Positions 1 through 64,000 of a DNA stretch of 64,000 nucleotides are shown here, piece after piece. Made by a program: the position numbers and the translations under genes. This DNA comes from Promethearchaeota archaeon (GTDB lineage: Archaea; Asgardarchaeota; Lokiarchaeia; Sigyniarchaeales; SOKP01), in the NCBI GenBank assembly GCA_013375475.1, contig JABXKD010000003.1, forward strand, positions 39,866 through 103,865, written 5' to 3'. The notes below the pieces were generated by a model. That model saw nothing but the letters and a program-made list of their open reading frames with translations, had not been told where the DNA came from and ran no database searches. The first letter of the stretch is position 1. Each line of letters starts with the position of its first letter.

Positions 1-2
1 CT

Positions 3-182
3 ATTGACAAAGGAGCAAAAGATTTTGAAACTATGAAAATAATCTCAGGTCTTCCCATGGCATGTATTAAAGGACGAGTTCCAGTGCTTTTAGAGTTAAA
101 TCTTATTTTAAAAAATAATGACGGATATTTCTTAACTAATAAAGGTTTAAGTTTTAAGGAAAAAATCGAATCAAATACTTAA
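3..182 (+). CDS. 3' end of a gene truncated by the window edge; probable winged-helix C-terminus
   Basis: Open frame IDKGAKDFETMKIISGLPMACIKGRVPVLLELNLILKNNDGYFLTNKG...NT, ending TAA at 180-182; YxLTxKG resembles a wHTH wing. Confidence 0.55.
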   Translation: MDKGAKDFETMKIISGLPMACIKGRVPVLLELNLILKNNDGYFLTNKGLSFKEKIESNT

Positions 183-188
183 GTCGAA

Positions 189-270
189 TCTAAATTTCAG
201 TTTGGGGCGACTACGTCATCGCTATGAGCATTAGCTCTTTCAATTGTCATAAGTTCATCATCAATCTAAA
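189..270 (-). ncRNA. Candidate box C/D methylation guide sRNA
   Basis: Minus strand: C box ATGATGA (255-261), internal GATGA, guide CGTAGTCGCCCCAAA, D box CTGA (197-200); terminal stem TTTAGATT/AATTTAGA. Confidence 0.65.
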
Positions 271-773
271 TTCTCACTTTTACTTTCATCAATATTCAGT
301 AAATTTATTTTCCTTGGAAACTTCCTTTCGTAATATCCTGATGTTTTTAAACCACCACATTCAGCTATAAACTTCTCTAAGCCACCCTCTTCTTTTATTC
401 GATTTTTTAGAGAGTTATAATCTTGGATGTTTAACTCGCTCCTTCCTAGAAGATAATCTAAAATTTCTAAAGCTTCTTCTCTATTTTTACACCGCCTAAT
501 AAAGTCTATAGCTCCGGGATTAAATATATCTTCGCAATAATTAGAGGTTTGAACTACTTTATTTATTTCTTCAGATTGTTCAATTTCATAATCGATGCCT
601 TTAATCTTTAGAGAATTCTTATTATTAGATAATTCACGCATTAATTGAGGAAATTGTCGTTCAAGGTCGTCCTTATCATAAGCGATTTTCAATCCATCCT
701 CATCTATCACTTCTAATTTCTTTTTCAAATTTGTTTCCATTTTTTCTTCATTTTTCATGGCTTCTATATGCAA
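261..773 (-). CDS. DUF2095 family protein
   Basis: PGAIDFIRRC..EEALEILDYL..R.E motif and GYYER tail typical of this archaeal family; true start may be a downstream Met. Confidence 0.75.
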   Translation of the reverse strand: MHIEAMKNEEKMETNLKKKLEVIDEDGLKIAYDKDDLERQFPQLMRELSNNKNSLKIKGIDYEIEQSEEINKVVQTSNYCEDIFNPGAIDFIRRCKNREEALEILDYLLGRSELNIQDYNSLKNRIKEEGGLEKFIAECGGLKTSGYYERKFPRKINLLNIDESKSENLD

Positions 774-913
774 AATATTTGAGGGTGTGTTACCTATAAA
801 AATCAGAGTGAAATTATAAAATTATTCACAATCAAAAAATACGATAAAATAATAAAATTAATTAATTTTACTTGATTTCAATATTTATTACATAATTAGA
901 GATTGCCTAAATC

Positions 914-1498
914 ATGAAATCTGGATATAGTCATGTGAAGGATACCTTCGAAAAACACGAAACTGGTTACAAAACAACTCACTGGGAAAGGGGGATTGAA
1001 TACCGAAAAGGAAAATCGATCGAACGCGTTGAAAGACCAACTAAATTACATAGAGCTCGAACCCTCGGTTATAAAGCCAAGCAAGGTTATGTTATCGTTC
1101 GAGCTAGAATCCGAAAAGGTGGAATGCATAAAGTTCGCCCAAAAAGAGGAAGAAAACCTAGAGCACTGGGGGTCTCTAAGTATACTACCGGAAAAAATTT
1201 GCAATGGGTCGCGGAAGAACGCGTACAACGGAAATACCCAAATTTGGAGGTATTGAATAGCTATAAAGTATATGCCGATGGAAGAAGTTGGTATTACGAA
1301 GTTATTATGGTCGACCCAGATCATCCCGTTATTAAATCAGATCCGAAAATTAATTGGATTTGCGAGCCTCAACACACCAGAAGAGTTACTCGAGGTTTAA
1401 CTTCTGCAGGTCAAAAAGCCAGAGGTTTACATAAGAAAGGATGGGGATCTGAAAAAACAAGACCAAGTCTAGGTGCAAATAAAGGTCGTGGTAAGTAA
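914..1498 (+). CDS. rpl15e: 50S ribosomal protein L15e
   Basis: [35 protein letters not shown] motifs. Confidence 0.98.
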
Positions 1499-1633
1499 TA
1501 TTATGTTTTATTAATTTCTCTTTCTTAAATATTTGTAAACATATAGTTTGCTTCAAAATATAGGTAAAATTTTAATTTATTGTTAATTATAAAAATTCAT
1601 AACAAAGAATTAAATACATTATTTTATAACAAG

Positions 1634-1768
1634 GGACCCGTAGCCTAGCATGGCCGTTTTTATTCCACTATAAGCGGTGTAAATAGGGCGTCAGACTTCT
1701 AATCTGAATGTCGCAGGTTCGAAATTTTGAGTTGATTTAAAATTCAAACGAATATCCTGCCGGGTCCG
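1634..1768 (+). tRNA. tRNA-Arg(TCT) with two non-canonical introns (1654-1682 D-loop, 19/20; 1724-1754 T-loop, 59/60)
   Basis: Acceptor GGACCCG/CGGGTCC; anticodon arm TCAGA-CTTCTAA-TCTGA; removing both BHB-bounded inserts restores TAGCATGGATAGG and GGTTCGAATCC. Confidence 0.93.
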
Positions 1769-1943
1769 CTATAATATATATAAAAATTTTGATCGGTTAC
1801 TTAATGTCCTAATGATAATCGATTAATTCTAAAAAAATTAAGGTTTAATAAATTAATAATTCATTAATAGGGTGTTTTTTTTAAAATTGAATCCTTACTA
1901 TTGATTAATTGATTTTAAATTATACCTCTAAATAATTGATTTT

Positions 1944-2669
1944 ATGCTTAAGAAAAAAATTTTTATACATCAAAATATCCCATATGCGTTTAATTGGAAT
2001 ATCAATCATCATAAAGCAAAATTATTTCAAAATAATCCGAATCGAGAGGAATTTAGAAATCTTGGAACGTATTTTAAAGAAGTCTATCAAGGAACTATTC
2101 CAAATGATTTATTTAATCAAAAAGATCTTCCGCGCGTCTCACAATTTAAAATCAGAGGCTTGAAACCTGCTTTTATGGCCAGTTTTAGTAAAAGTTTAAT
2201 TCGGGAAGGAAAAATTAAACTTCATAGTTCCGGTTCAAGATTACCAAAATTTGTGAACGATGTCTTCGAAACTTATAAAACTAGTGAAATCGGAAAAAAA
2301 CCGGGCCATGAACCAATTCTAAAAAACATTTTAATAAGAGATGAGAATTCAGTTGCAATTGAGATTCCAATATGGAAAAAAATTAGAAATGGTTATATCA
2401 CAGGTCACATCGATCTCATCCAAATTGAAAACGGCATTGTAAAGGTAATAGATTATAAACCCGAAGGAAATTTTTTGCTTTCGTTGCCCCAAGTCGCTAC
2501 ATACGGACTTTTCATTAAGTCATTGTTTAATTTGCATCAGATTAAATGCATTTCCTTCAATAAAAAGGAAGCTTGGGAGTATAACCCTTATATTTTATTG
2601 ACGGACATTAAAGACTATCTAATATCACAGCGAATTATTGAAAGAAAATGGGAGGAATTCATAGAATAA
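1944..2669 (+). CDS. PD-(D/E)xK (RecB-like) nuclease family protein
   Basis: E.PI...ITGHIDLI...VIDYKP...QVATY motifs. Confidence 0.8.
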   Translation: MLKKKIFIHQNIPYAFNWNINHHKAKLFQNNPNREEFRNLGTYFKEVYQGTIPNDLFNQKDLPRVSQFKIRGLKPAFMASFSKSLIREGKIKLHSSGSRLPKFVNDVFETYKTSEIGKKPGHEPILKNILIRDENSVAIEIPIWKKIRNGYITGHIDLIQIENGIVKVIDYKPEGNFLLSLPQVATYGLFIKSLFNLHQIKCISFNKKEAWEYNPYILLTDIKDYLISQRIIERKWEEFIE

Positions 2670-2676
2670 GCTAAAA

Positions 2677-2943
2677 TTATTTAAATTTTCCCTTCCCTTT
2701 TCGCTTTTTATCTTCTTCTTCTTCTATCGTAACATATTTTCGGAGAAGTATATAACTCAAAATCAAACCAATAACTTCAAGGATTATACCAGTAGCTGCA
2801 ATCGTACTACCATTAAAATCAGATTCCCTTAATAGAACAGCAATTCCTAGACCAGAAGTAGCGAGTACAAAAAGAATAAATCCTTTTAGAATTTGAGAAA
2901 ATGAATCTTTTATGTATCCTAATCCTGTTTTTAATCCTGACAT
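2677..2943 (-). CDS. Small membrane protein (2 TM)
   Basis: Two hydrophobic segments and a charged C-terminal tail. Confidence 0.65.
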   Translation of the reverse strand: MSGLKTGLGYIKDSFSQILKGFILFVLATSGLGIAVLLRESDFNGSTIAATGIILEVIGLILSYILLRKYVTIEEEEDKKRKGKGKFK

Positions 2944-3044
2944 GATTCAATTATATGTGCTTAATGATATTTTAAATTGAAATTGTAACTAAATTAAATT
3001 ATAATAATTTTAATATTTTTGTTATTTTAAAAAGGAGTGATTAG

Positions 3045-5456
3045 TTATTTCTTTGGTTTCTGCTTAAATTTTAAATAGAGAGCTTTATCCAATAAACTGC
3101 CTATTTTTAAAGCAATTATTTTTGCAACTTTGTATCTCTCACTATCAAGCATTTCTTTGACTTCCTGAGGACTAGGTGAAGGTTTTAATCTCTCAGCTAA
3201 TATTTCATTTATAACAATAGAAACTTCAGTTACAATTTCTTCACGTGATGGTAATTTCATATTTTCAATATGGGATTTAATTTTTTCTACTGCAAAAAAA
3301 TAAAATTCACAAAAATTATTAAATGGGTCATCTGTTAAACCGCTGTGATTTTTAATTTGTTCGATTGCTATTTTTGTGTCTTTTTTTTCCCAATAGAACT
3401 GATTAGGATTCATTCCAGGACGACTGATTCCCATCATTGTGGATGTAATTTTACGTTCGATCCAATTAAAGGGATTTTCTTGCTTTACTTTACGAGATTC
3501 TTTTTTTTTATCAGCATCTTTTTTCTGTTTCTCTACTTTAGCGCTAATAATTTTAGATTTTTCAGTATCTCCATAATTTTCAAATCTCTTGATTAGATCA
3601 TATGCAATACAATATGATATCGGAGAAACTAAATCTGCTTTCAATTTTAAAGGCATTATATCTTTATACACATAACTTTCTTTATTTTTTAATTCAAAAA
3701 TACTTTCCTTTAGAGATTTGTTTGTCAAACGGGATAAAATAAACCCATTTACTAAAAAAACTTGGTTGATAGCATTTAAAACAACTACCAATTCTTGTTG
3801 TCTTTTCATCAAACGATTGATGCTTAATTCTTCTAGTTTAATTTGACCCCAATCTTCTACATCTTTCGTGTGATCTGCTCTCCTTAAGGCAGGTGAGAAT
3901 ATAGCTTTATCATTTGAAACTATACCATATAATTCAATAATTCTACTTAATTGTCTTAGGATTTTAGCTAAAATATTGTAAAATAAATCAGTCACTAGAT
4001 TGGTAAAAATCTCATCGTAATTAATAAGAAGAATTATCTGTGAATAATTGCTTAAATTTAAATCTTGAAAGAATATTTTGTCAATAATTTGCTTTTTTCT
4101 CACGAATTCTCTCAAACTATTAATTGAAAAACCAGTTTTCTTTTCTAAAATATCCCATAACTCGTCAAATTCGACTTCAGTCCTATAAAGAATCTTAAAT
4201 AGATCAAACTCTGAATGATTTCCCACTTTTGCCATGAACTTTTCAAGATAAGGAAATTTTAGATTACACAATGCTTTTTTTGCGATATTAATCAAATTTT
4301 TTTTATTATCATTCAAAACGATTAAATCTTGTTTTTTAATGTTAAACCTAATCATGTTTTTCTTAACTTTTTCAGCTAATTCATAATCAATATTGATTAA
4401 ATGTAAAGTATCTTTTATTCCCCTTTTATTAAGTAAAAATATAACATCTTCAAAACTAGATTCATATAAACTCTGAAGAAAATAAACAAAATCATTGGGA
4501 TTTGTCTTTAATTGCTTGATTATTTCAAGTTTTAAATCTGAAAGGATTCTCTCTTCAAATTGTTCGTAATCAAGATTTTCTTCAAGAGCATTGTTGATGT
4601 ATTTAATAGTTTCCCGTTTTAGGTTGTTTCCTTCAATGTATCTATTTAATCCGGAAATTGAAATTGGATATTTATTAAGTTCATATTCCAAAATTTTCTT
4701 TTTTATCATCCTTATTGGCATGGTTTGAACTTGTAATTCCTTATAAGACTTGAATTCAAATAGATCCTGCATCCTCTCAATTAATCGATTTAAGGTAAAA
4801 ACTTCAATGTACTTATCTTCCTTTTCTTCTTGTTCTAATTGTTTCTCCACCTCGAGAGATACACCTTTCAATGCAGCAGCTTCCTCTAAAATGTCCAACT
4901 TTACATCATCGTTAAGGCCTATTAAATCACCAATGAAATCGTAGAAGTAAAAGGATGGAAATTTTGAGATGATATTTAACAATCCGAATTCAATTTGATC
5001 CTCAATATCTTCAATTTTTTTCACTTTCTCAGTTTCTTGAAGATTTCCGAGCCTTTCTTCTATTAAAAGTGTTAAAAACATATTTTCTAAATCAATAATT
5101 TCATCAAAAATACCTCTTTCTAATTCAAACGAGTCTTTCAATAAAGAGGTAACTTCCTCCATTAAAATTTGTTTTTCTCTTAAGTGTAATTGTTGAGTAG
5201 AATCAATTGTCAACTGATTTGAATCTAGAGATTCCTGAACCTTAATACCCATATAGTGATACAAATGAACTGCAGCAGTAGCTATTAATAGCGACCGAAG
5301 ATTCGGATTTTCGCGAATCAATTCAAATATTTTTTCTTTGTCTGCCTTTCTCTTTAAATGGGATATGATTAAATCTATAGTCTGAAAGAACCGATAGGTA
5401 CTCTCTACTGCAGTTGATTTTCTCTTTACTCCACTAATCATAAATTTTTCATCCAT
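3045..5456 (-). CDS. Large helical hypothetical protein (803 aa)
   Basis: Long ORF overlapping the upstream gene; no motif recognised. Confidence 0.8.
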   Translation of the reverse strand: MDEKFMISGVKRKSTAVESTYRFFQTIDLIISHLKRKADKEKIFELIRENPNLRSLLIATAAVHLYHYMGIKVQESLDSNQLTIDSTQQLHLREKQILMEEVTSLLKDSFELERGIFDEIIDLENMFLTLLIEERLGNLQETEKVKKIEDIEDQIEFGLLNIISKFPSFYFYDFIGDLIGLNDDVKLDILEEAAALKGVSLEVEKQLEQEEKEDKYIEVFTLNRLIERMQDLFEFKSYKELQVQTMPIRMIKKKILEYELNKYPISISGLNRYIEGNNLKRETIKYINNALEENLDYEQFEERILSDLKLEIIKQLKTNPNDFVYFLQSLYESSFEDVIFLLNKRGIKDTLHLINIDYELAEKVKKNMIRFNIKKQDLIVLNDNKKNLINIAKKALCNLKFPYLEKFMAKVGNHSEFDLFKILYRTEVEFDELWDILEKKTGFSINSLREFVRKKQIIDKIFFQDLNLSNYSQIILLINYDEIFTNLVTDLFYNILAKILRQLSRIIELYGIVSNDKAIFSPALRRADHTKDVEDWGQIKLEELSINRLMKRQQELVVVLNAINQVFLVNGFILSRLTNKSLKESIFELKNKESYVYKDIMPLKLKADLVSPISYCIAYDLIKRFENYGDTEKSKIISAKVEKQKKDADKKKESRKVKQENPFNWIERKITSTMMGISRPGMNPNQFYWEKKDTKIAIEQIKNHSGLTDDPFNNFCEFYFFAVEKIKSHIENMKLPSREEIVTEVSIVINEILAERLKPSPSPQEVKEMLDSERYKVAKIIALKIGSLLDKALYLKFKQKPKK

Positions 5457-7762
5457 TCTCTATAAACTTCCTTAAAGTTGTCGGCTATTTCATATTTAGT
5501 ATTTTTATGCCAATATTTAAATTCGAAAACATGATATAAATCAGCATTAAATGATTCCATTTCCTCAGCTGTTAAATCTTGTTTTAAAATCAAGGATATA
5601 GGTCTTGCTATTAATTTAGAAAAATATTTTAGAACTTTTTCTTTTATGAAATTCATGAATGCATCTTTTTTATCAATGTTAAAACATTCAATAGGCATTA
5701 ATTTCTCTTGAATATCAATAAACAAGTTAATTTCTCTTTCAACCTTACTTTGAACATATTTAGGAAATTCGGTTTTAATACCAATACAATATTCGTAGTG
5801 TTTATAAAAGTCTATTAAATTCTCTTTCTCAATCGGATCTGTGACATTCTGAACATATTTATCTAAAAATCTAAAAAAGGTTTCTGGCTCTTGCTCTCTT
5901 AATTCACGCTCTTCAAGATATTTTATAAAATCAAGTAATGTCTCATCTAGTTTCCACTCTCTTTTTTCTTCTAAATTAAAAAACTTTTTAGCGTAATCTT
6001 TTATCCATTCTAAAATATAAGATTTCCAGATTAAGTTAATTCCACCAACTCTCTTCTCTAAGAACCGATGAAACCTATTTGCAAAAGTAACTGGATCTTT
6101 TATTTCCGCATCAGGTTCCTCTTTTATAAACCGGTTAATAGTAGAATACCTTAAAATATAACTTAATAAGTATTTGAGTTCACCGGAATAACGTTCAAAT
6201 TTCTTTATATGCGATTCAATTGCCTTTGGATTTTTTACCATTTGTACTTCCGCGAAAGCAATTAAATCACTAATGTTTAATTTGACATTTCCAAAAAACG
6301 ACTTAATATTCTCTTTAACTATTTTTTTAAACTCTCTTTTTAATAAATCCTCATTAAATTTACCTGTTTTTAGCAACACAATGGGATTTATTTCAATTTG
6401 GGACGTTAGATTTTGTTCAAACTTATTTAATATATTTTGCCCCAAGACTTTCGAGGGTTTTTGTTCATTATCAAATTTGTTATGCAAATTTCTAATAAAA
6501 CTATAAACTAACATTTTTAATCTTCGACTTGAAAGGTATCGAGGAAAGGATTCGTTAATACATTTAAAACTATTCCTGATGATTTCTTCGAAATAGTTTA
6601 TTACAGAACTCAATTCAATAGATCTTAGCTTTTCTTCTTTATCAATTGACATTTTAATAGATTTAGTTGCTAATTGACCAAGATCTGAGAAAAATTCATT
6701 GTTAGCTCCCACATTTTCCTTAATAAATTTATTAAACATGTCTAAAAGTTCTGAAATGTTGCCAAATTCACCCGTAGTAAGAAAGTCTCTTGATGCCCTT
6801 AAAAAATTATCCACAGTATTGCCTAATTCTTTCAATATAAGCTCGATTTTGGAGATTAACTCCTCGCCAGAGTAGAGTTCTTTATTCATCACGAATTTAT
6901 CTTTGAGTTTAGTTATGAAGTAGGTAATGATTTCCTCTTGAATTTCATCTATTGTACCTGTATTAGCTAATTTCAGGAGATTTGTTCCGAGTGTTAACGT
7001 TTTTTCTACGATGAAATTTGCGCTAGGCTCTGAAATGGCATATTTTAAATGATCAACCATTGATTTGCCCGAATATGGCGATTTTAAACGCTCAAATTTA
7101 TGATTTGAAAAATGTATTTCAATCGGTCTTTTATTCCATAGAAAACTAACCTCAGATCTAATTGAAGCATAAGTAGATAACAATTCTTTTTCAGTTGGTA
7201 AAGAAACGCTGAGACCAACTAATTTCTTATTCCATTTATCTTCAATTAAATCCCCATATAGTTTTTTACTAAAACGAGTTGCAAATTTCTCAAAAACTTG
7301 AATTTTCCCATCAGGTTCTAATTCGGGACGATTGGTAAACTCTTCTATCTCATAAAACAACTTGCTGATGTTATTTATTGACTCGCGCGACTTATGAGGG
7401 TCTAGATAGCCTGTTTCTGGTTTTAAAGCAAGCAATAGGCTCTCACAATCTTTAAATCTACCTGGTATTAATAGCATCGATTTAGGATATATATTAGTCC
7501 TAGCATCTTTTTCATCGAAGTTATACAATTCAAACTCGATAGAAAAAACTTCAGAACCCGCGAAATCTCGTAGGATCGCGTTGTACATGCGAAGATATTT
7601 AATGACTTCATGCGACAACTCGTTAACTTTCTCTTTAGTCAATTTACCTGGCCCAACTACATCGCCTACTATTAAATCTGTTGGACTTGAGTAACCAAAA
7701 ATTAAAGAAAATTGAAAATTAATAGATTCTCGTGTTGTTATCATAATTTTGTTATTTTTCAA
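5438..7762 (-). CDS. Large hypothetical protein (774 aa)
   Basis: Long ORF; alpha/beta N- and C-termini with helical middle; no motif recognised. Confidence 0.8.
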   Translation of the reverse strand: MKNNKIMITTRESINFQFSLIFGYSSPTDLIVGDVVGPGKLTKEKVNELSHEVIKYLRMYNAILRDFAGSEVFSIEFELYNFDEKDARTNIYPKSMLLIPGRFKDCESLLLALKPETGYLDPHKSRESINNISKLFYEIEEFTNRPELEPDGKIQVFEKFATRFSKKLYGDLIEDKWNKKLVGLSVSLPTEKELLSTYASIRSEVSFLWNKRPIEIHFSNHKFERLKSPYSGKSMVDHLKYAISEPSANFIVEKTLTLGTNLLKLANTGTIDEIQEEIITYFITKLKDKFVMNKELYSGEELISKIELILKELGNTVDNFLRASRDFLTTGEFGNISELLDMFNKFIKENVGANNEFFSDLGQLATKSIKMSIDKEEKLRSIELSSVINYFEEIIRNSFKCINESFPRYLSSRRLKMLVYSFIRNLHNKFDNEQKPSKVLGQNILNKFEQNLTSQIEINPIVLLKTGKFNEDLLKREFKKIVKENIKSFFGNVKLNISDLIAFAEVQMVKNPKAIESHIKKFERYSGELKYLLSYILRYSTINRFIKEEPDAEIKDPVTFANRFHRFLEKRVGGINLIWKSYILEWIKDYAKKFFNLEEKREWKLDETLLDFIKYLEERELREQEPETFFRFLDKYVQNVTDPIEKENLIDFYKHYEYCIGIKTEFPKYVQSKVEREINLFIDIQEKLMPIECFNIDKKDAFMNFIKEKVLKYFSKLIARPISLILKQDLTAEEMESFNADLYHVFEFKYWHKNTKYEIADNFKEVYREWMKNL

Positions 7763-7978
7763 ATCTATTTTTATAAAGAATAATAATGATCTATTTTAAC
7801 TTTTAGCAATAGAAATTTTTAAGCGATTAATTAACGCCGATTATCCAAATTTTTAAACAAAAATTAAGGAGATAAAAAATAAAGAAATAAAAAGTATTAA
7901 TATTATATTTATAATATTTAAGAAAAGTAAAATCTCAAATTTCAATTTAACTAACTTGCTGTAGAAGGTGAATATGTA

Positions 7979-8383
7979 TTGGAATTCGGAACGGATCTAG
8001 GTATTGGCCCCGAAGAAATTGAAAAAATTAGCCCTCAAATTACATTTATCACTTCAAATGCAGATATTGAAGCTATCGCCCTTGTGAGTATGGAAGGCTA
8101 CCAAATCGCTTTTTCAGCATTACCCCAATACCAAGTTGATGGGGATCAGTTTTGTGGTCTTGCGAGCGCTCTTTTAATGACGGGAAGCTCCACAATTAAA
8201 ACCCTTTTTCAAGAAGACTTAAGCGAAATAATTGTGAGAGCTGAGAATGGTTACATTATCGTTAGCAACGCAGGGCGTTTAGTCATAGTTTGCGCGGGAA
8301 CCCTCATTGATACGTTAATGAAGACCGTTAAAGTTATGAGAGTTGCTGCTAAAAATTTGGCAAATATTTTTGAAAGGAAATAA
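7979..8383 (+). CDS. Roadblock/LC7 (MglB-like) domain protein
   Basis: IEAIALVSMEGYQIA...LSEIIVRAENGYIIV..AG pattern; AGGTGA SD before TTG. Confidence 0.9.
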   Translation: MEFGTDLGIGPEEIEKISPQITFITSNADIEAIALVSMEGYQIAFSALPQYQVDGDQFCGLASALLMTGSSTIKTLFQEDLSEIIVRAENGYIIVSNAGRLVIVCAGTLIDTLMKTVKVMRVAAKNLANIFERK

Positions 8384-8451
8384 CAAATAAAGTTTTAATC
8401 CAGAGGATTAACTTTATAAGTTTTTAATAATAATTATGTCACTATATATAA

Positions 8452-8603
8452 GCATGGTTTAATTCTATGGTTACTGAAAATTTTGATTTTTGTTGGCAGT
8501 GGCCTTGGCGTTCCTGAAAACGCTTTTCATTGGCTAAACCATACTTTGCACTCTTTTTATTTCTAAACATCGAATTTTAAATTTCAATTGCATCTGCAAT
8601 TGG
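8452..8603 (+). promoter_or_regulatory. Attenuator-like leader RNA of trpB2
   Basis: Hairpin GCGTT/AACGC over the leader stop extended by CAGTG/CATTG; ATGGTTTA/TAAACCAT long-range pairing; U-rich tract 8552-8564; further hairpin CAATTGCA/TGCAATTG. Confidence 0.55.
8467..8517 (+). CDS. Putative Trp-rich leader peptide MVTENFDFCWQWPWRS
   Basis: 16-codon ORF with three TGG codons (WQWPW) ending 168 nt upstream of a tryptophan synthase beta gene. Confidence 0.75.
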   Translation: MVTENFDFCWQWPWRS

Positions 8604-8685
8604 GCATTATTAATATTGGGTTCCAATTTTAAAATGAGACATCATATGAAGTAGATGATGAAATAATATAGAAAAGGAATAACAA

Positions 8686-10086
8686 ATGATAGATTATAAT
8701 AAAACAAGAATTTTATTAGATCCAAACGAAACTCCAAAGGATTGGGTTAATATCTTGCCAGATTTACCCGTTCCTATGACGCCCTTAATAAATCCCATGG
8801 ATGGAAAACCTGCTCCTCCTGAACTTGCATTCGCAATATTCCCAAAACAATGCGTGTTACAAGAAATTTCTCAAGAGCCTTTAATCCCCATTCCAAAAGA
8901 ATTAAGGGAGATTTTTGTGAGAACTTACCGCCCCACTCCTCTTCATAGAGCATATGGTTTAGAAAAGGAACTTGGAATAGAAGGAGAAGACATCAAAATA
9001 TTTTATAAAAATGAATCAGTTTCTCCAACGGGTTCACACAAGCCAAATACAGCTCTGGCTCAAGCCTATTACTCTAAAAAAGATGGTGTTAATGAATTGA
9101 TTACCGAAACTGGTGCCGGTCAATGGGGTTCAGCGTTGTCGTATGGTTGTAATATGTTTGATATAAAATGCACGGTCTATATGGTAAGAGCTAGTTTTTT
9201 GCAAAAACCCGGAAGAAAAATATTAATGAGAGCTTTTAACGCACAAGTTCACGCAAGTCCCTCAAAACTAACGGATTCTGGAAAAAGTTACTATGAAAAG
9301 GATCCAGAACACCCTGGAAGTCTAGGAATCGCTATATCTGAAGCAGTAGAGCATAGTATGAGAAGTGATAAAGCAAGGTATTCATTGGGTAGTGTTGTAA
9401 ACTTTGTCTTATTACATCAAACTGTGATCGGGCAAGAAGTTAAAGCTCAACTTAAAAAAATTAATATTGAACCTGATGTTTTAGTTGGATGCATGGGCGG
9501 AGGATCTAATCTAGGAGGATTAATGATTCCCTTCGCTAGAGATAAATTACATGGGATATCTCCTGATTTAGAAATTGTTGGGGTAGAACCAAGAGCCTGT
9601 CCAAGCGTTAACAAAGGAGATTATATATGGGATTACGGAGATTCTGCGAAAAAAGCCCCAATTTTAAAAATGTTTACTTTAGGACACAACTTTATCCCCA
9701 GTCCAATTCACGCAGGAGGCTTACGGTATCACGGAATGGCGCCAATAATATCAATATTAACTCGTAAAAAAATAATGTCGTCTGTTATGCATCATCAAAC
9801 TGAAGTTATTGAATCGGGATTAATGTTTGCTAAAACGGAAGGTATTCTTCCAGCACCTGAAGCGGCTCACGCCGTAAAAGAAGCGATTGATCAAGCCTTA
9901 AAAGCTAAAGAAAACAATGAAAAGAAAAACATAGTGTTCTGCCTAAGTGGACACGGATTTTTCGATTTATTAGCATATAAGGAATTCTTAGTAGGCAATT
10001 TAGTAGATTACGAACTACCGACCGAAGAAATTCAAAAAGCATTAGCTGCACCTGATATGCCCAATATCGACGAAACTAATTTTTAG
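8686..10086 (+). CDS. trpB2: Tryptophan synthase beta chain, TrpB2 type
   Basis: SPTGSHKPNTA PLP lysine, TETGAGQWG, GSLGIAISEA, HAGGLRYHG, LSGHG. Confidence 0.95.
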   Translation: MIDYNKTRILLDPNETPKDWVNILPDLPVPMTPLINPMDGKPAPPELAFAIFPKQCVLQEISQEPLIPIPKELREIFVRTYRPTPLHRAYGLEKELGIEGEDIKIFYKNESVSPTGSHKPNTALAQAYYSKKDGVNELITETGAGQWGSALSYGCNMFDIKCTVYMVRASFLQKPGRKILMRAFNAQVHASPSKLTDSGKSYYEKDPEHPGSLGIAISEAVEHSMRSDKARYSLGSVVNFVLLHQTVIGQEVKAQLKKINIEPDVLVGCMGGGSNLGGLMIPFARDKLHGISPDLEIVGVEPRACPSVNKGDYIWDYGDSAKKAPILKMFTLGHNFIPSPIHAGGLRYHGMAPIISILTRKKIMSSVMHHQTEVIESGLMFAKTEGILPAPEAAHAVKEAIDQALKAKENNEKKNIVFCLSGHGFFDLLAYKEFLVGNLVDYELPTEEIQKALAAPDMPNIDETNF

Positions 10087-10098
10087 AAAATTATATTA

Positions 10099-10120
10099 TT
10101 TTTTTTTTAATTTTTTTATT
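10099..10120 (+). terminator. Oligo-T terminator of trpB2
   Basis: Two long T runs right after the stop codon. Confidence 0.5.
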
Positions 10121-10188
10121 CAATTTTAATAAAGATTTTAAAATTTCATAGATAATATCTATAAGAAACTTAAAGAGAATGTTGATTT

Positions 10189-11271
10189 TTGAATATACTA
10201 TCAATTATCATTACTTGTATTTTGTATTTATATGGAATAATTTCGCTATATATAGCATTTTTAGCGAGAAAAAAAAACGAAAAAGGAGCGTTCATTAATA
10301 ACATAGTAAACTCACTAATACTCATAATAAGCATTTCATTTAGCGTAATTTTTAATACCCTAAACATTTCTAATACAGGTTTTATCGTTTTCCCATTTGA
10401 TATATTTATGATTATTTTTGTCGTTTTTTTCCTACCTCATTTTACTTTTTCAGTTTATAGGGAAAAACGGAGATTTAGATTAATAGAAAAACCTATGGAA
10501 GAAGAAAATTCACACTTAACAGAAGAACTCCCATTTAAATACGAACTTTATAGAAAATTGACGCACTTAGTTGTCTTGGGGATTACTTTTTTCTATTTCA
10601 CGCTTGGTTTTCTAGTTCAAAACATTTTCGTGTACATATTAGATTTTTTCCCGAGTATAATATCAGACTTTTTCTTTTCCATCTATAACATGGAAGAGAA
10701 CAAAATGATTTTTACCCAATATTTAGTAGTTTTTTTGGTTGGAGCTTCCCTAATTGGTCTAATGACAGCCGACTTTACTAGAATTTTAAAACCAAAACTT
10801 TATCCTCTAAAATCAGTAAATCGAATTCTTAGGAAAAAAGAACGTCATTTGAGATTAGGTCCGCATATCTCAATGGGAATTGGTTGTTTTTCAATTATTC
10901 TACTGTACGGTCCTTTTCAGCCTATTGGTCCATTTTCTATATGTATATCAATGACCATGTCGATTTTTGGGGATATGACAGCCAATTTGATAGGAAGAAA
11001 ATTTGGACGCAGCAAAATTCGTACAACGAAAAAAACATATGAAGGTTTATTTGCAGGAATGAGCGTAGCATATATCTCAGGAATTATCACATTACTATTT
11101 TTAAATCAATTATATAAAATTAATCTTTTGACCCTAATTCTGCTTCCTTTAATTGGAACCATGATTATGGGAATTCTAGACTTTTTAGACCTAGATGTTG
11201 ACGATAATTTATCTTATAATTTTGTAATAACAACAGTTTTATTCTTTATATCAATCTTTTTACTAGCGTAA
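10189..11271 (+). CDS. CTP-dependent polyprenol/dolichol/diacylglycerol kinase family membrane protein
   Basis: RKLTH, GD..A.LIGRKFG, KKTYEG and DDN motifs; multiple TM helices. Confidence 0.85.
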   Translation: MNILSIIITCILYLYGIISLYIAFLARKKNEKGAFINNIVNSLILIISISFSVIFNTLNISNTGFIVFPFDIFMIIFVVFFLPHFTFSVYREKRRFRLIEKPMEEENSHLTEELPFKYELYRKLTHLVVLGITFFYFTLGFLVQNIFVYILDFFPSIISDFFFSIYNMEENKMIFTQYLVVFLVGASLIGLMTADFTRILKPKLYPLKSVNRILRKKERHLRLGPHISMGIGCFSIILLYGPFQPIGPFSICISMTMSIFGDMTANLIGRKFGRSKIRTTKKTYEGLFAGMSVAYISGIITLLFLNQLYKINLLTLILLPLIGTMIMGILDFLDLDVDDNLSYNFVITTVLFFISIFLLA

Positions 11272-11315
11272 GTATTCGCAACATTTTTCAATAAAAAAAT
11301 TTTATAAATAAGAAC

Positions 11316-11819
11316 ATGAGCGAAGAAAAATTAAAAATTGATAAAATAAAAAAAGGAACTGTTATTGACCATATAGATAGCGGATATGCTCTAACAATCC
11401 TCAATTTGACTGGACTTGGTGAATCTCCAAATCTAATGACAATTGGCGTTAATGTGTCCTCAAAGAAATATAACAAAAAAGATATTATTAAAATTGAAGG
11501 TGAATTTCTGGATAAAATTCAAATGCAACAAATCTCAATACTTTCGCCAAACGCTCAGATCTCATTGATTGAAGACTATAAAGTTATTGAGAAAAAAAAA
11601 GTAAAACTCCCCGATATTATTAAGCAGCTGATATTGTGTCAAAGCAAAACTTGCATTTCCAATTCAGAAGAACCTATCGATACTGAGTTCAATGTACTCG
11701 AAGAAAAGCCTCTGAAAATTCAATGTGTATATTGTAATAGAATATATAAGTTGGACGAAATCGTTTTTACCTCTAAAGAGAAGATAGAGAAGAGAATTAA
11801 ACAAACGATTCAATTGTAG
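11316..11819 (+). CDS. pyrI: Aspartate carbamoyltransferase regulatory chain
   Basis: IKKGTVIDHI, KKDIIKIE, Zn-binding C..C..C..C. Confidence 0.95.
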   Translation: MSEEKLKIDKIKKGTVIDHIDSGYALTILNLTGLGESPNLMTIGVNVSSKKYNKKDIIKIEGEFLDKIQMQQISILSPNAQISLIEDYKVIEKKKVKLPDIIKQLILCQSKTCISNSEEPIDTEFNVLEEKPLKIQCVYCNRIYKLDEIVFTSKEKIEKRIKQTIQL

Positions 11820-11823
11820 GTAG

Positions 11824-12246
11824 CTAAAGAAAGGCTAGAAAAGTATGTGTAACTGTCGTAACAATCATAAATAAAAAGAAAAAGATTCCTATTCCTGGTT
11901 TTATGATGTTCTTCCAATTCCATTCTTCTTTATCATAATCGTATTTTAAAATAACGAAACTAACAACAAAAGGGGTGATAAACCAGAAACATAACATCCA
12001 AATTAACAGAGGCCAACCTATGAAACCAAAAACCAACCTTCCTAATAAACCACTTAAAGCTGCTGTAATCGCTCGTATCCAATACAATTTTGTTTCTTTT
12101 TCAAGTCGAATGTCAATCTTTTTAGTTGATTTTTTATCCATTTGTAAATCTTGATCAGGATGGAGTTTTTTCTTTTCTTTAATTAGTTTTTGGCGTGCTT
12201 TTTTAATGTTAACCCTTTTCGATTTCCGTTTATCTTTTTTGACCAT
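11824..12246 (-). CDS. 3-TM membrane protein resembling EMC6/Rab5ip family
   Basis: LYWIRAITAALSGLLG...FIGW...WKNIIKPGIGIFFFLF pattern and topology resemble EMC6. Confidence 0.55.
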   Translation of the reverse strand: MVKKDKRKSKRVNIKKARQKLIKEKKKLHPDQDLQMDKKSTKKIDIRLEKETKLYWIRAITAALSGLLGRLVFGFIGWPLLIWMLCFWFITPFVVSFVILKYDYDKEEWNWKNIIKPGIGIFFFLFMIVTTVTHTFLAFL

Positions 12247-12397
12247 AATTAGTATTAGTAATATTATTTTTTTTATTAAAATTTTGTAATTTAGACTTAC
12301 CTTATTTATTTAAATATCTCCTAAAAAAGGAAAAATAGAAAATTATTGATGCATATCTAATAATAAAACTGGAATTCTATTGAAAAGCTGAACCATA

Positions 12398-14455
12398 ATG
12401 AAAAAAAATATTAAATTTTCAAATTTTGACGTATTTGCTATTACTAAAGAATTGGACATAATTCTAGCTCAAGGAAAAATTACTAACGTATATGATATTG
12501 ACGGGGATATGTTAATCTTAAAGATTAAAACTAATTTAAATGAGAAAAAAATTTTAATTGTAAAAAACGATTCACGTATCAATCTTACGAATTATAATTA
12601 CCCTATTCCGAAATATCCAAGTCAATACATTATGTCATTAAGAAAATTGTTGAAAAATAGAAAAATAATATCGGCTTATCAGTATAATTTTGATAGAATT
12701 ATTGTGCTCGAATTGGGTAACGCAGAGGGAAACCCTTGGAAATTTATTATTGAACTATTCAATAAGGGAAACTACATTGTCTTAGACGAAAATAATATAG
12801 TAAAAATTGCAAAAAGTTATAGTAAATATAAAGACAGGGACATCCTTGCTAACAGAGAGTACGCATTTCCCAAATCTCGGGGAAAAGATTTTCTGGTTAT
12901 TACCCAAGAAGATTTTCACGAGATTATCCTCAGTTTTGAAGGCGAAATAGTAAGATTATTAGCGAGACATATTAACATATCAGGAGAAATAGCTGAAGAA
13001 ATTTGTCTTACAGCGGGAGTTGAAAAAAATCGGTTGGGAGGAGATTTAAACGAAAAAGAAATCAACTCATTATTTAGCGCATTTAAAAAATTAAGAAATC
13101 AACTTCTTTTTGGTGAAATGAATGCAAGTATTGTATTTAATGAAAAAGGAGAAGAAATTTCAGCCATTCCATTTGAATTAGTGCTGTACAAGGATCATCA
13201 AAAAAGAGCGTTCAATTCATTTAATGAAGCTGTTGATGAGTATTTCTCAAAAATGGATTCTACAAAAATGATTAAACCTCAAGATCATGCTATAGTTCAA
13301 GGAATAAAATCTCAAGAAAAAATCTTAAAAAACCAACGAGAGTATCTCGAAGAACTTGAAATAAGAAAAAACATGTACTACGATCAAGGAGCCTTTATTT
13401 ATGCTAATTTTAATGCTATTCAAAAAATATTTAATGTAATTTTAGAGGCTAAAGAAAAGGGTCACAGTTTAGTAGAAATAGACGAAAAATTACAAATTGC
13501 TAAAAGTGAAAATTTTAAGGATTTAATATTTTATGTTAGAATTGTTCTAGCTACTCGCCAAGTAGTAGTTCTAATTAACGATAAAGAAGTATATTTAGAT
13601 TTAAATAAGACTGTTGGCGAAAATGCTAATTTAATTTACAACAAAGGTAAAAAAGCAGAAAAAAAGCTAAAAGGAACTCTACCTGCAATTGAAAAGACGG
13701 AGGAGAAAATAAAAAAATTAGCAATTGAGAAAGAATCTATTGACTTAGAAGTTGACTTTCTAATGAAGAGACCAACCAAAAAGTGGTACGAAAAATTCAG
13801 ATGGTTTGTATCTTCTGATGGATTTTTAGTAATTGGTGGAAGAGATGCAAGCTCGAACGAAACAATATTTAAAAAATATATTACACCTAACGATTTAGTA
13901 TTTCATGCTAATTTTCCAGGATCGCCATTAGCAGTAATTAAAAATCCTGAAAATGAGGAAATCCCAAACAGCTCAATTAAAGAAGCAGCTGATTTCGTAG
14001 CTAGCTTTTCAATAGCTTGGAAAGAAAATTGGGGCGTCGTCGATGTATTTTACGTTCTACCAGACCAAGTTTCTAAAACACCGCCTAGTGGTGAATTTTT
14101 AACTAAAGGTAGCTTTATGATTTCGGGAAAAAAGAATCTTATTAAAGGTGCTAAAACAGAACTGGCTGTTGCCTTGGAGTTCCTAGAAATCGAAAACGAA
14201 TCTAATCCTGAATCTCAAATATTCTATCCACACATTTTATGTGGGCCAACTAATGCTTTTAAAAAGAAATCTAATTTAATAGTAATAAATCCTTCCAAAT
14301 CTGGAGACACAAAAGGAAAGCTAGCAAAAGAAATCAAATCAATTTTTCTGAATAGGTTAGAATCTACAAAAAAGAAGTGGGTGAAAATTTTACCCCTAGA
14401 TGATATTATACTTGTACTTCCTACTGGAACATCTAAAATTAAGAAACTTGATTGA
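12398..14455 (+). CDS. rqcH: Ribosome quality control factor Rqc2/RqcH (NFACT family)
   Basis: FDRI, ELF..GN, WYEKFRWF.SSDGFLVIGGRDA..NE, KTPPSGEFL.KGSFMI.G. Confidence 0.93.
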   Translation: MKKNIKFSNFDVFAITKELDIILAQGKITNVYDIDGDMLILKIKTNLNEKKILIVKNDSRINLTNYNYPIPKYPSQYIMSLRKLLKNRKIISAYQYNFDRIIVLELGNAEGNPWKFIIELFNKGNYIVLDENNIVKIAKSYSKYKDRDILANREYAFPKSRGKDFLVITQEDFHEIILSFEGEIVRLLARHINISGEIAEEICLTAGVEKNRLGGDLNEKEINSLFSAFKKLRNQLLFGEMNASIVFNEKGEEISAIPFELVLYKDHQKRAFNSFNEAVDEYFSKMDSTKMIKPQDHAIVQGIKSQEKILKNQREYLEELEIRKNMYYDQGAFIYANFNAIQKIFNVILEAKEKGHSLVEIDEKLQIAKSENFKDLIFYVRIVLATRQVVVLINDKEVYLDLNKTVGENANLIYNKGKKAEKKLKGTLPAIEKTEEKIKKLAIEKESIDLEVDFLMKRPTKKWYEKFRWFVSSDGFLVIGGRDASSNETIFKKYITPNDLVFHANFPGSPLAVIKNPENEEIPNSSIKEAADFVASFSIAWKENWGVVDVFYVLPDQVSKTPPSGEFLTKGSFMISGKKNLIKGAKTELAVALEFLEIENESNPESQIFYPHILCGPTNAFKKKSNLIVINPSKSGDTKGKLAKEIKSIFLNRLESTKKKWVKILPLDDIILVLPTGTSKIKKLD

Positions 14456-15197
14456 TTTTTTCTAACCACTGTTTAGTAAATTTTATATTTTTATGATTAT
14501 CGAATAATATTCCGTCAATCCCTATTTCAACTAAACCTTTTATTACGGCGATTGGGTTATTATATCCAATGAAATTCCAGCTTAATACTAAAATATTATT
14601 TGTATGGCAGACTTCAATAAACTCTTGCGTGATTTTTTTTGAGTGTAAACTAATAAAATCGGGTATGAAATGTAACCTTCTTTCCTTACCCTGTTTTACA
14701 AAATCTTTAAGTTTCAAACTTTTTGCCTTAGTAATATTGTAGCATACATAACTTTCATGATAATTTCGTTTAACTTTTTCTAGATCAAGCAAATTCCGCC
14801 CGCTTATGATACAATCTTCCAACAAGTTGTGGTTATTTATAGTTCTTATTACGTCTTCTCTGATATTTTCGCCTTTTAATTCGACCATAAATTTGATCTT
14901 GTTCCTAAATGTCTTTAATACTTCATTCAAGGTTGGAATGTGCGAATTGGTCAATTTTAAGCGCATGCGAGCAATTTCTGAGTATGTATAATTTTCTAAT
15001 AATCCTTTAGAATGAGTAATCCTATCAACTTTAGAATCGTGGAAAATTACTAATTCGTTATCTTTAGTTTTTCTAACATCAATTTCAATGTAATTGGCTC
15101 CAAATTTTAATGCTGCTTCAAAAGCATCTAATGAATTTTCGTCGTGATCTATTAATGTCCCTCTATGACCAATAAAAAAAGAAATATTCTTTGACAT
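14439..15197 (-). CDS. Glycerophosphodiester phosphodiesterase family
   Basis: GHRG, ENS..AF, IEIDVRKTKD..LVIFHD, ELK. Confidence 0.92.
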   Translation of the reverse strand: MSKNISFFIGHRGTLIDHDENSLDAFEAALKFGANYIEIDVRKTKDNELVIFHDSKVDRITHSKGLLENYTYSEIARMRLKLTNSHIPTLNEVLKTFRNKIKFMVELKGENIREDVIRTINNHNLLEDCIISGRNLLDLEKVKRNYHESYVCYNITKAKSLKLKDFVKQGKERRLHFIPDFISLHSKKITQEFIEVCHTNNILVLSWNFIGYNNPIAVIKGLVEIGIDGILFDNHKNIKFTKQWLEKINQVS

Positions 15198-15228
15198 TGA
15201 AATAATAGTAGAAAATGACTAATAATGA

Positions 15229-15645
15229 TTAACTTTCCTGAACTATATACAAGTAGATTACTATTACTAACAAACCAATAAGAGTAAAAGAGAATACTAT
15301 TGAATTCTTAAATGATTGTATTAATGAAAGGAAAAATATTAGCAAGATTATCTTTAAATCTATTGGTTTCCCGGTCAATTCTTTGTAATTTCCAATACTT
15401 ATCATCATAAAGAGGAAGAAAAATAGAATTATAAGAACTTTGAGAACTGTATCTATACTTACCCAGAGTAGATCATCACCCGTAAATATAATGATGATCT
15501 CTCCATTTAAGATGATCGATAGCGCTAAAAATAAGCCTCCTAGTATGCCTGAAAGTATAACTGAACGATAAGCAGCCTTCGCTGTAAATTTTGGCTTTCT
15601 TTTTATCGATTCAGATTTTGCAGTGTCTTTTCTTATTTTTGACAT
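15229..15645 (-). CDS. Membrane protein (about 4 TM)
   Basis: Hydrophobic segments; operonic spacing with neighbours. Confidence 0.7.
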   Translation of the reverse strand: MSKIRKDTAKSESIKRKPKFTAKAAYRSVILSGILGGLFLALSIILNGEIIIIFTGDDLLWVSIDTVLKVLIILFFFLFMMISIGNYKELTGKPIDLKIILLIFFLSLIQSFKNSIVFSFTLIGLLVIVIYLYIVQES

Positions 15646-15646
15646 T

Positions 15647-16468
15647 TTAACTCCTAATTCTTTCGATTTTTTTCTTAAGTTGAGTAATTCGATATATATA
15701 AAATGCGTAAAGAGCTCCTATTGTCGAAAATATGATAATTGTTATGACTAACATTATAAGCTCACCAAAATCTCTATCCGGAGCCCCAGGTGGATACTCT
15801 AAGTATATTGAAACGATGTTTGAAATGATAATGCCACCAGGATAAATTGCTTCTTTACCAAAGGTTATTTCAAAATCAAATTCAACACCGTGTTCTAATT
15901 CTACATCTTCTACTCCACCTTCTTCGATATCAACGGGCATTGAAAACTCGTAAATAATTTCATTTCCCTCTAATTTTGCAATTCCCTCTCCGTCAGAAGT
16001 GATGTCCTCATAGTAAAGATCATCATCAATATAGTAATCTAAGTATTGTAAAGTATTTTCGCTCATATTTGAAAATTGAACAATTTTAGCGTCAGTAAAA
16101 TTTAAACTGTCCTCCCAATCGGCTATTAAAATTCCTATAAATTCGTTATCGTATTCGCTTGAACTATGATCATTTAAGTCGAACCGGATTAAGAAATTTA
16201 AACTTGATTCTGATTGCAAAATCCATAAATCAATAGGTAATCCATCGGTTTGATTTGCTATATCTTGAAACAAGGCAATACTTAGCTTTTCCGCGGAGTT
16301 CCATTCGTTCTTTGTTACATCTATAATCCCATCTATAACTGGAGCGGTTCCAAATCCTACTTGTGTTTCAATTGGGGTTCCATTGCTATTTATTATTAAA
16401 CATGCTGAACTAAGGAGTACTTGAGTAATGATTATGAGAGTTATCGTTCTTGCTATATTTTTTTTCAC
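15647..16468 (-). CDS. Secreted, C-terminally anchored acidic protein with CBM9/DOMON-like domain
   Basis: N-terminal signal, APVIDG.ID..EW and YEFSMP motifs, C-terminal TM plus basic tail. Confidence 0.6.
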   Translation of the reverse strand: MKKNIARTITLIIITQVLLSSACLIINSNGTPIETQVGFGTAPVIDGIIDVTKNEWNSAEKLSIALFQDIANQTDGLPIDLWILQSESSLNFLIRFDLNDHSSSEYDNEFIGILIADWEDSLNFTDAKIVQFSNMSENTLQYLDYYIDDDLYYEDITSDGEGIAKLEGNEIIYEFSMPVDIEEGGVEDVELEHGVEFDFEITFGKEAIYPGGIIISNIVSIYLEYPPGAPDRDFGELIMLVITIIIFSTIGALYAFYIYRITQLKKKIERIRS

Positions 16469-16672
16469 AGTTCTTTAGCCACTTTTTTTTCAATTAAGCT
16501 CATGTTCAATTTTGCTTTTAAATTAAGAAACTTTATAAAGTTGATAATTAAAATTGAATTTAATATTTTTTCTTTATCTTATCATTTTTTAAGGATTTGA
16601 AAACAGATAACTACAATTTTTTTATCTTAAAAGAGAAAACTCAAAGCTATCGTTTTGAGATTTAATTACGAA

Positions 16673-17122
16673 TCACGAGAGATAATTAGGGAGTAGAACG
16701 CTACAATTAAACTTGGTTAAATAAGCTACAATATAATTTATCAATCGTTTTATGTCTCGTTTAGCTTCAAGAATATTACTATTATTATATTCTGCAAACG
16801 ATTTTGGTCCTATTGCGATTAATAAACCTGAAAGATCCTTTTCTCTTTGTATAAGAATCCAAAATGGATTCTTTTTTTCGTTATCTTTGATTAATAATAA
16901 CATCCAAGCGTTTTCAATCCACTCCTTAGCATCAGGTCCAATTACGCTTTCTATTGCACGACCAGTAGTGTATTTTTTTGTCATCTTAATAGCTTTAACC
17001 AGTCGTAAAAAGTAAGATCTCTTTAACCTTAAGTATCCATTAAAATAAGCTTTTGCATCGTATAATTCTAATTCATTTACCGTTCCATCAGAGAATTTTA
17101 AATTAATTTTCCATATGTCCAT
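16673..17122 (-). CDS. Hypothetical protein
   Basis: ORF overlapping the upstream gene in the rnp operon. Confidence 0.7.
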   Translation of the reverse strand: MDIWKINLKFSDGTVNELELYDAKAYFNGYLRLKRSYFLRLVKAIKMTKKYTTGRAIESVIGPDAKEWIENAWMLLLIKDNEKKNPFWILIQREKDLSGLLIAIGPKSFAEYNNSNILEAKRDIKRLINYIVAYLTKFNCSVLLPNYLS

Positions 17123-17585
17123 GAGGATTCACTTTTCTTCTAGATAAACTTAATTCTTCTATTTTTATATCTTTGAATTTACTTTTATTCTTATCCAGAA
17201 ATATTTTTAAACCTTTATATTCTTCGTCATCTAAAGAAAGATCAAGATAACATTCAAAATAAATCTCTCCGTCTATAAATACTAACCCTGAAGAATGAAT
17301 AATTTTATATTTTTGGAGTTCTCTAGAAAAAATTTCAATATATTCATCAATTTGGGTTAAACCTGCTAGCAAAATTTTAATTATTTTTTCCCTATTGGTA
17401 GGATACACCGTGAATTTTGCATATATGCTAGTTTCCGATTTGATTATTAACAAATTACGATAATTATCGATCTCTTTAATGTGTGATAACGAAGTGCTAA
17501 TTTCGACATTCGATGATTTACCTATTTTTTCGATTTGAGCGAATGTTAGATTAGGGTATTTCATTATCTCTTCTTTAAATTTCAA
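17103..17585 (-). CDS. Hypothetical protein, possible C-terminal ACT-like domain
   Basis: IIHSSGL....YFECYL beta-alpha pattern. Confidence 0.6.
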   Translation of the reverse strand: MKFKEEIMKYPNLTFAQIEKIGKSSNVEISTSLSHIKEIDNYRNLLIIKSETSIYAKFTVYPTNREKIIKILLAGLTQIDEYIEIFSRELQKYKIIHSSGLVFIDGEIYFECYLDLSLDDEEYKGLKIFLDKNKSKFKDIKIEELSLSRRKVNPHGHMEN

Positions 17586-17610
17586 ATATATATATGCCTT
17601 ACTCTTTAAT

Positions 17611-17940
17611 TTACATTAATTCCTTTATTTTATTAATGCTACGAATAGTACCAGAAGTCTTAATTGGTGAAATAATAACCTGATTCCCGGATATTTCAGT
17701 TATTAGCGTTAGCGCAGACATTACAACTTCTTTTGTGCTGTGAGAACACCGAAAAATACCCAACCCATCATTAAAATTGATATCGAGCAACCATAAACCT
17801 ACCTTACTTGCCTCTTTTAATCCAAAATATTTCCAAATTGAGCCCCACACTGAATTTATAATGTCTCTCTCGATTAAAACGAAATCACCTCGTTTTATTA
17901 ATTTAAATAGTATATATCTATGTCTCTCTTTTTTAACTAT
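17611..17940 (-). CDS. rnp2: RNase P protein Pop5/Rpp14 (probable ATA start)
   Basis: Extending the 79-aa ORF upstream gives VKKERHRYILF; also GIFRCSH and KTSGTIR motifs; GGAGGTGA SD 6 nt before ATA. Confidence 0.88.
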   Translation of the reverse strand: MVKKERHRYILFKLIKRGDFVLIERDIINSVWGSIWKYFGLKEASKVGLWLLDINFNDGLGIFRCSHSTKEVVMSALTLITEISGNQVIISPIKTSGTIRSINKIKELM

Positions 17941-18665
17941 TGGGCATCACCTCCTTTAATCAGCTTAACTCCGGGCTCAATATAATTTTTATTATGACGC
18001 ATTTTAGCACGAGTGATAAGAGCCATCACATTTTCAGAAAAAGCCTTCTTGGCATTCAACAAAGGTATATCCATTAAGGTATGAGAAACACTAACTAACG
18101 CTCTGGGATGTCTCAAGTTAAATACATCGTCAAAATTTCCACTAATAATGTAATTAGCATTTAATTGTATAGCTAATTGTAATGCGCGGTATAAACTCCT
18201 AAGAACTCTAGATTGAATCGCTTTATTTTTTATCATTATTGACTCTAAAGAAAATTCTATAAATGAATTATTCTGTTTTGTAAGCGATATTACACCTGGA
18301 GTGATTGTTTTAACGATATTTTCAGTCGAAAATGATAACATATCTACTCGTGAATCTTTAGCTGCTTGAATTTGAACCTTTCTGTCGGATGACTCAACTG
18401 AAATAATACCAGATATACTTTTTGTTTTTTTAAGACTAATTTTTAAATCATCTAAATTTTTTGGGTTAATAGTTGTGCGATAGTATAATTTAAATGTCGA
18501 ATATCTGTTAAATAACTCATTTAACTCCGGTGTTATCTTGTTCACGCCATTTTCTAACTCTATAATTAAATTATTGATCCCTAAAACTCTGCAAAAATTT
18601 AACTTCTGCTCGACTTCTCCTAAATTACTAAGATTTAGTCTTAATCTTGACTCAAAATATGGCAT
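17937..18665 (-). CDS. rnp3: RNase P protein Rpp30
   Basis: A.KDSRVDML, IEFSL, ISGN.....LRHPR, PGV tail; adjacent to Pop5. Confidence 0.88.
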   Translation of the reverse strand: MPYFESRLRLNLSNLGEVEQKLNFCRVLGINNLIIELENGVNKITPELNELFNRYSTFKLYYRTTINPKNLDDLKISLKKTKSISGIISVESSDRKVQIQAAKDSRVDMLSFSTENIVKTITPGVISLTKQNNSFIEFSLESIMIKNKAIQSRVLRSLYRALQLAIQLNANYIISGNFDDVFNLRHPRALVSVSHTLMDIPLLNAKKAFSENVMALITRAKMRHNKNYIEPGVKLIKGGDAQ

Positions 18666-18791
18666 TAAGGAAATAACCTCTATGTTTAGAATTGGATTTT
18701 CAAGTAGCGTTTTCGGTGTTTTTAGTAGTTTTAAATAAAAAAAAATTTATTAGAATAAATATTTTACAAGTTATACTGTTTTATAATATAA

Positions 18792-20090
18792 GTGGTTCTT
18801 ATGCCTAATAAACGAAAGCTTTCTGAAATAAGGAAAAAAATTAGTAGTGGTACTGCGAATGTTATTACCGTTCAAGAATTCATCACACGAATAAGCGATG
18901 GAGAACATGTTAAGTTTGAAGATGTAGATGTGATAACTACAGCCACCAAAGGTTTAATGAGTGGAATTTTGGGGTTGTTTTCTTTCAGACTGAGCGCACC
19001 AAAGACATTGCGCAAATTTACTGAGATTAGCATAAACGGCATCCCCGCATTTCCAGGTCCGTGTCCCAATGAGTACTTAGGAATTGCAGATCTCATAGTT
19101 TATGGAACTGCACAAAGCCAGTCAAGAAAAGAATATTGTGGAGGGTCGTTATTTAGAGAACTCGTTGAAGGTAAACCGGTAGAGGTTCTCGCTAAAAGTA
19201 GTGAAGGAGAAAAAGTCGAAAAAGAATTAACTTTAGAAGATATGCAATACGCGAAACTAATGGGTACTAGACAAGCTATAAAAAATTACAATGCAATGCT
19301 TAATTGTGAATCATACCAGGTAAACACAATATTTTCATGCCTTCCATTTGAACCTGATAAATCAGAACTTACCTTTTCTGGTTGTGGTGCCTTGAATCCG
19401 TTTCAAAACGATCCTGAATTTGACTCTTTTGGCGTAGGCTCCCCACTTTTAGTGAACGGTGCTATTGGTTATCTTATAGGACCAGGTACGCGTAATTACA
19501 TAGAAAAACCAAATATGATGACTATAGCTCCGATGACCAAAATGAGCCCAGAATTTATGGGTGCTTTTAAAACTTCTTACGGACTTGAACCCATCTGTTC
19601 GATAGCAATACCAATTCCAATTCTCAGCGAACGCGTGTTCAAGAATATCGTTAAATCTGACAAGGATGTAAAATTGAAGATATTAAGCCTCGTTGGAAGA
19701 GAGAAGGTGGGAGAAATCACTTACGGAGATGTCTGGCAAAATAACTTCATGATGAAATTTAATCCTGAAGCGTGTAGAAAAGGGTACGATTGTAATGTTA
19801 TCGGAAAATGCCCTACAGACGCTTTTATTATAAAAGATGAACTTATCGTAGCAATTGATAGATCTCGATGTTTTAATTGTGGCAACTGCGCAAGATTGTG
19901 TCCAGAGGCTTTTAGTTTAGACCTTAAGTCAATTAATTTTGAAGGAAGCGACATTCCCGTCGTATTACGACAATCAGATCGAGCCGGAGCAATTCTTTTA
20001 GCTGAGCAATTAAAAAAAATGATCTTAAAAGAAGAATTTCAGCTAAAAAAACCAACTGGAACACTCGATTTTGCTGAGAGTATTAAATAA
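18792..20090 (+). CDS. DUF39 (homocysteine biosynthesis sulfurtransferase-like) protein with C-terminal 4Fe-4S domain; methanogenesis-marker-16-like
   Basis: DVDVITTAT.G.MSG, GPCPNE.LG, FSGCG.LNP.QNDP, CFNCGNCARLCP. Confidence 0.8.
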   Translation: MVLMPNKRKLSEIRKKISSGTANVITVQEFITRISDGEHVKFEDVDVITTATKGLMSGILGLFSFRLSAPKTLRKFTEISINGIPAFPGPCPNEYLGIADLIVYGTAQSQSRKEYCGGSLFRELVEGKPVEVLAKSSEGEKVEKELTLEDMQYAKLMGTRQAIKNYNAMLNCESYQVNTIFSCLPFEPDKSELTFSGCGALNPFQNDPEFDSFGVGSPLLVNGAIGYLIGPGTRNYIEKPNMMTIAPMTKMSPEFMGAFKTSYGLEPICSIAIPIPILSERVFKNIVKSDKDVKLKILSLVGREKVGEITYGDVWQNNFMMKFNPEACRKGYDCNVIGKCPTDAFIIKDELIVAIDRSRCFNCGNCARLCPEAFSLDLKSINFEGSDIPVVLRQSDRAGAILLAEQLKKMILKEEFQLKKPTGTLDFAESIK

Positions 20091-20176
20091 TTTAGTAGGC
20101 CATTTAAAAAATACAAACTCTTCTCATCTTATATTCTCGTAAAAAAGTTTATTTTTCATTTACAATACTTCAATTT

Positions 20177-21919
20177 ATGTCTAAACAAAACATTAGTCCT
20201 TTAGATGGTGGTGATCTAGTTGTTAAAAGCCTTCTTAAGGAGGGAATAACAAAAATTTTCGGTCTTGTTGGCGGAGAATTATTAAGAATTTATGACGCTA
20301 TAGAGAGATATGGGCGAGAAGAAGGTATTGATACTGTTATGGTTCGCCACGAACAAGCGGCAGGACACATGGCAGATGCTTGGGCGAGAGCTACAGGCGA
20401 GCTTGGAGTTTGCTTAGGAACTGCGGGTCCCGGGGTCACTCATCTCGTTCCAGCAGTAGCTACAGCGTGGGCAGATTCTATCCCACTTCTTGTTATCGGA
20501 GCACAAATCGGTAGAATGTTCGACGATACCGGTATTCTCCAAGGCGGGTTAGATCAAATGAAACTAATGGAACCGATAACTAAACTACAAATTTCGGTCG
20601 AAGAACCATATGAGATTCCAAAAGCAATACAAAGAGCAATTAAGGTTGCAATGTCAGGTAGGAGAGGTCCCGTTTTTCTAGAGTTTAGAGAGACCGCACT
20701 TGTCCGAAAAGCTTCTGATGAGGATGCAAATAATATATTAAATCCAGAGCAGTATAGACCGGTTGATAGACCAGTTGGAAACCCAAACGCGATTAAGAAA
20801 GCAATAGAAATCTTGAAAACTGCGAAAAAGCCTTTAATTGTTGCAGGTGGGGGAATTCATGCATCTGATGCGTCTAATGAGTTAAAAAGATTATCTACAA
20901 CTTATAAAATTCCGTGTGGTACAAGCATAAATGGTGTTGGCGCTATAGATATTCGCAGTGAAACTTATGTTGGCTCTTATTTAGTCGCTAATGCTTATCG
21001 AAAAGCAGTTTCTGAGGCAGATGTGGTTGTGTCTTTCGGTACTAAATGGGATTACACGATACTTTATGGAGCTCCTCCAATCTGGAACCCTAATGCGAAA
21101 ATAATCCAAAACGACATTGATCCAGAAATGATTGGAAGAAACCGAAAAGTTAGTGTCGCAATTATCGGCGATTCGAAAGCTGTACTTATCCAATTACTTG
21201 CTGAAATGGAAACATCGCTCCCAAAAGAGAAGATCACTGAATGGACGGAATGGAATACCTTCCTTACTGAAGTTAGGAAAAATGACGCTTTAACGATTCA
21301 AAAATTATTGAAATATGATAAATTACCTATGAAACCAGAAAGACTTGCATATGAAGTATTGGATTCAATAAAACACGATTCTCAACTAGTTATTGATGGT
21401 GGTGATATAGCAGTTTTTACTTTTGGTTTGATAAGTAATTTTCCACGGGATCCAAGAACTCTTTACTTTCCGTTAACTATGGGACATTTAGGTACGGGTA
21501 TCCCTTATGCGATAGGAGCTCAAATTGCGAACCCAGATAAACTTGTCGTTGTTATAAACGGGGATGGAAGCTTTATGTTTAATGTTCAGGAGTTAGATAC
21601 TGCTGTTAGATTAAATCTACCAATAATCATTATCATTGCTAACAATTGTGCGTGGGGTATGATTAAAAGCAAGCAAAAAGGAGAGTTTAAGAAGAGGTAT
21701 TGCGATGTAGATTTACCTCCAACTAATTACGCAGAAATTGCAAAAGGTTTTGGATGTTATGGAGAAAAAATTGAAAATCCTGAAGATATTAAACCTGCCA
21801 TACAAAGAGCAATAGAGTCTAAAAAAACTGCTGTAATTGATGTAGACATAGCTTTTGAAACCCCTATCGCTATGAAAGTAATTGGAAATCTAAAGAGAAA
21901 CCGCGGATTATATGGTTAA
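20177..21919 (+). CDS. Thiamine-diphosphate enzyme (acetolactate synthase/2-hydroxyacyl-CoA lyase-like)
   Basis: VRHEQAAGHMADAWAR.TG, GPG, GDGSF...NN ThDP motif. Confidence 0.92.
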   Translation: MSKQNISPLDGGDLVVKSLLKEGITKIFGLVGGELLRIYDAIERYGREEGIDTVMVRHEQAAGHMADAWARATGELGVCLGTAGPGVTHLVPAVATAWADSIPLLVIGAQIGRMFDDTGILQGGLDQMKLMEPITKLQISVEEPYEIPKAIQRAIKVAMSGRRGPVFLEFRETALVRKASDEDANNILNPEQYRPVDRPVGNPNAIKKAIEILKTAKKPLIVAGGGIHASDASNELKRLSTTYKIPCGTSINGVGAIDIRSETYVGSYLVANAYRKAVSEADVVVSFGTKWDYTILYGAPPIWNPNAKIIQNDIDPEMIGRNRKVSVAIIGDSKAVLIQLLAEMETSLPKEKITEWTEWNTFLTEVRKNDALTIQKLLKYDKLPMKPERLAYEVLDSIKHDSQLVIDGGDIAVFTFGLISNFPRDPRTLYFPLTMGHLGTGIPYAIGAQIANPDKLVVVINGDGSFMFNVQELDTAVRLNLPIIIIIANNCAWGMIKSKQKGEFKKRYCDVDLPPTNYAEIAKGFGCYGEKIENPEDIKPAIQRAIESKKTAVIDVDIAFETPIAMKVIGNLKRNRGLYG

Positions 21920-22047
21920 TTAGCTCTAATAATTCTATTTTTTCTACTTTTTTTAATTTTTAAATAAACATTTAATTCAATGCTGAATAAAGCTAATCTA
22001 AAAATCGTGTAAAATAATAATTCAATAATTCTAAAAGGTATATTAAA

Positions 22048-22854
22048 GTGTCTGAAGATAAATTTCTAAAAGGGAAAGTGGCTCTTATTACTGGAGCGGG
22101 TAGTGGATTTGGCCAAGAAATGGCTATCGCATATGCTGCTAAAGGAGCTGATTTGGTTTTAAATGATATTAACGAAGCGGGTCTCGCAGAAACAAGGGAA
22201 CTAGTTTTGGAACATTATAATTCAAAAATTCTCTTAATTAAAGCCGATGTCTCAAATTCTAAAGAAGTTGATGAAATGGCTAAAAAAACATTTGAAACTT
22301 TTGATAATGTTTTCCTACTAGTAAATAACGCCGGAATAGATGGTGGACTTTATACTGCCTTAAAAGCGAAAGAATCTGTTTATGATAAAGTGTTTGCTGT
22401 AAACGTTAAAGGCCCATTGAATGTTACTAAAGCATTTTTCCGAAGTATGAAGCGACAAAAGCAGTTCCAACCAATTGCGGGTAAAATTATAAACATCGCG
22501 TCAGTTGCAGGTACTCCTAATGGCCATAATCCGATGCTTGGGATTTATAGCGCGAGTAAAGCGGCATTAATTGCATTTACGAAACTTTGGGCTCTGGAAT
22601 TGGGAAAAAGCAACATAACTGTGAACGCTATTAGTCCAGGAGTCTTCTTAACACCTATTTATAATAATGATCCCAAATTAATTCGCCAATTTCTTGAAAC
22701 AAGAAATGTAAAGATTCCAATTGATAGAATTGGTGAAGCAGAATGGGTAGCTGACTTAGCAGTATTTTTGGCATCTCCAACAGCCGATTATATCACGGGA
22801 CAAAACTTAATTATTGATGGTGGGATGAGCTTATCAGTTAACAAACTAAACTAA
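22048..22854 (+). CDS. Short-chain dehydrogenase/reductase
   Basis: TGAGSGFG, NNAG, YSASK, VNAISPG. Confidence 0.95.
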   Translation: MSEDKFLKGKVALITGAGSGFGQEMAIAYAAKGADLVLNDINEAGLAETRELVLEHYNSKILLIKADVSNSKEVDEMAKKTFETFDNVFLLVNNAGIDGGLYTALKAKESVYDKVFAVNVKGPLNVTKAFFRSMKRQKQFQPIAGKIINIASVAGTPNGHNPMLGIYSASKAALIAFTKLWALELGKSNITVNAISPGVFLTPIYNNDPKLIRQFLETRNVKIPIDRIGEAEWVADLAVFLASPTADYITGQNLIIDGGMSLSVNKLN

Positions 22855-23035
22855 TCATATTAATCTTTTTTTAGAGTAGCTTTTTTTTTAAAAAGAAAGA
22901 AAAGTAAATAGTGTTATTACAAGAGCGTTATCACAAATAGTTATTATTATTATTAAAAAAATAGATCTAAATATCAAAGTTTCCTATAATTATTGAAGTT
23001 TATAAATTAAAATTAAAAGTTCAATATATTAAGTT

Positions 23036-24184
23036 TTAAGGGATATACCTAATTTTAGCATCTATCACAATTAAATCAGATTTAGGAGAAAAGGCTTTAA
23101 CTATCTTAGAGTTAATTATCTCTTCTAAACGCCATCCCTTCCCGTTTAACTTATTCCTTAAGTTTTCAATTCCTTTTTCAATTGGATTTGGTTTTTCACA
23201 GAATTGATAAATATGTAGTATTCCACCAATTTTTTTCATTAAAAAGCATGCTATATCTATATATTTTATAGATTGTTCCGGCAAATTCATTATAATTCTA
23301 TCTACGCAATCGTTTAAATGAGTTCCTAATTCATTTGACAAATTGATGAGGGTTGCGACATCTATGTTATGAGCGGAAATCTCCCCTTTAAGTTTATTTA
23401 ATTTAACATTTTCGATGAGATATTTATAAGCCATTGGATTAATATCAAAAGAATAAACGTTTACCTCGTTGCTTTTAGCAATTTGAATAGAGATTGGTCC
23501 AACGCCGGCAAACATATCTACGATTAATTCGTTTTTTGCAAAATTAAGTAAACTTAAACGCTTTCGCTCAAAAACTAATCTTGGGGTAAAGTATGTATTT
23601 TTGACATCTAATTTAAACATACAATTATTCTCTTTATAAATAGTTTCAGGATTATCTTCACCAAAAATCGACTGTAGATCTTTTAACCTATATTTTCCTT
23701 TTACTTCGCTTTTCTTCTCGTAAACTGTTTCTACCCCCTTATTCACTTTTACTATCGCTTCAGCCACTTTTTTCTTATATAACGAGGTTTTATCAATGTT
23801 TAACGCGATAAATTGGTCAAATTCGATAATCGCGATTTTACCAATAACATCATAAGATTTTGGTATTAATTCTATAATATCTTCAGGTAATTCGTCTGCT
23901 AAGGCTTCTTCAATTGAGCGAAATTTATAATTTGGATCCAGTTCCCCGTTAGTGTTAATAATTTCAAATTTTAAATCGAATATATCACTTTCAATAAATT
24001 TGTTCACATTTTCTCTGTTCTTTATTAAAGGAAACAGCACATAGGAACCACTATGTAGTACTTTTTTTCTTTTATCGATAATGTTCACATCGGAAAATTT
24101 TATCTTTATCAATTTGAGAAATTCTTCAGCGTGATCCTTTTGTATTTTTAAAAATTGAGTGTCTTCCTTTCCTGGCCTATTCAT
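23036..24184 (-). CDS. trm5: tRNA (guanine37-N1)-methyltransferase Trm5 family
   Basis: SYDVIGKIAI, YKENNC.F.LD, DMFAGVGP, RIIMNLP. Confidence 0.88.
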   Translation of the reverse strand: MNRPGKEDTQFLKIQKDHAEEFLKLIKIKFSDVNIIDKRKKVLHSGSYVLFPLIKNRENVNKFIESDIFDLKFEIINTNGELDPNYKFRSIEEALADELPEDIIELIPKSYDVIGKIAIIEFDQFIALNIDKTSLYKKKVAEAIVKVNKGVETVYEKKSEVKGKYRLKDLQSIFGEDNPETIYKENNCMFKLDVKNTYFTPRLVFERKRLSLLNFAKNELIVDMFAGVGPISIQIAKSNEVNVYSFDINPMAYKYLIENVKLNKLKGEISAHNIDVATLINLSNELGTHLNDCVDRIIMNLPEQSIKYIDIACFLMKKIGGILHIYQFCEKPNPIEKGIENLRNKLNGKGWRLEEIINSKIVKAFSPKSDLIVIDAKIRYIP

Positions 24185-24608
24185 CTACATCATTATCTTT
24201 GAAAACTATTGAGATACGGTTCTTGGAATTAGTTAAATTTTTAATAAGACTGCGGTTCAAATCCCTTGAAGATTTTGTACATCTTATAAGGATAGTCCTG
24301 TCGCATATATAGTTGCTTTTTCGAAAAACTAAGTCCTTTGTACTTAGTAATGTTAATTTTTTACTGCCATAGCCATAAAAATGATCAATATTTTCACCCA
24401 CTTTTATTACCACCTCGATTTTCTCTCCGGCCACTATTTTTCTCTTTAATTCTGGAGTTAAATCATGGCAGGCTTTTGAGGCTTTTATACCCAAAATACA
24501 TGTTCCTTTTTTGGTAAGATAATCGTCCTTAGTTAATTCAATGGTAGTTCTGTGAGTGCATTGTATAAGTGAATGCCCAATTGCATTGATTGAGTCTAAT
24601 ATGGCCAT
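24177..24608 (-). CDS. DUF371 family protein
   Basis: A.GH..I...H.TTIE.TKD..LT..G.CI.GI, VFRKS.Y...RT. Confidence 0.88.
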   Translation of the reverse strand: MAILDSINAIGHSLIQCTHRTTIELTKDDYLTKKGTCILGIKASKACHDLTPELKRKIVAGEKIEVVIKVGENIDHFYGYGSKKLTLLSTKDLVFRKSNYICDRTILIRCTKSSRDLNRSLIKNLTNSKNRISIVFKDNDVDE

Positions 24609-24611
24609 TTC

Positions 24612-26261
24612 TTACCCATCTTTGAAAAAGTGTATAATTTCTGATATATCATTAAATTCGGAAAAATTAATTCCATAGATTTTATTCAGAACATTATTTA
24701 AACCATTAATGGGATGTGTATTAGGGAATTTTTTCAATTCCTTAAATTGGTTTAAATACATATCTGGAATTAACAGGGCGCATTTATGATAGTTGCTAGA
24801 GATTCTTTTTAATAATTTCTCTGAATTTATTATAGAATTTTGATAGAAAATGTTATTTATTGAAGAATTAGCACTTGTTTCGTATTGTCCCATAGGGAAT
24901 GAATCGATGAGTTCGTATGGAATGATTCCAAATATAATGGAATAAAACGCTAAGTGGATATCCATTCTTTGAATTAAATCGTTCTTGTTAATTTCATTTA
25001 GCCATTTGTTTACAAAGGGCGATGTCGTGCCTTTTACATCCAACTCCGGTAAAATAATGAGAAATTTAACATTTTTAGGAGAACGGTAATTATTAAGAAT
25101 TTTTTGTTCATATCGATAAATTAAGGGTCTTTCTATGCTTTCTTTGGAAGAATAGAGTCTCCCATGACTTTTATATGCTTTTTCATAAATCTCAAAAAAG
25201 GGTTTATTCAATTTTATTACATTCATTGCTTTTACTAAATTTGGATGATTGCGTACTCTCTGTTCGACTAACTCCCATAAATTACCCTCCCTTATTGCCT
25301 GTCTTATTGTTCTTAGTTCAGAGAAAGATAAATATAAGTTATGTTTCGCGAGTAGTTCAATCCTCAAATTTTCTTCATATTTTTTTATTTCCTTTGGAGT
25401 GAAATCAGAGCATATAGGACAGTGACAGGGAAATTCTTCCAATTCTTCAAGCTTTTTGGTACCTGTTGATAGAGTAAAATAACGATTTTGCTTTGCAAAT
25501 AATATATATGCGGCCGAATCCATTAAATCACAACCACATGCGACAGCCAAAGAAAAATATTGTGGTAATCCTAAACCAAACATATGAATGGGTTTACTGG
25601 GAACTATATATTGCTTTGTGGTTAATAAAATTTGAGTTGTTAGTTCAAATCTGTAATCCAAAAACGCTTTTACTAATCCACCGATTGCATAGACTCCAAA
25701 ATCTAATTTACTCATTTCGAGTGAGCTTTCTTTTACTAATTCTAGATGTTTTCCTCCGTGTATTGGCCCAAACCAAGAACAGTCTGAACGAGTTCTTCTT
25801 GAAATATTATCTTTTGCTCTCTGAATCGTAGTAGAAACTTTTTTCTTTGATATTTCATAGTCATCTTCTAATTGTACGGGGATGTCTAAAATAACAGGAA
25901 AGTCTGATCCTATATTCTCTTGAAATTTTTCAATACTATCCGCATCGATATCTACGGAATCGTTATTATACATATATTGTTGAAACGCACCACTATCTGT
26001 TGCGATTATCCCATCATAATTTAGATACTCATGAAGCCCTGTATGGAGTATTTTATCTCTTAGTTTTTCGTTTTTGTAGATAATATAGGCATTTGTAAAG
26101 AGACATTGCGCTCCTATTTTTTTTAAATCGAGCGGTGAGATTAGATTATTGGAAGGATGTATTACCGGAAATAAATTAGGTGTAATCATCTCTTTATTGT
26201 TTAATTTAATCTGACCTAGTCGTGCTAAAGCGTCAACATCTAATATCTCAAATTTCATCAT
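24612..26261 (-). CDS. tgtA: Archaeosine tRNA-guanine(15) transglycosylase
   Basis: TDSGAFQ, HMFGLG.P, GCDLMDSAAY, CHCPIC, HNL, LWELVEQR.R.HP. Confidence 0.93.
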   Translation of the reverse strand: MMKFEILDVDALARLGQIKLNNKEMITPNLFPVIHPSNNLISPLDLKKIGAQCLFTNAYIIYKNEKLRDKILHTGLHEYLNYDGIIATDSGAFQQYMYNNDSVDIDADSIEKFQENIGSDFPVILDIPVQLEDDYEISKKKVSTTIQRAKDNISRRTRSDCSWFGPIHGGKHLELVKESSLEMSKLDFGVYAIGGLVKAFLDYRFELTTQILLTTKQYIVPSKPIHMFGLGLPQYFSLAVACGCDLMDSAAYILFAKQNRYFTLSTGTKKLEELEEFPCHCPICSDFTPKEIKKYEENLRIELLAKHNLYLSFSELRTIRQAIREGNLWELVEQRVRNHPNLVKAMNVIKLNKPFFEIYEKAYKSHGRLYSSKESIERPLIYRYEQKILNNYRSPKNVKFLIILPELDVKGTTSPFVNKWLNEINKNDLIQRMDIHLAFYSIIFGIIPYELIDSFPMGQYETSANSSINNIFYQNSIINSEKLLKRISSNYHKCALLIPDMYLNQFKELKKFPNTHPINGLNNVLNKIYGINFSEFNDISEIIHFFKDG

Positions 26262-26284
26262 ATTTCACTTAAAATCAGTTTTAA

Positions 26285-26878
26285 CTAATCAAAAAACACT
26301 TGTAAACGATCCTCTTGAAATAATTTTTCTAACCAGTCAACTTTACCTGCATAAAAATCTTTTATATCTACACTTTTAGTAAGAATATTAATTATTGTTT
26401 TTGTAATAAATTCTATACTGGCCATTGTTGTGTCAATTTCTAGTATCGGTGTGTTTATTGGTTTTTTCATAAAATAGTTAACACAATTGCCTAAAATTTC
26501 TGATTGAACATTTTCTCTAATTTTTTCTGTTTTATAACCTCTTCTCTTTAACCTGTTATATAGTTCATCTGGATCGCATCTTAGAATTATAACAAAATCG
26601 ATATATTGTTCGGGAACGATATCAGAAAAATGGCTTTCAATAATTAAAAATTCCGGATCTCCTTTTTTATACTCTTCTATTAATTTGATTAGAAAACCAA
26701 TTAACTTCTTATTATCTATGATAGAAGTTTCTCTTTTAGTGTCATATTTTTCTATTAAATTTTCTGAGATTGCTAGCTCGTTTAAGCTAATTACTTTAGC
26801 TTCGATATAATTTTGAATGTTATTTGATATTGTAGTTTTTCCGGTTCCTGGAGTACCAGAAACGATTAAAATTTGCAT
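26285..26878 (-). CDS. Adenylate kinase AK6/Fap7 family
   Basis: SGTPGTGKTT, IIESH, LRC.P..L..RL..RGY...KI.EN..SEI. Confidence 0.92.
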   Translation of the reverse strand: MQILIVSGTPGTGKTTISNNIQNYIEAKVISLNELAISENLIEKYDTKRETSIIDNKKLIGFLIKLIEEYKKGDPEFLIIESHFSDIVPEQYIDFVIILRCDPDELYNRLKRRGYKTEKIRENVQSEILGNCVNYFMKKPINTPILEIDTTMASIEFITKTIINILTKSVDIKDFYAGKVDWLEKLFQEDRLQVFFD

Positions 26879-27003
26879 GTTCTATTAAGTTAAATCTTCT
26901 ATGAAATATAAAAATATTATTATAATTTCGGATTAAATGCCTTTTAATTGTTCTATTCAAAAGAGCTGGAATTTCGAGATTACTTAACACACTATTGGTT
27001 AAA

Positions 27004-27107
27004 TGGGAAAGGGGGGCTTCGAACCCCCGACCTCACGGTTATCAGCCGTGCGCTATACCAGGCTAAGCCATTGAAGAGATTCTTCTATTTAAAGAATCCA
27101 CTCTCCC
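27004..27107 (-). tRNA. tRNA-Ile(GAT) with a 30-nt intron at position 7/8 (27071-27100)
   Basis: Spliced GGGAGAG+TGGCTTAGCCTGGTATAGCG CACGG-CTGATAA-CCGTG ... GGTTCGAAGCC ... CTTTCCCA; relaxed BHB with central helix GGAG/CTTC. Confidence 0.9.
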
Positions 27108-27120
27108 AAGCCGCTCTCCC
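27108..27120 (-). repeat. Tandem near-copy of the spliced tRNA-Ile 5' end
   Basis: GGGAGAGCGGCTT directly precedes the gene; mature 5' end is GGGAGAGTGGCTT (12/13 identical). Confidence 0.8.
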
Positions 27121-27267
27121 ATTCTAAAATTCGTACCAACTTCTATAGTTCTTTATTTTATAAATATTGAAGTAGTTATTATCGAAGTACAATTCGATTA
27201 AATGATTTATATTATATATAACTAAAAAATTTTTTGATTCTTTGATGCATAAAAATCCCTTTAATTT

Positions 27268-27522
27268 CTACAAGAAGTCATCCAAAGAATCTTTAATTCT
27301 ATAAGGTTCTTCTACACCTAAAGGATTGATCTTAATATTTGTATTATATTTTAATCGAACATCATGAAAACTAAATAATTCTCTAACTTGCTCATTGAAT
27401 TGTCGAATAATTTCTTGTATTACTACTTTTTGGTTAAAGAATAATTGTTTTCTATCGAAACCATCTTTTTCTTTTAATCTTATTAAAATAACTCTTTTTT
27501 CAAATGAGATTTTATTTTTTAT
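27268..27522 (-). other. Unannotated 84-codon frame without ATG/GTG/TTG start (ATA-initiated gene or gene fragment)
   Basis: IKNKISFEKRVILIRLKEKDGFDRKQLFF...PYRIKDSLDDFL, ending TAG; protein-like composition. Confidence 0.35.
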
Positions 27523-27668
27523 TGAGCTTGATTTTTAAATAATAAAGCAGTAAAGGGGTAGAATGGTGATAATAAATCCCTCTCAAGTCTTTCTAAATCT
27601 TTTATTTAGCTAGTATAAACACTCAATGGGATTTAGACGAGTCCGGGATCCAAATTTATCCAGTATAA

Positions 27669-30600
27669 TTATACTTTAGGTAATAATTCTGGATATTTTG
27701 GCTCAAACTTTTCATTAAATAGTTTGGGATTTACCCATTCTTCAGTTTTTTCGTCCCATTTAAAATTCTTTAGAGGATTATATGAATTCAAGAAATTTAA
27801 ATCTTCAAATACAGATTTAATTAAATCATCGCCTTGAATCAAATCGTTTAAAATCAGATAATCGTTAATTTTTAGATATTCGAATAATAAATCAAATACG
27901 CGCTCTAATTCACTAAGTTCACATTCAGGAAGATAAATTTCGATCATTAATCCATTTTTGAATTGCTTTTCAGTTGGAAAACCATGGATAAAGTATTGAC
28001 CTTCTATTTCGTAGACAAATCCATAGTTAAAAAAACTAAATATTTTTATTAATTTATCAATTGTTTCTCGGTTTAAGTCGGGTAAAATTATATAAATCTT
28101 GTCTTGAAGTCCAATATTCTTTAAAGAGATATAAGGAAAAATCAAATCTTTATTTAGTAGACCCATTATATGATTTATAGTCGATTGTTTTTTAGTCCCT
28201 AAATAAGATTTTATGTCAATAGATCTCCAGCTATAAATCTGATAGAGAGATTCAAATTCAGGAGAATTAGGTTTAAAATTTGGACTACTTTTTAATTTAG
28301 TTAAATTAAATTCTCTAATCTCAGGATATTTAAATGTTTTATCTGAATTAAAAAGAATTTCTTGCATGTGGATTTTAAATCTGTTCGCATCATAATTCCA
28401 ACCCTCATGACTAAAGTTAAAATTTAAATGAAAAAGACAATGAACTTTCCTAATAGAGAAGCCGCATAATTCACGGATTATTTTTTTTGACTTTACCAAC
28501 CAATTCAAATAGGATAAATTTGGAGCGTTATACGGTGTTATATATTTTATTAGAATTGAATTTGATTCATCGATACTTGCAAGAAATTTAACTGATTGAA
28601 AATTATTACTAAGAATAAGTTTAAAGTCAATCGCATTCATATCCGTAGGTCGTAAATATAAAAAGTACTGATCAAAACCAAAGTTTTGAAATGCGGGAAG
28701 AAAATTAATAGATTTAATGTGATCTGTAAAAAATGGTTCTAATTTAATACTTTTAAATTCGTTAACATTTATCAAATTTAATTTAAGGTTTAAATGAAAC
28801 GCTAATAATTTTTCCAGATTAATAGTATTATTAATATAATTTTCCTTCGAAACCCGGATATCAATATTTTTTATTAGATTTGAAATTTCACTCTCGTTTG
28901 ACCAGAATTTCTGCTGGTCTTTATTTTTAACTATTTTTTCCGCGCTTAATTCTTTTCCGAAAATGCTTCTTAGATATAAGAAATATTGCTCAAATAGAGA
29001 CTTAGTATAAAAGTACTTTTTGCTATGAAAATCATAGAAATTTTTACTAGATATCGCCTGAACAGTGCCACTCCAAAGATAAGATTTACCATAAATAATC
29101 TCATCTCCAAAATGATTATATAAAATCGAAAAGAACAACTTTTTTTCTCTATTCCTTAGATAAGGCATCGAGATCTCAACAAAATAACATGGTTCGTCAG
29201 AAAAAAGATTTATTGTATCATTTATAAGAATCCGAGGGAAATATTTTTTCAATTTTTCTATTTTATTTAAAACTTCTTTAGATTTGATTAGAATTAATTG
29301 AATATGATCTTTTACAAAATTACTCGCTTTAATTGTATTAATCAAGAGCGGTTGCACAATTTGAGGTTTTCTGGTTAAAAAGCGATGGATCACATTGTCA
29401 ATTCTTTGACCGGTTATTTTATATAGTTTATATCTTTCATAGTATTTTTTTAATTTTTCTTCTTTTCCCTCATAAATCGTCTGCACTAAAGTTGGCTCTC
29501 TTAATATTCTTCGAATCTCATTTAAATCAATTATTTTTAGATTATAGCATGAGCGTATCAAATCGTAAAAATTTTTATATTTTTCAATTTTGTTTTTTAG
29601 AATTTGACTAGGTTCATTGTTTAAAGGAAAAAGATCTTTAAAGATAGAATTATGAGAGTAAATAGCATTTAACTTAAGAAAATCCTCTATTCTTAATGAA
29701 TTGTTAAAATTTTTAACAACTTTATTAATTTGATGAAGATCCTTAATTTCAATGTTATTAATTAATATTTCATCAAGTAATTTTAAAATAGTAATATATT
29801 CAAAAAGGATTGCTTTAATATAGAAAAATCCCTGATTTCTATTCAATTCTAAAAGCGTTAAGAATTCTCTTCTTAAATCTATAGAATCATGAAATTTTTT
29901 AAAAACAGTTCTGAAGTTATGTATATGAACTTGTTGATCTGTGATTTCATTAAGCAGATCAGATTTCAATATATTTAAAGAACTAGCTCTTCTCTCAAAT
30001 CCAAATGAATTAATTGAAAAAAACCTTATTCGATCTAGTATTAAAAAATCAAACAGCGCTAATTCATTATTATAATACTTATCACCGTAATCCATCTCAA
30101 ATTCAATTTCATATCTATTCTCGTAATTTCGATTTAAGGGATTTATCATTCTCTTCGTTTTTGAATGTTGCTTAAAATAATTTAAATTCAGGAAATGTTT
30201 ATTTCTGTTCCACAATAAACAAAAATAGTCATTAATATAACCATATGATTTCAATTTCAATATAAACTTCATAAAATCATTAAGATATACTTTAGGTATG
30301 ACAATATATCCGGATAAATCAAATGCAAAAGTATTGCGAGCTATTTTAGGCGTTGAAAGAAACGGGAATTCTTTAATCAATTTCAAAATTTCCTTTTTTT
30401 TTAATAAAGGATTAAATCGTAAGATAATATTTAAAAGGCATACATTCAAAGTTTTCCAATTAACTTGATAAGAAGGAGATATATAACTGAATTTTTTAAT
30501 CCAATTCATGTTTTGGATAAAATTTCTAATACTTAAGTCTGTTTCAATTAGTTTATCTTCTTTAAATTGCTTAAAGTAATTTTTAAAACTAAGTAAGTCT

Positions 30601-31304
30601 TTATAGTTCTTTACTTTATAAAAAATCTCAATTAAGCACCTTATTGTTTCTATAGTTTCAATGTTATATATTGAACTCGATATGTATCTTCCATACTCAA
30701 ATTCTAAGATGTCCTGAAAGTAGTCCATTTTATTTCTAATTAAAGGAGAATTTCTTCGAATATACTCAAAAAAAAATTGAGTAGGAGTTTTTTCTAGCGA
30801 TTGAAGATTGAAAAAATTTACTAATCGATCAAAACTATTCAATCTATTAAATCCACTAGATAATAAATCAGACTGATCTAGTAGCCTTCTAACTAGTTTA
30901 CGCCACTCATATTCATTTTCAAATTTTGAAAGATCTCTCAATATAAGTTGGTTAATCACAAGCTGTATAGATTCAAAATTAACTAGATCATTTGGAATAA
31001 AGCAATTAAACGCTTCTCTAAGTACAATAAAATGATAAAATTTCACATAATCATCATTTATATTAATTTCTAATGTACTATCTTGTAGTTTTCTTTTAAC
31101 ACCTATATTGAAAAATTCTTCTTTACCAAAACAATCTCCATCAAATTTCTTTCTAACAAAAATGTTAACTTCCTTGTAGAATGGTTTTAATTCTAAATAT
31201 GTCTCTAACTCATCAAGTAGGACTTGGAATATTTGAGTTAAATTTTGAGGAGATAAATTAACTGCTAATTTTTTAACCACTTCTAAATATGCTGATCTTG
31301 GCAT
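27669..31304 (-). CDS. 1211-aa hypothetical protein with repeated Lrp/AsnC-like (HTH plus ferredoxin-fold) modules
   Basis: Recurring segments PSYQVNWKTLNV, FLPAFQNFGFDQYFLY, IFPYISLKNIGL resemble the Lrp linker; fold assignment is inference. Confidence 0.7.
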   Translation of the reverse strand: MPRSAYLEVVKKLAVNLSPQNLTQIFQVLLDELETYLELKPFYKEVNIFVRKKFDGDCFGKEEFFNIGVKRKLQDSTLEININDDYVKFYHFIVLREAFNCFIPNDLVNFESIQLVINQLILRDLSKFENEYEWRKLVRRLLDQSDLLSSGFNRLNSFDRLVNFFNLQSLEKTPTQFFFEYIRRNSPLIRNKMDYFQDILEFEYGRYISSSIYNIETIETIRCLIEIFYKVKNYKDLLSFKNYFKQFKEDKLIETDLSIRNFIQNMNWIKKFSYISPSYQVNWKTLNVCLLNIILRFNPLLKKKEILKLIKEFPFLSTPKIARNTFAFDLSGYIVIPKVYLNDFMKFILKLKSYGYINDYFCLLWNRNKHFLNLNYFKQHSKTKRMINPLNRNYENRYEIEFEMDYGDKYYNNELALFDFLILDRIRFFSINSFGFERRASSLNILKSDLLNEITDQQVHIHNFRTVFKKFHDSIDLRREFLTLLELNRNQGFFYIKAILFEYITILKLLDEILINNIEIKDLHQINKVVKNFNNSLRIEDFLKLNAIYSHNSIFKDLFPLNNEPSQILKNKIEKYKNFYDLIRSCYNLKIIDLNEIRRILREPTLVQTIYEGKEEKLKKYYERYKLYKITGQRIDNVIHRFLTRKPQIVQPLLINTIKASNFVKDHIQLILIKSKEVLNKIEKLKKYFPRILINDTINLFSDEPCYFVEISMPYLRNREKKLFFSILYNHFGDEIIYGKSYLWSGTVQAISSKNFYDFHSKKYFYTKSLFEQYFLYLRSIFGKELSAEKIVKNKDQQKFWSNESEISNLIKNIDIRVSKENYINNTINLEKLLAFHLNLKLNLINVNEFKSIKLEPFFTDHIKSINFLPAFQNFGFDQYFLYLRPTDMNAIDFKLILSNNFQSVKFLASIDESNSILIKYITPYNAPNLSYLNWLVKSKKIIRELCGFSIRKVHCLFHLNFNFSHEGWNYDANRFKIHMQEILFNSDKTFKYPEIREFNLTKLKSSPNFKPNSPEFESLYQIYSWRSIDIKSYLGTKKQSTINHIMGLLNKDLIFPYISLKNIGLQDKIYIILPDLNRETIDKLIKIFSFFNYGFVYEIEGQYFIHGFPTEKQFKNGLMIEIYLPECELSELERVFDLLFEYLKINDYLILNDLIQGDDLIKSVFEDLNFLNSYNPLKNFKWDEKTEEWVNPKLFNEKFEPKYPELLPKV

Positions 31305-31447
31305 TTTTCACATATCTATAGTATTGTCAATTAAATTCTAGAGAATAGATTATTAATTATTTATCTTTCTTCAAAAATCCTCGGGGAGTTTAAAAATGTT
31401 TTATTAGAAAAAATATCACACAAATTTACACTTGGAAGTGAAATATA

Positions 31448-31561
31448 TTGAAGAAATTAAATAAATTTACAATAATCTTAGCTTTAATAGTAACCCTTTC
31501 TATATGGTTCCAATTTTCTGCCTCTGGTTTAGCATTTGGTGCTGGCGAAGGAAATCCGTAA
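31448..31561 (+). CDS. Small signal-peptide-like ORF MKKLNKFTIILALIVTLSIWFQFSASGLAFGAGEGNP
   Basis: TTG start after GGAAGTGA; basic n-region, hydrophobic h-region, small-residue c-region; GC-richer than flanks. Confidence 0.5.
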   Translation: MKKLNKFTIILALIVTLSIWFQFSASGLAFGAGEGNP

Positions 31562-31976
31562 TTAATGGCTACTAAAAAAGCTAAGTATATATTTAATTTT
31601 TTTTCTTAGTTTATTCAAATAGTTTAATTTGAAAATAAAAGTAGTTATTAGATTCTGGGGACAAAAATGAGTTCAAACTGAATATTTTAAAGATTTTATT
31701 GGACTCTCGATATAAATAAAAGTTCTCTATTATAAATACTATATTTTTCACTTAATGATAAATTACTTGAATTTCCAACAATTTGTTTTTTTTTTAGTGA
31801 TCAACGCAATGGAATTTTCCATGATTTCTTTACATTTTTGTCAAATTCATAAATACTAATTAATCTTTAGAGCAATTCTTCTCATATTTTTCATTTTTTC
31901 TGCAAACATTTAAAAAGGATACTCCTACTTTATGATAATTATAAAAAAATAATAAATAATCCAAGCATAAAAAAAG

Positions 31977-32219
31977 ATGATTCTTATGAATATAAACTAT
32001 TTAGAGGGTATTTTTTTGGAAGATGAGAATATAGTTCACATGTGTCCTAGATGTGGGGAAAAGAATATAATTATTTACGAGGAATCAATTGAATGTACTG
32101 TTTGCCAATTAGAATTTGAAAAAAAGGATATAAAAGTTCTAGAGAAAAGTCTAATATTAGGAATCTCCGAAAAATTGGAGTTTATAAGGTCAATATTAGG
32201 AGAAAATAAAAACGGATAA
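31977..32219 (+). CDS. Small zinc-ribbon protein
   Basis: CPRCG...CTVC; true start probably further downstream. Confidence 0.7.
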   Translation: MILMNINYLEGIFLEDENIVHMCPRCGEKNIIIYEESIECTVCQLEFEKKDIKVLEKSLILGISEKLEFIRSILGENKNG

Positions 32220-32370
32220 TAAATCGGGGAATTGGTGATTTAATGTCGCAGAGAGAGAGTTTAAAGAGCCATAACAAAATTTATAATAAGAAATAAATAA
32301 ATTCTGATTCAATTAAAGCCTCAAAATTTAATAGGTTAAAGATTGTATTTTCTTATTATAGGTCTCAAGA

Positions 32371-32811
32371 GTGAAATTATTGTCGAAAATTTTAAGCTAT
32401 TCAATCATAGGATTAGAAGATTATCTAATCAGTTTTGAAAGTTATTGTTCGCCTTGTGATATTCAAAAATTTTGCAAGTACGGAAAAGCAGAACCATTTA
32501 CGATCACGATAAATTGCGGGGATTTAAATCGAGCAAAGGAAAAAATAAAATTTGACCAGCTTCAAAAGTTACAAAAAAAAGAAGATGTTTCTGTTACATA
32601 CGAAGAGTTAATAAAAAAAGTAAAGATAAATGTGCAAAACATATTTAGTCAAATATGGAAAGACAAAGTTAAAGCTTTTAAAGAGGAAATTCGATGCTTA
32701 GATTCTAAAAAAGTCGATTCAATGCTCGTGACTCAGCAGGGTCAAGATTGGTGGCAAGATTTTAACACCACAATGAAAGAAATAAACCATGAATGCGAAA
32801 AAATAATGTGA
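32371..32811 (+). CDS. Cys-containing hypothetical protein
   Basis: CSPC....C and further Cys; helical C-terminus. Confidence 0.7.
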   Translation: MKLLSKILSYSIIGLEDYLISFESYCSPCDIQKFCKYGKAEPFTITINCGDLNRAKEKIKFDQLQKLQKKEDVSVTYEELIKKVKINVQNIFSQIWKDKVKAFKEEIRCLDSKKVDSMLVTQQGQDWWQDFNTTMKEINHECEKIM

Positions 32812-32925
32812 TCTAATATTGACTGTTGAGATAGTGATTATTTAACTGGTTTTTATGTTTTTGAATTTGATTTTAAAACTTTAAAATGTGTAGTTTTTTT
32901 ATATTCAGTTTAAAATTAATATAAG

Positions 32926-33546
32926 ATGGAAATTTCGAATTATTCTATGAATTCAAATAATTTACTTAATGATATTATAAATATTCTTGAAAACTTCTGT
33001 ATTGAATTTAATCGATATGCTTTGATTTACTTTCAAGTTTTTAAGTATATTTTTGTCATTGTTCTGATAGGATGCGGAATTTTAACGCTTCTAAAAGCAA
33101 GAGGTATTTATTTCAAAACTAAAGCATTACCTTCAGAAAAAGAAGAAAATAAGACTGATCCACTTACCAAACCCCGGTTAATCGTAGGTACTGTTTACAT
33201 AGTTGTTGGTTCTGGGATTCTTTTTAATTACTTAACTTATTTTTTAATATGGATATTAGATCCGTTACCTGATCGTTTAATCTTTAATTTTATAAGCCTT
33301 GCTGACATTGATCCTTACGCTTTAAATAGAATTACCGATATTAACCTGGCAATTTACCCACACGAAAAAACAATTTATTACGCAATTGCGATAATTTCAT
33401 TTGTCGATACAGCTCATATTTCAATCTCAATATATTTCTTTTTATCTAAAGTAAAACACCCTAGAGTGACATTAACTTATTTATTCATTACTGTTCCAGG
33501 AGGAATTATGTTTGGATTCACCACATTCATGCCGTTTATGCTTTAA
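32926..33546 (+). CDS. Membrane protein (about 4 TM)
   Basis: Hydrophobic segments. Confidence 0.7.
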   Translation: MEISNYSMNSNNLLNDIINILENFCIEFNRYALIYFQVFKYIFVIVLIGCGILTLLKARGIYFKTKALPSEKEENKTDPLTKPRLIVGTVYIVVGSGILFNYLTYFLIWILDPLPDRLIFNFISLADIDPYALNRITDINLAIYPHEKTIYYAIAIISFVDTAHISISIYFFLSKVKHPRVTLTYLFITVPGGIMFGFTTFMPFML

Positions 33547-33748
33547 CATATTTCGAAAAGTCTTTAGTTTTGATCATAAGATTTATATATCCAAGTTACA
33601 TATAATTATGTTGCATTCAATTAATAAATCGATTTCAGTCACAAGAATTTAGATTTATTGTTATTTAACACGATTTTCAGTTAGTTTACACGGGAATTTA
33701 GAAAGTTTTACAGTTAGGTAAGTTCAAATTTTTAAAGAGGTTTTTAAA

Positions 33749-34636
33749 ATGGAAATAAAATATGAAGTGAGTAATTTATCAAATTTATGCCCAGAATGTG
33801 AAGGTAATACAATTTCAATTCAAGAAAAGGGAGAAATTGTATGCCGACAATGTGGTTTAGTCATAAGCGAAAGAATCGTAGATGTGTCTCATAGCGATAA
33901 GAGAGCATTTACAAAGCAAGAAAAAGAAAGGAGAGAAAGAACGGGTTCTCCAATTTCAATTCTATTACCTGATATGGGTTTAAGCACCGTTATTGATAAA
34001 AACAATATACAAAGCCCTGACTTAAAAAGAGCAGCAAAATGGAATTCTCGGATGACTTGGGATAAACGCAACATGTTAATTGCAACTACAGAATTAAAAA
34101 GAATAGGTAGCAACTTAAATCTGCCGAATCATGTAAAAAAGGCTGCTATTAGACTTTATATAGAAGCGTTTAAGAAAAAATTATTGCGCGGTAGATCTAT
34201 TAATGGGATGGTTGCTGCATGCTTATATTTCGCATGTAGAGAGAGAAAAATTCCCAGAACACTTCAAGAAATATTAGATCAAACATCTGTTAATGCAAAA
34301 AATGTAAGGAGATGTTACAGAACAATAATACGAGAATTAAATTTAAAAGCCCCATCAACAAATCCCATTTCACTAATCCCAAGGTTTGTTGCTGAATTAA
34401 GTTTAGATGCGGAAACTGAAAAAACTACAATAAATATCCTCCAATCATTTGTTACTAAATATTCTACAAGTGGAAAAGATCCAAAGGGTTTGTGTGCGGG
34501 AGCGTTATATTTGGTATGTAAGAAGAGAGACAAAAGAATCTCTCAAAAAGAAATTTCTAACGTTGTAGGTGTTACAGAAGTAACTCTTCGCTCGAGATAT
34601 AAAGAATTGGTAAATAAATTAAATATAGAAATATAA
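33749..34636 (+). CDS. tfb: Transcription initiation factor IIB
   Basis: CPEC..C..CG Zn ribbon, RAF...RERTG B-reader, LLRGRS, GKDP.G, VTEVTLR.RYKE. Confidence 0.96.
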   Translation: MEIKYEVSNLSNLCPECEGNTISIQEKGEIVCRQCGLVISERIVDVSHSDKRAFTKQEKERRERTGSPISILLPDMGLSTVIDKNNIQSPDLKRAAKWNSRMTWDKRNMLIATTELKRIGSNLNLPNHVKKAAIRLYIEAFKKKLLRGRSINGMVAACLYFACRERKIPRTLQEILDQTSVNAKNVRRCYRTIIRELNLKAPSTNPISLIPRFVAELSLDAETEKTTINILQSFVTKYSTSGKDPKGLCAGALYLVCKKRDKRISQKEISNVVGVTEVTLRSRYKELVNKLNIEI

Positions 34637-34643
34637 TTTTTTT

Positions 34644-35225
34644 TTAGATTTCTTTTTTTAAAAGTAGCTTAACAAAATCTGGTAATGTTAATAAGTAACT
34701 CTGAGCATTGGGTAATTGTTCTTTTATCTTCATGAATAATTCAGAATAGTGCTCTGCTCTATCTTTTTGCTTTAGAACTTCGTTTCGAGATTGTTCTCTT
34801 ATTGGTTCAACCGGTATTCCTCGCAATACAGATCTGGCGGGAATTACTAAGCCAGGAGGAACTTGACTATTTTTTACGATGACGGATCCTTCTCCTATTG
34901 AACATTCTTCATATATTAGAGTACCTTCCATAATTTGTACGTAATCTTCCATAAAACATCCCAGAAGAGTTACTCCCGATTCTATGATACAATAGCGACC
35001 TATATTAATCGAACTTTTTTGGGACCGCGTAAACATCATAACACCGTTAAATATAGTTGTATACTCGCTAATGTTTATTTTTGAGTTCTCAGCACGAATT
35101 ATGCAACCAGGCCATATAATTGCGTTATCATGGATAGTGACATCTCCAATTAAAGTTGCCAGTGGAGATACATAGCAATTATTGCTAATAGTTGGACTTC
35201 TTCCGTTATATTCAAGCAATACCAT
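34644..35225 (-). CDS. Gamma-carbonic-anhydrase-like left-handed beta-helix protein (metal His residues absent)
   Basis: P.I....YV.P.ATLIGDV.I, hexapeptide repeats, G.P....R. Confidence 0.8.
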   Translation of the reverse strand: MVLLEYNGRSPTISNNCYVSPLATLIGDVTIHDNAIIWPGCIIRAENSKINISEYTTIFNGVMMFTRSQKSSINIGRYCIIESGVTLLGCFMEDYVQIMEGTLIYEECSIGEGSVIVKNSQVPPGLVIPARSVLRGIPVEPIREQSRNEVLKQKDRAEHYSELFMKIKEQLPNAQSYLLTLPDFVKLLLKKEI

Positions 35226-35375
35226 TAATTATTTCACTTTAATTTTTATTTTTAAACTACCATGATGGTAAAATTTATACCATTTAAATTTAATTTAATT
35301 ATCTTCTATTAATGATATCATTACTTTGACTGAAACTATTACATTCTAAATGATGTAAAATAAGCAATATACAGT

Positions 35376-36200
35376 TTATGCAAAAACTTGAATAGGGTTT
35401 TTTGCTTCAAAAAAGTAGAAATCATCGCGTGGGAATTCTAAGCTAAGGAGATTATGCAATTTTTTCAATGCAATTGTGTTACAGCTGTAAAGAGATGTTC
35501 CAATTAAGTTTAAACCGGTGTCCTTTGCATAATTAGCTATGCTATAGTCAAAATTGCCCGAAATAAAGCAATCACACCCGTTCTTTAAAGCTTTTCTTAG
35601 ATATTTCAAATCTACTGCTTCTGTTCCCATAATACAAATTCTATTGACTTCTGATTTTGATTCGCCGACAAATAAAATCTTATCTGTGTTGAAATTCGAT
35701 TTTATCCTTTTTAACAAATTTTCTATAGTTAGTGCCTTTTCAACTTGCGAATAAGAATTTGGAATACAGATCCTCCCTAATGGAACCTTTTCAAGTCTAT
35801 CATTCTTAATATTTAGTGGTTTCTCTAATTTTAAATATAAGGATTCCATTAAAGTATCGGAAATTCCTCCTTCTGCTGCTATAAAAGAAGAATTTAAAAT
35901 ATACACTAATAAGGGATATTTAGAGAGTAATGTCAATTTATTTATTAAGAGTTGGTTAAAGTTTGTAATCGGATCCTTCGTAAGACCATGCAAAGAAATA
36001 ATAAGATTAATTTTGTTTCTGATTGCATAGTGAATTGATTCTAGATTCAAATCTACTGTAAACATTAATCTTTTTATGTGTTTTTTATTATTAACTTGAC
36101 CGTAGTATAAACCGTAGAATTCGGAATTAAATCGGAATATTCTCGGAGATAATTTGTTTTCAATTAATGATTTAATCTCGTCATAAAACATATGCATCAT
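35376..36200 (-). CDS. NIF3/YbgI-like protein (degenerate metal site)
   Basis: GL..G, TVDL, A......LIISLH, GRI, DCFISG pattern. Confidence 0.75.
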   Translation of the reverse strand: MMHMFYDEIKSLIENKLSPRIFRFNSEFYGLYYGQVNNKKHIKRLMFTVDLNLESIHYAIRNKINLIISLHGLTKDPITNFNQLLINKLTLLSKYPLLVYILNSSFIAAEGGISDTLMESLYLKLEKPLNIKNDRLEKVPLGRICIPNSYSQVEKALTIENLLKRIKSNFNTDKILFVGESKSEVNRICIMGTEAVDLKYLRKALKNGCDCFISGNFDYSIANYAKDTGLNLIGTSLYSCNTIALKKLHNLLSLEFPRDDFYFFEAKNPIQVFA

Positions 36201-36312
36201 TACCCTTTTAGATATTACTTGAGAAAAAAACTAACTACAAAAATTAAAAGGCTGTGGAAGTTTTTTTAAAAATTAAGATGACTTATCTTTATTTGAAATT
36301 GATTATTAGAAG

Positions 36313-36738
36313 GTGAGAGATTTGTTAAAAGATGAAGCATGCATTTTTTGCCAAATAGTTGATAAAAAAATTCAATCTCAAATTCTATTCGAAAACGATA
36401 CTATCTTAGCTTTTTTAGATATTTTTCCTATTTCAAATGGCCATACAATTGTCATTCCTAAAAATCATTATAATAATTTAGAAGATATTCCTGTCGATGA
36501 ATTAACTGATGTATTTAAGATAGTAAAAAAAATATCTAGCAAAATCTATGAGAAACTGAAAATTGATGGATATAATATTTTACAAAATAATTTTAAAGCT
36601 GCTGGTCAAGTTATTAATCATTTTCACGTTCATATAATTCCTAGAAGAAGAGAAGACGGAAAATTCCAGTTATTAATTCCTAGAGAACAATCAAAAGAAG
36701 AAGAGCTCAATAAAACGCTGAAAACTATTATAGAGTAA
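36313..36738 (+). CDS. HIT family hydrolase
   Basis: CIFCQI, AFLDIFP...GHT.VIPK, GQVI.HFHVHIIPR. Confidence 0.95.
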   Translation: MRDLLKDEACIFCQIVDKKIQSQILFENDTILAFLDIFPISNGHTIVIPKNHYNNLEDIPVDELTDVFKIVKKISSKIYEKLKIDGYNILQNNFKAAGQVINHFHVHIIPRRREDGKFQLLIPREQSKEEELNKTLKTIIE

Positions 36739-36810
36739 AAATATATAATTTTTAAGTTTAGTTTATAAGGATATTTTCGGATAGGTATTTAAAAATAGAT
36801 AACCTAAATC

Positions 36811-37026
36811 ATGAAAAAATGGAATTCTATTAGAAAGGGTAGCAAGAAGCTTAAAGAGAAAGTTAAGGATTTCTTTGGGGATGAATATGGGGGTAATCTC
36901 GTTGAATATGCTTTATTAATTGGATTAGCTTTGTTCATTTTTTTTATAATTGTTGGTGTTATGACCACCCTGTTAGATTGGCCATTAGACTTAGCCAATA
37001 ATTTTTTGGAAGGTTTTGGTGCTTAA
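36811..37026 (+). CDS. Flp/Fap-like type IV pilin
   Basis: Basic leader, FFGDEYG|GNLVEYALL with E+5/Y+6, then a hydrophobic helix; 71 aa. Confidence 0.75.
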   Translation: MKKWNSIRKGSKKLKEKVKDFFGDEYGGNLVEYALLIGLALFIFFIIVGVMTTLLDWPLDLANNFLEGFGA

Positions 37027-37090
37027 TTTTAATAAAATTTAGCTTTCTTAGGTGTTCAGCGAAAGAGGAGGAAATATAAATTAGAACTTT

Positions 37091-37465
37091 TTAATCAGAG
37101 TTTTTAATAACTAAATTTTCTACAATTCTAATATTATATTTATCGGCCCAAATATGGATATTTTCTAAGACATGTGTCTTATCAACTTGCAAAAAATCAA
37201 TAAACTCATTAAAAGGTATCTTGTTAACTCCCTTGAATAGGTTGTTAATTTTATTGTTAATGATAGTATCGTCAGGTGGGTATAATTCTCTCTTTTTTGC
37301 TTTCATTTTTTCTATTACATCATCAAACTTCCCATAATCAAAAAAATGTTCGACAATTCGACTTATTACAGAAGCAGGTGTGCTCCCAAATACACCTACT
37401 AATTCTTTTACTTGATTCATACTTATTTTACTTAAAGTAACTGTTGTTCTTGTTGTTTCAGTCAT
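37091..37465 (-). CDS. Ribbon-helix-helix DNA-binding protein
   Basis: N-terminal TRTTVTLS...V.ELVGVFG.T.A.VI..IV. Confidence 0.65.
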   Translation of the reverse strand: MTETTRTTVTLSKISMNQVKELVGVFGSTPASVISRIVEHFFDYGKFDDVIEKMKAKKRELYPPDDTIINNKINNLFKGVNKIPFNEFIDFLQVDKTHVLENIHIWADKYNIRIVENLVIKNSD

Positions 37466-37622
37466 TATATTGTTTTTTGTATTTTATTTCACAAATATAG
37501 AATAATTTTGTCGTTTTTAAGTTTATGTTTATTGATGATAATAATGCATAAATAAGCATCTTTATATAAAAATTGATACTATAATATATCATAGAACTAG
37601 TTATTGGTTCTTTAGTTAAAAC

Positions 37623-37642
37623 GTCGATAAATTGTCGATAAA
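37623..37642. promoter_or_regulatory. Direct repeat GTCGATAAA x2 (11-bp period), candidate operator
   Basis: Lies between divergent RHH and wHTH regulator genes. Confidence 0.4.
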
Positions 37643-37688
37643 ATAATTAAGACTAATAAAAATGCTAAAATTTTTGGAGGAATAAATT

Positions 37689-37943
37689 ATGGCTAATAGA
37701 GTAGTAATTAAAAATGATATAAATCCTAAAGAGTATTTAACTCCGATTCAATATAATTTAATAAAAAAACTTCAAGATATTGGACCTTCAACCCGAAGAG
37801 ATTTAGTTAAAATTCTTAATAACCCAAGAACGACCATCTATGATAACTTGCTTAAGTTACAAAAAAGAAGACTTATTGAAAAATTTACTCGGAACAGTGG
37901 AATGAGAGGTAGACCTTTAGTTTTTTGGAAATTAAAAGAATAG
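37689..37943 (+). CDS. Winged-helix (TrmB-like) transcription regulator
   Basis: GPSTRRDL......PRTTIYDNL.KL, GRP...W wing. Confidence 0.8.
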   Translation: MANRVVIKNDINPKEYLTPIQYNLIKKLQDIGPSTRRDLVKILNNPRTTIYDNLLKLQKRRLIEKFTRNSGMRGRPLVFWKLKE

Positions 37944-38005
37944 TTTTTAAATCCTTCTTTTTTTAATTTTTTATTATTATTATATTATTAACAAAATATC
38001 AAAAA

Positions 38006-38179
38006 CCCCAAAATTTCCATTGCAATTTCCGATAAAATAGATTTGAAAAATATATATACATATAATAAAATAGAGCCCAGTTTTAAATTATTTGGAGATA
38101 TTTAAATTATCTTATTAATCTTTTAATTTCATTTTATTATTAAATTTAAAATCTATAATTTCCAGTGGAAAAAAAGGAG
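38006..38179. other. Candidate replication origin: two inverted ORB-like boxes around an AT-rich spacer
   Basis: TTCCAGTGGAAAAAAAGGAG (38160-38179, +) and TTGCAATGGAAATTTTGGGG (38006-38025, -) in a long intergenic region between convergent genes. Confidence 0.5.
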
Positions 38180-38211
38180 CAAGCAATCAAAAAACTAAAT
38201 TTCTTTACATT

Positions 38212-40032
38212 TCATTTGGGAATATAATAGTACTCATTAATTCTTTTTTGATAATCATCTTTTGTGCTACCGATCTTATTAACCCGAGGACGTTTTGTTA
38301 ATTTTTCTCTTCTAAAAGTAATTCCCATCATTTTTAAAAATAAATTAAAGCCGTCTCTTAAGTTTAAAGGGGTCAATGCTTTACCTTCTATACCAGGAGT
38401 TCCTTCAAAGACTAAAATAGAATCCGCTATGAAGTCTTGTGTAATTATATCGTGTTCTACTACAAAAGCCGATTTTTTTAATTCCTCGATAGACTTCCTC
38501 AATAATTGAGCAACTGTTAGTCGCATTTCAATATCTAAAAAAGCAGATGGTTCATCCAACAAATATATATCAGCTTCTGTAGATAAACAATTAGCTATAG
38601 CTGCTCTTTGCAGTTCTCCTCCACTTAACTCGGATATTTTTCGTTCTTTTATATTCTCTAATTTAAGGCTGTTAATCAATCGCTTTTTATATGACTGACT
38701 TAGAAATGGAGCCATCTTAATTTGATTAATAATACCAGAAACTAAGTTAGATTCTGGCATTTTAATATATTGAGGTTTTAATGATACTTTTAGTTTAGAG
38801 CGGGGAATTACTTCATTTTCTAAACTAATTTCAGTATCAGATTTAATTTTATTAGCTATTAAATCAATAAAAGTAGATTTACCAATTCCATTAGGTCCTA
38901 AAATACCTAGTATCTCTCCTGCATGAACTTCACTACCAGTTACACTAAGGTGGAAGTCCCCTAATGTTTTTTCTAAATTTTCATATGAAAAAGTGCTAGC
39001 ACCAATGTCAAATAAGGAATCAATAGGAGGTCTTTCGTGAAATAATATAGGCTCATCTCTAATCCTTACATTTTCGTCTTTAATATATCCATTTAAATAA
39101 ATATTTATCCCAACTCTAACACCTTGAGGATGGGAAATAATACCATAGACTCCTGGAGCTCCATAGAATAAAGAAATATAATCACTTAAGTAATCTAATA
39201 TTGCTAGGTCATGTTCAACAACGACAACAGTCTTATTGCTCTCTGTGAGTGATCTAATTAATTTAGCCATGTTAATTCTCTCACTAACATCCAAATAAGA
39301 GCTAGGTTCATCAATGAGGTAAACATCCGCGTTTTTGAGGTATGCAGCTGCAATCGCTACTCTTTGAACCTCACCACCGGATAAAACAGAGAGATTTCTA
39401 TCTAAAATTTCCTTAAGGTTTAGATCTTCAATTATTTTATCTAAACGATCATCTGCGTCATTTTTTTTTAATAAATCATAAACTTTACCTGACACATGCT
39501 TAGGAATAAGAGTAATATCTTGAGGTTTATAAACAACACTCAATTTATTGCTAAACATATCTATAAAATATTGTTGTAATTCTGAGCCCTTAAAAAAATT
39601 AATTATCGCGTCATTATCAGGTGTGTCATTATTAAACTTCCCAAGATTCATTTTTAATTCGCCTGACAATATAGAAAGCATTGTGCTTTTTCCTATACCA
39701 TTTTGTCCTATCAAACCCAACACTTTCCCCTTCTTAGGGATTGCCATTCTGAATAAAGAAAACTGATCCGGACCATACCGATAAGTAATTTGGTTTAGCA
39801 ATGGATCGGGTAAATTAACAATATTTATCGCTTTAAAAGGGCATTTTTTTATGCAAATTCCACATCCCGTGCATAAACTTTCAATAATTTCGGCAGATTT
39901 TCCATTTGGACTTAATTGTATTGTTTTATCACCCGTTCTCACTTTTGGGCAATATTTAATACATGGTTTTTCCCCAAATGGGCTACATTTATCTGGTTTA
40001 CATCGATCTTTATTAAGAACAGCGATTCTCAA
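38212..40032 (-). CDS. rli1: Ribosome recycling ATPase ABCE1/Rli1
   Basis: N-terminal Fe-S Cys motifs, two ABC domains with GxNGIGKST, LSGGE and VEHD. Confidence 0.97.
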   Translation of the reverse strand: MRIAVLNKDRCKPDKCSPFGEKPCIKYCPKVRTGDKTIQLSPNGKSAEIIESLCTGCGICIKKCPFKAINIVNLPDPLLNQITYRYGPDQFSLFRMAIPKKGKVLGLIGQNGIGKSTMLSILSGELKMNLGKFNNDTPDNDAIINFFKGSELQQYFIDMFSNKLSVVYKPQDITLIPKHVSGKVYDLLKKNDADDRLDKIIEDLNLKEILDRNLSVLSGGEVQRVAIAAAYLKNADVYLIDEPSSYLDVSERINMAKLIRSLTESNKTVVVVEHDLAILDYLSDYISLFYGAPGVYGIISHPQGVRVGINIYLNGYIKDENVRIRDEPILFHERPPIDSLFDIGASTFSYENLEKTLGDFHLSVTGSEVHAGEILGILGPNGIGKSTFIDLIANKIKSDTEISLENEVIPRSKLKVSLKPQYIKMPESNLVSGIINQIKMAPFLSQSYKKRLINSLKLENIKERKISELSGGELQRAAIANCLSTEADIYLLDEPSAFLDIEMRLTVAQLLRKSIEELKKSAFVVEHDIITQDFIADSILVFEGTPGIEGKALTPLNLRDGFNLFLKMMGITFRREKLTKRPRVNKIGSTKDDYQKRINEYYYIPK

Positions 40033-40118
40033 AACTCTTTCACCACTTTTAAAAATGTAAAATCATAAATAATTTTTATCATTTACTCTGTTAAGGTTTT
40101 TTTGATTAGTGAAAAAGT

Positions 40119-41840
40119 ATGGTAAATAAAGGATTAGTACATTGGTTAGAAGAAACAGTACAAGAAATTTCTAAAAGAAATTTAACAGAAATAACATTGT
40201 CCACCGGGAAAACACCTTCCGGGCATGTTCATATCGGAATATTAAGAGAAATAATTATATGCGATGCTCTTAGGAGAATATTTGAGAAAAAGGGGGTTAA
40301 TGTATCCTTTTATCTGTTTATGGATGATTTTGACGCAGCTAAGAGGTTTCCGTATTATATTGATGAAAATTATCAAAAAAGTAATTTAGGTAAACCATTT
40401 GCTTTAATTCCATGTCCATATGAAGATTGTGGATGTGAAAGCTATGCTTACCATTTTGGAAACGAATTAATTTCTACATTTAAATATTTTGGCATAAAAA
40501 ACGAGATTATATGGACTTATAATTTGTATCAGAGAAGAGAAATGCAGGATAAAATCAAAACGGCCCTTGAAAATACAGATAAAATCAAAGAAATATTAAA
40601 AAAATATATCTTACCTACTTTAGATAATGATCGTAAAGAACTGTTTAATGATATGCAAAAAACCTGGATTCCAGTTATGGCGATATGCGATAAATGTAAT
40701 AAAATACAGGATCGAGCAATTGATGGCTCTATTCAGCCTAATCGGGCAATAAAATATCTAAAGAAAGAACAAATGGTTATATATGAGTGTCCTGCATGCG
40801 GTTATCGGGAAAGAACATCGATCTACAGTGGAAGATTAAAATTAAATTGGCGTATCGACTGGCCCGCTAAATGGGCGTTATTTAAAGCCACATGTGAACC
40901 TGCAGGAAAAGATCATAGCGTAAAAGGAGGAGCCTATGATACAGGAATAGAGATTTGTCAAAAAATTTATGATTATGAAGGACCTATAAAACTACCATAT
41001 GAATGGTTAAGATTGGGAGAGCAAGATATGGGAACATCCAAGGGGATCGTTTTTACTCCCAAAAAATATTTGGAATTAGCGGATCCTGAAATTTATAGAA
41101 TGTTAATTTTAAGAACAAACCCTATGAAGCACATTTCTTTGAGAATCGAAGAAATCTCTCAATATCATGACTACTACGAAAAAATGGAAAATATTTTTTA
41201 TGGGGTAGAGGAACCTGAATCCAAGGAAGAATACGATTTTTATAAATATCTATATCCTTTAACCAAGATTAATAAAATTCCGGAGTTTAAACCACTCAGA
41301 ATTCCTTTAAAATTACTAACATTCCTTTCTCAAATGCAAAATATATTGAGTATAGAAAAATTATATGAAAAAGCAAATTCATCTTTGAGAGTGAAAGATC
41401 ACGAAAAACCCATATCAATCAAAGAGTTTAAAGGGTTATTAGAAAGAACAGAAAAATGGATTGATGAAGTTAAATATGAAATATCTAGAATAACAGATCA
41501 GAAAATAAAAAGAAATATTCTGAATAAAATAGATATTTTTACTATAACTGATACGATTTCTATGGATCTCATTCAAACTTTGAGCGATAAACAATTAGAA
41601 GGTTTTATCTTGTTTAAAAATTTCTTGCTAGAAAATGACAACCTAGACGCTGATTCAATTCAAAATACAATTTTTACAATAGCTAAAGAAGAGCTAGATA
41701 TTCCACCACGAAAAATGTTTGAAGCTTTATATCTAATGTTATTAGACAACAAATCAGGACCTCGTTTAGGACCTTTTATTTTAATGTTAGATAAAGATTG
41801 GCTTCTAAACCGATTAGATCAACTAGAAGATAAAAAATGA
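40119..41840 (+). CDS. lysS: Lysine--tRNA ligase, class I
   Basis: TPSGHVHIG, KLNWRIDWPAKW, EPAGKDH, MGTSKG, GPRLGPF. Confidence 0.96.
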   Translation: MVNKGLVHWLEETVQEISKRNLTEITLSTGKTPSGHVHIGILREIIICDALRRIFEKKGVNVSFYLFMDDFDAAKRFPYYIDENYQKSNLGKPFALIPCPYEDCGCESYAYHFGNELISTFKYFGIKNEIIWTYNLYQRREMQDKIKTALENTDKIKEILKKYILPTLDNDRKELFNDMQKTWIPVMAICDKCNKIQDRAIDGSIQPNRAIKYLKKEQMVIYECPACGYRERTSIYSGRLKLNWRIDWPAKWALFKATCEPAGKDHSVKGGAYDTGIEICQKIYDYEGPIKLPYEWLRLGEQDMGTSKGIVFTPKKYLELADPEIYRMLILRTNPMKHISLRIEEISQYHDYYEKMENIFYGVEEPESKEEYDFYKYLYPLTKINKIPEFKPLRIPLKLLTFLSQMQNILSIEKLYEKANSSLRVKDHEKPISIKEFKGLLERTEKWIDEVKYEISRITDQKIKRNILNKIDIFTITDTISMDLIQTLSDKQLEGFILFKNFLLENDNLDADSIQNTIFTIAKEELDIPPRKMFEALYLMLLDNKSGPRLGPFILMLDKDWLLNRLDQLEDKK

Positions 41841-41855
41841 TACTTTACTAAAATT

Positions 41856-42035
41856 TCAGTTGTCCACTTTCGTTTTCCGTTTATACCACTTTTTTTGTTT
41901 TTTTTGCTGTAATTTCTCGTAACAATCAGAACAATAAGTTAAACCTTCTTCTATCATTTGATCGCAGCTTTTACAATGTTTATGCGGATAGATATAATCT
42001 ACTGAAGTCTTTTTATGTCTATCAAATTTACTCAA
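41856..42035 (-). CDS. DUF2116-like Zn-ribbon protein (59 aa, not in ORF track)
   Basis: TTG-started MSKFDRHKKTSVDYIYPHKHCKSCDQMIEEGLTYCSDC...KVDN. Confidence 0.75.
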   Translation of the reverse strand: MSKFDRHKKTSVDYIYPHKHCKSCDQMIEEGLTYCSDCYEKLQQKKQKKWYKRKTKVDN

Positions 42036-42080
42036 ATTTACTCTACACCTTATAAATAATTATTTTAAATCTTCATTAAA

Positions 42081-43340
42081 TTATAACTTTTTCACTCCAG
42101 ATACTATTTTTATTCTAAAGAATTGAGCTTTTCTCAATTCTTGTCTTATTTCTAAAGGATATGCTGGGAAGAGAGACAAGAAAGTTGATTCATTATCGAT
42201 TATTTCATTTAAATTGTGTTCCCAATCGAGTAAAACTTCCTTAATTTTATCCGGTTTCACTAAAGCAAATACAGATCCTCCCCCTCCAGCCCCAGTTAAT
42301 TTCACAGAAAAAACATCAGGATGATTTTCAATTAGTTTTATTAAAATTTTATTGTATAATCCGATTCCGTGGTTAAATCCAACATGTTTCATGATATCAT
42401 CTATAATCGTAGTATTTTCTTTAAAGTAATCACCTAATAATTTCCAGTCCTGTTTCATAATAGCAAAACGTGATTTCCATGAAATTTCTGCTAGATCTCT
42501 ATAACCATTTAATACAAACGGATCTTCGAGTAAGTATCTTTGTCGTAGTATCTCATGGACTTTCCCACTATCGTGAGATACTCCAGAAAAGCAAACTATT
42601 ATTGGTAAACTATGAATATCATACAATGTATCAATTCTATCGTAAATAGCTAAAGGTTCTAATGAAATCTTTTTATGATGTAGTTTTCCAGAGTAAGAAC
42701 AAAAACTTAAACCGCCTCTAGATATCACATATCTATCTCCATACCCTGCAGTTATTTTAAGGTCATGATCTTCAACTTTTGTAGCCATTTCCGCGATAGT
42801 GTCTCTATTTAATGGGAACTCACTTTCTTTTAAACATTTTAGATTATTATATAAATTAAAATATTTTGATAAGCCATATAAAATCGCAACTATAATCGCA
42901 GTACTTCCCCCTAGTCCACTTTGGGCTGGTATTGTAGTTAAGATTCCAAGTTCAAAATTGGAACTTTTAAATTTTTCCCAAAAGATTGAATAAGTATTAA
43001 TAAATCTATATAAGCTAGCATAAATTAATTTTAATTCACCAATTAGCTTTTTTTCTAGCTTAGTTTTATGCTTTGAAATTTGCTCTTCATGTTCGATCTG
43101 AATATTAAACTCACCGAATTTATCATAAATAGAATAAGATTTTATAACACTAACATTTTCCCTCGGTTTTATATAAACAAAAGCCGATAGAGGATTATTT
43201 ATTCCATTAATTGCTACTGACGGCATCCAAAAATCCCCTTCTACAGCATCTAACGGATTTATTAAATTGATTCTGGAAGGTGCTTGGATAACAATTTCCG
43301 GGTTCAAATTATTAATAAACTCTAAAATTCGCTTCAGCAT
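42081..43340 (-). CDS. GHMP kinase (sugar kinase-like)
   Basis: APSRI, IPAQSGLGGS, KLTGAGGGG. Confidence 0.9.
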   Translation of the reverse strand: MLKRILEFINNLNPEIVIQAPSRINLINPLDAVEGDFWMPSVAINGINNPLSAFVYIKPRENVSVIKSYSIYDKFGEFNIQIEHEEQISKHKTKLEKKLIGELKLIYASLYRFINTYSIFWEKFKSSNFELGILTTIPAQSGLGGSTAIIVAILYGLSKYFNLYNNLKCLKESEFPLNRDTIAEMATKVEDHDLKITAGYGDRYVISRGGLSFCSYSGKLHHKKISLEPLAIYDRIDTLYDIHSLPIIVCFSGVSHDSGKVHEILRQRYLLEDPFVLNGYRDLAEISWKSRFAIMKQDWKLLGDYFKENTTIIDDIMKHVGFNHGIGLYNKILIKLIENHPDVFSVKLTGAGGGGSVFALVKPDKIKEVLLDWEHNLNEIIDNESTFLSLFPAYPLEIRQELRKAQFFRIKIVSGVKKL

Positions 43341-43438
43341 TTATATATTTCATCATGATTTTTTAATATTAATCATTATTGTCCTCAAACCAGCAAATAT
43401 GATAAGTTTTTATAATTTTATTTAAAAAAATTTATGAT

Positions 43439-44575
43439 ATGGTAAGAAAAGGAAAATTCAAATTATTCTCATTTTTAACTGAAAAGCATTTAATCTATTA
43501 TAAAAGCATTAATAAAAACGATAAATTCGTGGCGTTTTCAATTTTTAAGATCAATAACTTACTTAAAATTATTCCTCTTTTAAACGATTTTCTGTTAACC
43601 AATTTTCTCTTTTATTATTCCATTCAGATAAATGTACCCAAAAATAGAAGAAAAACAATCATATTAACTTTTATCGGAAATGATAGACCTAAAATTGATA
43701 AATTTTTTAATTTAATCTTTCAGAAGATACGAGAATATGACAAATCTATCAAATTTTTGAAAAATCGTCATTTAGAGAGACAATTTTTTCATATACTATC
43801 GAGTAAAATAGATAATAATATTAATGCCTTGAAAACGGGGGATTCTTTGATAATAAAACAGAGTGATACTGAAAAGTTTTTATATTTTTATGAAATAAAT
43901 TGCGATCTTATGCAAAGTGATAAAGTTTCATTACATAACTTACTGAAAGCACTCAATAATTTCAATCAAAAGGGTTATATAATTTTCAATATACAATCCC
44001 TTAATAGTGGAAGAATAGTTTCGAACGCGTATTTCATTAATATTAGATACGAAAAAGACAAAAAATCTATAGCTATTGAGGAAGAAATTAATAGTTTGTT
44101 TAATTACGAAGTTTTAAATAAGTCTGTAATACACTTAAACCACCTAAATTGTATATTATGGAGGGCCAATTTTTCTGAAAATTTTTATAACATGACTCCT
44201 GATTCGGATATTTTTCTATCTTTAAGTAATTACAACTTTCAAGATTTATCTAAGTTTAGCGTTCAATTTGATAAGACTTTGCGCTTGAACCAGGTTGATT
44301 TTCATCAATTAAAACCTAACCTTTTTTTCATAGAAGAAAAAATACTTTTCTTAATTTTGGATTTCTATAACCCTATTGAAATTTCCAGAATATTAGAAAA
44401 GTTTTTCTCGAAATATTTTGTAATAATTTTAATTTTAAACATGGAAGAATATAATAAGTTAATTGAGTCCAGCGAAATAAGATTATTGGAAAACATAAAG
44501 ACCATAAATTTTAGGGATTTTATTGAGTTTAATATAAATAAGTTAAAATATGAGTTTATATTAGAAAATTCCTAG
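43439..44575 (+). CDS. Hypothetical protein
   Basis: 378-aa ORF; no motif recognised. Confidence 0.65.
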
Positions 44576-44824
44576 ATCTATCGCTATATCTTGAGCAGAG
44601 TAATTCGGGTGAAGTTTAATCAAAGCTTTTTTTTCACCTTTAGGAGTAATAATTGTATTCACTTTTATCACTTTAACATTATGGATTTTTTCTATAGCGT
44701 GTTTGATTTGAGTCTTATTTGCTCTACTGTCAACAATAAAAACCAGCTTATTTTCTCTTTCAATTATATCGAAAGTTTTCTCCGTGATTAAAGGCCTTTG
44801 AATGATCTTGTAATATTTTTCCAT
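44561..44824 (-). CDS. rpl23: 50S ribosomal protein uL23
   Basis: [27 protein letters not shown]. Confidence 0.97.
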
Positions 44825-44825
44825 T

Positions 44826-45614
44826 CTATATTAACTCCTCATATTGTTTTAATTCGTTAAATGCTGATTGAGCCCAAAGAATTAGACGACCAGGTAACCC
44901 TCCCGGTGCTAAATGCGCTATTGATAAATTTTCAAACTTCACAACATTTATTCCAGGAATGTTTCTTGCGGCTTTTATTATTCCAAAATCTTCTTTAATA
45001 ATAATTAAAATGCTTTTCCTACCTTTGTATTTGCGTCCTCTTCTTTTTCCCTTACCAGCCCTAGTCTTTTTACCCTTCTTTACTCTGGTTAAATCGTCTT
45101 CCAACCCTAATTCAGTGAGAATTGAATACATCAACTTAGTCTTTTTTACGGTTTGAATTTTATCATCTATCACTAACGGAATTTCAGGAACTTTACTTAT
45201 TTTATGCCCTCTATTTTTAACCCAATCTAAATCCCCGGAAGCTGAAATCGCAGATATAATTGAAAGTCTGTTTACTTTTTTATTTATTTTTTTTTCAATT
45301 ACCTTCTCAGTTTTAATGGGATGTGCTCTTCTCCCTCCTTTTGCGTAAGGGACTCGTCCAGCATTTCTAGAAGTCGGAAACCCTGATCCTTTTATTCGTG
45401 GAGTTCTTGCCATTCCATGACCTGTACCCCACCCTTCAGCAGTATTCCTTAACCCGGCTCTTTTATCTCTACCTTGAACTTGCTTATTTTTGCTTGAAGC
45501 AATTTCACTTGCTATTTGTATAAGGTCTTTTCTGGGTTTAAAGTTAAATAATTGCGGTACATCAATCAAATTTTTCTTTTTACCATCTAAATCGTACACA
45601 TTCACTTTTTCCAT
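44826..45614 (-). CDS. rpl4: 50S ribosomal protein uL4
   Basis: [31 protein letters not shown]. Confidence 0.97.
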
Positions 45615-45635
45615 ATTAAATCACAGTTTTTAAAA

Positions 45636-46655
45636 TTATTTCCTTTGTTGACTTTCTCTACTTATAAAGGTTATTTCCGGTGATTTAACCGTAAAGGCTT
45701 TAACAGGTCTTATTGTTTTTCTTATTCTAACTAACCTATTTTTTGGACCTGGTATAGATCCTAATACTAGAAGATAATCTCCGTTAACTTCACCATATCT
45801 AATAAATCCCCCTTTAGGGTTTATTTCTTCTTCATTTTCACCAATTACCATAATTCTCTTATGATATTCAGTTCTTTGATGAAATCCTAACTGTCCTGGT
45901 CGAGGAACTGTATAAAGTACTCTTGCGGGGTGCCAAGGCCCTATACATGCTACAGCTCTTTTAACCTTATTATTTTTTCGGGTTAATATTTTTATACCAA
46001 ACCTTTTAACTGGTCCTTGAAATCCTTTTCCTTTAGTTACCGCTAAAATATCTACTAGTTCTCCTTCCATCAATATGTCTCGTGCTCTAATTTCATTACC
46101 TAAAAAACTTAAAGCAAAATTAAACTCTTCAGTAGGGGTACTACCCGAATTTACTTGAATTTCAATAATATCCGGTTTTTTTCTAGGTAAAGAAGTAAGA
46201 TGCGGTTGAGTTTGAAAAATTCCTCTGATCTGACTTGTATTGTTTAATGCTTTAGAGAGCTTTTCTTTCATTGTTTTAAATTCGTAGTTTTCAAAATTTG
46301 GTAAGTTGATTTTTCGACTAAGATAATTGTTTAATTCTGTTGAAAAAATATCTCCCACAATATATTTTCCATATTCATCTTCATTATAAACTCTAATTCC
46401 AATTAAAATTAAGGGAGGTACTTCAATAACGGTAACAGGTTTCATTATTTCTTTCCCAAAATAGGGACTGTTTTTCTGATCCTCTATATATGTAATATGA
46501 GTCATGCCTGCTTTAAAGCCCGCGTAACCTAAAAATGCTACACTATCAGATACATTTAACCAATGCCTTACTCGGCCCTTAGTAACCGCGGCTCTTTTTC
46601 TGGGAAGAAATGCTAAAGAACCATGTCTTGGGGCGTGTTTTTTACGATGTCCCAT
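45636..46655 (-). CDS. rpl3: 50S ribosomal protein uL3
   Basis: APRHGSLAFLPRKRA, KAGMTH, TKGKGFQGPVKR, GQLGFHQRT. Confidence 0.98.
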   Translation of the reverse strand: MGHRKKHAPRHGSLAFLPRKRAAVTKGRVRHWLNVSDSVAFLGYAGFKAGMTHITYIEDQKNSPYFGKEIMKPVTVIEVPPLILIGIRVYNEDEYGKYIVGDIFSTELNNYLSRKINLPNFENYEFKTMKEKLSKALNNTSQIRGIFQTQPHLTSLPRKKPDIIEIQVNSGSTPTEEFNFALSFLGNEIRARDILMEGELVDILAVTKGKGFQGPVKRFGIKILTRKNNKVKRAVACIGPWHPARVLYTVPRPGQLGFHQRTEYHKRIMVIGENEEEINPKGGFIRYGEVNGDYLLVLGSIPGPKNRLVRIRKTIRPVKAFTVKSPEITFISRESQQRK

Positions 46656-46785
46656 GTTTAATCACTTTGATATTAAAGCTGTAAATATTTCAAAATAAAA
46701 AAAGTTTGTCATTCAGAAATAACCATTGATCCCTTCAAATTAAGAAAAATGGGCTTTTTAAATTTCATTTGAAAGAAGATATTAG

Positions 46786-48972
46786 ATGAAATCAAAAACT
46801 GATAATCTGAATTATCTCCAAGCAAAAGAAGGGATTATTAACAACAAAAAGCAAATATGTAATATTGATTGTTCCGAGTGTTCAGATCTAATAGAAAATA
46901 AATATACACATGATAAATGTATTAAATGCGTTCTAAAGAGTTTATATTTAAGCAGAAATAAGGATTTCAAAAATTCAAGTTTAAAAATCCATGAAACTAT
47001 AATTAATCCTGACCAGATTAATATACTATTAAAGTATTTTAAAAAACTTAAATCCATAAAAAGAATTTGGAGAAAGATTGAAAATATTGAAAAAAATAAT
47101 TGCCTTTATCAAGAATTTAATTGTAGGGTCGAATCTATACATAAGACGTTCATTCCAATTAGTGAAAGCATTATATTTGATCCGATTTCAGTTTTCAATT
47201 TTGTTACTGAAAAAAAAGATGAAATAATTGCTCACAAATCCTATAATATAGAATGTCAGAAATGCTCTATAAAGATATTAGGCCTTTTAGAAGTACTTTT
47301 AAATATTTTAAATAAGTTTGGAGTAATTCAAGACTATAGTGAATTTCAGGAAAAAAATAATCATTCTAAAGATATAGTCAACTTTTATGAGAAATACTTC
47401 TTTAATTTACCTTTAGATTCTAAAAGAAATCAGATACTCAATAAGTTTTCAAGAATTTCTCATGGTGAATTAATTGAATCCTATTATTCCGGAGAAAATC
47501 AGATATTCCAAATTTCTATTTTCGATGTGAATGGCGAATATGAAAAAAAATATTCAATTCATTATGCTTTCGAATCAAAGGTTGACGAAAATTACTTCAA
47601 AACCGTAGTAAACGATGCAAAAAATAACTTGAATCTTATTGAGTTTAGTGAAATGGTCCCGCTAGAAAAGTTAATAAATGTATACAAGGAAAAAGTTACG
47701 ACTTTTCTAGATTTAAAGTACAAGCTCTCACACACAGAAAAAGAAAAAGTTGCGTATATTACTGTATTACATAAATTAAACTTACAAAAGGTTTTTCCTC
47801 TATTAGTTGATGATTTTATTGAGGAAATTTTTCTGGATTCTCCTGACGAAAAGATTTACATTAATCACCAAAAATTTGGGCGTTGCCGAACGGAAATCAA
47901 ATTCGATCTAAACGATATCGAAAGATTAAAAACATTTTTAAGGATATATAGTGGAAAAAGACTTGATTACTCGAACCCAAGTATTAAAGTAGTTTTAAAA
48001 AATAATTATTTTTATTGTCGGTTTGCGATCGATGTTGGACCAATTCAAGTAAATAACTTCGCGTTAGATATAAGAAAATTAAATAAAAATATATTTACCG
48101 TTCAAGATTTGTTAAAAAATGGTACTTTAAACCCAGCAATCGCTTCATTTTTATATTTTTTAATTTTAAGAAGAGTAAACATAACAGTTACAGGTGAAAC
48201 AGATACAGGAAAAACAACTTTAATTAATGCCTTAGATTTATTAACCCCAAAGGAATTTAGAAAAATTTATGTAGAAAATGTTATCGAATCTTTAAACCAA
48301 TCTAAATATGATAGACACCAATTAAAATATAAAGTCGATTCTCTTCACGACCAAACAAATCACCAACTTTCAAAACAAACTCAAATTAAGAATTTATTAC
48401 ATAGAACTCCAGATATTATTTATTTGGGTGAAATTCTAACTAAAAATGAAGCTGAAGCATTGTTTCATTGTTTAGCCGCAGGTTTGAGGGGTTTTCAAAC
48501 AATTCACTCAAATAATATTAATTCTTTGATAAATAGAATTATTTATCACTTTAATATTGATAAGACATGCTTAAGAGACTTAGGTCTTATTATTTTAATG
48601 AAGAAAAATCGAGAAAAGAGATTCGTCGATTCAATTACAGAAATCAATGACAATTTAATTGATAGTAGTGAAATCTATAATAATTTATTCAAGCACGATC
48701 CAACTTTAAAAAAATGGGACGCTCTCCAAGATTTATACGACTCCAATATTGTTAAAACATTGAGGAAATATGAAGATCTGCAGAAAGATAAATATGAAAT
48801 TTTATTCTTTCTCTATCAAGATGTGTTTGATACATTACAAAAAATAGAGAAATTGGAAATCACGAAATTAATCGAATTATTTGATCGAATTTCCTTTCAA
48901 TCATATAATAGCATAGCTGGCCTTCGTCTATTTTGGGATAACTGGAAAAACTCAAGTAGTTTAAATTCTTAA
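46786..48972 (+). CDS. Type IV pilus/TadA-like secretion ATPase with Cys-rich N-terminal extension
   Basis: Walker A GETDTGKTT, R.PDIIYLGEI, His box QTIH. Confidence 0.88.
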   Translation: MKSKTDNLNYLQAKEGIINNKKQICNIDCSECSDLIENKYTHDKCIKCVLKSLYLSRNKDFKNSSLKIHETIINPDQINILLKYFKKLKSIKRIWRKIENIEKNNCLYQEFNCRVESIHKTFIPISESIIFDPISVFNFVTEKKDEIIAHKSYNIECQKCSIKILGLLEVLLNILNKFGVIQDYSEFQEKNNHSKDIVNFYEKYFFNLPLDSKRNQILNKFSRISHGELIESYYSGENQIFQISIFDVNGEYEKKYSIHYAFESKVDENYFKTVVNDAKNNLNLIEFSEMVPLEKLINVYKEKVTTFLDLKYKLSHTEKEKVAYITVLHKLNLQKVFPLLVDDFIEEIFLDSPDEKIYINHQKFGRCRTEIKFDLNDIERLKTFLRIYSGKRLDYSNPSIKVVLKNNYFYCRFAIDVGPIQVNNFALDIRKLNKNIFTVQDLLKNGTLNPAIASFLYFLILRRVNITVTGETDTGKTTLINALDLLTPKEFRKIYVENVIESLNQSKYDRHQLKYKVDSLHDQTNHQLSKQTQIKNLLHRTPDIIYLGEILTKNEAEALFHCLAAGLRGFQTIHSNNINSLINRIIYHFNIDKTCLRDLGLIILMKKNREKRFVDSITEINDNLIDSSEIYNNLFKHDPTLKKWDALQDLYDSNIVKTLRKYEDLQKDKYEILFFLYQDVFDTLQKIEKLEITKLIELFDRISFQSYNSIAGLRLFWDNWKNSSSLNS

Positions 48973-48988
48973 ATTAAAAATAGGTAGC

Positions 48989-49402
48989 ATGACAAATCTG
49001 TTAGAAAAAGCATTAATAACAGGTTTTGGAATATTCATATTAACCATTTTCATCTCAATGATTAATCCTTTTATAATAAACATTTCTAAATTTAATGATA
49101 CTATTAATCTTGATATAGAAAAATGTGAAAATTTCTTTTTTGAGGTAGATTCAGGAATAAAATTCATAATTGAGAATCCCAATGCAACATATACAAAAAA
49201 TATTGATTACCCTAAAAATATTAACATAACTCTAACTGATTTCTATTGTAAATATGAATATGTCATAGGAAATAAAATCTATTATAAAATAATCGAATAT
49301 ACTAAACCTTTTATCGATCACAGTTATATAAATTTACCGGCTAATAGTTATATTTTAAGGATATCAAATCTTTATAACTTTATTGAAGTCCAGTTTAATT
49401 AG
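48989..49402 (+). CDS. N-terminally anchored protein, possible minor pilin
   Basis: LLE then a hydrophobic helix; lies between the ATPase and the platform gene. Confidence 0.5.
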   Translation: MTNLLEKALITGFGIFILTIFISMINPFIINISKFNDTINLDIEKCENFFFEVDSGIKFIIENPNATYTKNIDYPKNINITLTDFYCKYEYVIGNKIYYKIIEYTKPFIDHSYINLPANSYILRISNLYNFIEVQFN

Positions 49403-49411
49403 TTCAAAAAT

Positions 49412-50941
49412 GTGGCTGATTCTATGGCACTAAACAATATGTTAATCCGTTTTTACCAAATACTTCATACTTATAAGATTCCTAAATTGAAATTTAAAGA
49501 TTTAGATAATCGATATAAAATTATCTACAAAAAGGAGTTTAATGTTGAGGAAAATGATGTTAATAAAGCCAATTTCATAATATTTTTAATACTTTTTATA
49601 TTTTTCTTGATTTCTTCAATAATATTGACTAAATTTAGTCTATTATTAATTATATCCCTTTCCTTCTTGTTAGCATTATTAATATCCTACTATTTTAGTC
49701 AAATCCTTAACAAAGAGATTTTTAAAAAAGAGAATCAATTAAACGCACTGTTGTATATAGTGAAAATTAATTTCTCTTTAATTCAAAAATCTCATGGAGA
49801 TAACTCTGACCATGCTATTAATTTCATTAAACTAATCAGTGAATCTAGACTTCCAATCTCAAAAGAATTTAGAAAGTTGCTCAATAAAATTCAATTAGGT
49901 GGAAATCCAGAAATGCTGTTATCTAAAATTGTTACTCCCTCATTAGATTTTAATTCATATATAAAAGGATTATTATTATCAGACTTCAAGAATAACTATC
50001 GGCAAAATGAAAACTCACTGGAAAAAAAATTTAGAAAGTATTTGAGGGAAATTGAATCAAAATTAAGTATTTTGTTTTTTTTTGGTTTGTTTTTTCCGTT
50101 AGGATTAAGTTTTCTAATTTTGTTCCAAACAATTAATTATTTCATACTGATTTCTGTTTTACCACTATTTTTCATAACTTTAAAAACACTTAATAAGAAA
50201 TTTTTAAAAAACAATTTTTTTTTACTCGGTTTAATAAACAATTACTCAAAGGAGGAAAAAGCAAAATTTAACGAATTTATTTCTTTTTTACTAAGCTTTA
50301 CACTGAATTTACAGAAGAATTCTTCTCCTGAAGTAGCATTTGTAAAAGCTTATACACAAAACGAGCTACAATATAACATCTTGGAAAGGCCTCTAAAATC
50401 ACAAATTTCCCAACTTATAAATTTTTCTTGTACATTTGAGGAGATACTAAAGAGATTGCAAATTGAGCTGAAATCAGTACGTTATAGAATAATTTTAGAT
50501 GTAATAGGAAAATTAGTTGCTCAAAATGCCTATCTCTCACATGAAAAAATTACACAGATATTAGATGAGATATCGATGCATCAAAAACTCGAAAATAGGT
50601 TAGAAATTATCATAAAAGGAGAACGATTTAAAGTCTTACTTTTTTTGTTCCTTTTACCGATAATAATTGGAGGAATTGGGGGCTTATTTCCACTATTTAG
50701 TTTCATAATAGGAGAATTTTCACTTAATAGTAGCCAGAGCTTTTCTGTTTTTTTCGAAATATTATTTACTTACGATTTTGTTATCATCTTTTTATCACTC
50801 CTTTTTTGCGTTTTCATTTCTTCACACTATTTCTTAGAAATCATATCATATGAAAAAAAAAGAATCTTAATTATTGTATCTAATGTAATATTTATCCTAG
50901 TGTTCTTTTCTACTTTTATCAATGTTCTTAATTACTTTTAG
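49412..50941 (+). CDS. TadB/TadC (T2SS F-like) membrane platform protein
   Basis: Duplicated S.EF..L...IQLG.NPE / SPE.AF modules with TM helices. Confidence 0.7.
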   Translation: MADSMALNNMLIRFYQILHTYKIPKLKFKDLDNRYKIIYKKEFNVEENDVNKANFIIFLILFIFFLISSIILTKFSLLLIISLSFLLALLISYYFSQILNKEIFKKENQLNALLYIVKINFSLIQKSHGDNSDHAINFIKLISESRLPISKEFRKLLNKIQLGGNPEMLLSKIVTPSLDFNSYIKGLLLSDFKNNYRQNENSLEKKFRKYLREIESKLSILFFFGLFFPLGLSFLILFQTINYFILISVLPLFFITLKTLNKKFLKNNFFLLGLINNYSKEEKAKFNEFISFLLSFTLNLQKNSSPEVAFVKAYTQNELQYNILERPLKSQISQLINFSCTFEEILKRLQIELKSVRYRIILDVIGKLVAQNAYLSHEKITQILDEISMHQKLENRLEIIIKGERFKVLLFLFLLPIIIGGIGGLFPLFSFIIGEFSLNSSQSFSVFFEILFTYDFVIIFLSLLFCVFISSHYFLEIISYEKKRILIIVSNVIFILVFFSTFINVLNYF

Positions 50942-50957
50942 GAAGTATTAATACTCC

Positions 50958-51275
50958 CTAGTTAAAAAGAGAAACATAAACCATTTCGACAAATAAAAAA
51001 ATTCCAATAAAGATAATTATGAATATCGAATAGGAAATTATTGAATTGAGTAAAGTACCTTCAAAACCTTCATTAAACACAACTAAACTTATTTCATTTA
51101 AAACCTGAAAAAAAGGTATTAAAAAAATAAAAAACAGAATAATTGAAATTAAAACTGTTATAGATTCAGAAGAAATTATTGAAAATGCAAAAATGAAGAA
51201 GAATAGAGCTAACAATAAAAAGAATTCTATAACAATTAAATTAAATTCTGACATGTTCCTAATTATTTTAAACAA
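50958..51275 (-). CDS. Small membrane protein
   Basis: Three hydrophobic segments. Confidence 0.55.
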   Translation of the reverse strand: MFKIIRNMSEFNLIVIEFFLLLALFFFIFAFSIISSESITVLISIILFFIFLIPFFQVLNEISLVVFNEGFEGTLLNSIISYSIFIIIFIGIFLFVEMVYVSLFN

Positions 51276-51445
51276 TAGACTATTTAAAATTCTAAAAAAT
51301 ATCTGAAATCTTTTAATATAAAGATTGAATTCGCATTAGATTAAGAGGAATAATTGTTTTAAAAATAATTTCTATTACAACAAGATGAGAATTAAATTAT
51401 GCATAAATAATCGTTATCCTAGAAAATATTATATAAAAAAATGAT

Positions 51446-51946
51446 TTGATTATTATTATGAGAAATTTAAAATTGAAGGGGTTAAAGTATAGCAAGGGGA
51501 AATACGACTTATACGATGAGCGATTTGTATTTTTCCCTCCTCAAATAATCGATATTTTATCGTCAATTTATGGAGAGGGGGTAAAATCTTTATTAGTTTG
51601 GTTAGGTAAAAAGGTTGGTTGGGTATTAATTCAAAACTGGGATGAAAATTTAAAATCAAAATCACTAAATGATTTAGTTAGTCAATTTTGTAATATATTG
51701 AGCAATCAAGGTTGGGGGCGCTTTTATCCAAAAAAAATATCTGACAACTTAATCGTAATTGAATTGCAGCATAACATCTCTAACGATTTAGATAATAAAT
51801 CTAAATATATTTGTTATTATTTAACGGGAATTTTAGCAGGTTTTGGTGAATACGCACTTTATAAAGTAAATGTAATAGAAAATATATGTTGCTTAGAAGA
51901 TCCTAGCTTAAAATCATGCGAATTTAGAATAGAAAAAAGTTCCTAA
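51446..51946 (+). CDS. V4R domain protein
   Basis: GWG, C....GILAG, E..C.......CEF. Confidence 0.85.
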   Translation: MIIIMRNLKLKGLKYSKGKYDLYDERFVFFPPQIIDILSSIYGEGVKSLLVWLGKKVGWVLIQNWDENLKSKSLNDLVSQFCNILSNQGWGRFYPKKISDNLIVIELQHNISNDLDNKSKYICYYLTGILAGFGEYALYKVNVIENICCLEDPSLKSCEFRIEKSS

Positions 51947-51955
51947 CGATTTTAT

Positions 51956-52342
51956 TCACCATGGATCCCATTCTTCGGGATTAAGTTCGTTTGATTCTTT
52001 ATTATCAAGAGTTTTCTCTTCAATTTCAGGTTCATCTCTATAAAATTCGTTCTTCTCAACTTCAGTTCTGATCTCAGGCGTTAATTCTTTAGAATTTAAA
52101 CTTTCTGTCATGGTTATTTGATCATCCCCAATTATTACATCCCTAAATGCAGAAATTAGCGATAAAAAATTAAAAAACTCTTCTTTTTTCATTTCAACAA
52201 CTAAAGAATCACTATTTTTTAATAATGTAAGCTTTAAAATCCGAACTTCTCCACTTACTTCAACTGAAGTCAACTCTATACTTTCATTTTTGTTTTTTAA
52301 CTGAATTTTCCACGATGTCTCTCTCGTTTTTTCAATTTCCAT
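51956..52342 (-). CDS. Hypothetical protein with acidic tail ending WDPW
   Basis: Four beta strands plus helix, then a low-complexity acidic tail. Confidence 0.65.
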   Translation of the reverse strand: MEIEKTRETSWKIQLKNKNESIELTSVEVSGEVRILKLTLLKNSDSLVVEMKKEEFFNFLSLISAFRDVIIGDDQITMTESLNSKELTPEIRTEVEKNEFYRDEPEIEEKTLDNKESNELNPEEWDPW

Positions 52343-52484
52343 TAGTCAAAGTTCACTCTAAAGATAATTAAAATTCAAATATTAAATAAAAATTAACCAA
52401 TTTAAAATTATCCTTATTATTATTTCATCGTTGTAAATTGGAAAAGTAATCAGAAAAAGGAACACGATCGATAATTTTCTTTTT

Positions 52485-53147
52485 TTAATAAAAATAGTTT
52501 AGCAAGATATAATTATTTGTAAGAAGGATAAGGATCACAAGCGGTGGTCTAAACTGTGTTAGAATTTGAAATTTTTCTTTTTTTTCATTAAAGAATAAAT
52601 TTAAAGACTTTAAGATGAATTTTTCGTCTGTATAACTATTAATTTGAGAGAAGTCTAAAAATTTATAGAATAAAATTATAAAAATTTTATGTAAGATTGG
52701 TAATTTTTCTTTTAAACCGTGTATCATATCATAGGAATTATTCCCTGATAAACCATTATTTAGAAGAAAATTGACTAGCATTAATAATAAATATAGGAAC
52801 AAAAAGACAAAAAAGAAAGTAAATATCCATTGAAAGTTAAAACTCTTTGTTGGATTAAGAAAAGCCAGGATTATCAACAATTTACCATCGGCCCCTCCTA
52901 TGATTTTAAAACAAAATAACATAAGCGAGAAGAGAAATACAAAGAAAAGGAAAAATATCTTTGTTAATAAAAATATAAATAAGTTGTTATAAATCCCCAA
53001 ATCTTCAGTAAAAACTATTAGACTACTTATAAATAAAAATCCTATAACAATTTTGTTAGATATTTTCCTATATTTAATATCCCGATACGTACAATAAATT
53101 AAAATTATGTTCGAGTAGTAAAAAGATAAATTGAGGTTTAGTATCAT
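52485..53147 (-). CDS. Prepilin peptidase (A24 family)
   Basis: DIKYRKISN and GGADGK catalytic Asp motifs; multi-TM. Confidence 0.85.
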   Translation of the reverse strand: MILNLNLSFYYSNIILIYCTYRDIKYRKISNKIVIGFLFISSLIVFTEDLGIYNNLFIFLLTKIFFLFFVFLFSLMLFCFKIIGGADGKLLIILAFLNPTKSFNFQWIFTFFFVFLFLYLLLMLVNFLLNNGLSGNNSYDMIHGLKEKLPILHKIFIILFYKFLDFSQINSYTDEKFILKSLNLFFNEKKEKFQILTQFRPPLVILILLTNNYILLNYFY

Positions 53148-53150
53148 TAC

Positions 53151-53444
53151 TCATAATCCGCCTTCCCAAATTTCTATAAATTTACCTAAGCTCTTAGCGC
53201 GAATGTTTTCAAACTTATATCTATAAATTTTTATTCTCCCAAATACTTTTTCTTGAACTAAATTATAGGATTTTAAACAGGTTAAATGATATTTAACACT
53301 CGAATGATTAAGGTTTGTGCCTCGTATTATTTGAGAGATTGACAGTTCTTCATTTTTAGCAAGTAACTTCAATATTTTTACTCTCGCTTTTGAGCCTAAT
53401 AAATTTTCTATTTTGTAATTCTCTTCTATGTTTTTTGCGATCAA
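53151..53444 (-). CDS. ArsR-like winged-helix protein
   Basis: LLGSKARVKILK, ELSISQI, HL..L, FGRIKIY. Confidence 0.85.
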   Translation of the reverse strand: MIAKNIEENYKIENLLGSKARVKILKLLAKNEELSISQIIRGTNLNHSSVKYHLTCLKSYNLVQEKVFGRIKIYRYKFENIRAKSLGKFIEIWEGGL

Positions 53445-54655
53445 ATTTTAATCCCCTTAGTTTGTAAAATATTTACAAGAATTTCTTCAAATTTTGAAAT
53501 AGAAATGTCTTGAATCGATATCAAGGCTTTACGACCTTTAATCGCTTCACTTTTTATTTCCATAGTAATTAGGTACTCTCTTTTAAATTCTTGAAGGTAA
53601 TTCCATAGTTGGGAGTGAGACCGAGGATGAATTCCTAAATTTTCACATATTATTAAATACGAATTTGTTATTTCTAGCACAGAGATTTGAATCCTTCCGC
53701 TCTTCTTTAGAGCGGTAATTATGGCTAATAATAAAATACCTTTCTGTATTGGCATATAATTTAAAATATCAATAGCAGAAAATGGAACGATATCTTGATT
53801 TGCAAGACGAATACATTCCATTGTAATATATTTTAAATTCTGATTTTCAGCAATTTTGGTTGCTTTCCATAATAGGTTTAATCCATACCTAATATCTCCG
53901 CTTTGATAAACTAATTCCGAAATAGATTCAATCAGTTTATCTGAAATTACATTTTCTTTTAAACTTATCTCTGCTCTATATTCTAAAATGTCATATAATT
54001 GCTCTCTATTGTATTTTTCGAAATGTATTATGTTTCTTTGTAAGGTACTCATAGTACTAATATCTAAATTGCTCAAACACGAAATATCTCTTGCAATTCC
54101 TATAATAGATAGATGTTGTTGACTGTTAAATAGATCATCGTTAATTCTTGTAAGTGAGTAAATTAGATCTCCCCCATTATTGATTAAATAACTTAACTCA
54201 TCTAAAACTATTAGTAGATGCAGATTTTGATTATTTACGATATCAACAATGATTTCAAGCAAATCTTGAGGTGAATAACCTCTTTTTGGAAAATTATTGT
54301 TAAGTGCTCGGACAATTTTAATTAAAACTTTATAACTAGTTCTTTCTTTCCGGCAATTAATGTGAACATATTTAATTAATCCAGATCTTTTAGCTGCTGC
54401 ATTTATTAACATTTCTCCAAATAATTTAATCGTTGCTGTCTTTCCTATCCCTGTTTTCCCTACTATTAATATTTTACGCGATAGTGAATTCGGATTCGTA
54501 ATTAACTCTAAAAATAATTGAGATAATAACGATAATTCTTTTTCTCTATGTAGTAACTTCTTAGGAACATAGTTATTATCGAGTTTCTTCTCACTTTTGA
54601 ATAATGACGGTTTTCTTAATAAATCTTCAAAGTAATCAATTGTCATAGAGAACAT
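53441..54655 (-). CDS. cdc6: Orc1/Cdc6 replication initiator
   Basis: YVP..L.HRE, GKTGIGKT, VHINC, VLDE, GDIRYGL, C-terminal wHTH. Confidence 0.94.
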   Translation of the reverse strand: MFSMTIDYFEDLLRKPSLFKSEKKLDNNYVPKKLLHREKELSLLSQLFLELITNPNSLSRKILIVGKTGIGKTATIKLFGEMLINAAAKRSGLIKYVHINCRKERTSYKVLIKIVRALNNNFPKRGYSPQDLLEIIVDIVNNQNLHLLIVLDELSYLINNGGDLIYSLTRINDDLFNSQQHLSIIGIARDISCLSNLDISTMSTLQRNIIHFEKYNREQLYDILEYRAEISLKENVISDKLIESISELVYQSGDIRYGLNLLWKATKIAENQNLKYITMECIRLANQDIVPFSAIDILNYMPIQKGILLLAIITALKKSGRIQISVLEITNSYLIICENLGIHPRSHSQLWNYLQEFKREYLITMEIKSEAIKGRKALISIQDISISKFEEILVNILQTKGIKI

Positions 54656-54916
54656 CTGATAAAATTATATTAGAAGTATAAAGATCATTATTTATAATAA
54701 AATACAGAGTTCTAATTTTTTGTCATCGTAATGAATGATTTAAGATATACTCTCATAGGATACTCTTTAGAGAGTATGGAAGTATAATGTAAAAATTATT
54801 AGTTTTGTTTGAAAATTTAGATGAGGAATATAACACTTTTTTGTCGGCTTATACCCATCGCACCTATCGCAGTCAAGTCTATTACTTAACTGGGACAAAG
54901 TTAGAAAAATGAAAAG

Positions 54917-56134
54917 CTAGAATTTAAAAGTTAAATCTTTAATTAGTTTAAACTTACTCCTCTGAAGATAATATGCTTTCAAGCCAATAAATAGCATTAA
55001 CAAAATCATAATGGAGAAAAGGCCAATGTTTGTAAAAAAAAATAGATTAGAAATTCCCTCATAAGAGAAATTTTCAATGTTTAAGTTAAACGATAGGGTT
55101 TTATTTTCCAATTGACCTGTACCATTGAAAATAACAGTAATATTAATCGACTTTATGGCAGTTTTAAAGATAATATTATTAGGCAAGATAGCAATATTTA
55201 AAAATCCTGATTGGTTTGTTCTTAAATTTGTTTCATATTCCAAAATTGAATTAGTATAGAAAACTAATTTTACATCCTCATTTTCAATTGGTTTTTCATT
55301 TTGGTTAAAAAAATAATAATAGTACAGTTGTATTTTAATTAGATTAGATTCTTCTAAGTTATTTTCAAAACTGGTGATATCTATGGATACAGGTATTTTT
55401 TTTACATATATTTCATAAGTGAAAGTAGTATCGTTGTAGAGAACATTGTTTTTCATGCGAAATTTTACTCCATTTCTTCCTAGATTTAAATGGGTAATTG
55501 TTGAAATATTAAATTCAACTTCTCCACTTTCATTGGTTGTTAAATTAGTTTGAAAAAAAATCTCCTCGTTAAATGTAGTTATTAGACGAAAAGTTTCATT
55601 AATCAAATTGGTACCATTTTCAATGCTGAGAAAATGCGCACTAAACGAATTGGAATCTCCAAATATCAATTCATTTTTAAACCCTGATAATTTGCAGGTA
55701 ATACTTCTTTTGATAAGGTTAACTGTTAAGATTTCTCTAATTGATTCTCCTCTTAGAAATCTTTCAGTATCTTCGTAATAATTGTAGATTCTTATAAATA
55801 GCACATCTGAGAAATTCGAGTACGTAATGTTAAGAACCTGAATATTAACAGTCCAGTTTTTTTCTATTATCCCGATAGAATTGTAACTAGCAGAGTTCCA
55901 TAATATTTCATCAAAGATATCAATAATTTGAATTCTAATATAGGAAATTTCATAATCCGGATCATAATATAGCTCCCATGATGCGTTAATTTTAATTTTT
56001 TCATGAGTAAAGTAAGTATCTTTATCAGTTACTAAACTAGTATTATAACATGAAAAACCTTCAACCGAGTTGGTTAAGAGGATTATTACCAAAAGAATGA
56101 ATGATAAAAAACCTCCTATGATCTTTTTATTCAC
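54917..56134 (-). CDS. Secreted, membrane-anchored protein with Ig-like beta repeats
   Basis: Signal peptide, repeated TNESG/TNQSG motifs, many N-x-S/T sequons, C-terminal TM. Confidence 0.7.
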   Translation of the reverse strand: MNKKIIGGFLSFILLVIILLTNSVEGFSCYNTSLVTDKDTYFTHEKIKINASWELYYDPDYEISYIRIQIIDIFDEILWNSASYNSIGIIEKNWTVNIQVLNITYSNFSDVLFIRIYNYYEDTERFLRGESIREILTVNLIKRSITCKLSGFKNELIFGDSNSFSAHFLSIENGTNLINETFRLITTFNEEIFFQTNLTTNESGEVEFNISTITHLNLGRNGVKFRMKNNVLYNDTTFTYEIYVKKIPVSIDITSFENNLEESNLIKIQLYYYYFFNQNEKPIENEDVKLVFYTNSILEYETNLRTNQSGFLNIAILPNNIIFKTAIKSINITVIFNGTGQLENKTLSFNLNIENFSYEGISNLFFFTNIGLFSIMILLMLFIGLKAYYLQRSKFKLIKDLTFKF

Positions 56135-56241
56135 ATCCCTTTTTTTTCACTAAAATATAAAAACTCATATAATACCAAAAAACATTTATTTTATCAAATA
56201 TTTAAATTCAAAACTAAGATACTTGTTATTGCTGAAAGTAA

Positions 56242-56442
56242 ATGGGAAAAGTTAGAACAATTTTAATCAAAAAAGTATCGAAAGAATTAATTAATAAATA
56301 TCCAGATGTTTTTACTACAGATTTTGAAAAAAATAAAAAATTGTTAGACAAGTATCTCGAAGCAGATTCAAAACATCTTAGAAATCGAATCTCGGGATAC
56401 GTTGTTACCCTAATGAAGATTAAATCTCGAGAGCAAACATAA
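56242..56442 (+). CDS. rps17e: 30S ribosomal protein S17e
   Basis: MGKVRT..IK, F..DFE.NK, SKHLRNRI.GY. Confidence 0.97.
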   Translation: MGKVRTILIKKVSKELINKYPDVFTTDFEKNKKLLDKYLEADSKHLRNRISGYVVTLMKIKSREQT

Positions 56443-56478
56443 AACCTTGTAAGAAAAACTAAAACATAATTAAAATAA

Positions 56479-56859
56479 GTGGTATTTATTAAAGACGACG
56501 CAAAAATAATGGCAGAACTGTTGAAAAATGGCCATAAAATGCTTAGCCTATCTTGTCCTATTTGTAATAATCCAATTTTCCAAAAAAAAGACGGAACTGC
56601 TTTCTGTCCAATATGTAATAGGAAGGTATTATTGGTTGAAAATTCTCCAAAAATAGAGAATGATGAAAAGAAACCAATTTTAATCAATAACACCGAAATA
56701 GAAGATATTAAAAGTATAATTTTACCCACGCTTATTCATAAGTTTCAATGGATCTCTCAAAAATTAGAAAATGAATCACAATTGAGTGTAATTGGTGAAT
56801 ATTTAGAAATCATTTTCAAACTTCTAAGTTTGGTTGAAAAAATTAAAAATTTCAAATAG
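56479..56859 (+). CDS. UPF0148/autoantigen-p27-like Zn-ribbon protein
   Basis: MAELL..G.KML...CP.C..P.F.....FCP.C. Confidence 0.85.
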   Translation: MVFIKDDAKIMAELLKNGHKMLSLSCPICNNPIFQKKDGTAFCPICNRKVLLVENSPKIENDEKKPILINNTEIEDIKSIILPTLIHKFQWISQKLENESQLSVIGEYLEIIFKLLSLVEKIKNFK

Positions 56860-56889
56860 AGTCAAAAACCTCTGAGAAATTTTTTTTAA

Positions 56890-56999
56890 TGCTTCTGCCG
56901 GGATTCGAACCCGGGTCACGAGGGTGAGAGCCTCGCATGCATAATCCTTTTTTCTGCGATAAGAGAAGAGTAAGTTTGACCGAACTACACTACAGAAGC
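56890..56999 (-). tRNA. tRNA-Glu(CTC) with 35-nt D-arm intron (56941-56975, about 21/22)
   Basis: Acceptor GCTTCTG/CAGAAGC, anticodon arm CGAGG-CTCTCAC-CCTCG, GGTTCGAATCC; central helix GGTC/GATT with 3-nt bulges. Confidence 0.92.
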
Positions 57000-57129
57000 A
57001 AATTATGTATTAAGTAGTTATTACTTTTATAAAGGTTAATAAGATTTTAAATTTAATTAACAGAATTAATGAAAATTAAAAAATAATTTTATTTGATGAG
57101 ATAGATTCGATTTAGGGGTAAATCAAAAC

Positions 57130-58176
57130 TTAGGTTTCTTTTTGTATGAAAATGGGTTTAAGTAGATTTACATAGTGATCTCTAATAGAATATTCAGCAA
57201 TTTTAGTTGCTACTGATATTATCTGCTGAGTTAGTACTGCTTTTTGGTTAGACTCTTTAGATAAAAGTTTATCTGCAAGATATATTATTGCACCTGTCAA
57301 GATAAACGGATTACGGCCTCCCCGATCCCAATCAGTTAGATTTTCTAAAATATATCGACATTTACTAGTCAACTTATATTTATAATCTTCTTTAGTCCAC
57401 ACTGTTCCCTTTTTTACTAACCTTGCGTTTAAAGCTTCGTGGTTTATGATATTATCTATTAACCTAATCAAGTAATCTTCACTTTTATGGGGGATGGCAT
57501 TATTATTTAAATGTGTTTTATATCTAATCCCATCTCTTAAAATAAGTCTTGGATTAACTCTATGGCCATAATTCTGAAAAGCGTTTGAAATTTCGTTAAT
57601 TGTGATCGGTGCGTTATGATACTCTCTACGAACAGAATAGAAGATGCAAAATGCAATCAACGAGATGTTGTTAATGACTTTTTCCTCATTTTTAACAATC
57701 TTTCTATAGTAGTATGCTGCATTATTTCTAATATTTTTATTTAAGTTAAGATAAATTGATATTTTGTTGAGAATATTGAAAATTCTATACTCAGTTTCGT
57801 GATTTTTTATTCTTAAAAACTGGGAATAGTTTTTTTTTAATCTTCTGTATAGCTTCTGCTCGTCGGGAGGTAATAATTTTCCTGTTTTATCTCTAAGATA
57901 TTTTGAATTTTCATAATCAATGAAAGTCCCTAATCCCCCAATATAATCCGTCCTTTCCCCTAATGCAACATATTGTTTATTTAAATTACTTTTATTATTA
58001 GCATCATTGAAGACATATGACGAATCTTGATAAAGATTTCCTAGAACTAGACCACACCCCTTACAAATTATTTCAAATGAGTTTGTTATAACCCGATTCC
58101 CACATTCAGGACAAATTTCCTTAACTTTTTTATCTTCTGTTTTAACTATCAAATTCAACCCACATAAGTCTGTCAT
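57130..58176 (-). CDS. Divergent TFIIB/TFB paralog
   Basis: CPEC..C..CG ribbon, two cyclin-like repeats, GRNP, Q..I.......E..IR. Confidence 0.85.
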   Translation of the reverse strand: MTDLCGLNLIVKTEDKKVKEICPECGNRVITNSFEIICKGCGLVLGNLYQDSSYVFNDANNKSNLNKQYVALGERTDYIGGLGTFIDYENSKYLRDKTGKLLPPDEQKLYRRLKKNYSQFLRIKNHETEYRIFNILNKISIYLNLNKNIRNNAAYYYRKIVKNEEKVINNISLIAFCIFYSVRREYHNAPITINEISNAFQNYGHRVNPRLILRDGIRYKTHLNNNAIPHKSEDYLIRLIDNIINHEALNARLVKKGTVWTKEDYKYKLTSKCRYILENLTDWDRGGRNPFILTGAIIYLADKLLSKESNQKAVLTQQIISVATKIAEYSIRDHYVNLLKPIFIQKET

Positions 58177-58394
58177 TATAATCTAATTAAAAAAAGAACC
58201 TTTTATCTCAATTATGTGGATGAATTTTTACCTGAAATGAATAAAGATTACACTTTGGTGCATAAAAATAACTTAGTGTCAGGCTGAGAGGTGATTGGAA
58301 TTAAAAAAAATGGTATTTTTTAACTTTAAATTTATAATAGTTTAACAATAGGTTAGATTTGCTTGATAGAAATTAAATTTGAGGAGTTGATGAT

Positions 58395-58646
58395 TTGAGT
58401 TATTTTCAAAACCATTTTAAGGAAGCTCAGCATATATCACCCTCCCATCACGATTTAATTAAAAGAATTATAAAAGAAATAGAGCAATCAATAAAGGGAA
58501 AGAGAAAAATAATGTATTCTGATATTATTAACTTAATTATTAGAGAGAATTATAGAGGAAAAATGTTTAATGAGATTATTTTATGGTGTAATTATAAAAT
58601 AAAGCAAGGAAAGTATAATGTATTGATTGAACATATTAAATTCTAA
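58395..58646 (+). CDS. Small hypothetical protein
   Basis: GAGGAG SD upstream of TTG; 83-aa ORF. Confidence 0.6.
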   Translation: MSYFQNHFKEAQHISPSHHDLIKRIIKEIEQSIKGKRKIMYSDIINLIIRENYRGKMFNEIILWCNYKIKQGKYNVLIEHIKF

Positions 58647-58912
58647 AAAAATCTTCAAAATTCAAAAAGAAAAACTTGAAGAATTAGTTTTATTCCTTAC
58701 GATGAGTTTTTTTGAAAGGTATAATTCACTTTAAACTTTAAAGTCATAAACTACCGAGAATTAAAAACTAAAATAAAGTTATAAATGCGTAATTATATTA
58801 ATATTTAATAATATTATTTTATAAAGACTAGAGAGATGTTTCTATTATAATTAAGTTAATAAGAAACATTACTCGGTTTTGAAAATAGTATAACTTCAAT
58901 GAGGATCTTTCT

Positions 58913-59593
58913 ATGGTTCGATGGACTGCAGATCATAATATCTATATAAAAATCCTTTACTGGGGTATGGGTGGATCAGGAAAAACAACGATTGTAGACT
59001 CATTATATAGATTGACTAAGGAACAGAAAAAAGATATCACTCCGACTGGAAATTTAACCAAAATATCAATGGCAAGTGGGTCTACATTATATTTTGATAG
59101 AGGTATATTTCAATCAACTAAACAGAATAAAGTATACTACCATGTTTATACAGTTGCAGGCCAAAGCAGGTTTTCTCCCTTAAGAAAAAAAATCTTCAAG
59201 GGCACTGACGGAGTTATATTTGTTGTGGATTCCCAAACTCACTTCTTCGAAGATAATATTGAATCTTTAAAAGAGCTAAAAAATATAACGCGGGGGAAGT
59301 TAATTAAAGAAATTCCGTTAATAACTATGTTGAACAAGCAAGATCTTAACGAAACTATTGGAGAAGAAGATTTTAAGCAAGTGCTTAAAGAGGAAAAGCT
59401 TTGGTTCGAACCGGATCATGAATTATATATCTGGAATCCAATAATCTATAAAACTTGCGCTTTATACGAAAAGAAAAGAGATGTATATAGAAGTTTTAGC
59501 GAATGTGCAAGACGAACGGGCTTATATCAAATATATGGAGATGGAAAAGCACCAGTTGGCGATAATTTCAGTAGAGATATCCCTAAATTCTAA
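58913..59593 (+). CDS. Small GTPase, MglA/Arf-like
   Basis: GMGGSGKTT, TLYFD, TVAGQ, DGVIFVVDS, NKQD. Confidence 0.92.
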   Translation: MVRWTADHNIYIKILYWGMGGSGKTTIVDSLYRLTKEQKKDITPTGNLTKISMASGSTLYFDRGIFQSTKQNKVYYHVYTVAGQSRFSPLRKKIFKGTDGVIFVVDSQTHFFEDNIESLKELKNITRGKLIKEIPLITMLNKQDLNETIGEEDFKQVLKEEKLWFEPDHELYIWNPIIYKTCALYEKKRDVYRSFSECARRTGLYQIYGDGKAPVGDNFSRDIPKF

Positions 59594-60013
59594 TTCTTCT
59601 TAGTTAAGTATCTTTTACTTGTAGCGGTAATTATTTTTTAATAAAATAAAAAAAGGAAAAAATACTTTATTTTACAATAATTAGTCCCTATTCTTTTATG
59701 CATATACCATTTTCAATTAATTGTAAACTAATACCGCAATTTACAGCAATAACATAAAAAAGGTTTCTTAAACATCTACTGAAAAAAATTTAATATCTCA
59801 AAATTTACTAGGGTTTCCCTAAGGTTATAAAAATTCAATGAAAATAACTAATAAACATGACCTATAATATTTAGGAATGAAATGTTATAGTTACCTTGAG
59901 GATTATAAAAACCGACATCTCTAAAGACAAATTTTAATTTAATTTAATAATTTATTTAAATTCTAATTCATTTCACACAATATTAACCAATATAGTAATA
60001 TTTTGAAATAGAG

Positions 60014-60196
60014 ATGGGAGTTTACAACACAATAAAAGAAGAACTACCAAGACAATTTTCAATTTTTCAGTTAATAACTATTCTAGGAATTGATTCCCAA
60101 GAAGTTCGTAAAGTGAGAAATTTGCTAAAGCAATTTCATAAACAAGGATTTGTCAAGCGGCTCTCAAAAAATATGTATGAGAAAATTGAAAAATAA
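60014..60196 (+). CDS. Small winged-helix protein
   Basis: FSIFQL......VRNLLKQF.KQGFVKRLSKNMY. Confidence 0.65.
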   Translation: MGVYNTIKEELPRQFSIFQLITILGIDSQEVRKVRNLLKQFHKQGFVKRLSKNMYEKIEK

Positions 60197-60203
60197 AAAA
60201 ATC

Positions 60204-60797
60204 CTAATTAGTAATACTCATTTTTAAGGTCAATTGAGGAAAAATAAAAGTAATAATTTTATTAAAAGAATCTAAAATTCCCTTTCCCTCAATTGCTACA
60301 GTTTTATTAACGGAAAGTTGCTTAAAACGATTCAAATTTATCCTAGTTAGAAATTCATGGCGAATCATTTTCTGAGTCTCCTCAAAATCGTATTTATTTA
60401 GTGAAATAACCAGAGGTAAATTATAAAAATCTTCTCCAAACATCGTCTTTAGTTCGTTCCATGATCTTATATTATGTTGCAAGCATTGTGCTCGTGAGTC
60501 AACAACAAAAATTATACCATCCACACCATTTAAAGTAGCAGGGCGAGTGCTGGCATAAAAATCCTGCCCTGTAGCAGAATATATTAGAAATTTTAAACTC
60601 CACTCTGCACCTTCAAATTGTAACACACCAAAATCAAAAAATAGAGTCCTTCCTACTGTACTATCAATTGAGTTTAAAGTATCCCCCCTATTAAAAAAGG
60701 AAAATAAATGTTTTATTGACGTTGTTTTCCCAGACATCGCAGGACCATAATAAACAATTTTAATCTGCAAAGTTTTATTCTCATAATCATATATCAT
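60204..60797 (-). CDS. Small GTPase, MglA-like
   Basis: KIVYYGPAMSGKTT, RTLFFD, SATGQ, DGIIFVVDS, NKYD. Confidence 0.92.
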   Translation of the reverse strand: MIYDYENKTLQIKIVYYGPAMSGKTTSIKHLFSFFNRGDTLNSIDSTVGRTLFFDFGVLQFEGAEWSLKFLIYSATGQDFYASTRPATLNGVDGIIFVVDSRAQCLQHNIRSWNELKTMFGEDFYNLPLVISLNKYDFEETQKMIRHEFLTRINLNRFKQLSVNKTVAIEGKGILDSFNKIITFIFPQLTLKMSITN

Positions 60798-60803
60798 ATT
60801 CTC

Positions 60804-61709
60804 TTAACCCCATAATGATTGCATACTATCTAATGCATTAACTTTTTTCCCATTCTCAATTAGAAGTGAAAAGTCTTCTTCCCATTCTTTATTAATAAAA
60901 GAAACGAGTCTGTCAATGGACGCGTCATTATAATCTATAGTTTCTAAAAGCGTTTTGCTCCCGATTTTAGTATTCATATTTATATTGTTTAGCAAATTTA
61001 ACCTGGAGAAAATAAAAAAAGCTCGTTTTGAACCCGAATAAAAGTTTTGAATCTCTTTTTTAAATATATTTCTCTTTAACTCTTCTTTTTCGACATCAAA
61101 ATCCAGAAGAGTTTTTACCAAATCTTCGTCAATTTCTTCCGTCTTAACTTTCCCTGAAAGCGTCCTCTTCATTTTTATAATAGACTTTTCAGTATCTTGA
61201 GATATTTTATGAAGAACATCTCGTTCAAATGTAAGATCAAGTAGTTTCCAATTTAATCCAACAACTTCAACTAGAATTGAGTTAGAAAAGAATGCAATAC
61301 TCAAAAAATGGTTAATTTTTTTTTTAACGCTATTGATAAATTGACGAACCCTCTCTTTCTCATGTGGTATCTCAATACCAATTATCCAAGAATTAAATTG
61401 CTCGAATTGATTCAAGGCTTTAAGCGCAACACTTGAAGGGCATCGTATGTGAGTTCTTTGGGAATTATAATCTACACTTTCGTTCATCAGCAAATTATCA
61501 TATTCGTTTGTTGAAATAAAATCAGTATAGAAGATAAACTCTCTACGAAAATGGATTAAATTCGAGAGATCAATTATAAAATCATCTACCTTTTCTGCAT
61601 CATTACCATATACGATAATAGGAACTCTGTCTAAAAGCGCGTAAAGAATTAATGCTGCATCTGGGACTTTTAATACATCCAGCAACTTGAAGAAATTCAA
61701 TATTTTCAC
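60804..61709 (-). CDS. Hypothetical protein with DENN-core-like N-terminal region
   Basis: LYALLDRVPIIVYG......FI..L..LI.FR ... SWIIG resembles the cDENN pattern. Confidence 0.55.
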   Translation of the reverse strand: MKILNFFKLLDVLKVPDAALILYALLDRVPIIVYGNDAEKVDDFIIDLSNLIHFRREFIFYTDFISTNEYDNLLMNESVDYNSQRTHIRCPSSVALKALNQFEQFNSWIIGIEIPHEKERVRQFINSVKKKINHFLSIAFFSNSILVEVVGLNWKLLDLTFERDVLHKISQDTEKSIIKMKRTLSGKVKTEEIDEDLVKTLLDFDVEKEELKRNIFKKEIQNFYSGSKRAFFIFSRLNLLNNINMNTKIGSKTLLETIDYNDASIDRLVSFINKEWEEDFSLLIENGKKVNALDSMQSLWG

Positions 61710-61713
61710 CTAA

Positions 61714-62715
61714 TCACTTAATAACTAATTCTCCTAACAAGGTCTTAATATCGAATGTGCTTTGATTTTGAAGTTCTGAAGCTTGTTTAACGAGATATCG
61801 TATTTTAGTTGAAAATTGGGGAAGTATTAAGCGAATTAAACCTAATTTTTGTCGAGATTTACCGATTTCAGCACTAAATATTGCTTTTCCTAAGCCGTAA
61901 ATAAATTGGAACTTATCATCACAATCGAGCAAAATACTATCGGCATTCATTTTTTTCAGCAACCAAGCACATCTATTTGCCGTCTGAAAAAGGGAATAAC
62001 TCATCGCAGAGATGTTGTCTAGACTATCGTTGTTTTGAGTGGTTTTTTTCAAAATCTTTGACGCTATAAAACCTCCTTCTATTGTGATGTAAGCAAATTT
62101 TAAGTCGGGAATAGCAATGGAGAAATTATTTAAGAGCTTTCTTAATTCCATAGAGATGCTTTCTGAAAGATTTAATGAAAAAGAAGATACTTTAAAATTA
62201 AAATCCTCATTCTCTTTAACATTAAAACCCTGTATAATACTTTGAATTCTTTGGTCATCAAATTGGACTAGCGGTGGTTTAAACGATTCACCAGAAGTAA
62301 TTAATGTAGTTTTTATCTTTTTTAAGCATTCGTTAGTTTGGAGAAAAATACCCCCTAAGTTTGTGTTAGGTTGTGCAGTGATAGCGATGAAAAACTCGTG
62401 CTTATTATCAATTATACCCTGCTGTTGTAGAATTCTATTTAAAGAGTAATGAACAGGGCTATTAAGAGGAGCAATTAAAATTTTCGCTTTTTTTCCTTCT
62501 ATTAAAATATATTTTAAGTTGTTTGGATGTAAATGTATCCCAACATTAAAAATAGCACTGGTTGCCGAACTTACATTAAAAATTTCATCCTTTGAGAACC
62601 AAACTCCCGCTGATTGAATTGGATTTCCATCTCTTTGTGTTAAAACTGCATTTTCTACCCCTTTCAGTTGTTTTATCTGATCGAGATGAATTCCTATTTT
62701 TTCTTTTAATTCCAT
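61714..62715 (-). CDS. Tandem (double) roadblock/LC7 protein
   Basis: Two modules: GVENAVLTQRDGNPI..SSATSAIF and DLKFAYITIEGGFIAS..SAMSYSLF; each ends with a N/KLG.I.L helix. Confidence 0.85.
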   Translation of the reverse strand: MELKEKIGIHLDQIKQLKGVENAVLTQRDGNPIQSAGVWFSKDEIFNVSSATSAIFNVGIHLHPNNLKYILIEGKKAKILIAPLNSPVHYSLNRILQQQGIIDNKHEFFIAITAQPNTNLGGIFLQTNECLKKIKTTLITSGESFKPPLVQFDDQRIQSIIQGFNVKENEDFNFKVSSFSLNLSESISMELRKLLNNFSIAIPDLKFAYITIEGGFIASKILKKTTQNNDSLDNISAMSYSLFQTANRCAWLLKKMNADSILLDCDDKFQFIYGLGKAIFSAEIGKSRQKLGLIRLILPQFSTKIRYLVKQASELQNQSTFDIKTLLGELVIK

Positions 62716-62862
62716 TTTAAATCTTGAAGCTCTTTTTTTAAATTGATATTTTTAAATTAGAACTTAGATTTTTAAACTACGAATATTTGCAGATTTATGC
62801 GTTAATTTCCCCCAAAAAGAAAAAATTTAAAACAAATCCTACTTAAATAATATTATAACAAT

Positions 62863-62933
62863 TCGCATCTTTACCGGTGTAAGCTTGGATTACGGTATTA
62901 ACCGTTAAATGAAAAGATAATTCATTGATGCGA
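62863..62933. ncRNA. Cloverleaf-like structured element upstream of the 16S gene
   Basis: 7-bp closing stem TCGCATC/GATGCGA enclosing hairpins TTAC/GTAA, ACGGT/ACCGT and AATGAA/TTCATT. Confidence 0.5.
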
Positions 62934-63069
62934 TATAAAAAATGTAGTTATAATTTAACCAATTATAACTGAAGGAAGTTTTATTAAGAACCCTAAAGTA
63001 AGTGAGTAATTGAGATTATTCACAATTTAAGTAATATTTAGGTTTTTGCGACAAATTAAAAAAATAATT

Positions 63070-64000
<931 letters not shown>

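Follow-up and report, generated by a model that had tools for sequence, protein, structure and literature searches.

A conserved tryptophan-codon-rich leader ORF with covarying RNA helices upstream of trpB2 in an Asgard archaeon: a candidate ribosome-based tryptophan sensor

Introduction

Attenuation mediated by ribosomes is a classical mode of gene regulation in bacteria and relies on the coupling of transcription to translation. In the bacterial trpL attenuator (E. coli and relatives; Rfam family Trp_leader), the 5′ leader of Trp genes contains an ORF of ∼15 codons with two adjacent Trp codons near its 3′ end and a stop codon a few codons further on, accompanied by RNA helices and followed by a U-rich tract, and the codons are conserved but not the peptide. 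The ribosome-mediated attenuator class also includes members that act by simple occlusion. In eukaryotes, amino-acid-responsive upstream ORFs (uORFs), such as those of GCN4-type re-initiation and the arginine attenuator peptide, tune amino-acid genes from within long 5′ leaders; no known group is more closely related to eukaryotes than the Asgard archaea. Among archaea, control of trp genes in response to Trp is known from TrpY of Methanothermobacter, a DNA-binding repressor that acts at operator boxes in the promoters of these genes. Short ORFs on which ribosomes stall can also govern downstream genes with no classical terminator switch; mycobacterial examples are the poly-Cys leaderless ORFs (bioRxiv 10.1101/834739) and the uORF-linked Rho termination reported for M. 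tuberculosis (PMC13675443). Archaeal terminators are described as U4 tracts, with two such tracts being most efficient in Methanococcus; aCPSF1 is reported to bind U4 tracts and its Lokiarchaeota orthologue to behave alike (PMC8716108).

We analysed a leader in front of a trpB2 gene of a Promethearchaeota archaeon that looks like a ribosome-based amino-acid sensor of the kind long known in bacteria and apparently undescribed in archaea. A full-text literature search, with subscription journals mostly outside its reach, found no prior description of an archaeal Trp leader peptide, and the string 'attenuat' occurs nowhere in the main text of a 2026 cross-domain review of termination.

Locus and gene context

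The window, which is the whole stretch of 64,000 nucleotides analysed here, contains a 302-nt gap between a Roadblock/LC7 gene (7979–8383) and a TrpB2-type gene. Inspection of the sequence in this gap identifies a leader ORF of 16 codons on the forward strand, with its ATG at 8467 and a TGA stop codon at 8515–8517, which encodes MVTENFDFCWQWPWRS. Three Trp codons (8494–96, 8500–02 and 8506–08) fall within five codons, and both this feature and the position of the ORF directly upstream of a tryptophan synthase β gene are as given in the initial annotation. Transcription most likely starts ∼25 nt after the A/T box that precedes the leader, since this is the usual archaeal spacing between TATA box and start, and the transcript is thus predicted to begin at ∼8441–8446. 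At the box, columns 1–10 of an alignment of 22 orthologues are invariant or at least 90% conserved. All features of the leader are listed in Table 1.

The product of the downstream gene scores 630.8 bits against profile NF009057 (cut-off 366; E = 9.8e-190) and 133.3 bits against the TrpB1 profile TIGR00263, under the cut-off of 392, which identifies it as TrpB2. Neither trpA, trpC, trpD and trpE nor any TrpB1 above cut-off was found in the genome, which has a marker-gene completeness of 100%; trpB2 is therefore an orphan and the only Trp-making step found, and presumably serves indole salvage. The genome holds a single copy of the leader covariance model, which is the one before trpB2, and a genome scan for further leader ORFs rich in any one of H, C, W, M, P, R, T and G gave nothing else convincing. 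One Trp-containing ORF elsewhere in the window (31505–31576) was rejected, as it fails the rule given below and has no Trp gene downstream.

The sequencing runs numbered 22, four of which were RNA. Among the Logan contigs of four metatranscriptome runs, which were searched over 8000–10100 and carry no strand, end or level information, one contig of 151 nt covers 8401–8551 with one difference. This contig comes from one RNA library, begins upstream of the predicted transcript start and may reflect carried-over DNA; 8568–8709 is spanned by none of the contigs from the four runs.

Table 1. Features of the trpB2 leader (window coordinates)
Feature	Coordinates	Strand	Remarks
Promoter-like A/T box AACTTTATAAG	8410–8420	+	Strongest conserved block upstream of leader
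P1 5′ arm	8450–8461	+	Pairs with 8535–8546; 6–17 nt upstream of ORF start, where a ribosome-binding region would be
Leader ORF	8467–8517	+	From sequence; frame, length, Trp codons and stop position kept across relatives
P2 helix	8469–8504	+	8469–8476 (codons 1–4) with 8497–8504 (second Trp codon region); from pair counts
P3 hairpin	8508–8523	+	GCGTT (8508–12)/AACGC (8519–23), stop codon in loop; from pair counts
P1 3′ arm	8535–8546	+	Pairs with 8450–8461; 18–31 nt past stop codon
U-rich single-stranded spacer, candidate premature-termination zone	8547–8584	+	T5 8554–58, T3 8560–62, T4 8575–78; putative function
P4 hairpin	8585–8602	+	Core ATTGC/GCAAT; 83.6% paired; 2/5 pairs change both sides
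P5 long hairpin	8605–8636	+	Invariant TTG...CAA core; 84–94% paired; 6/11 pairs change both sides
P6 hairpin	8640–8660	+	Just upstream of trpB2 ribosome-binding site; 72.6% paired; 2/5 pairs change both sides; weakly supported
Shine–Dalgarno-like AGGA	8675–8678	+	Purine-rich; 8–11 nt before trpB2 ATG; unsequestered in predicted folds
trpB2	8686–10086	+	Stand-alone TrpB-like PLP enzyme, 466 aa; profile NF009057

Conservation of the leader ORF

Relatives were screened with a strict rule that called for WxW or WW, a stop within five codons and an ORF no longer than 60 codons. On the gene strand the rule was matched in 25 of 30 orthologous trpB2 upstream regions from the same archaeal order, which are mutually related loci and not 30 independent events, and the remaining five loci carry a homologous variant ORF with two Trp codons. 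The opposite strand of the same regions gave no match (0/30), and the background in the same genome was 15 matches in 655,852 nt of non-coding-like DNA, or 0.011 per 480 nt. The leader ORF is more than a chance occurrence, and we regard it as real and the observation as confirmed.

Among 64 distinct copies at the family level, 63 have at least two Trp codons in the ORF and 51 have at least three, with a range of two to six per copy. The ORF is 15–19 codons long in 55 of the 63 copies, starts with ATG in 59 and stops one or two codons past the last Trp in 53, using TAA (36), TAG (15) or TGA (12) as the stop codon; indels between clades preserve its reading frame. One subclade (L005–L008 and duplicates) has just two Trp codons and an ORF that continues for eight codons past the last of them. 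The N-terminal residues of the leader peptide vary freely and those between or after the Trp residues also vary (Q, R, A, P, S, H, C and L), with the Trp residues alone being invariant. The leader ORF is thus conserved as an ORF and as Trp codons, not as a peptide sequence. In this respect, and in its length, its Trp codons near the 3′ end and the nearby stop, it matches bacterial trpL, from which it differs in having two to six interleaved Trp codons (WxWxW) instead of two adjacent ones. A setting within RNA helices and a U-rich tract further on are likewise common to both. The nucleotide core TGG-(G/C)C(T)-TGG-C is also more conserved than the encoded amino acids require: CCT or GCT almost always stands between the Trp codons, C follows the final TGG in 16 of 17 leaders analysed and the TGG triplets recur with a period of 6.

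The module is also found ahead of trpD, with which the canonical operon begins, at 18 of 22 order-level loci (16 by the ORF rule and two by the covariance model). Ten proteins downstream of further module copies were tested and included four TrpB2 and three TrpD; one copy (L149) precedes genes without an evident Trp link. Where it precedes Trp genes, the module is directly upstream and on the same strand. Its position is that of a 5′ leader of cognate-pathway genes (trpB2 and the trpD operons), with the promoter-like box suggesting that it lies inside the transcript. The ORF is wholly absent at five of 14 further trpB2 loci of the family and is therefore dispensable; two ORF-less loci (L095 and L096) retain an upstream box resembling that at 8410–8420. 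Other families of the phylum contributed 56 TrpB2 loci, of which five match the strict rule and three carry a Trp-rich ORF that is convincing by eye; the covariance model R1, which is family-specific, found nothing significant in these 56 loci. In more distant lineages (L025, L027–L030, L072 and L085/86) the stop codon again lies in a hairpin loop or arm and is followed by T runs, and in L085/86 a T7 run follows the ORF stem and precedes the ribosome-binding site of trpB2.

RNA helices and the U-rich spacer

RNAalifold gave an empty consensus structure on MAFFT alignments of the full leader and of five sub-windows, and individual helices were therefore tested by pair counts. P1 is a 12-bp helix that encloses the whole leader ORF and has at its core the pairing of TAAACCAT (8535–42) with ATGGTTTA (8454–61); 81–82% of its cells are paired, with both-side changes in six of 12 pairs among 22 sequences and in ten of 12 among 45 distinct sequences. 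P2 is 75% paired, with both-side changes in four of eight pairs among 22 same-genus orthologues and in six of eight among the 45 distinct sequences. P3 has the third base of the last Trp codon as its first position and is 91.7% paired over the 22 same-genus orthologues, with both-side changes in three of five pairs (four of five in the 45 distinct sequences). When P1 and the extended P5 are taken together, 84.4% of cells are paired compared with 33–46% when the partners are slid, and 45 cells show both-side changes compared with 18.4 ± 3.2 after shuffling, a value that none of 500 shuffles reached. The model alignment of 45 distinct sequences, which was fitted to the structure, is 81.9% paired (32–43% when slid) and has both-side changes in 20 of 25 pairs. 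The trpD leaders retain P5 as well, as do two loci without the leader ORF. U–G pairs are many in P2 and also present in P1, which favours an RNA structure over a DNA palindrome. Domain 1 adopts the P1–P2–P3 fold with −25.2 kcal/mol (z = −1.94). Taken as a whole, the leader is no more stable than shuffled sequences (z = −1.37), and across 17 lineages the 55-nt stretch downstream of the final Trp codon has a mean z of −1.06 with eight of 17 below −1 (mononucleotide shuffles), a stability not clearly above that of shuffled sequences. An Rfam search of 7800–9000 on both strands with E up to 10 found no Trp_leader, T-box or other family, only chance-level matches to CRISPR-DR39 (E = 7.6) and SOX2OT (E = 4.2).

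The check proposed in the initial annotation, a survey of regions upstream of trpB2 and other trp genes in Asgard genomes for short Trp-rich ORFs and covarying stems, thus came out positive within one Asgard order, at 25/30 trpB2 and 18/22 trpD loci and in the helices above; its particular pairings fared unevenly. A hairpin CAGTG..GCGTT/AACGC..CATTG had been drawn around the Trp codons and stop. Its inner part is the covarying P3, whereas its outer CAGTG/CATTG pairing was discarded, being 74.5% paired with a variable middle position that is unpaired in 13 of 22 sequences and shows no covariation; P2 competes with this outer pairing and does as well. Likewise, TAAACCATA had been proposed to pair with either of two ATGGTT copies. 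Pairing with the upstream copy survives as the covarying P1, but that of TAAACCAT with the start-codon copy (8467–72) was rejected, with one covarying pair compared with a shuffled mean of 1.0 and 11 of 22 sequences unpaired at one column.

The U-rich tract annotated at 8552–8564 is real and comprises the T5 and T3 runs of the spacer; a further T4 (8524–27) directly follows P3. T makes up 49% and A 30% of the spacer in 22 orthologues, with a T4+ tract in 21, two or more in 16 and a T5+ tract in 16, and with a mean of 0.23 A4+ tracts per sequence. The presence of at least two T4+ tracts in 16/22 orthologues and of aCPSF1 in the genome (887 bits in a profile search; cut-off 580) would fit archaeal U-tract termination; T runs are common in this A+T-rich genome (32.5% G+C), so that their presence alone is weak evidence.

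Proposed mechanism and alternatives

We propose that the trpB2 mRNA has the region ∼8441–8685 as its 5′ leader and that this leader contains a cis-acting, ribosome-based sensor of charged tRNA-Trp that controls read-through, a reading to which we give somewhat better than even chances. What we observe is a conserved ORF linked to Trp genes, together with helices that covary and a U-rich spacer; that the ORF is translated, that ribosomes stall on it, that transcription terminates and in which direction the system responds are inferred. The first ∼100 nt of the transcript would fold as a three-helix domain around the 16-codon ORF, with P1 closing around the ORF, P2 joining its first codons to the Trp codons and the P3 loop holding the stop. 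If the ORF is translated, then with plentiful Trp the ribosome would pass the three UGG codons and exit at the stop two codons on; with the ribosome gone the domain would fold and the polymerase would terminate in the U4/U5 tracts that start 8 nt after P1, either intrinsically or through the U-tract-binding factor aCPSF1. When Trp-tRNA is scarce, the ribosome would be expected to stall on UGG, keep P2 and P3 open and remain on the nascent RNA ∼30–40 nt behind the polymerase. A ribosome stalled in this way would lower termination and so yield more full-length trpB2 mRNA, giving a predicted response of induction by Trp shortage.

The attenuation reading of the initial annotation is supported as regards a cis-acting, Trp-related leader ORF, with its conserved ORFs and covarying stems, but not as regards the switch between TAAACCATA and two ATGGTT copies, for which there is no covariation; the eukaryote-like uORF that it named as an alternative may also apply. 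To look for an antiterminator, we computed folding ensembles for 22 orthologues while masking the positions that a ribosome would cover on the Trp codons or on the stop, and no conserved alternative helix emerged; P1 was still predicted with the Trp-codon footprint masked (mean probability 0.53). Mutually exclusive structures selected by the ribosome are thus not seen in the predicted folds. As the attenuator class includes members that work by occlusion, the missing switch lowers the case for a classical trpL type, not for an element that works like an attenuator. The Asgard leader differs from trpL in further respects: its host, its orphan trpB2 target, the lack of an Rfam match and a single helix around the whole ORF with no 2:3-type antiterminator found. 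Termination would also be archaeal, by U tracts and aCPSF1.

A more specific form of the proposal, which we put forward tentatively and hold to be possible but doubtful, is a true Asgard leader-peptide attenuator wired to archaeal/eukaryote-type termination. In this form the UGG-stalled ribosome ∼30–40 nt behind the polymerase would keep the CPSF73-like aCPSF1/FttA (or P1) from the U tracts, and release at the stop would permit termination. The arrangement would resemble the mycobacterial stalling ORFs, where a codon-rich short ORF senses one amino acid and ribosome occupancy gates the access of a factor to nascent RNA, and would differ from them in the domain of life, in the amino acid sensed and in having aCPSF1/FttA in place of Rho. 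In common with eukaryotic uORFs, the leader places an upstream ORF in a long 5′ leader of an amino-acid gene; unlike them, it has sensing codons that specify the cognate amino acid, and trpB2 has its own Shine–Dalgarno-like site, so that scanning or re-initiation is not needed. The likeness to TrpY repression is limited to Trp-responsive control of archaeal trp genes, as the TrpY system is not known to involve an ORF or an RNA structure.

The alternative that survives best, although we judge it unlikely, is that stalling on the translated ORF senses Trp-tRNA but has a post-transcriptional output and no premature termination: the mRNA would be protected from 5′-to-3′ or endonucleolytic decay, or trpB2 translation would be altered, as with a stalling uORF of eukaryotes or Gram-positive bacteria. 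Conservation of the ORF is expected equally under this alternative and under termination, and both the failure of footprint masking in 22 orthologues to reveal an antiterminator and the conservation of the long structured spacer (P4–P6) between the ORF and trpB2 sit well with it. However, the AGGA and the trpB2 start are unpaired in the predicted folds, so that no structural gate on translation is visible, and the stretch immediately downstream of the ORF domain is specifically enriched in T, like archaeal terminators. At L085/86 a T7 run is placed after the ORF stem and ahead of the ribosome-binding site.

The nucleotide-level conservation of the TGG-(G/C)C(T)-TGG-C core beyond amino-acid need, with its triplet period of 6, could instead mark a protein or tRNA site on untranslated RNA or DNA (a TRAP-like triplet reader, a tRNA-Trp specifier or a repressor operator), with the ORF being incidental. 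We regard this as improbable, given that an in-frame start, a tight length and an in-frame stop of any type are kept in 63 of 64 copies, that indels between clades keep the frame and that the Trp codons vary from two to six; Rfam gave neither a T-box nor another family, and the U–G pairs in P1 and P2 disfavour DNA palindromes. About as little room is left for an arrest peptide (W-x-W-P-W-R...) that senses free tryptophan near the stop and stalls at high Trp, like the leader of the bacterial tryptophanase operon. The stop one or two codons past the last Trp in 53 of 63 copies and the frequent Pro and Arg beside Trp would suit such a peptide, but the neighbours of the invariant Trp residues vary and the targets function in biosynthesis or salvage, where one would expect genes to be induced when Trp is short. 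Least probable, and very unlikely, is that 8410 to ∼8560 forms a separate small gene or small RNA ending in a terminator of its own, with any regulation acting in trans (as is reported for a bacterial Trp attenuator RNA and peptide; PMC7968998, PMC7298713) or not at all, and that trpB2 has a separate proximal promoter. The A/T-rich 8627–8636, readable as a second TATA-like box ∼50 nt before trpB2 and retained in two ORF-less loci, was rejected as a promoter in the main reading because it is the 3′ arm of the covarying P5 hairpin and because the ORF-less L095 and L096 still keep a box like 8410–8420, and the module lies directly upstream of its Trp gene on the same strand.

Implications

If the proposed sensor operates, archaea use the ribosome as an amino-acid sensor, and do so in the lineage closest to eukaryotes. 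In its aCPSF1-wired form it would be the first translation-coupled amino-acid sensor in Archaea and an old system, which trpB2 and the trpD operons share throughout the order and which at least two further Asgard families also have, and might represent a stepping stone from bacterial attenuation to eukaryotic uORF control. It would provide a compact cis element of ∼120 nt with mutable parts (three TGG codons, the start codon, the P1 arms and the U tracts), making transcription–translation coupling, U-tract/aCPSF1 termination and uORF-type control testable in a tractable archaeon. It would also mark trpB2 as Trp-regulated in organisms that are without the rest of the pathway, which bears on the debated role of TrpB2 in indole salvage and on how far such archaea depend metabolically on their partners.

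The leader ORF and its genomic context

The trpB2 gene of the window is preceded by a 302 nt intergenic gap that holds a leader ORF. This short frame with three Trp codons, claimed in the initial annotation, is present, and the gene described there as a downstream tryptophan synthase beta gene is of the TrpB2 type, its product scoring 630.8 bits against the TrpB2 model NF009057 (cutoff 366) and only 133 bits against the TrpB1 model (cutoff 392). An Rfam search of 7800–9000 with E values up to 10 assigned no family, and the whole window contains no tRNA genes.

In the 5′ arm of the predicted helix P1, ATGGTTTAA (8454–8462) can be read as a start codon followed by a single Val codon and a stop; relatives keep this in part only. 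Elsewhere, in a 1 kb gap, the short ORF at 31505–31576 (MVPIFCLWFSIWCWRRKSVINGY) also contains three Trp codons but was rejected as a Trp leader and is probably a chance occurrence, as its stop lies nine codons beyond the last Trp, with no Trp gene downstream. The sole RNA-library piece on the leader is a read-sized metatranscriptome contig of 151 nt that covers 8401–8551 with one difference; it starts upstream of both the predicted promoter box (8410–8420) and the predicted transcript start (∼8441–8446) and may derive from upstream-gene read-through or from carried-over DNA.

Features of the trpB2 leader region (window positions; helix statistics from aligned leaders)
Feature	Position	Strand	Description
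Roadblock/LC7-domain gene	7979–8383		Upstream of leader ORF
Helix P1	8450–8461/8535–8546		81% paired; 6 of 12 pairs change on both sides
Leader ORF	8467–8517	+	MVTENFDFCWQWPWRS; 16 codons, ATG at 8467, TGA at 8515–8517
Helix P2	8469–8476/8497–8504		75% paired; 4 of 8 pairs change on both sides
Trp codons of leader ORF	8494–8496, 8500–8502, 8506–8508	+	
Helix P3	8508–8512/8519–8523		91.7% paired; 3 of 5 pairs change on both sides
Helix P5	8605–8618/8624–8636		84–94% paired; 6 of 11 pairs change on both sides
trpB2 gene	8686–10086	+	466 aa; downstream of leader ORF

Conservation upstream of trpB2

TrpB2 was searched for in 40 relatives, with matches in 36 of 41 genomes (including that of the window, G000), and 30 trpB2 loci were compared: one from G000, 21 from the same genus and eight from three other families of the order. 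In 27 of them, a short ATG-initiated ORF containing two or more Trp codons lies at a similar distance upstream; in the remaining three the ORF starts with GTG or TTG. The initial annotation had proposed a search for Trp-rich upstream ORFs before trpB2 and trp genes across Asgard genomes; under a strict rule (WxW or WW, with a stop no more than five codons on and a total ORF length up to 60 codons), 25 of the 30 order-level loci pass on the gene strand and none on the opposite strand, these loci being kin and the counts therefore not independent events. The five misses comprise a subclade (L005–L008) whose ORF is longer and has two Trp codons, and L012, with its stop seven codons past the last Trp. 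The same rule gives 15 matches in 655 852 nt of non-coding-like DNA of G000, or 0.011 per 480 nt. TrpB2 loci from other families of the phylum served as a natural control and pass in 4/30 and 1/26 cases in two samples; three of these five passes appear to be genuine relatives (L072, plus L085/L086, which come from two further families) and the other two are doubtful. Flanks are too diverged to align between families, yet the Trp codons, frame and stop are still kept.

The element is absent from most other Asgard families sampled and from five of 14 further trpB2 loci of the family, one of which retains a remnant of the 3′ half; because of these five loci, we regard it as dispensable. In one species of the genus, trpB2 occurs twice (L099 and L100) at a distance of 15 kb, and each copy has its own Trp-rich leader. 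Two public records titled as bacterial MAGs (WOR-3 and Nanopelagicaceae; L043 and L045) contain this trpB2 locus at 88% protein identity and are probably mis-binned archaeal contigs.

Leaders of trpD and further copies

In four genomes from other families, Trp-rich short ORFs also lie 130–210 nt before trpD, which is there the first gene of a canonical operon (TIGR01245, E < 1e-109). Across the order, trpD was found in 22 of 91 genomes; 16 of the 22 trpD loci have a Trp-rich short ORF within 600 nt upstream, and two of the 22 have less than 300 nt of upstream sequence. Two further loci (L132 and L136), with two Trp codons apiece, are recovered by a covariance model. Leaders of trpD from the same family, with two loci compared in detail, share the P1 arm, Trp codons, P3 and P5 hairpin with the trpB2 leader. 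The covariance model R1, built from 22 same-genus leaders, has matches in 80 of the family's 111 genomes, at one to three copies each (one in G000), and all 19 further copies fetched contain a Trp-rich ORF. Among ten proteins tested downstream of further copies, four are TrpB2, three are TrpD and two are unnamed ∼90-residue ORFs preceding a trpD-sized ORF; the tenth locus, L149, has unrelated genes downstream.

L149 is the third leader copy in its genome; its ORF is Phe/Trp-rich (MKAINCLFSFWFFFWRF) and is followed by a 71-residue ORF, a CxxCxxCC-domain protein and a β-keto acid cleavage enzyme, none of them a Trp gene. An unnamed ORF of ∼85–90 residues lies between leader and trpD in several genera (L132, L136, L140, L159 and L165), and two examples tested gave no Pfam or NCBIfam match. 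L032 has, ∼390 nt ahead of its trpD leader, a second Trp-containing short ORF (MQTRSENNTFHYQLDWTWRALRA) and, after it, a G+C-rich hairpin; this may represent a tandem leader.

The translation signature was tallied over 64 distinct family-level copies. An ORF with at least two Trp codons is present in 63 (two Trp codons in 12, three in 19, four in 23, five in seven and six in two); 55 of the 63 are 15–19 codons long and 53 stop one or two codons past the last Trp. All three stop codons are used (TAA 36, TAG 15 and TGA 12), mostly at the same aligned codon, and 59 copies start with ATG. Residues N-terminal to the Trp block vary freely, and the first Trp codon is codon 9–10 in most copies, about one ribosome footprint from the start. 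This pattern indicates that selection maintains an ORF containing Trp codons with a stop close by, and not a peptide or a set RNA word.

RNA structure of the leader

RNAalifold returned no consensus structure for the aligned leaders; pair probabilities averaged over 22 leaders give six helices (P1–P6). Domain 1 alone folds as P1–P2–P3 (−25.2 kcal mol−1, z = −1.94). P1 and P5 together contain 45 cells changed on both sides, compared with 18.4 ± 3.2 in shuffles (none of 500 as high), and are 33–46% paired with slid partners; one P1 column pair reads AU in seven leaders, UA in six and GC in five. With 45 distinct sequences placed on the model, in an alignment that leans towards structure, changes on both sides are seen in 20 of 25 pairs. 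The pair counts support P1, P2, P3 and P5, and the ORF therefore lies wholly within a closed three-helix domain; they lend no support to the outer part of the hairpin drawn in the initial annotation, nor to its alternative pairing with the copy that contains the start codon. In the model, the ribosome-binding region of the ORF would form the 5′ arm of the closing helix P1, with the Trp codons predicted in P2 and the foot of P3 and the stop codon in the P3 loop.

P5 (8605–8636) is a long hairpin with an invariant TTG…CAA core. It is retained in the trpD leaders L127 and L134 and in two trpB2 loci that lack the leader ORF (L095 and L096), and may serve as a protein-binding or processing site.

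The P1–P4 spacer (29–47 nt) is 49% T and 30% A in 22 orthologues, compared with 35% T and 41% A in the rest of the leader. Runs of at least four T are found in 21 of the 22 spacers, two or more such runs in 16 and runs of at least five T in 16. According to sections of PMC8716108, archaeal termination signals are U tracts that do not require a hairpin, efficiency in Methanococcus is highest with two U4 tracts, and aCPSF1 binds U4 tracts, a Lokiarchaeota orthologue cooperating with U tracts likewise. aCPSF1 is encoded in G000. In distant lineages, too, a hairpin with T runs after it holds the stop codon in its loop or an arm: in L028–L030 the 5′ arm begins at the stop codon and a T run follows the 3′ arm, while in L085/L086 a long stem surrounds the ORF and a T7 run lies upstream of the trpB2 ribosome-binding site.

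Proposed mechanism

We infer that the leader is a ribosome-stalling sensor of Trp-tRNA controlling read-through at the spacer U tracts, a reading that we hold to be somewhat probable. The geometry fits, in that the 3′ arm of P1 would leave the polymerase just when 8554–8562 is transcribed. A ribosome stalled on UGG would keep P2 and P3 open and stay on the RNA close behind the polymerase. Masking the footprint of the stalled ribosome in silico (ensemble folding, 22 orthologues) neither abolished P1 nor produced an antiterminator, which sets the switch apart from the classical four-segment type. Any effect on termination would need to arise from steric hindrance of P1 closure, from a second ribosome waiting on the ORF start site, or from a block on access of the termination factor.

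The main rival, that the same stalling event acts post-transcriptionally, is unlikely. A non-translational reading of the Trp-codon core is kept alive by some nucleotide-level constraint additional to that on the ORF (in most cases CCT or GCT is the codon separating Trp codons, and C directly follows the last TGG in 16 of 17 leaders analysed), and is given low odds.

Biological implications

No Trp leader peptide or ribosome-mediated attenuator from archaea came up in a full-text literature search that had most subscription journals outside its scope. In the uORF4u paper, the introduction states, in general terms only, that upstream ORFs act in archaea too, and the main text of a 2026 review of termination across domains does not contain 'attenuat'. 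The leader would be a Trp leader-ORF sensor of the known attenuator kind, apparently new for archaea within the literature searched.

In family searches of the whole genome, which gave matches in all 14 control genomes, G000 (3.92 Mb, 32.5% G+C, 100% marker completeness) yielded none of trpA, trpC, trpE and trpD, nor any TrpB1 scoring above the cutoff; trpD was likewise found in none of 27 further genomes from the genus. The trpB2 gene of G000 is therefore an orphan, the only Trp-making step found. Given the enzymology of TrpB2, this gene content would fit indole salvage, and the genus looks like a Trp auxotroph able only to convert indole.
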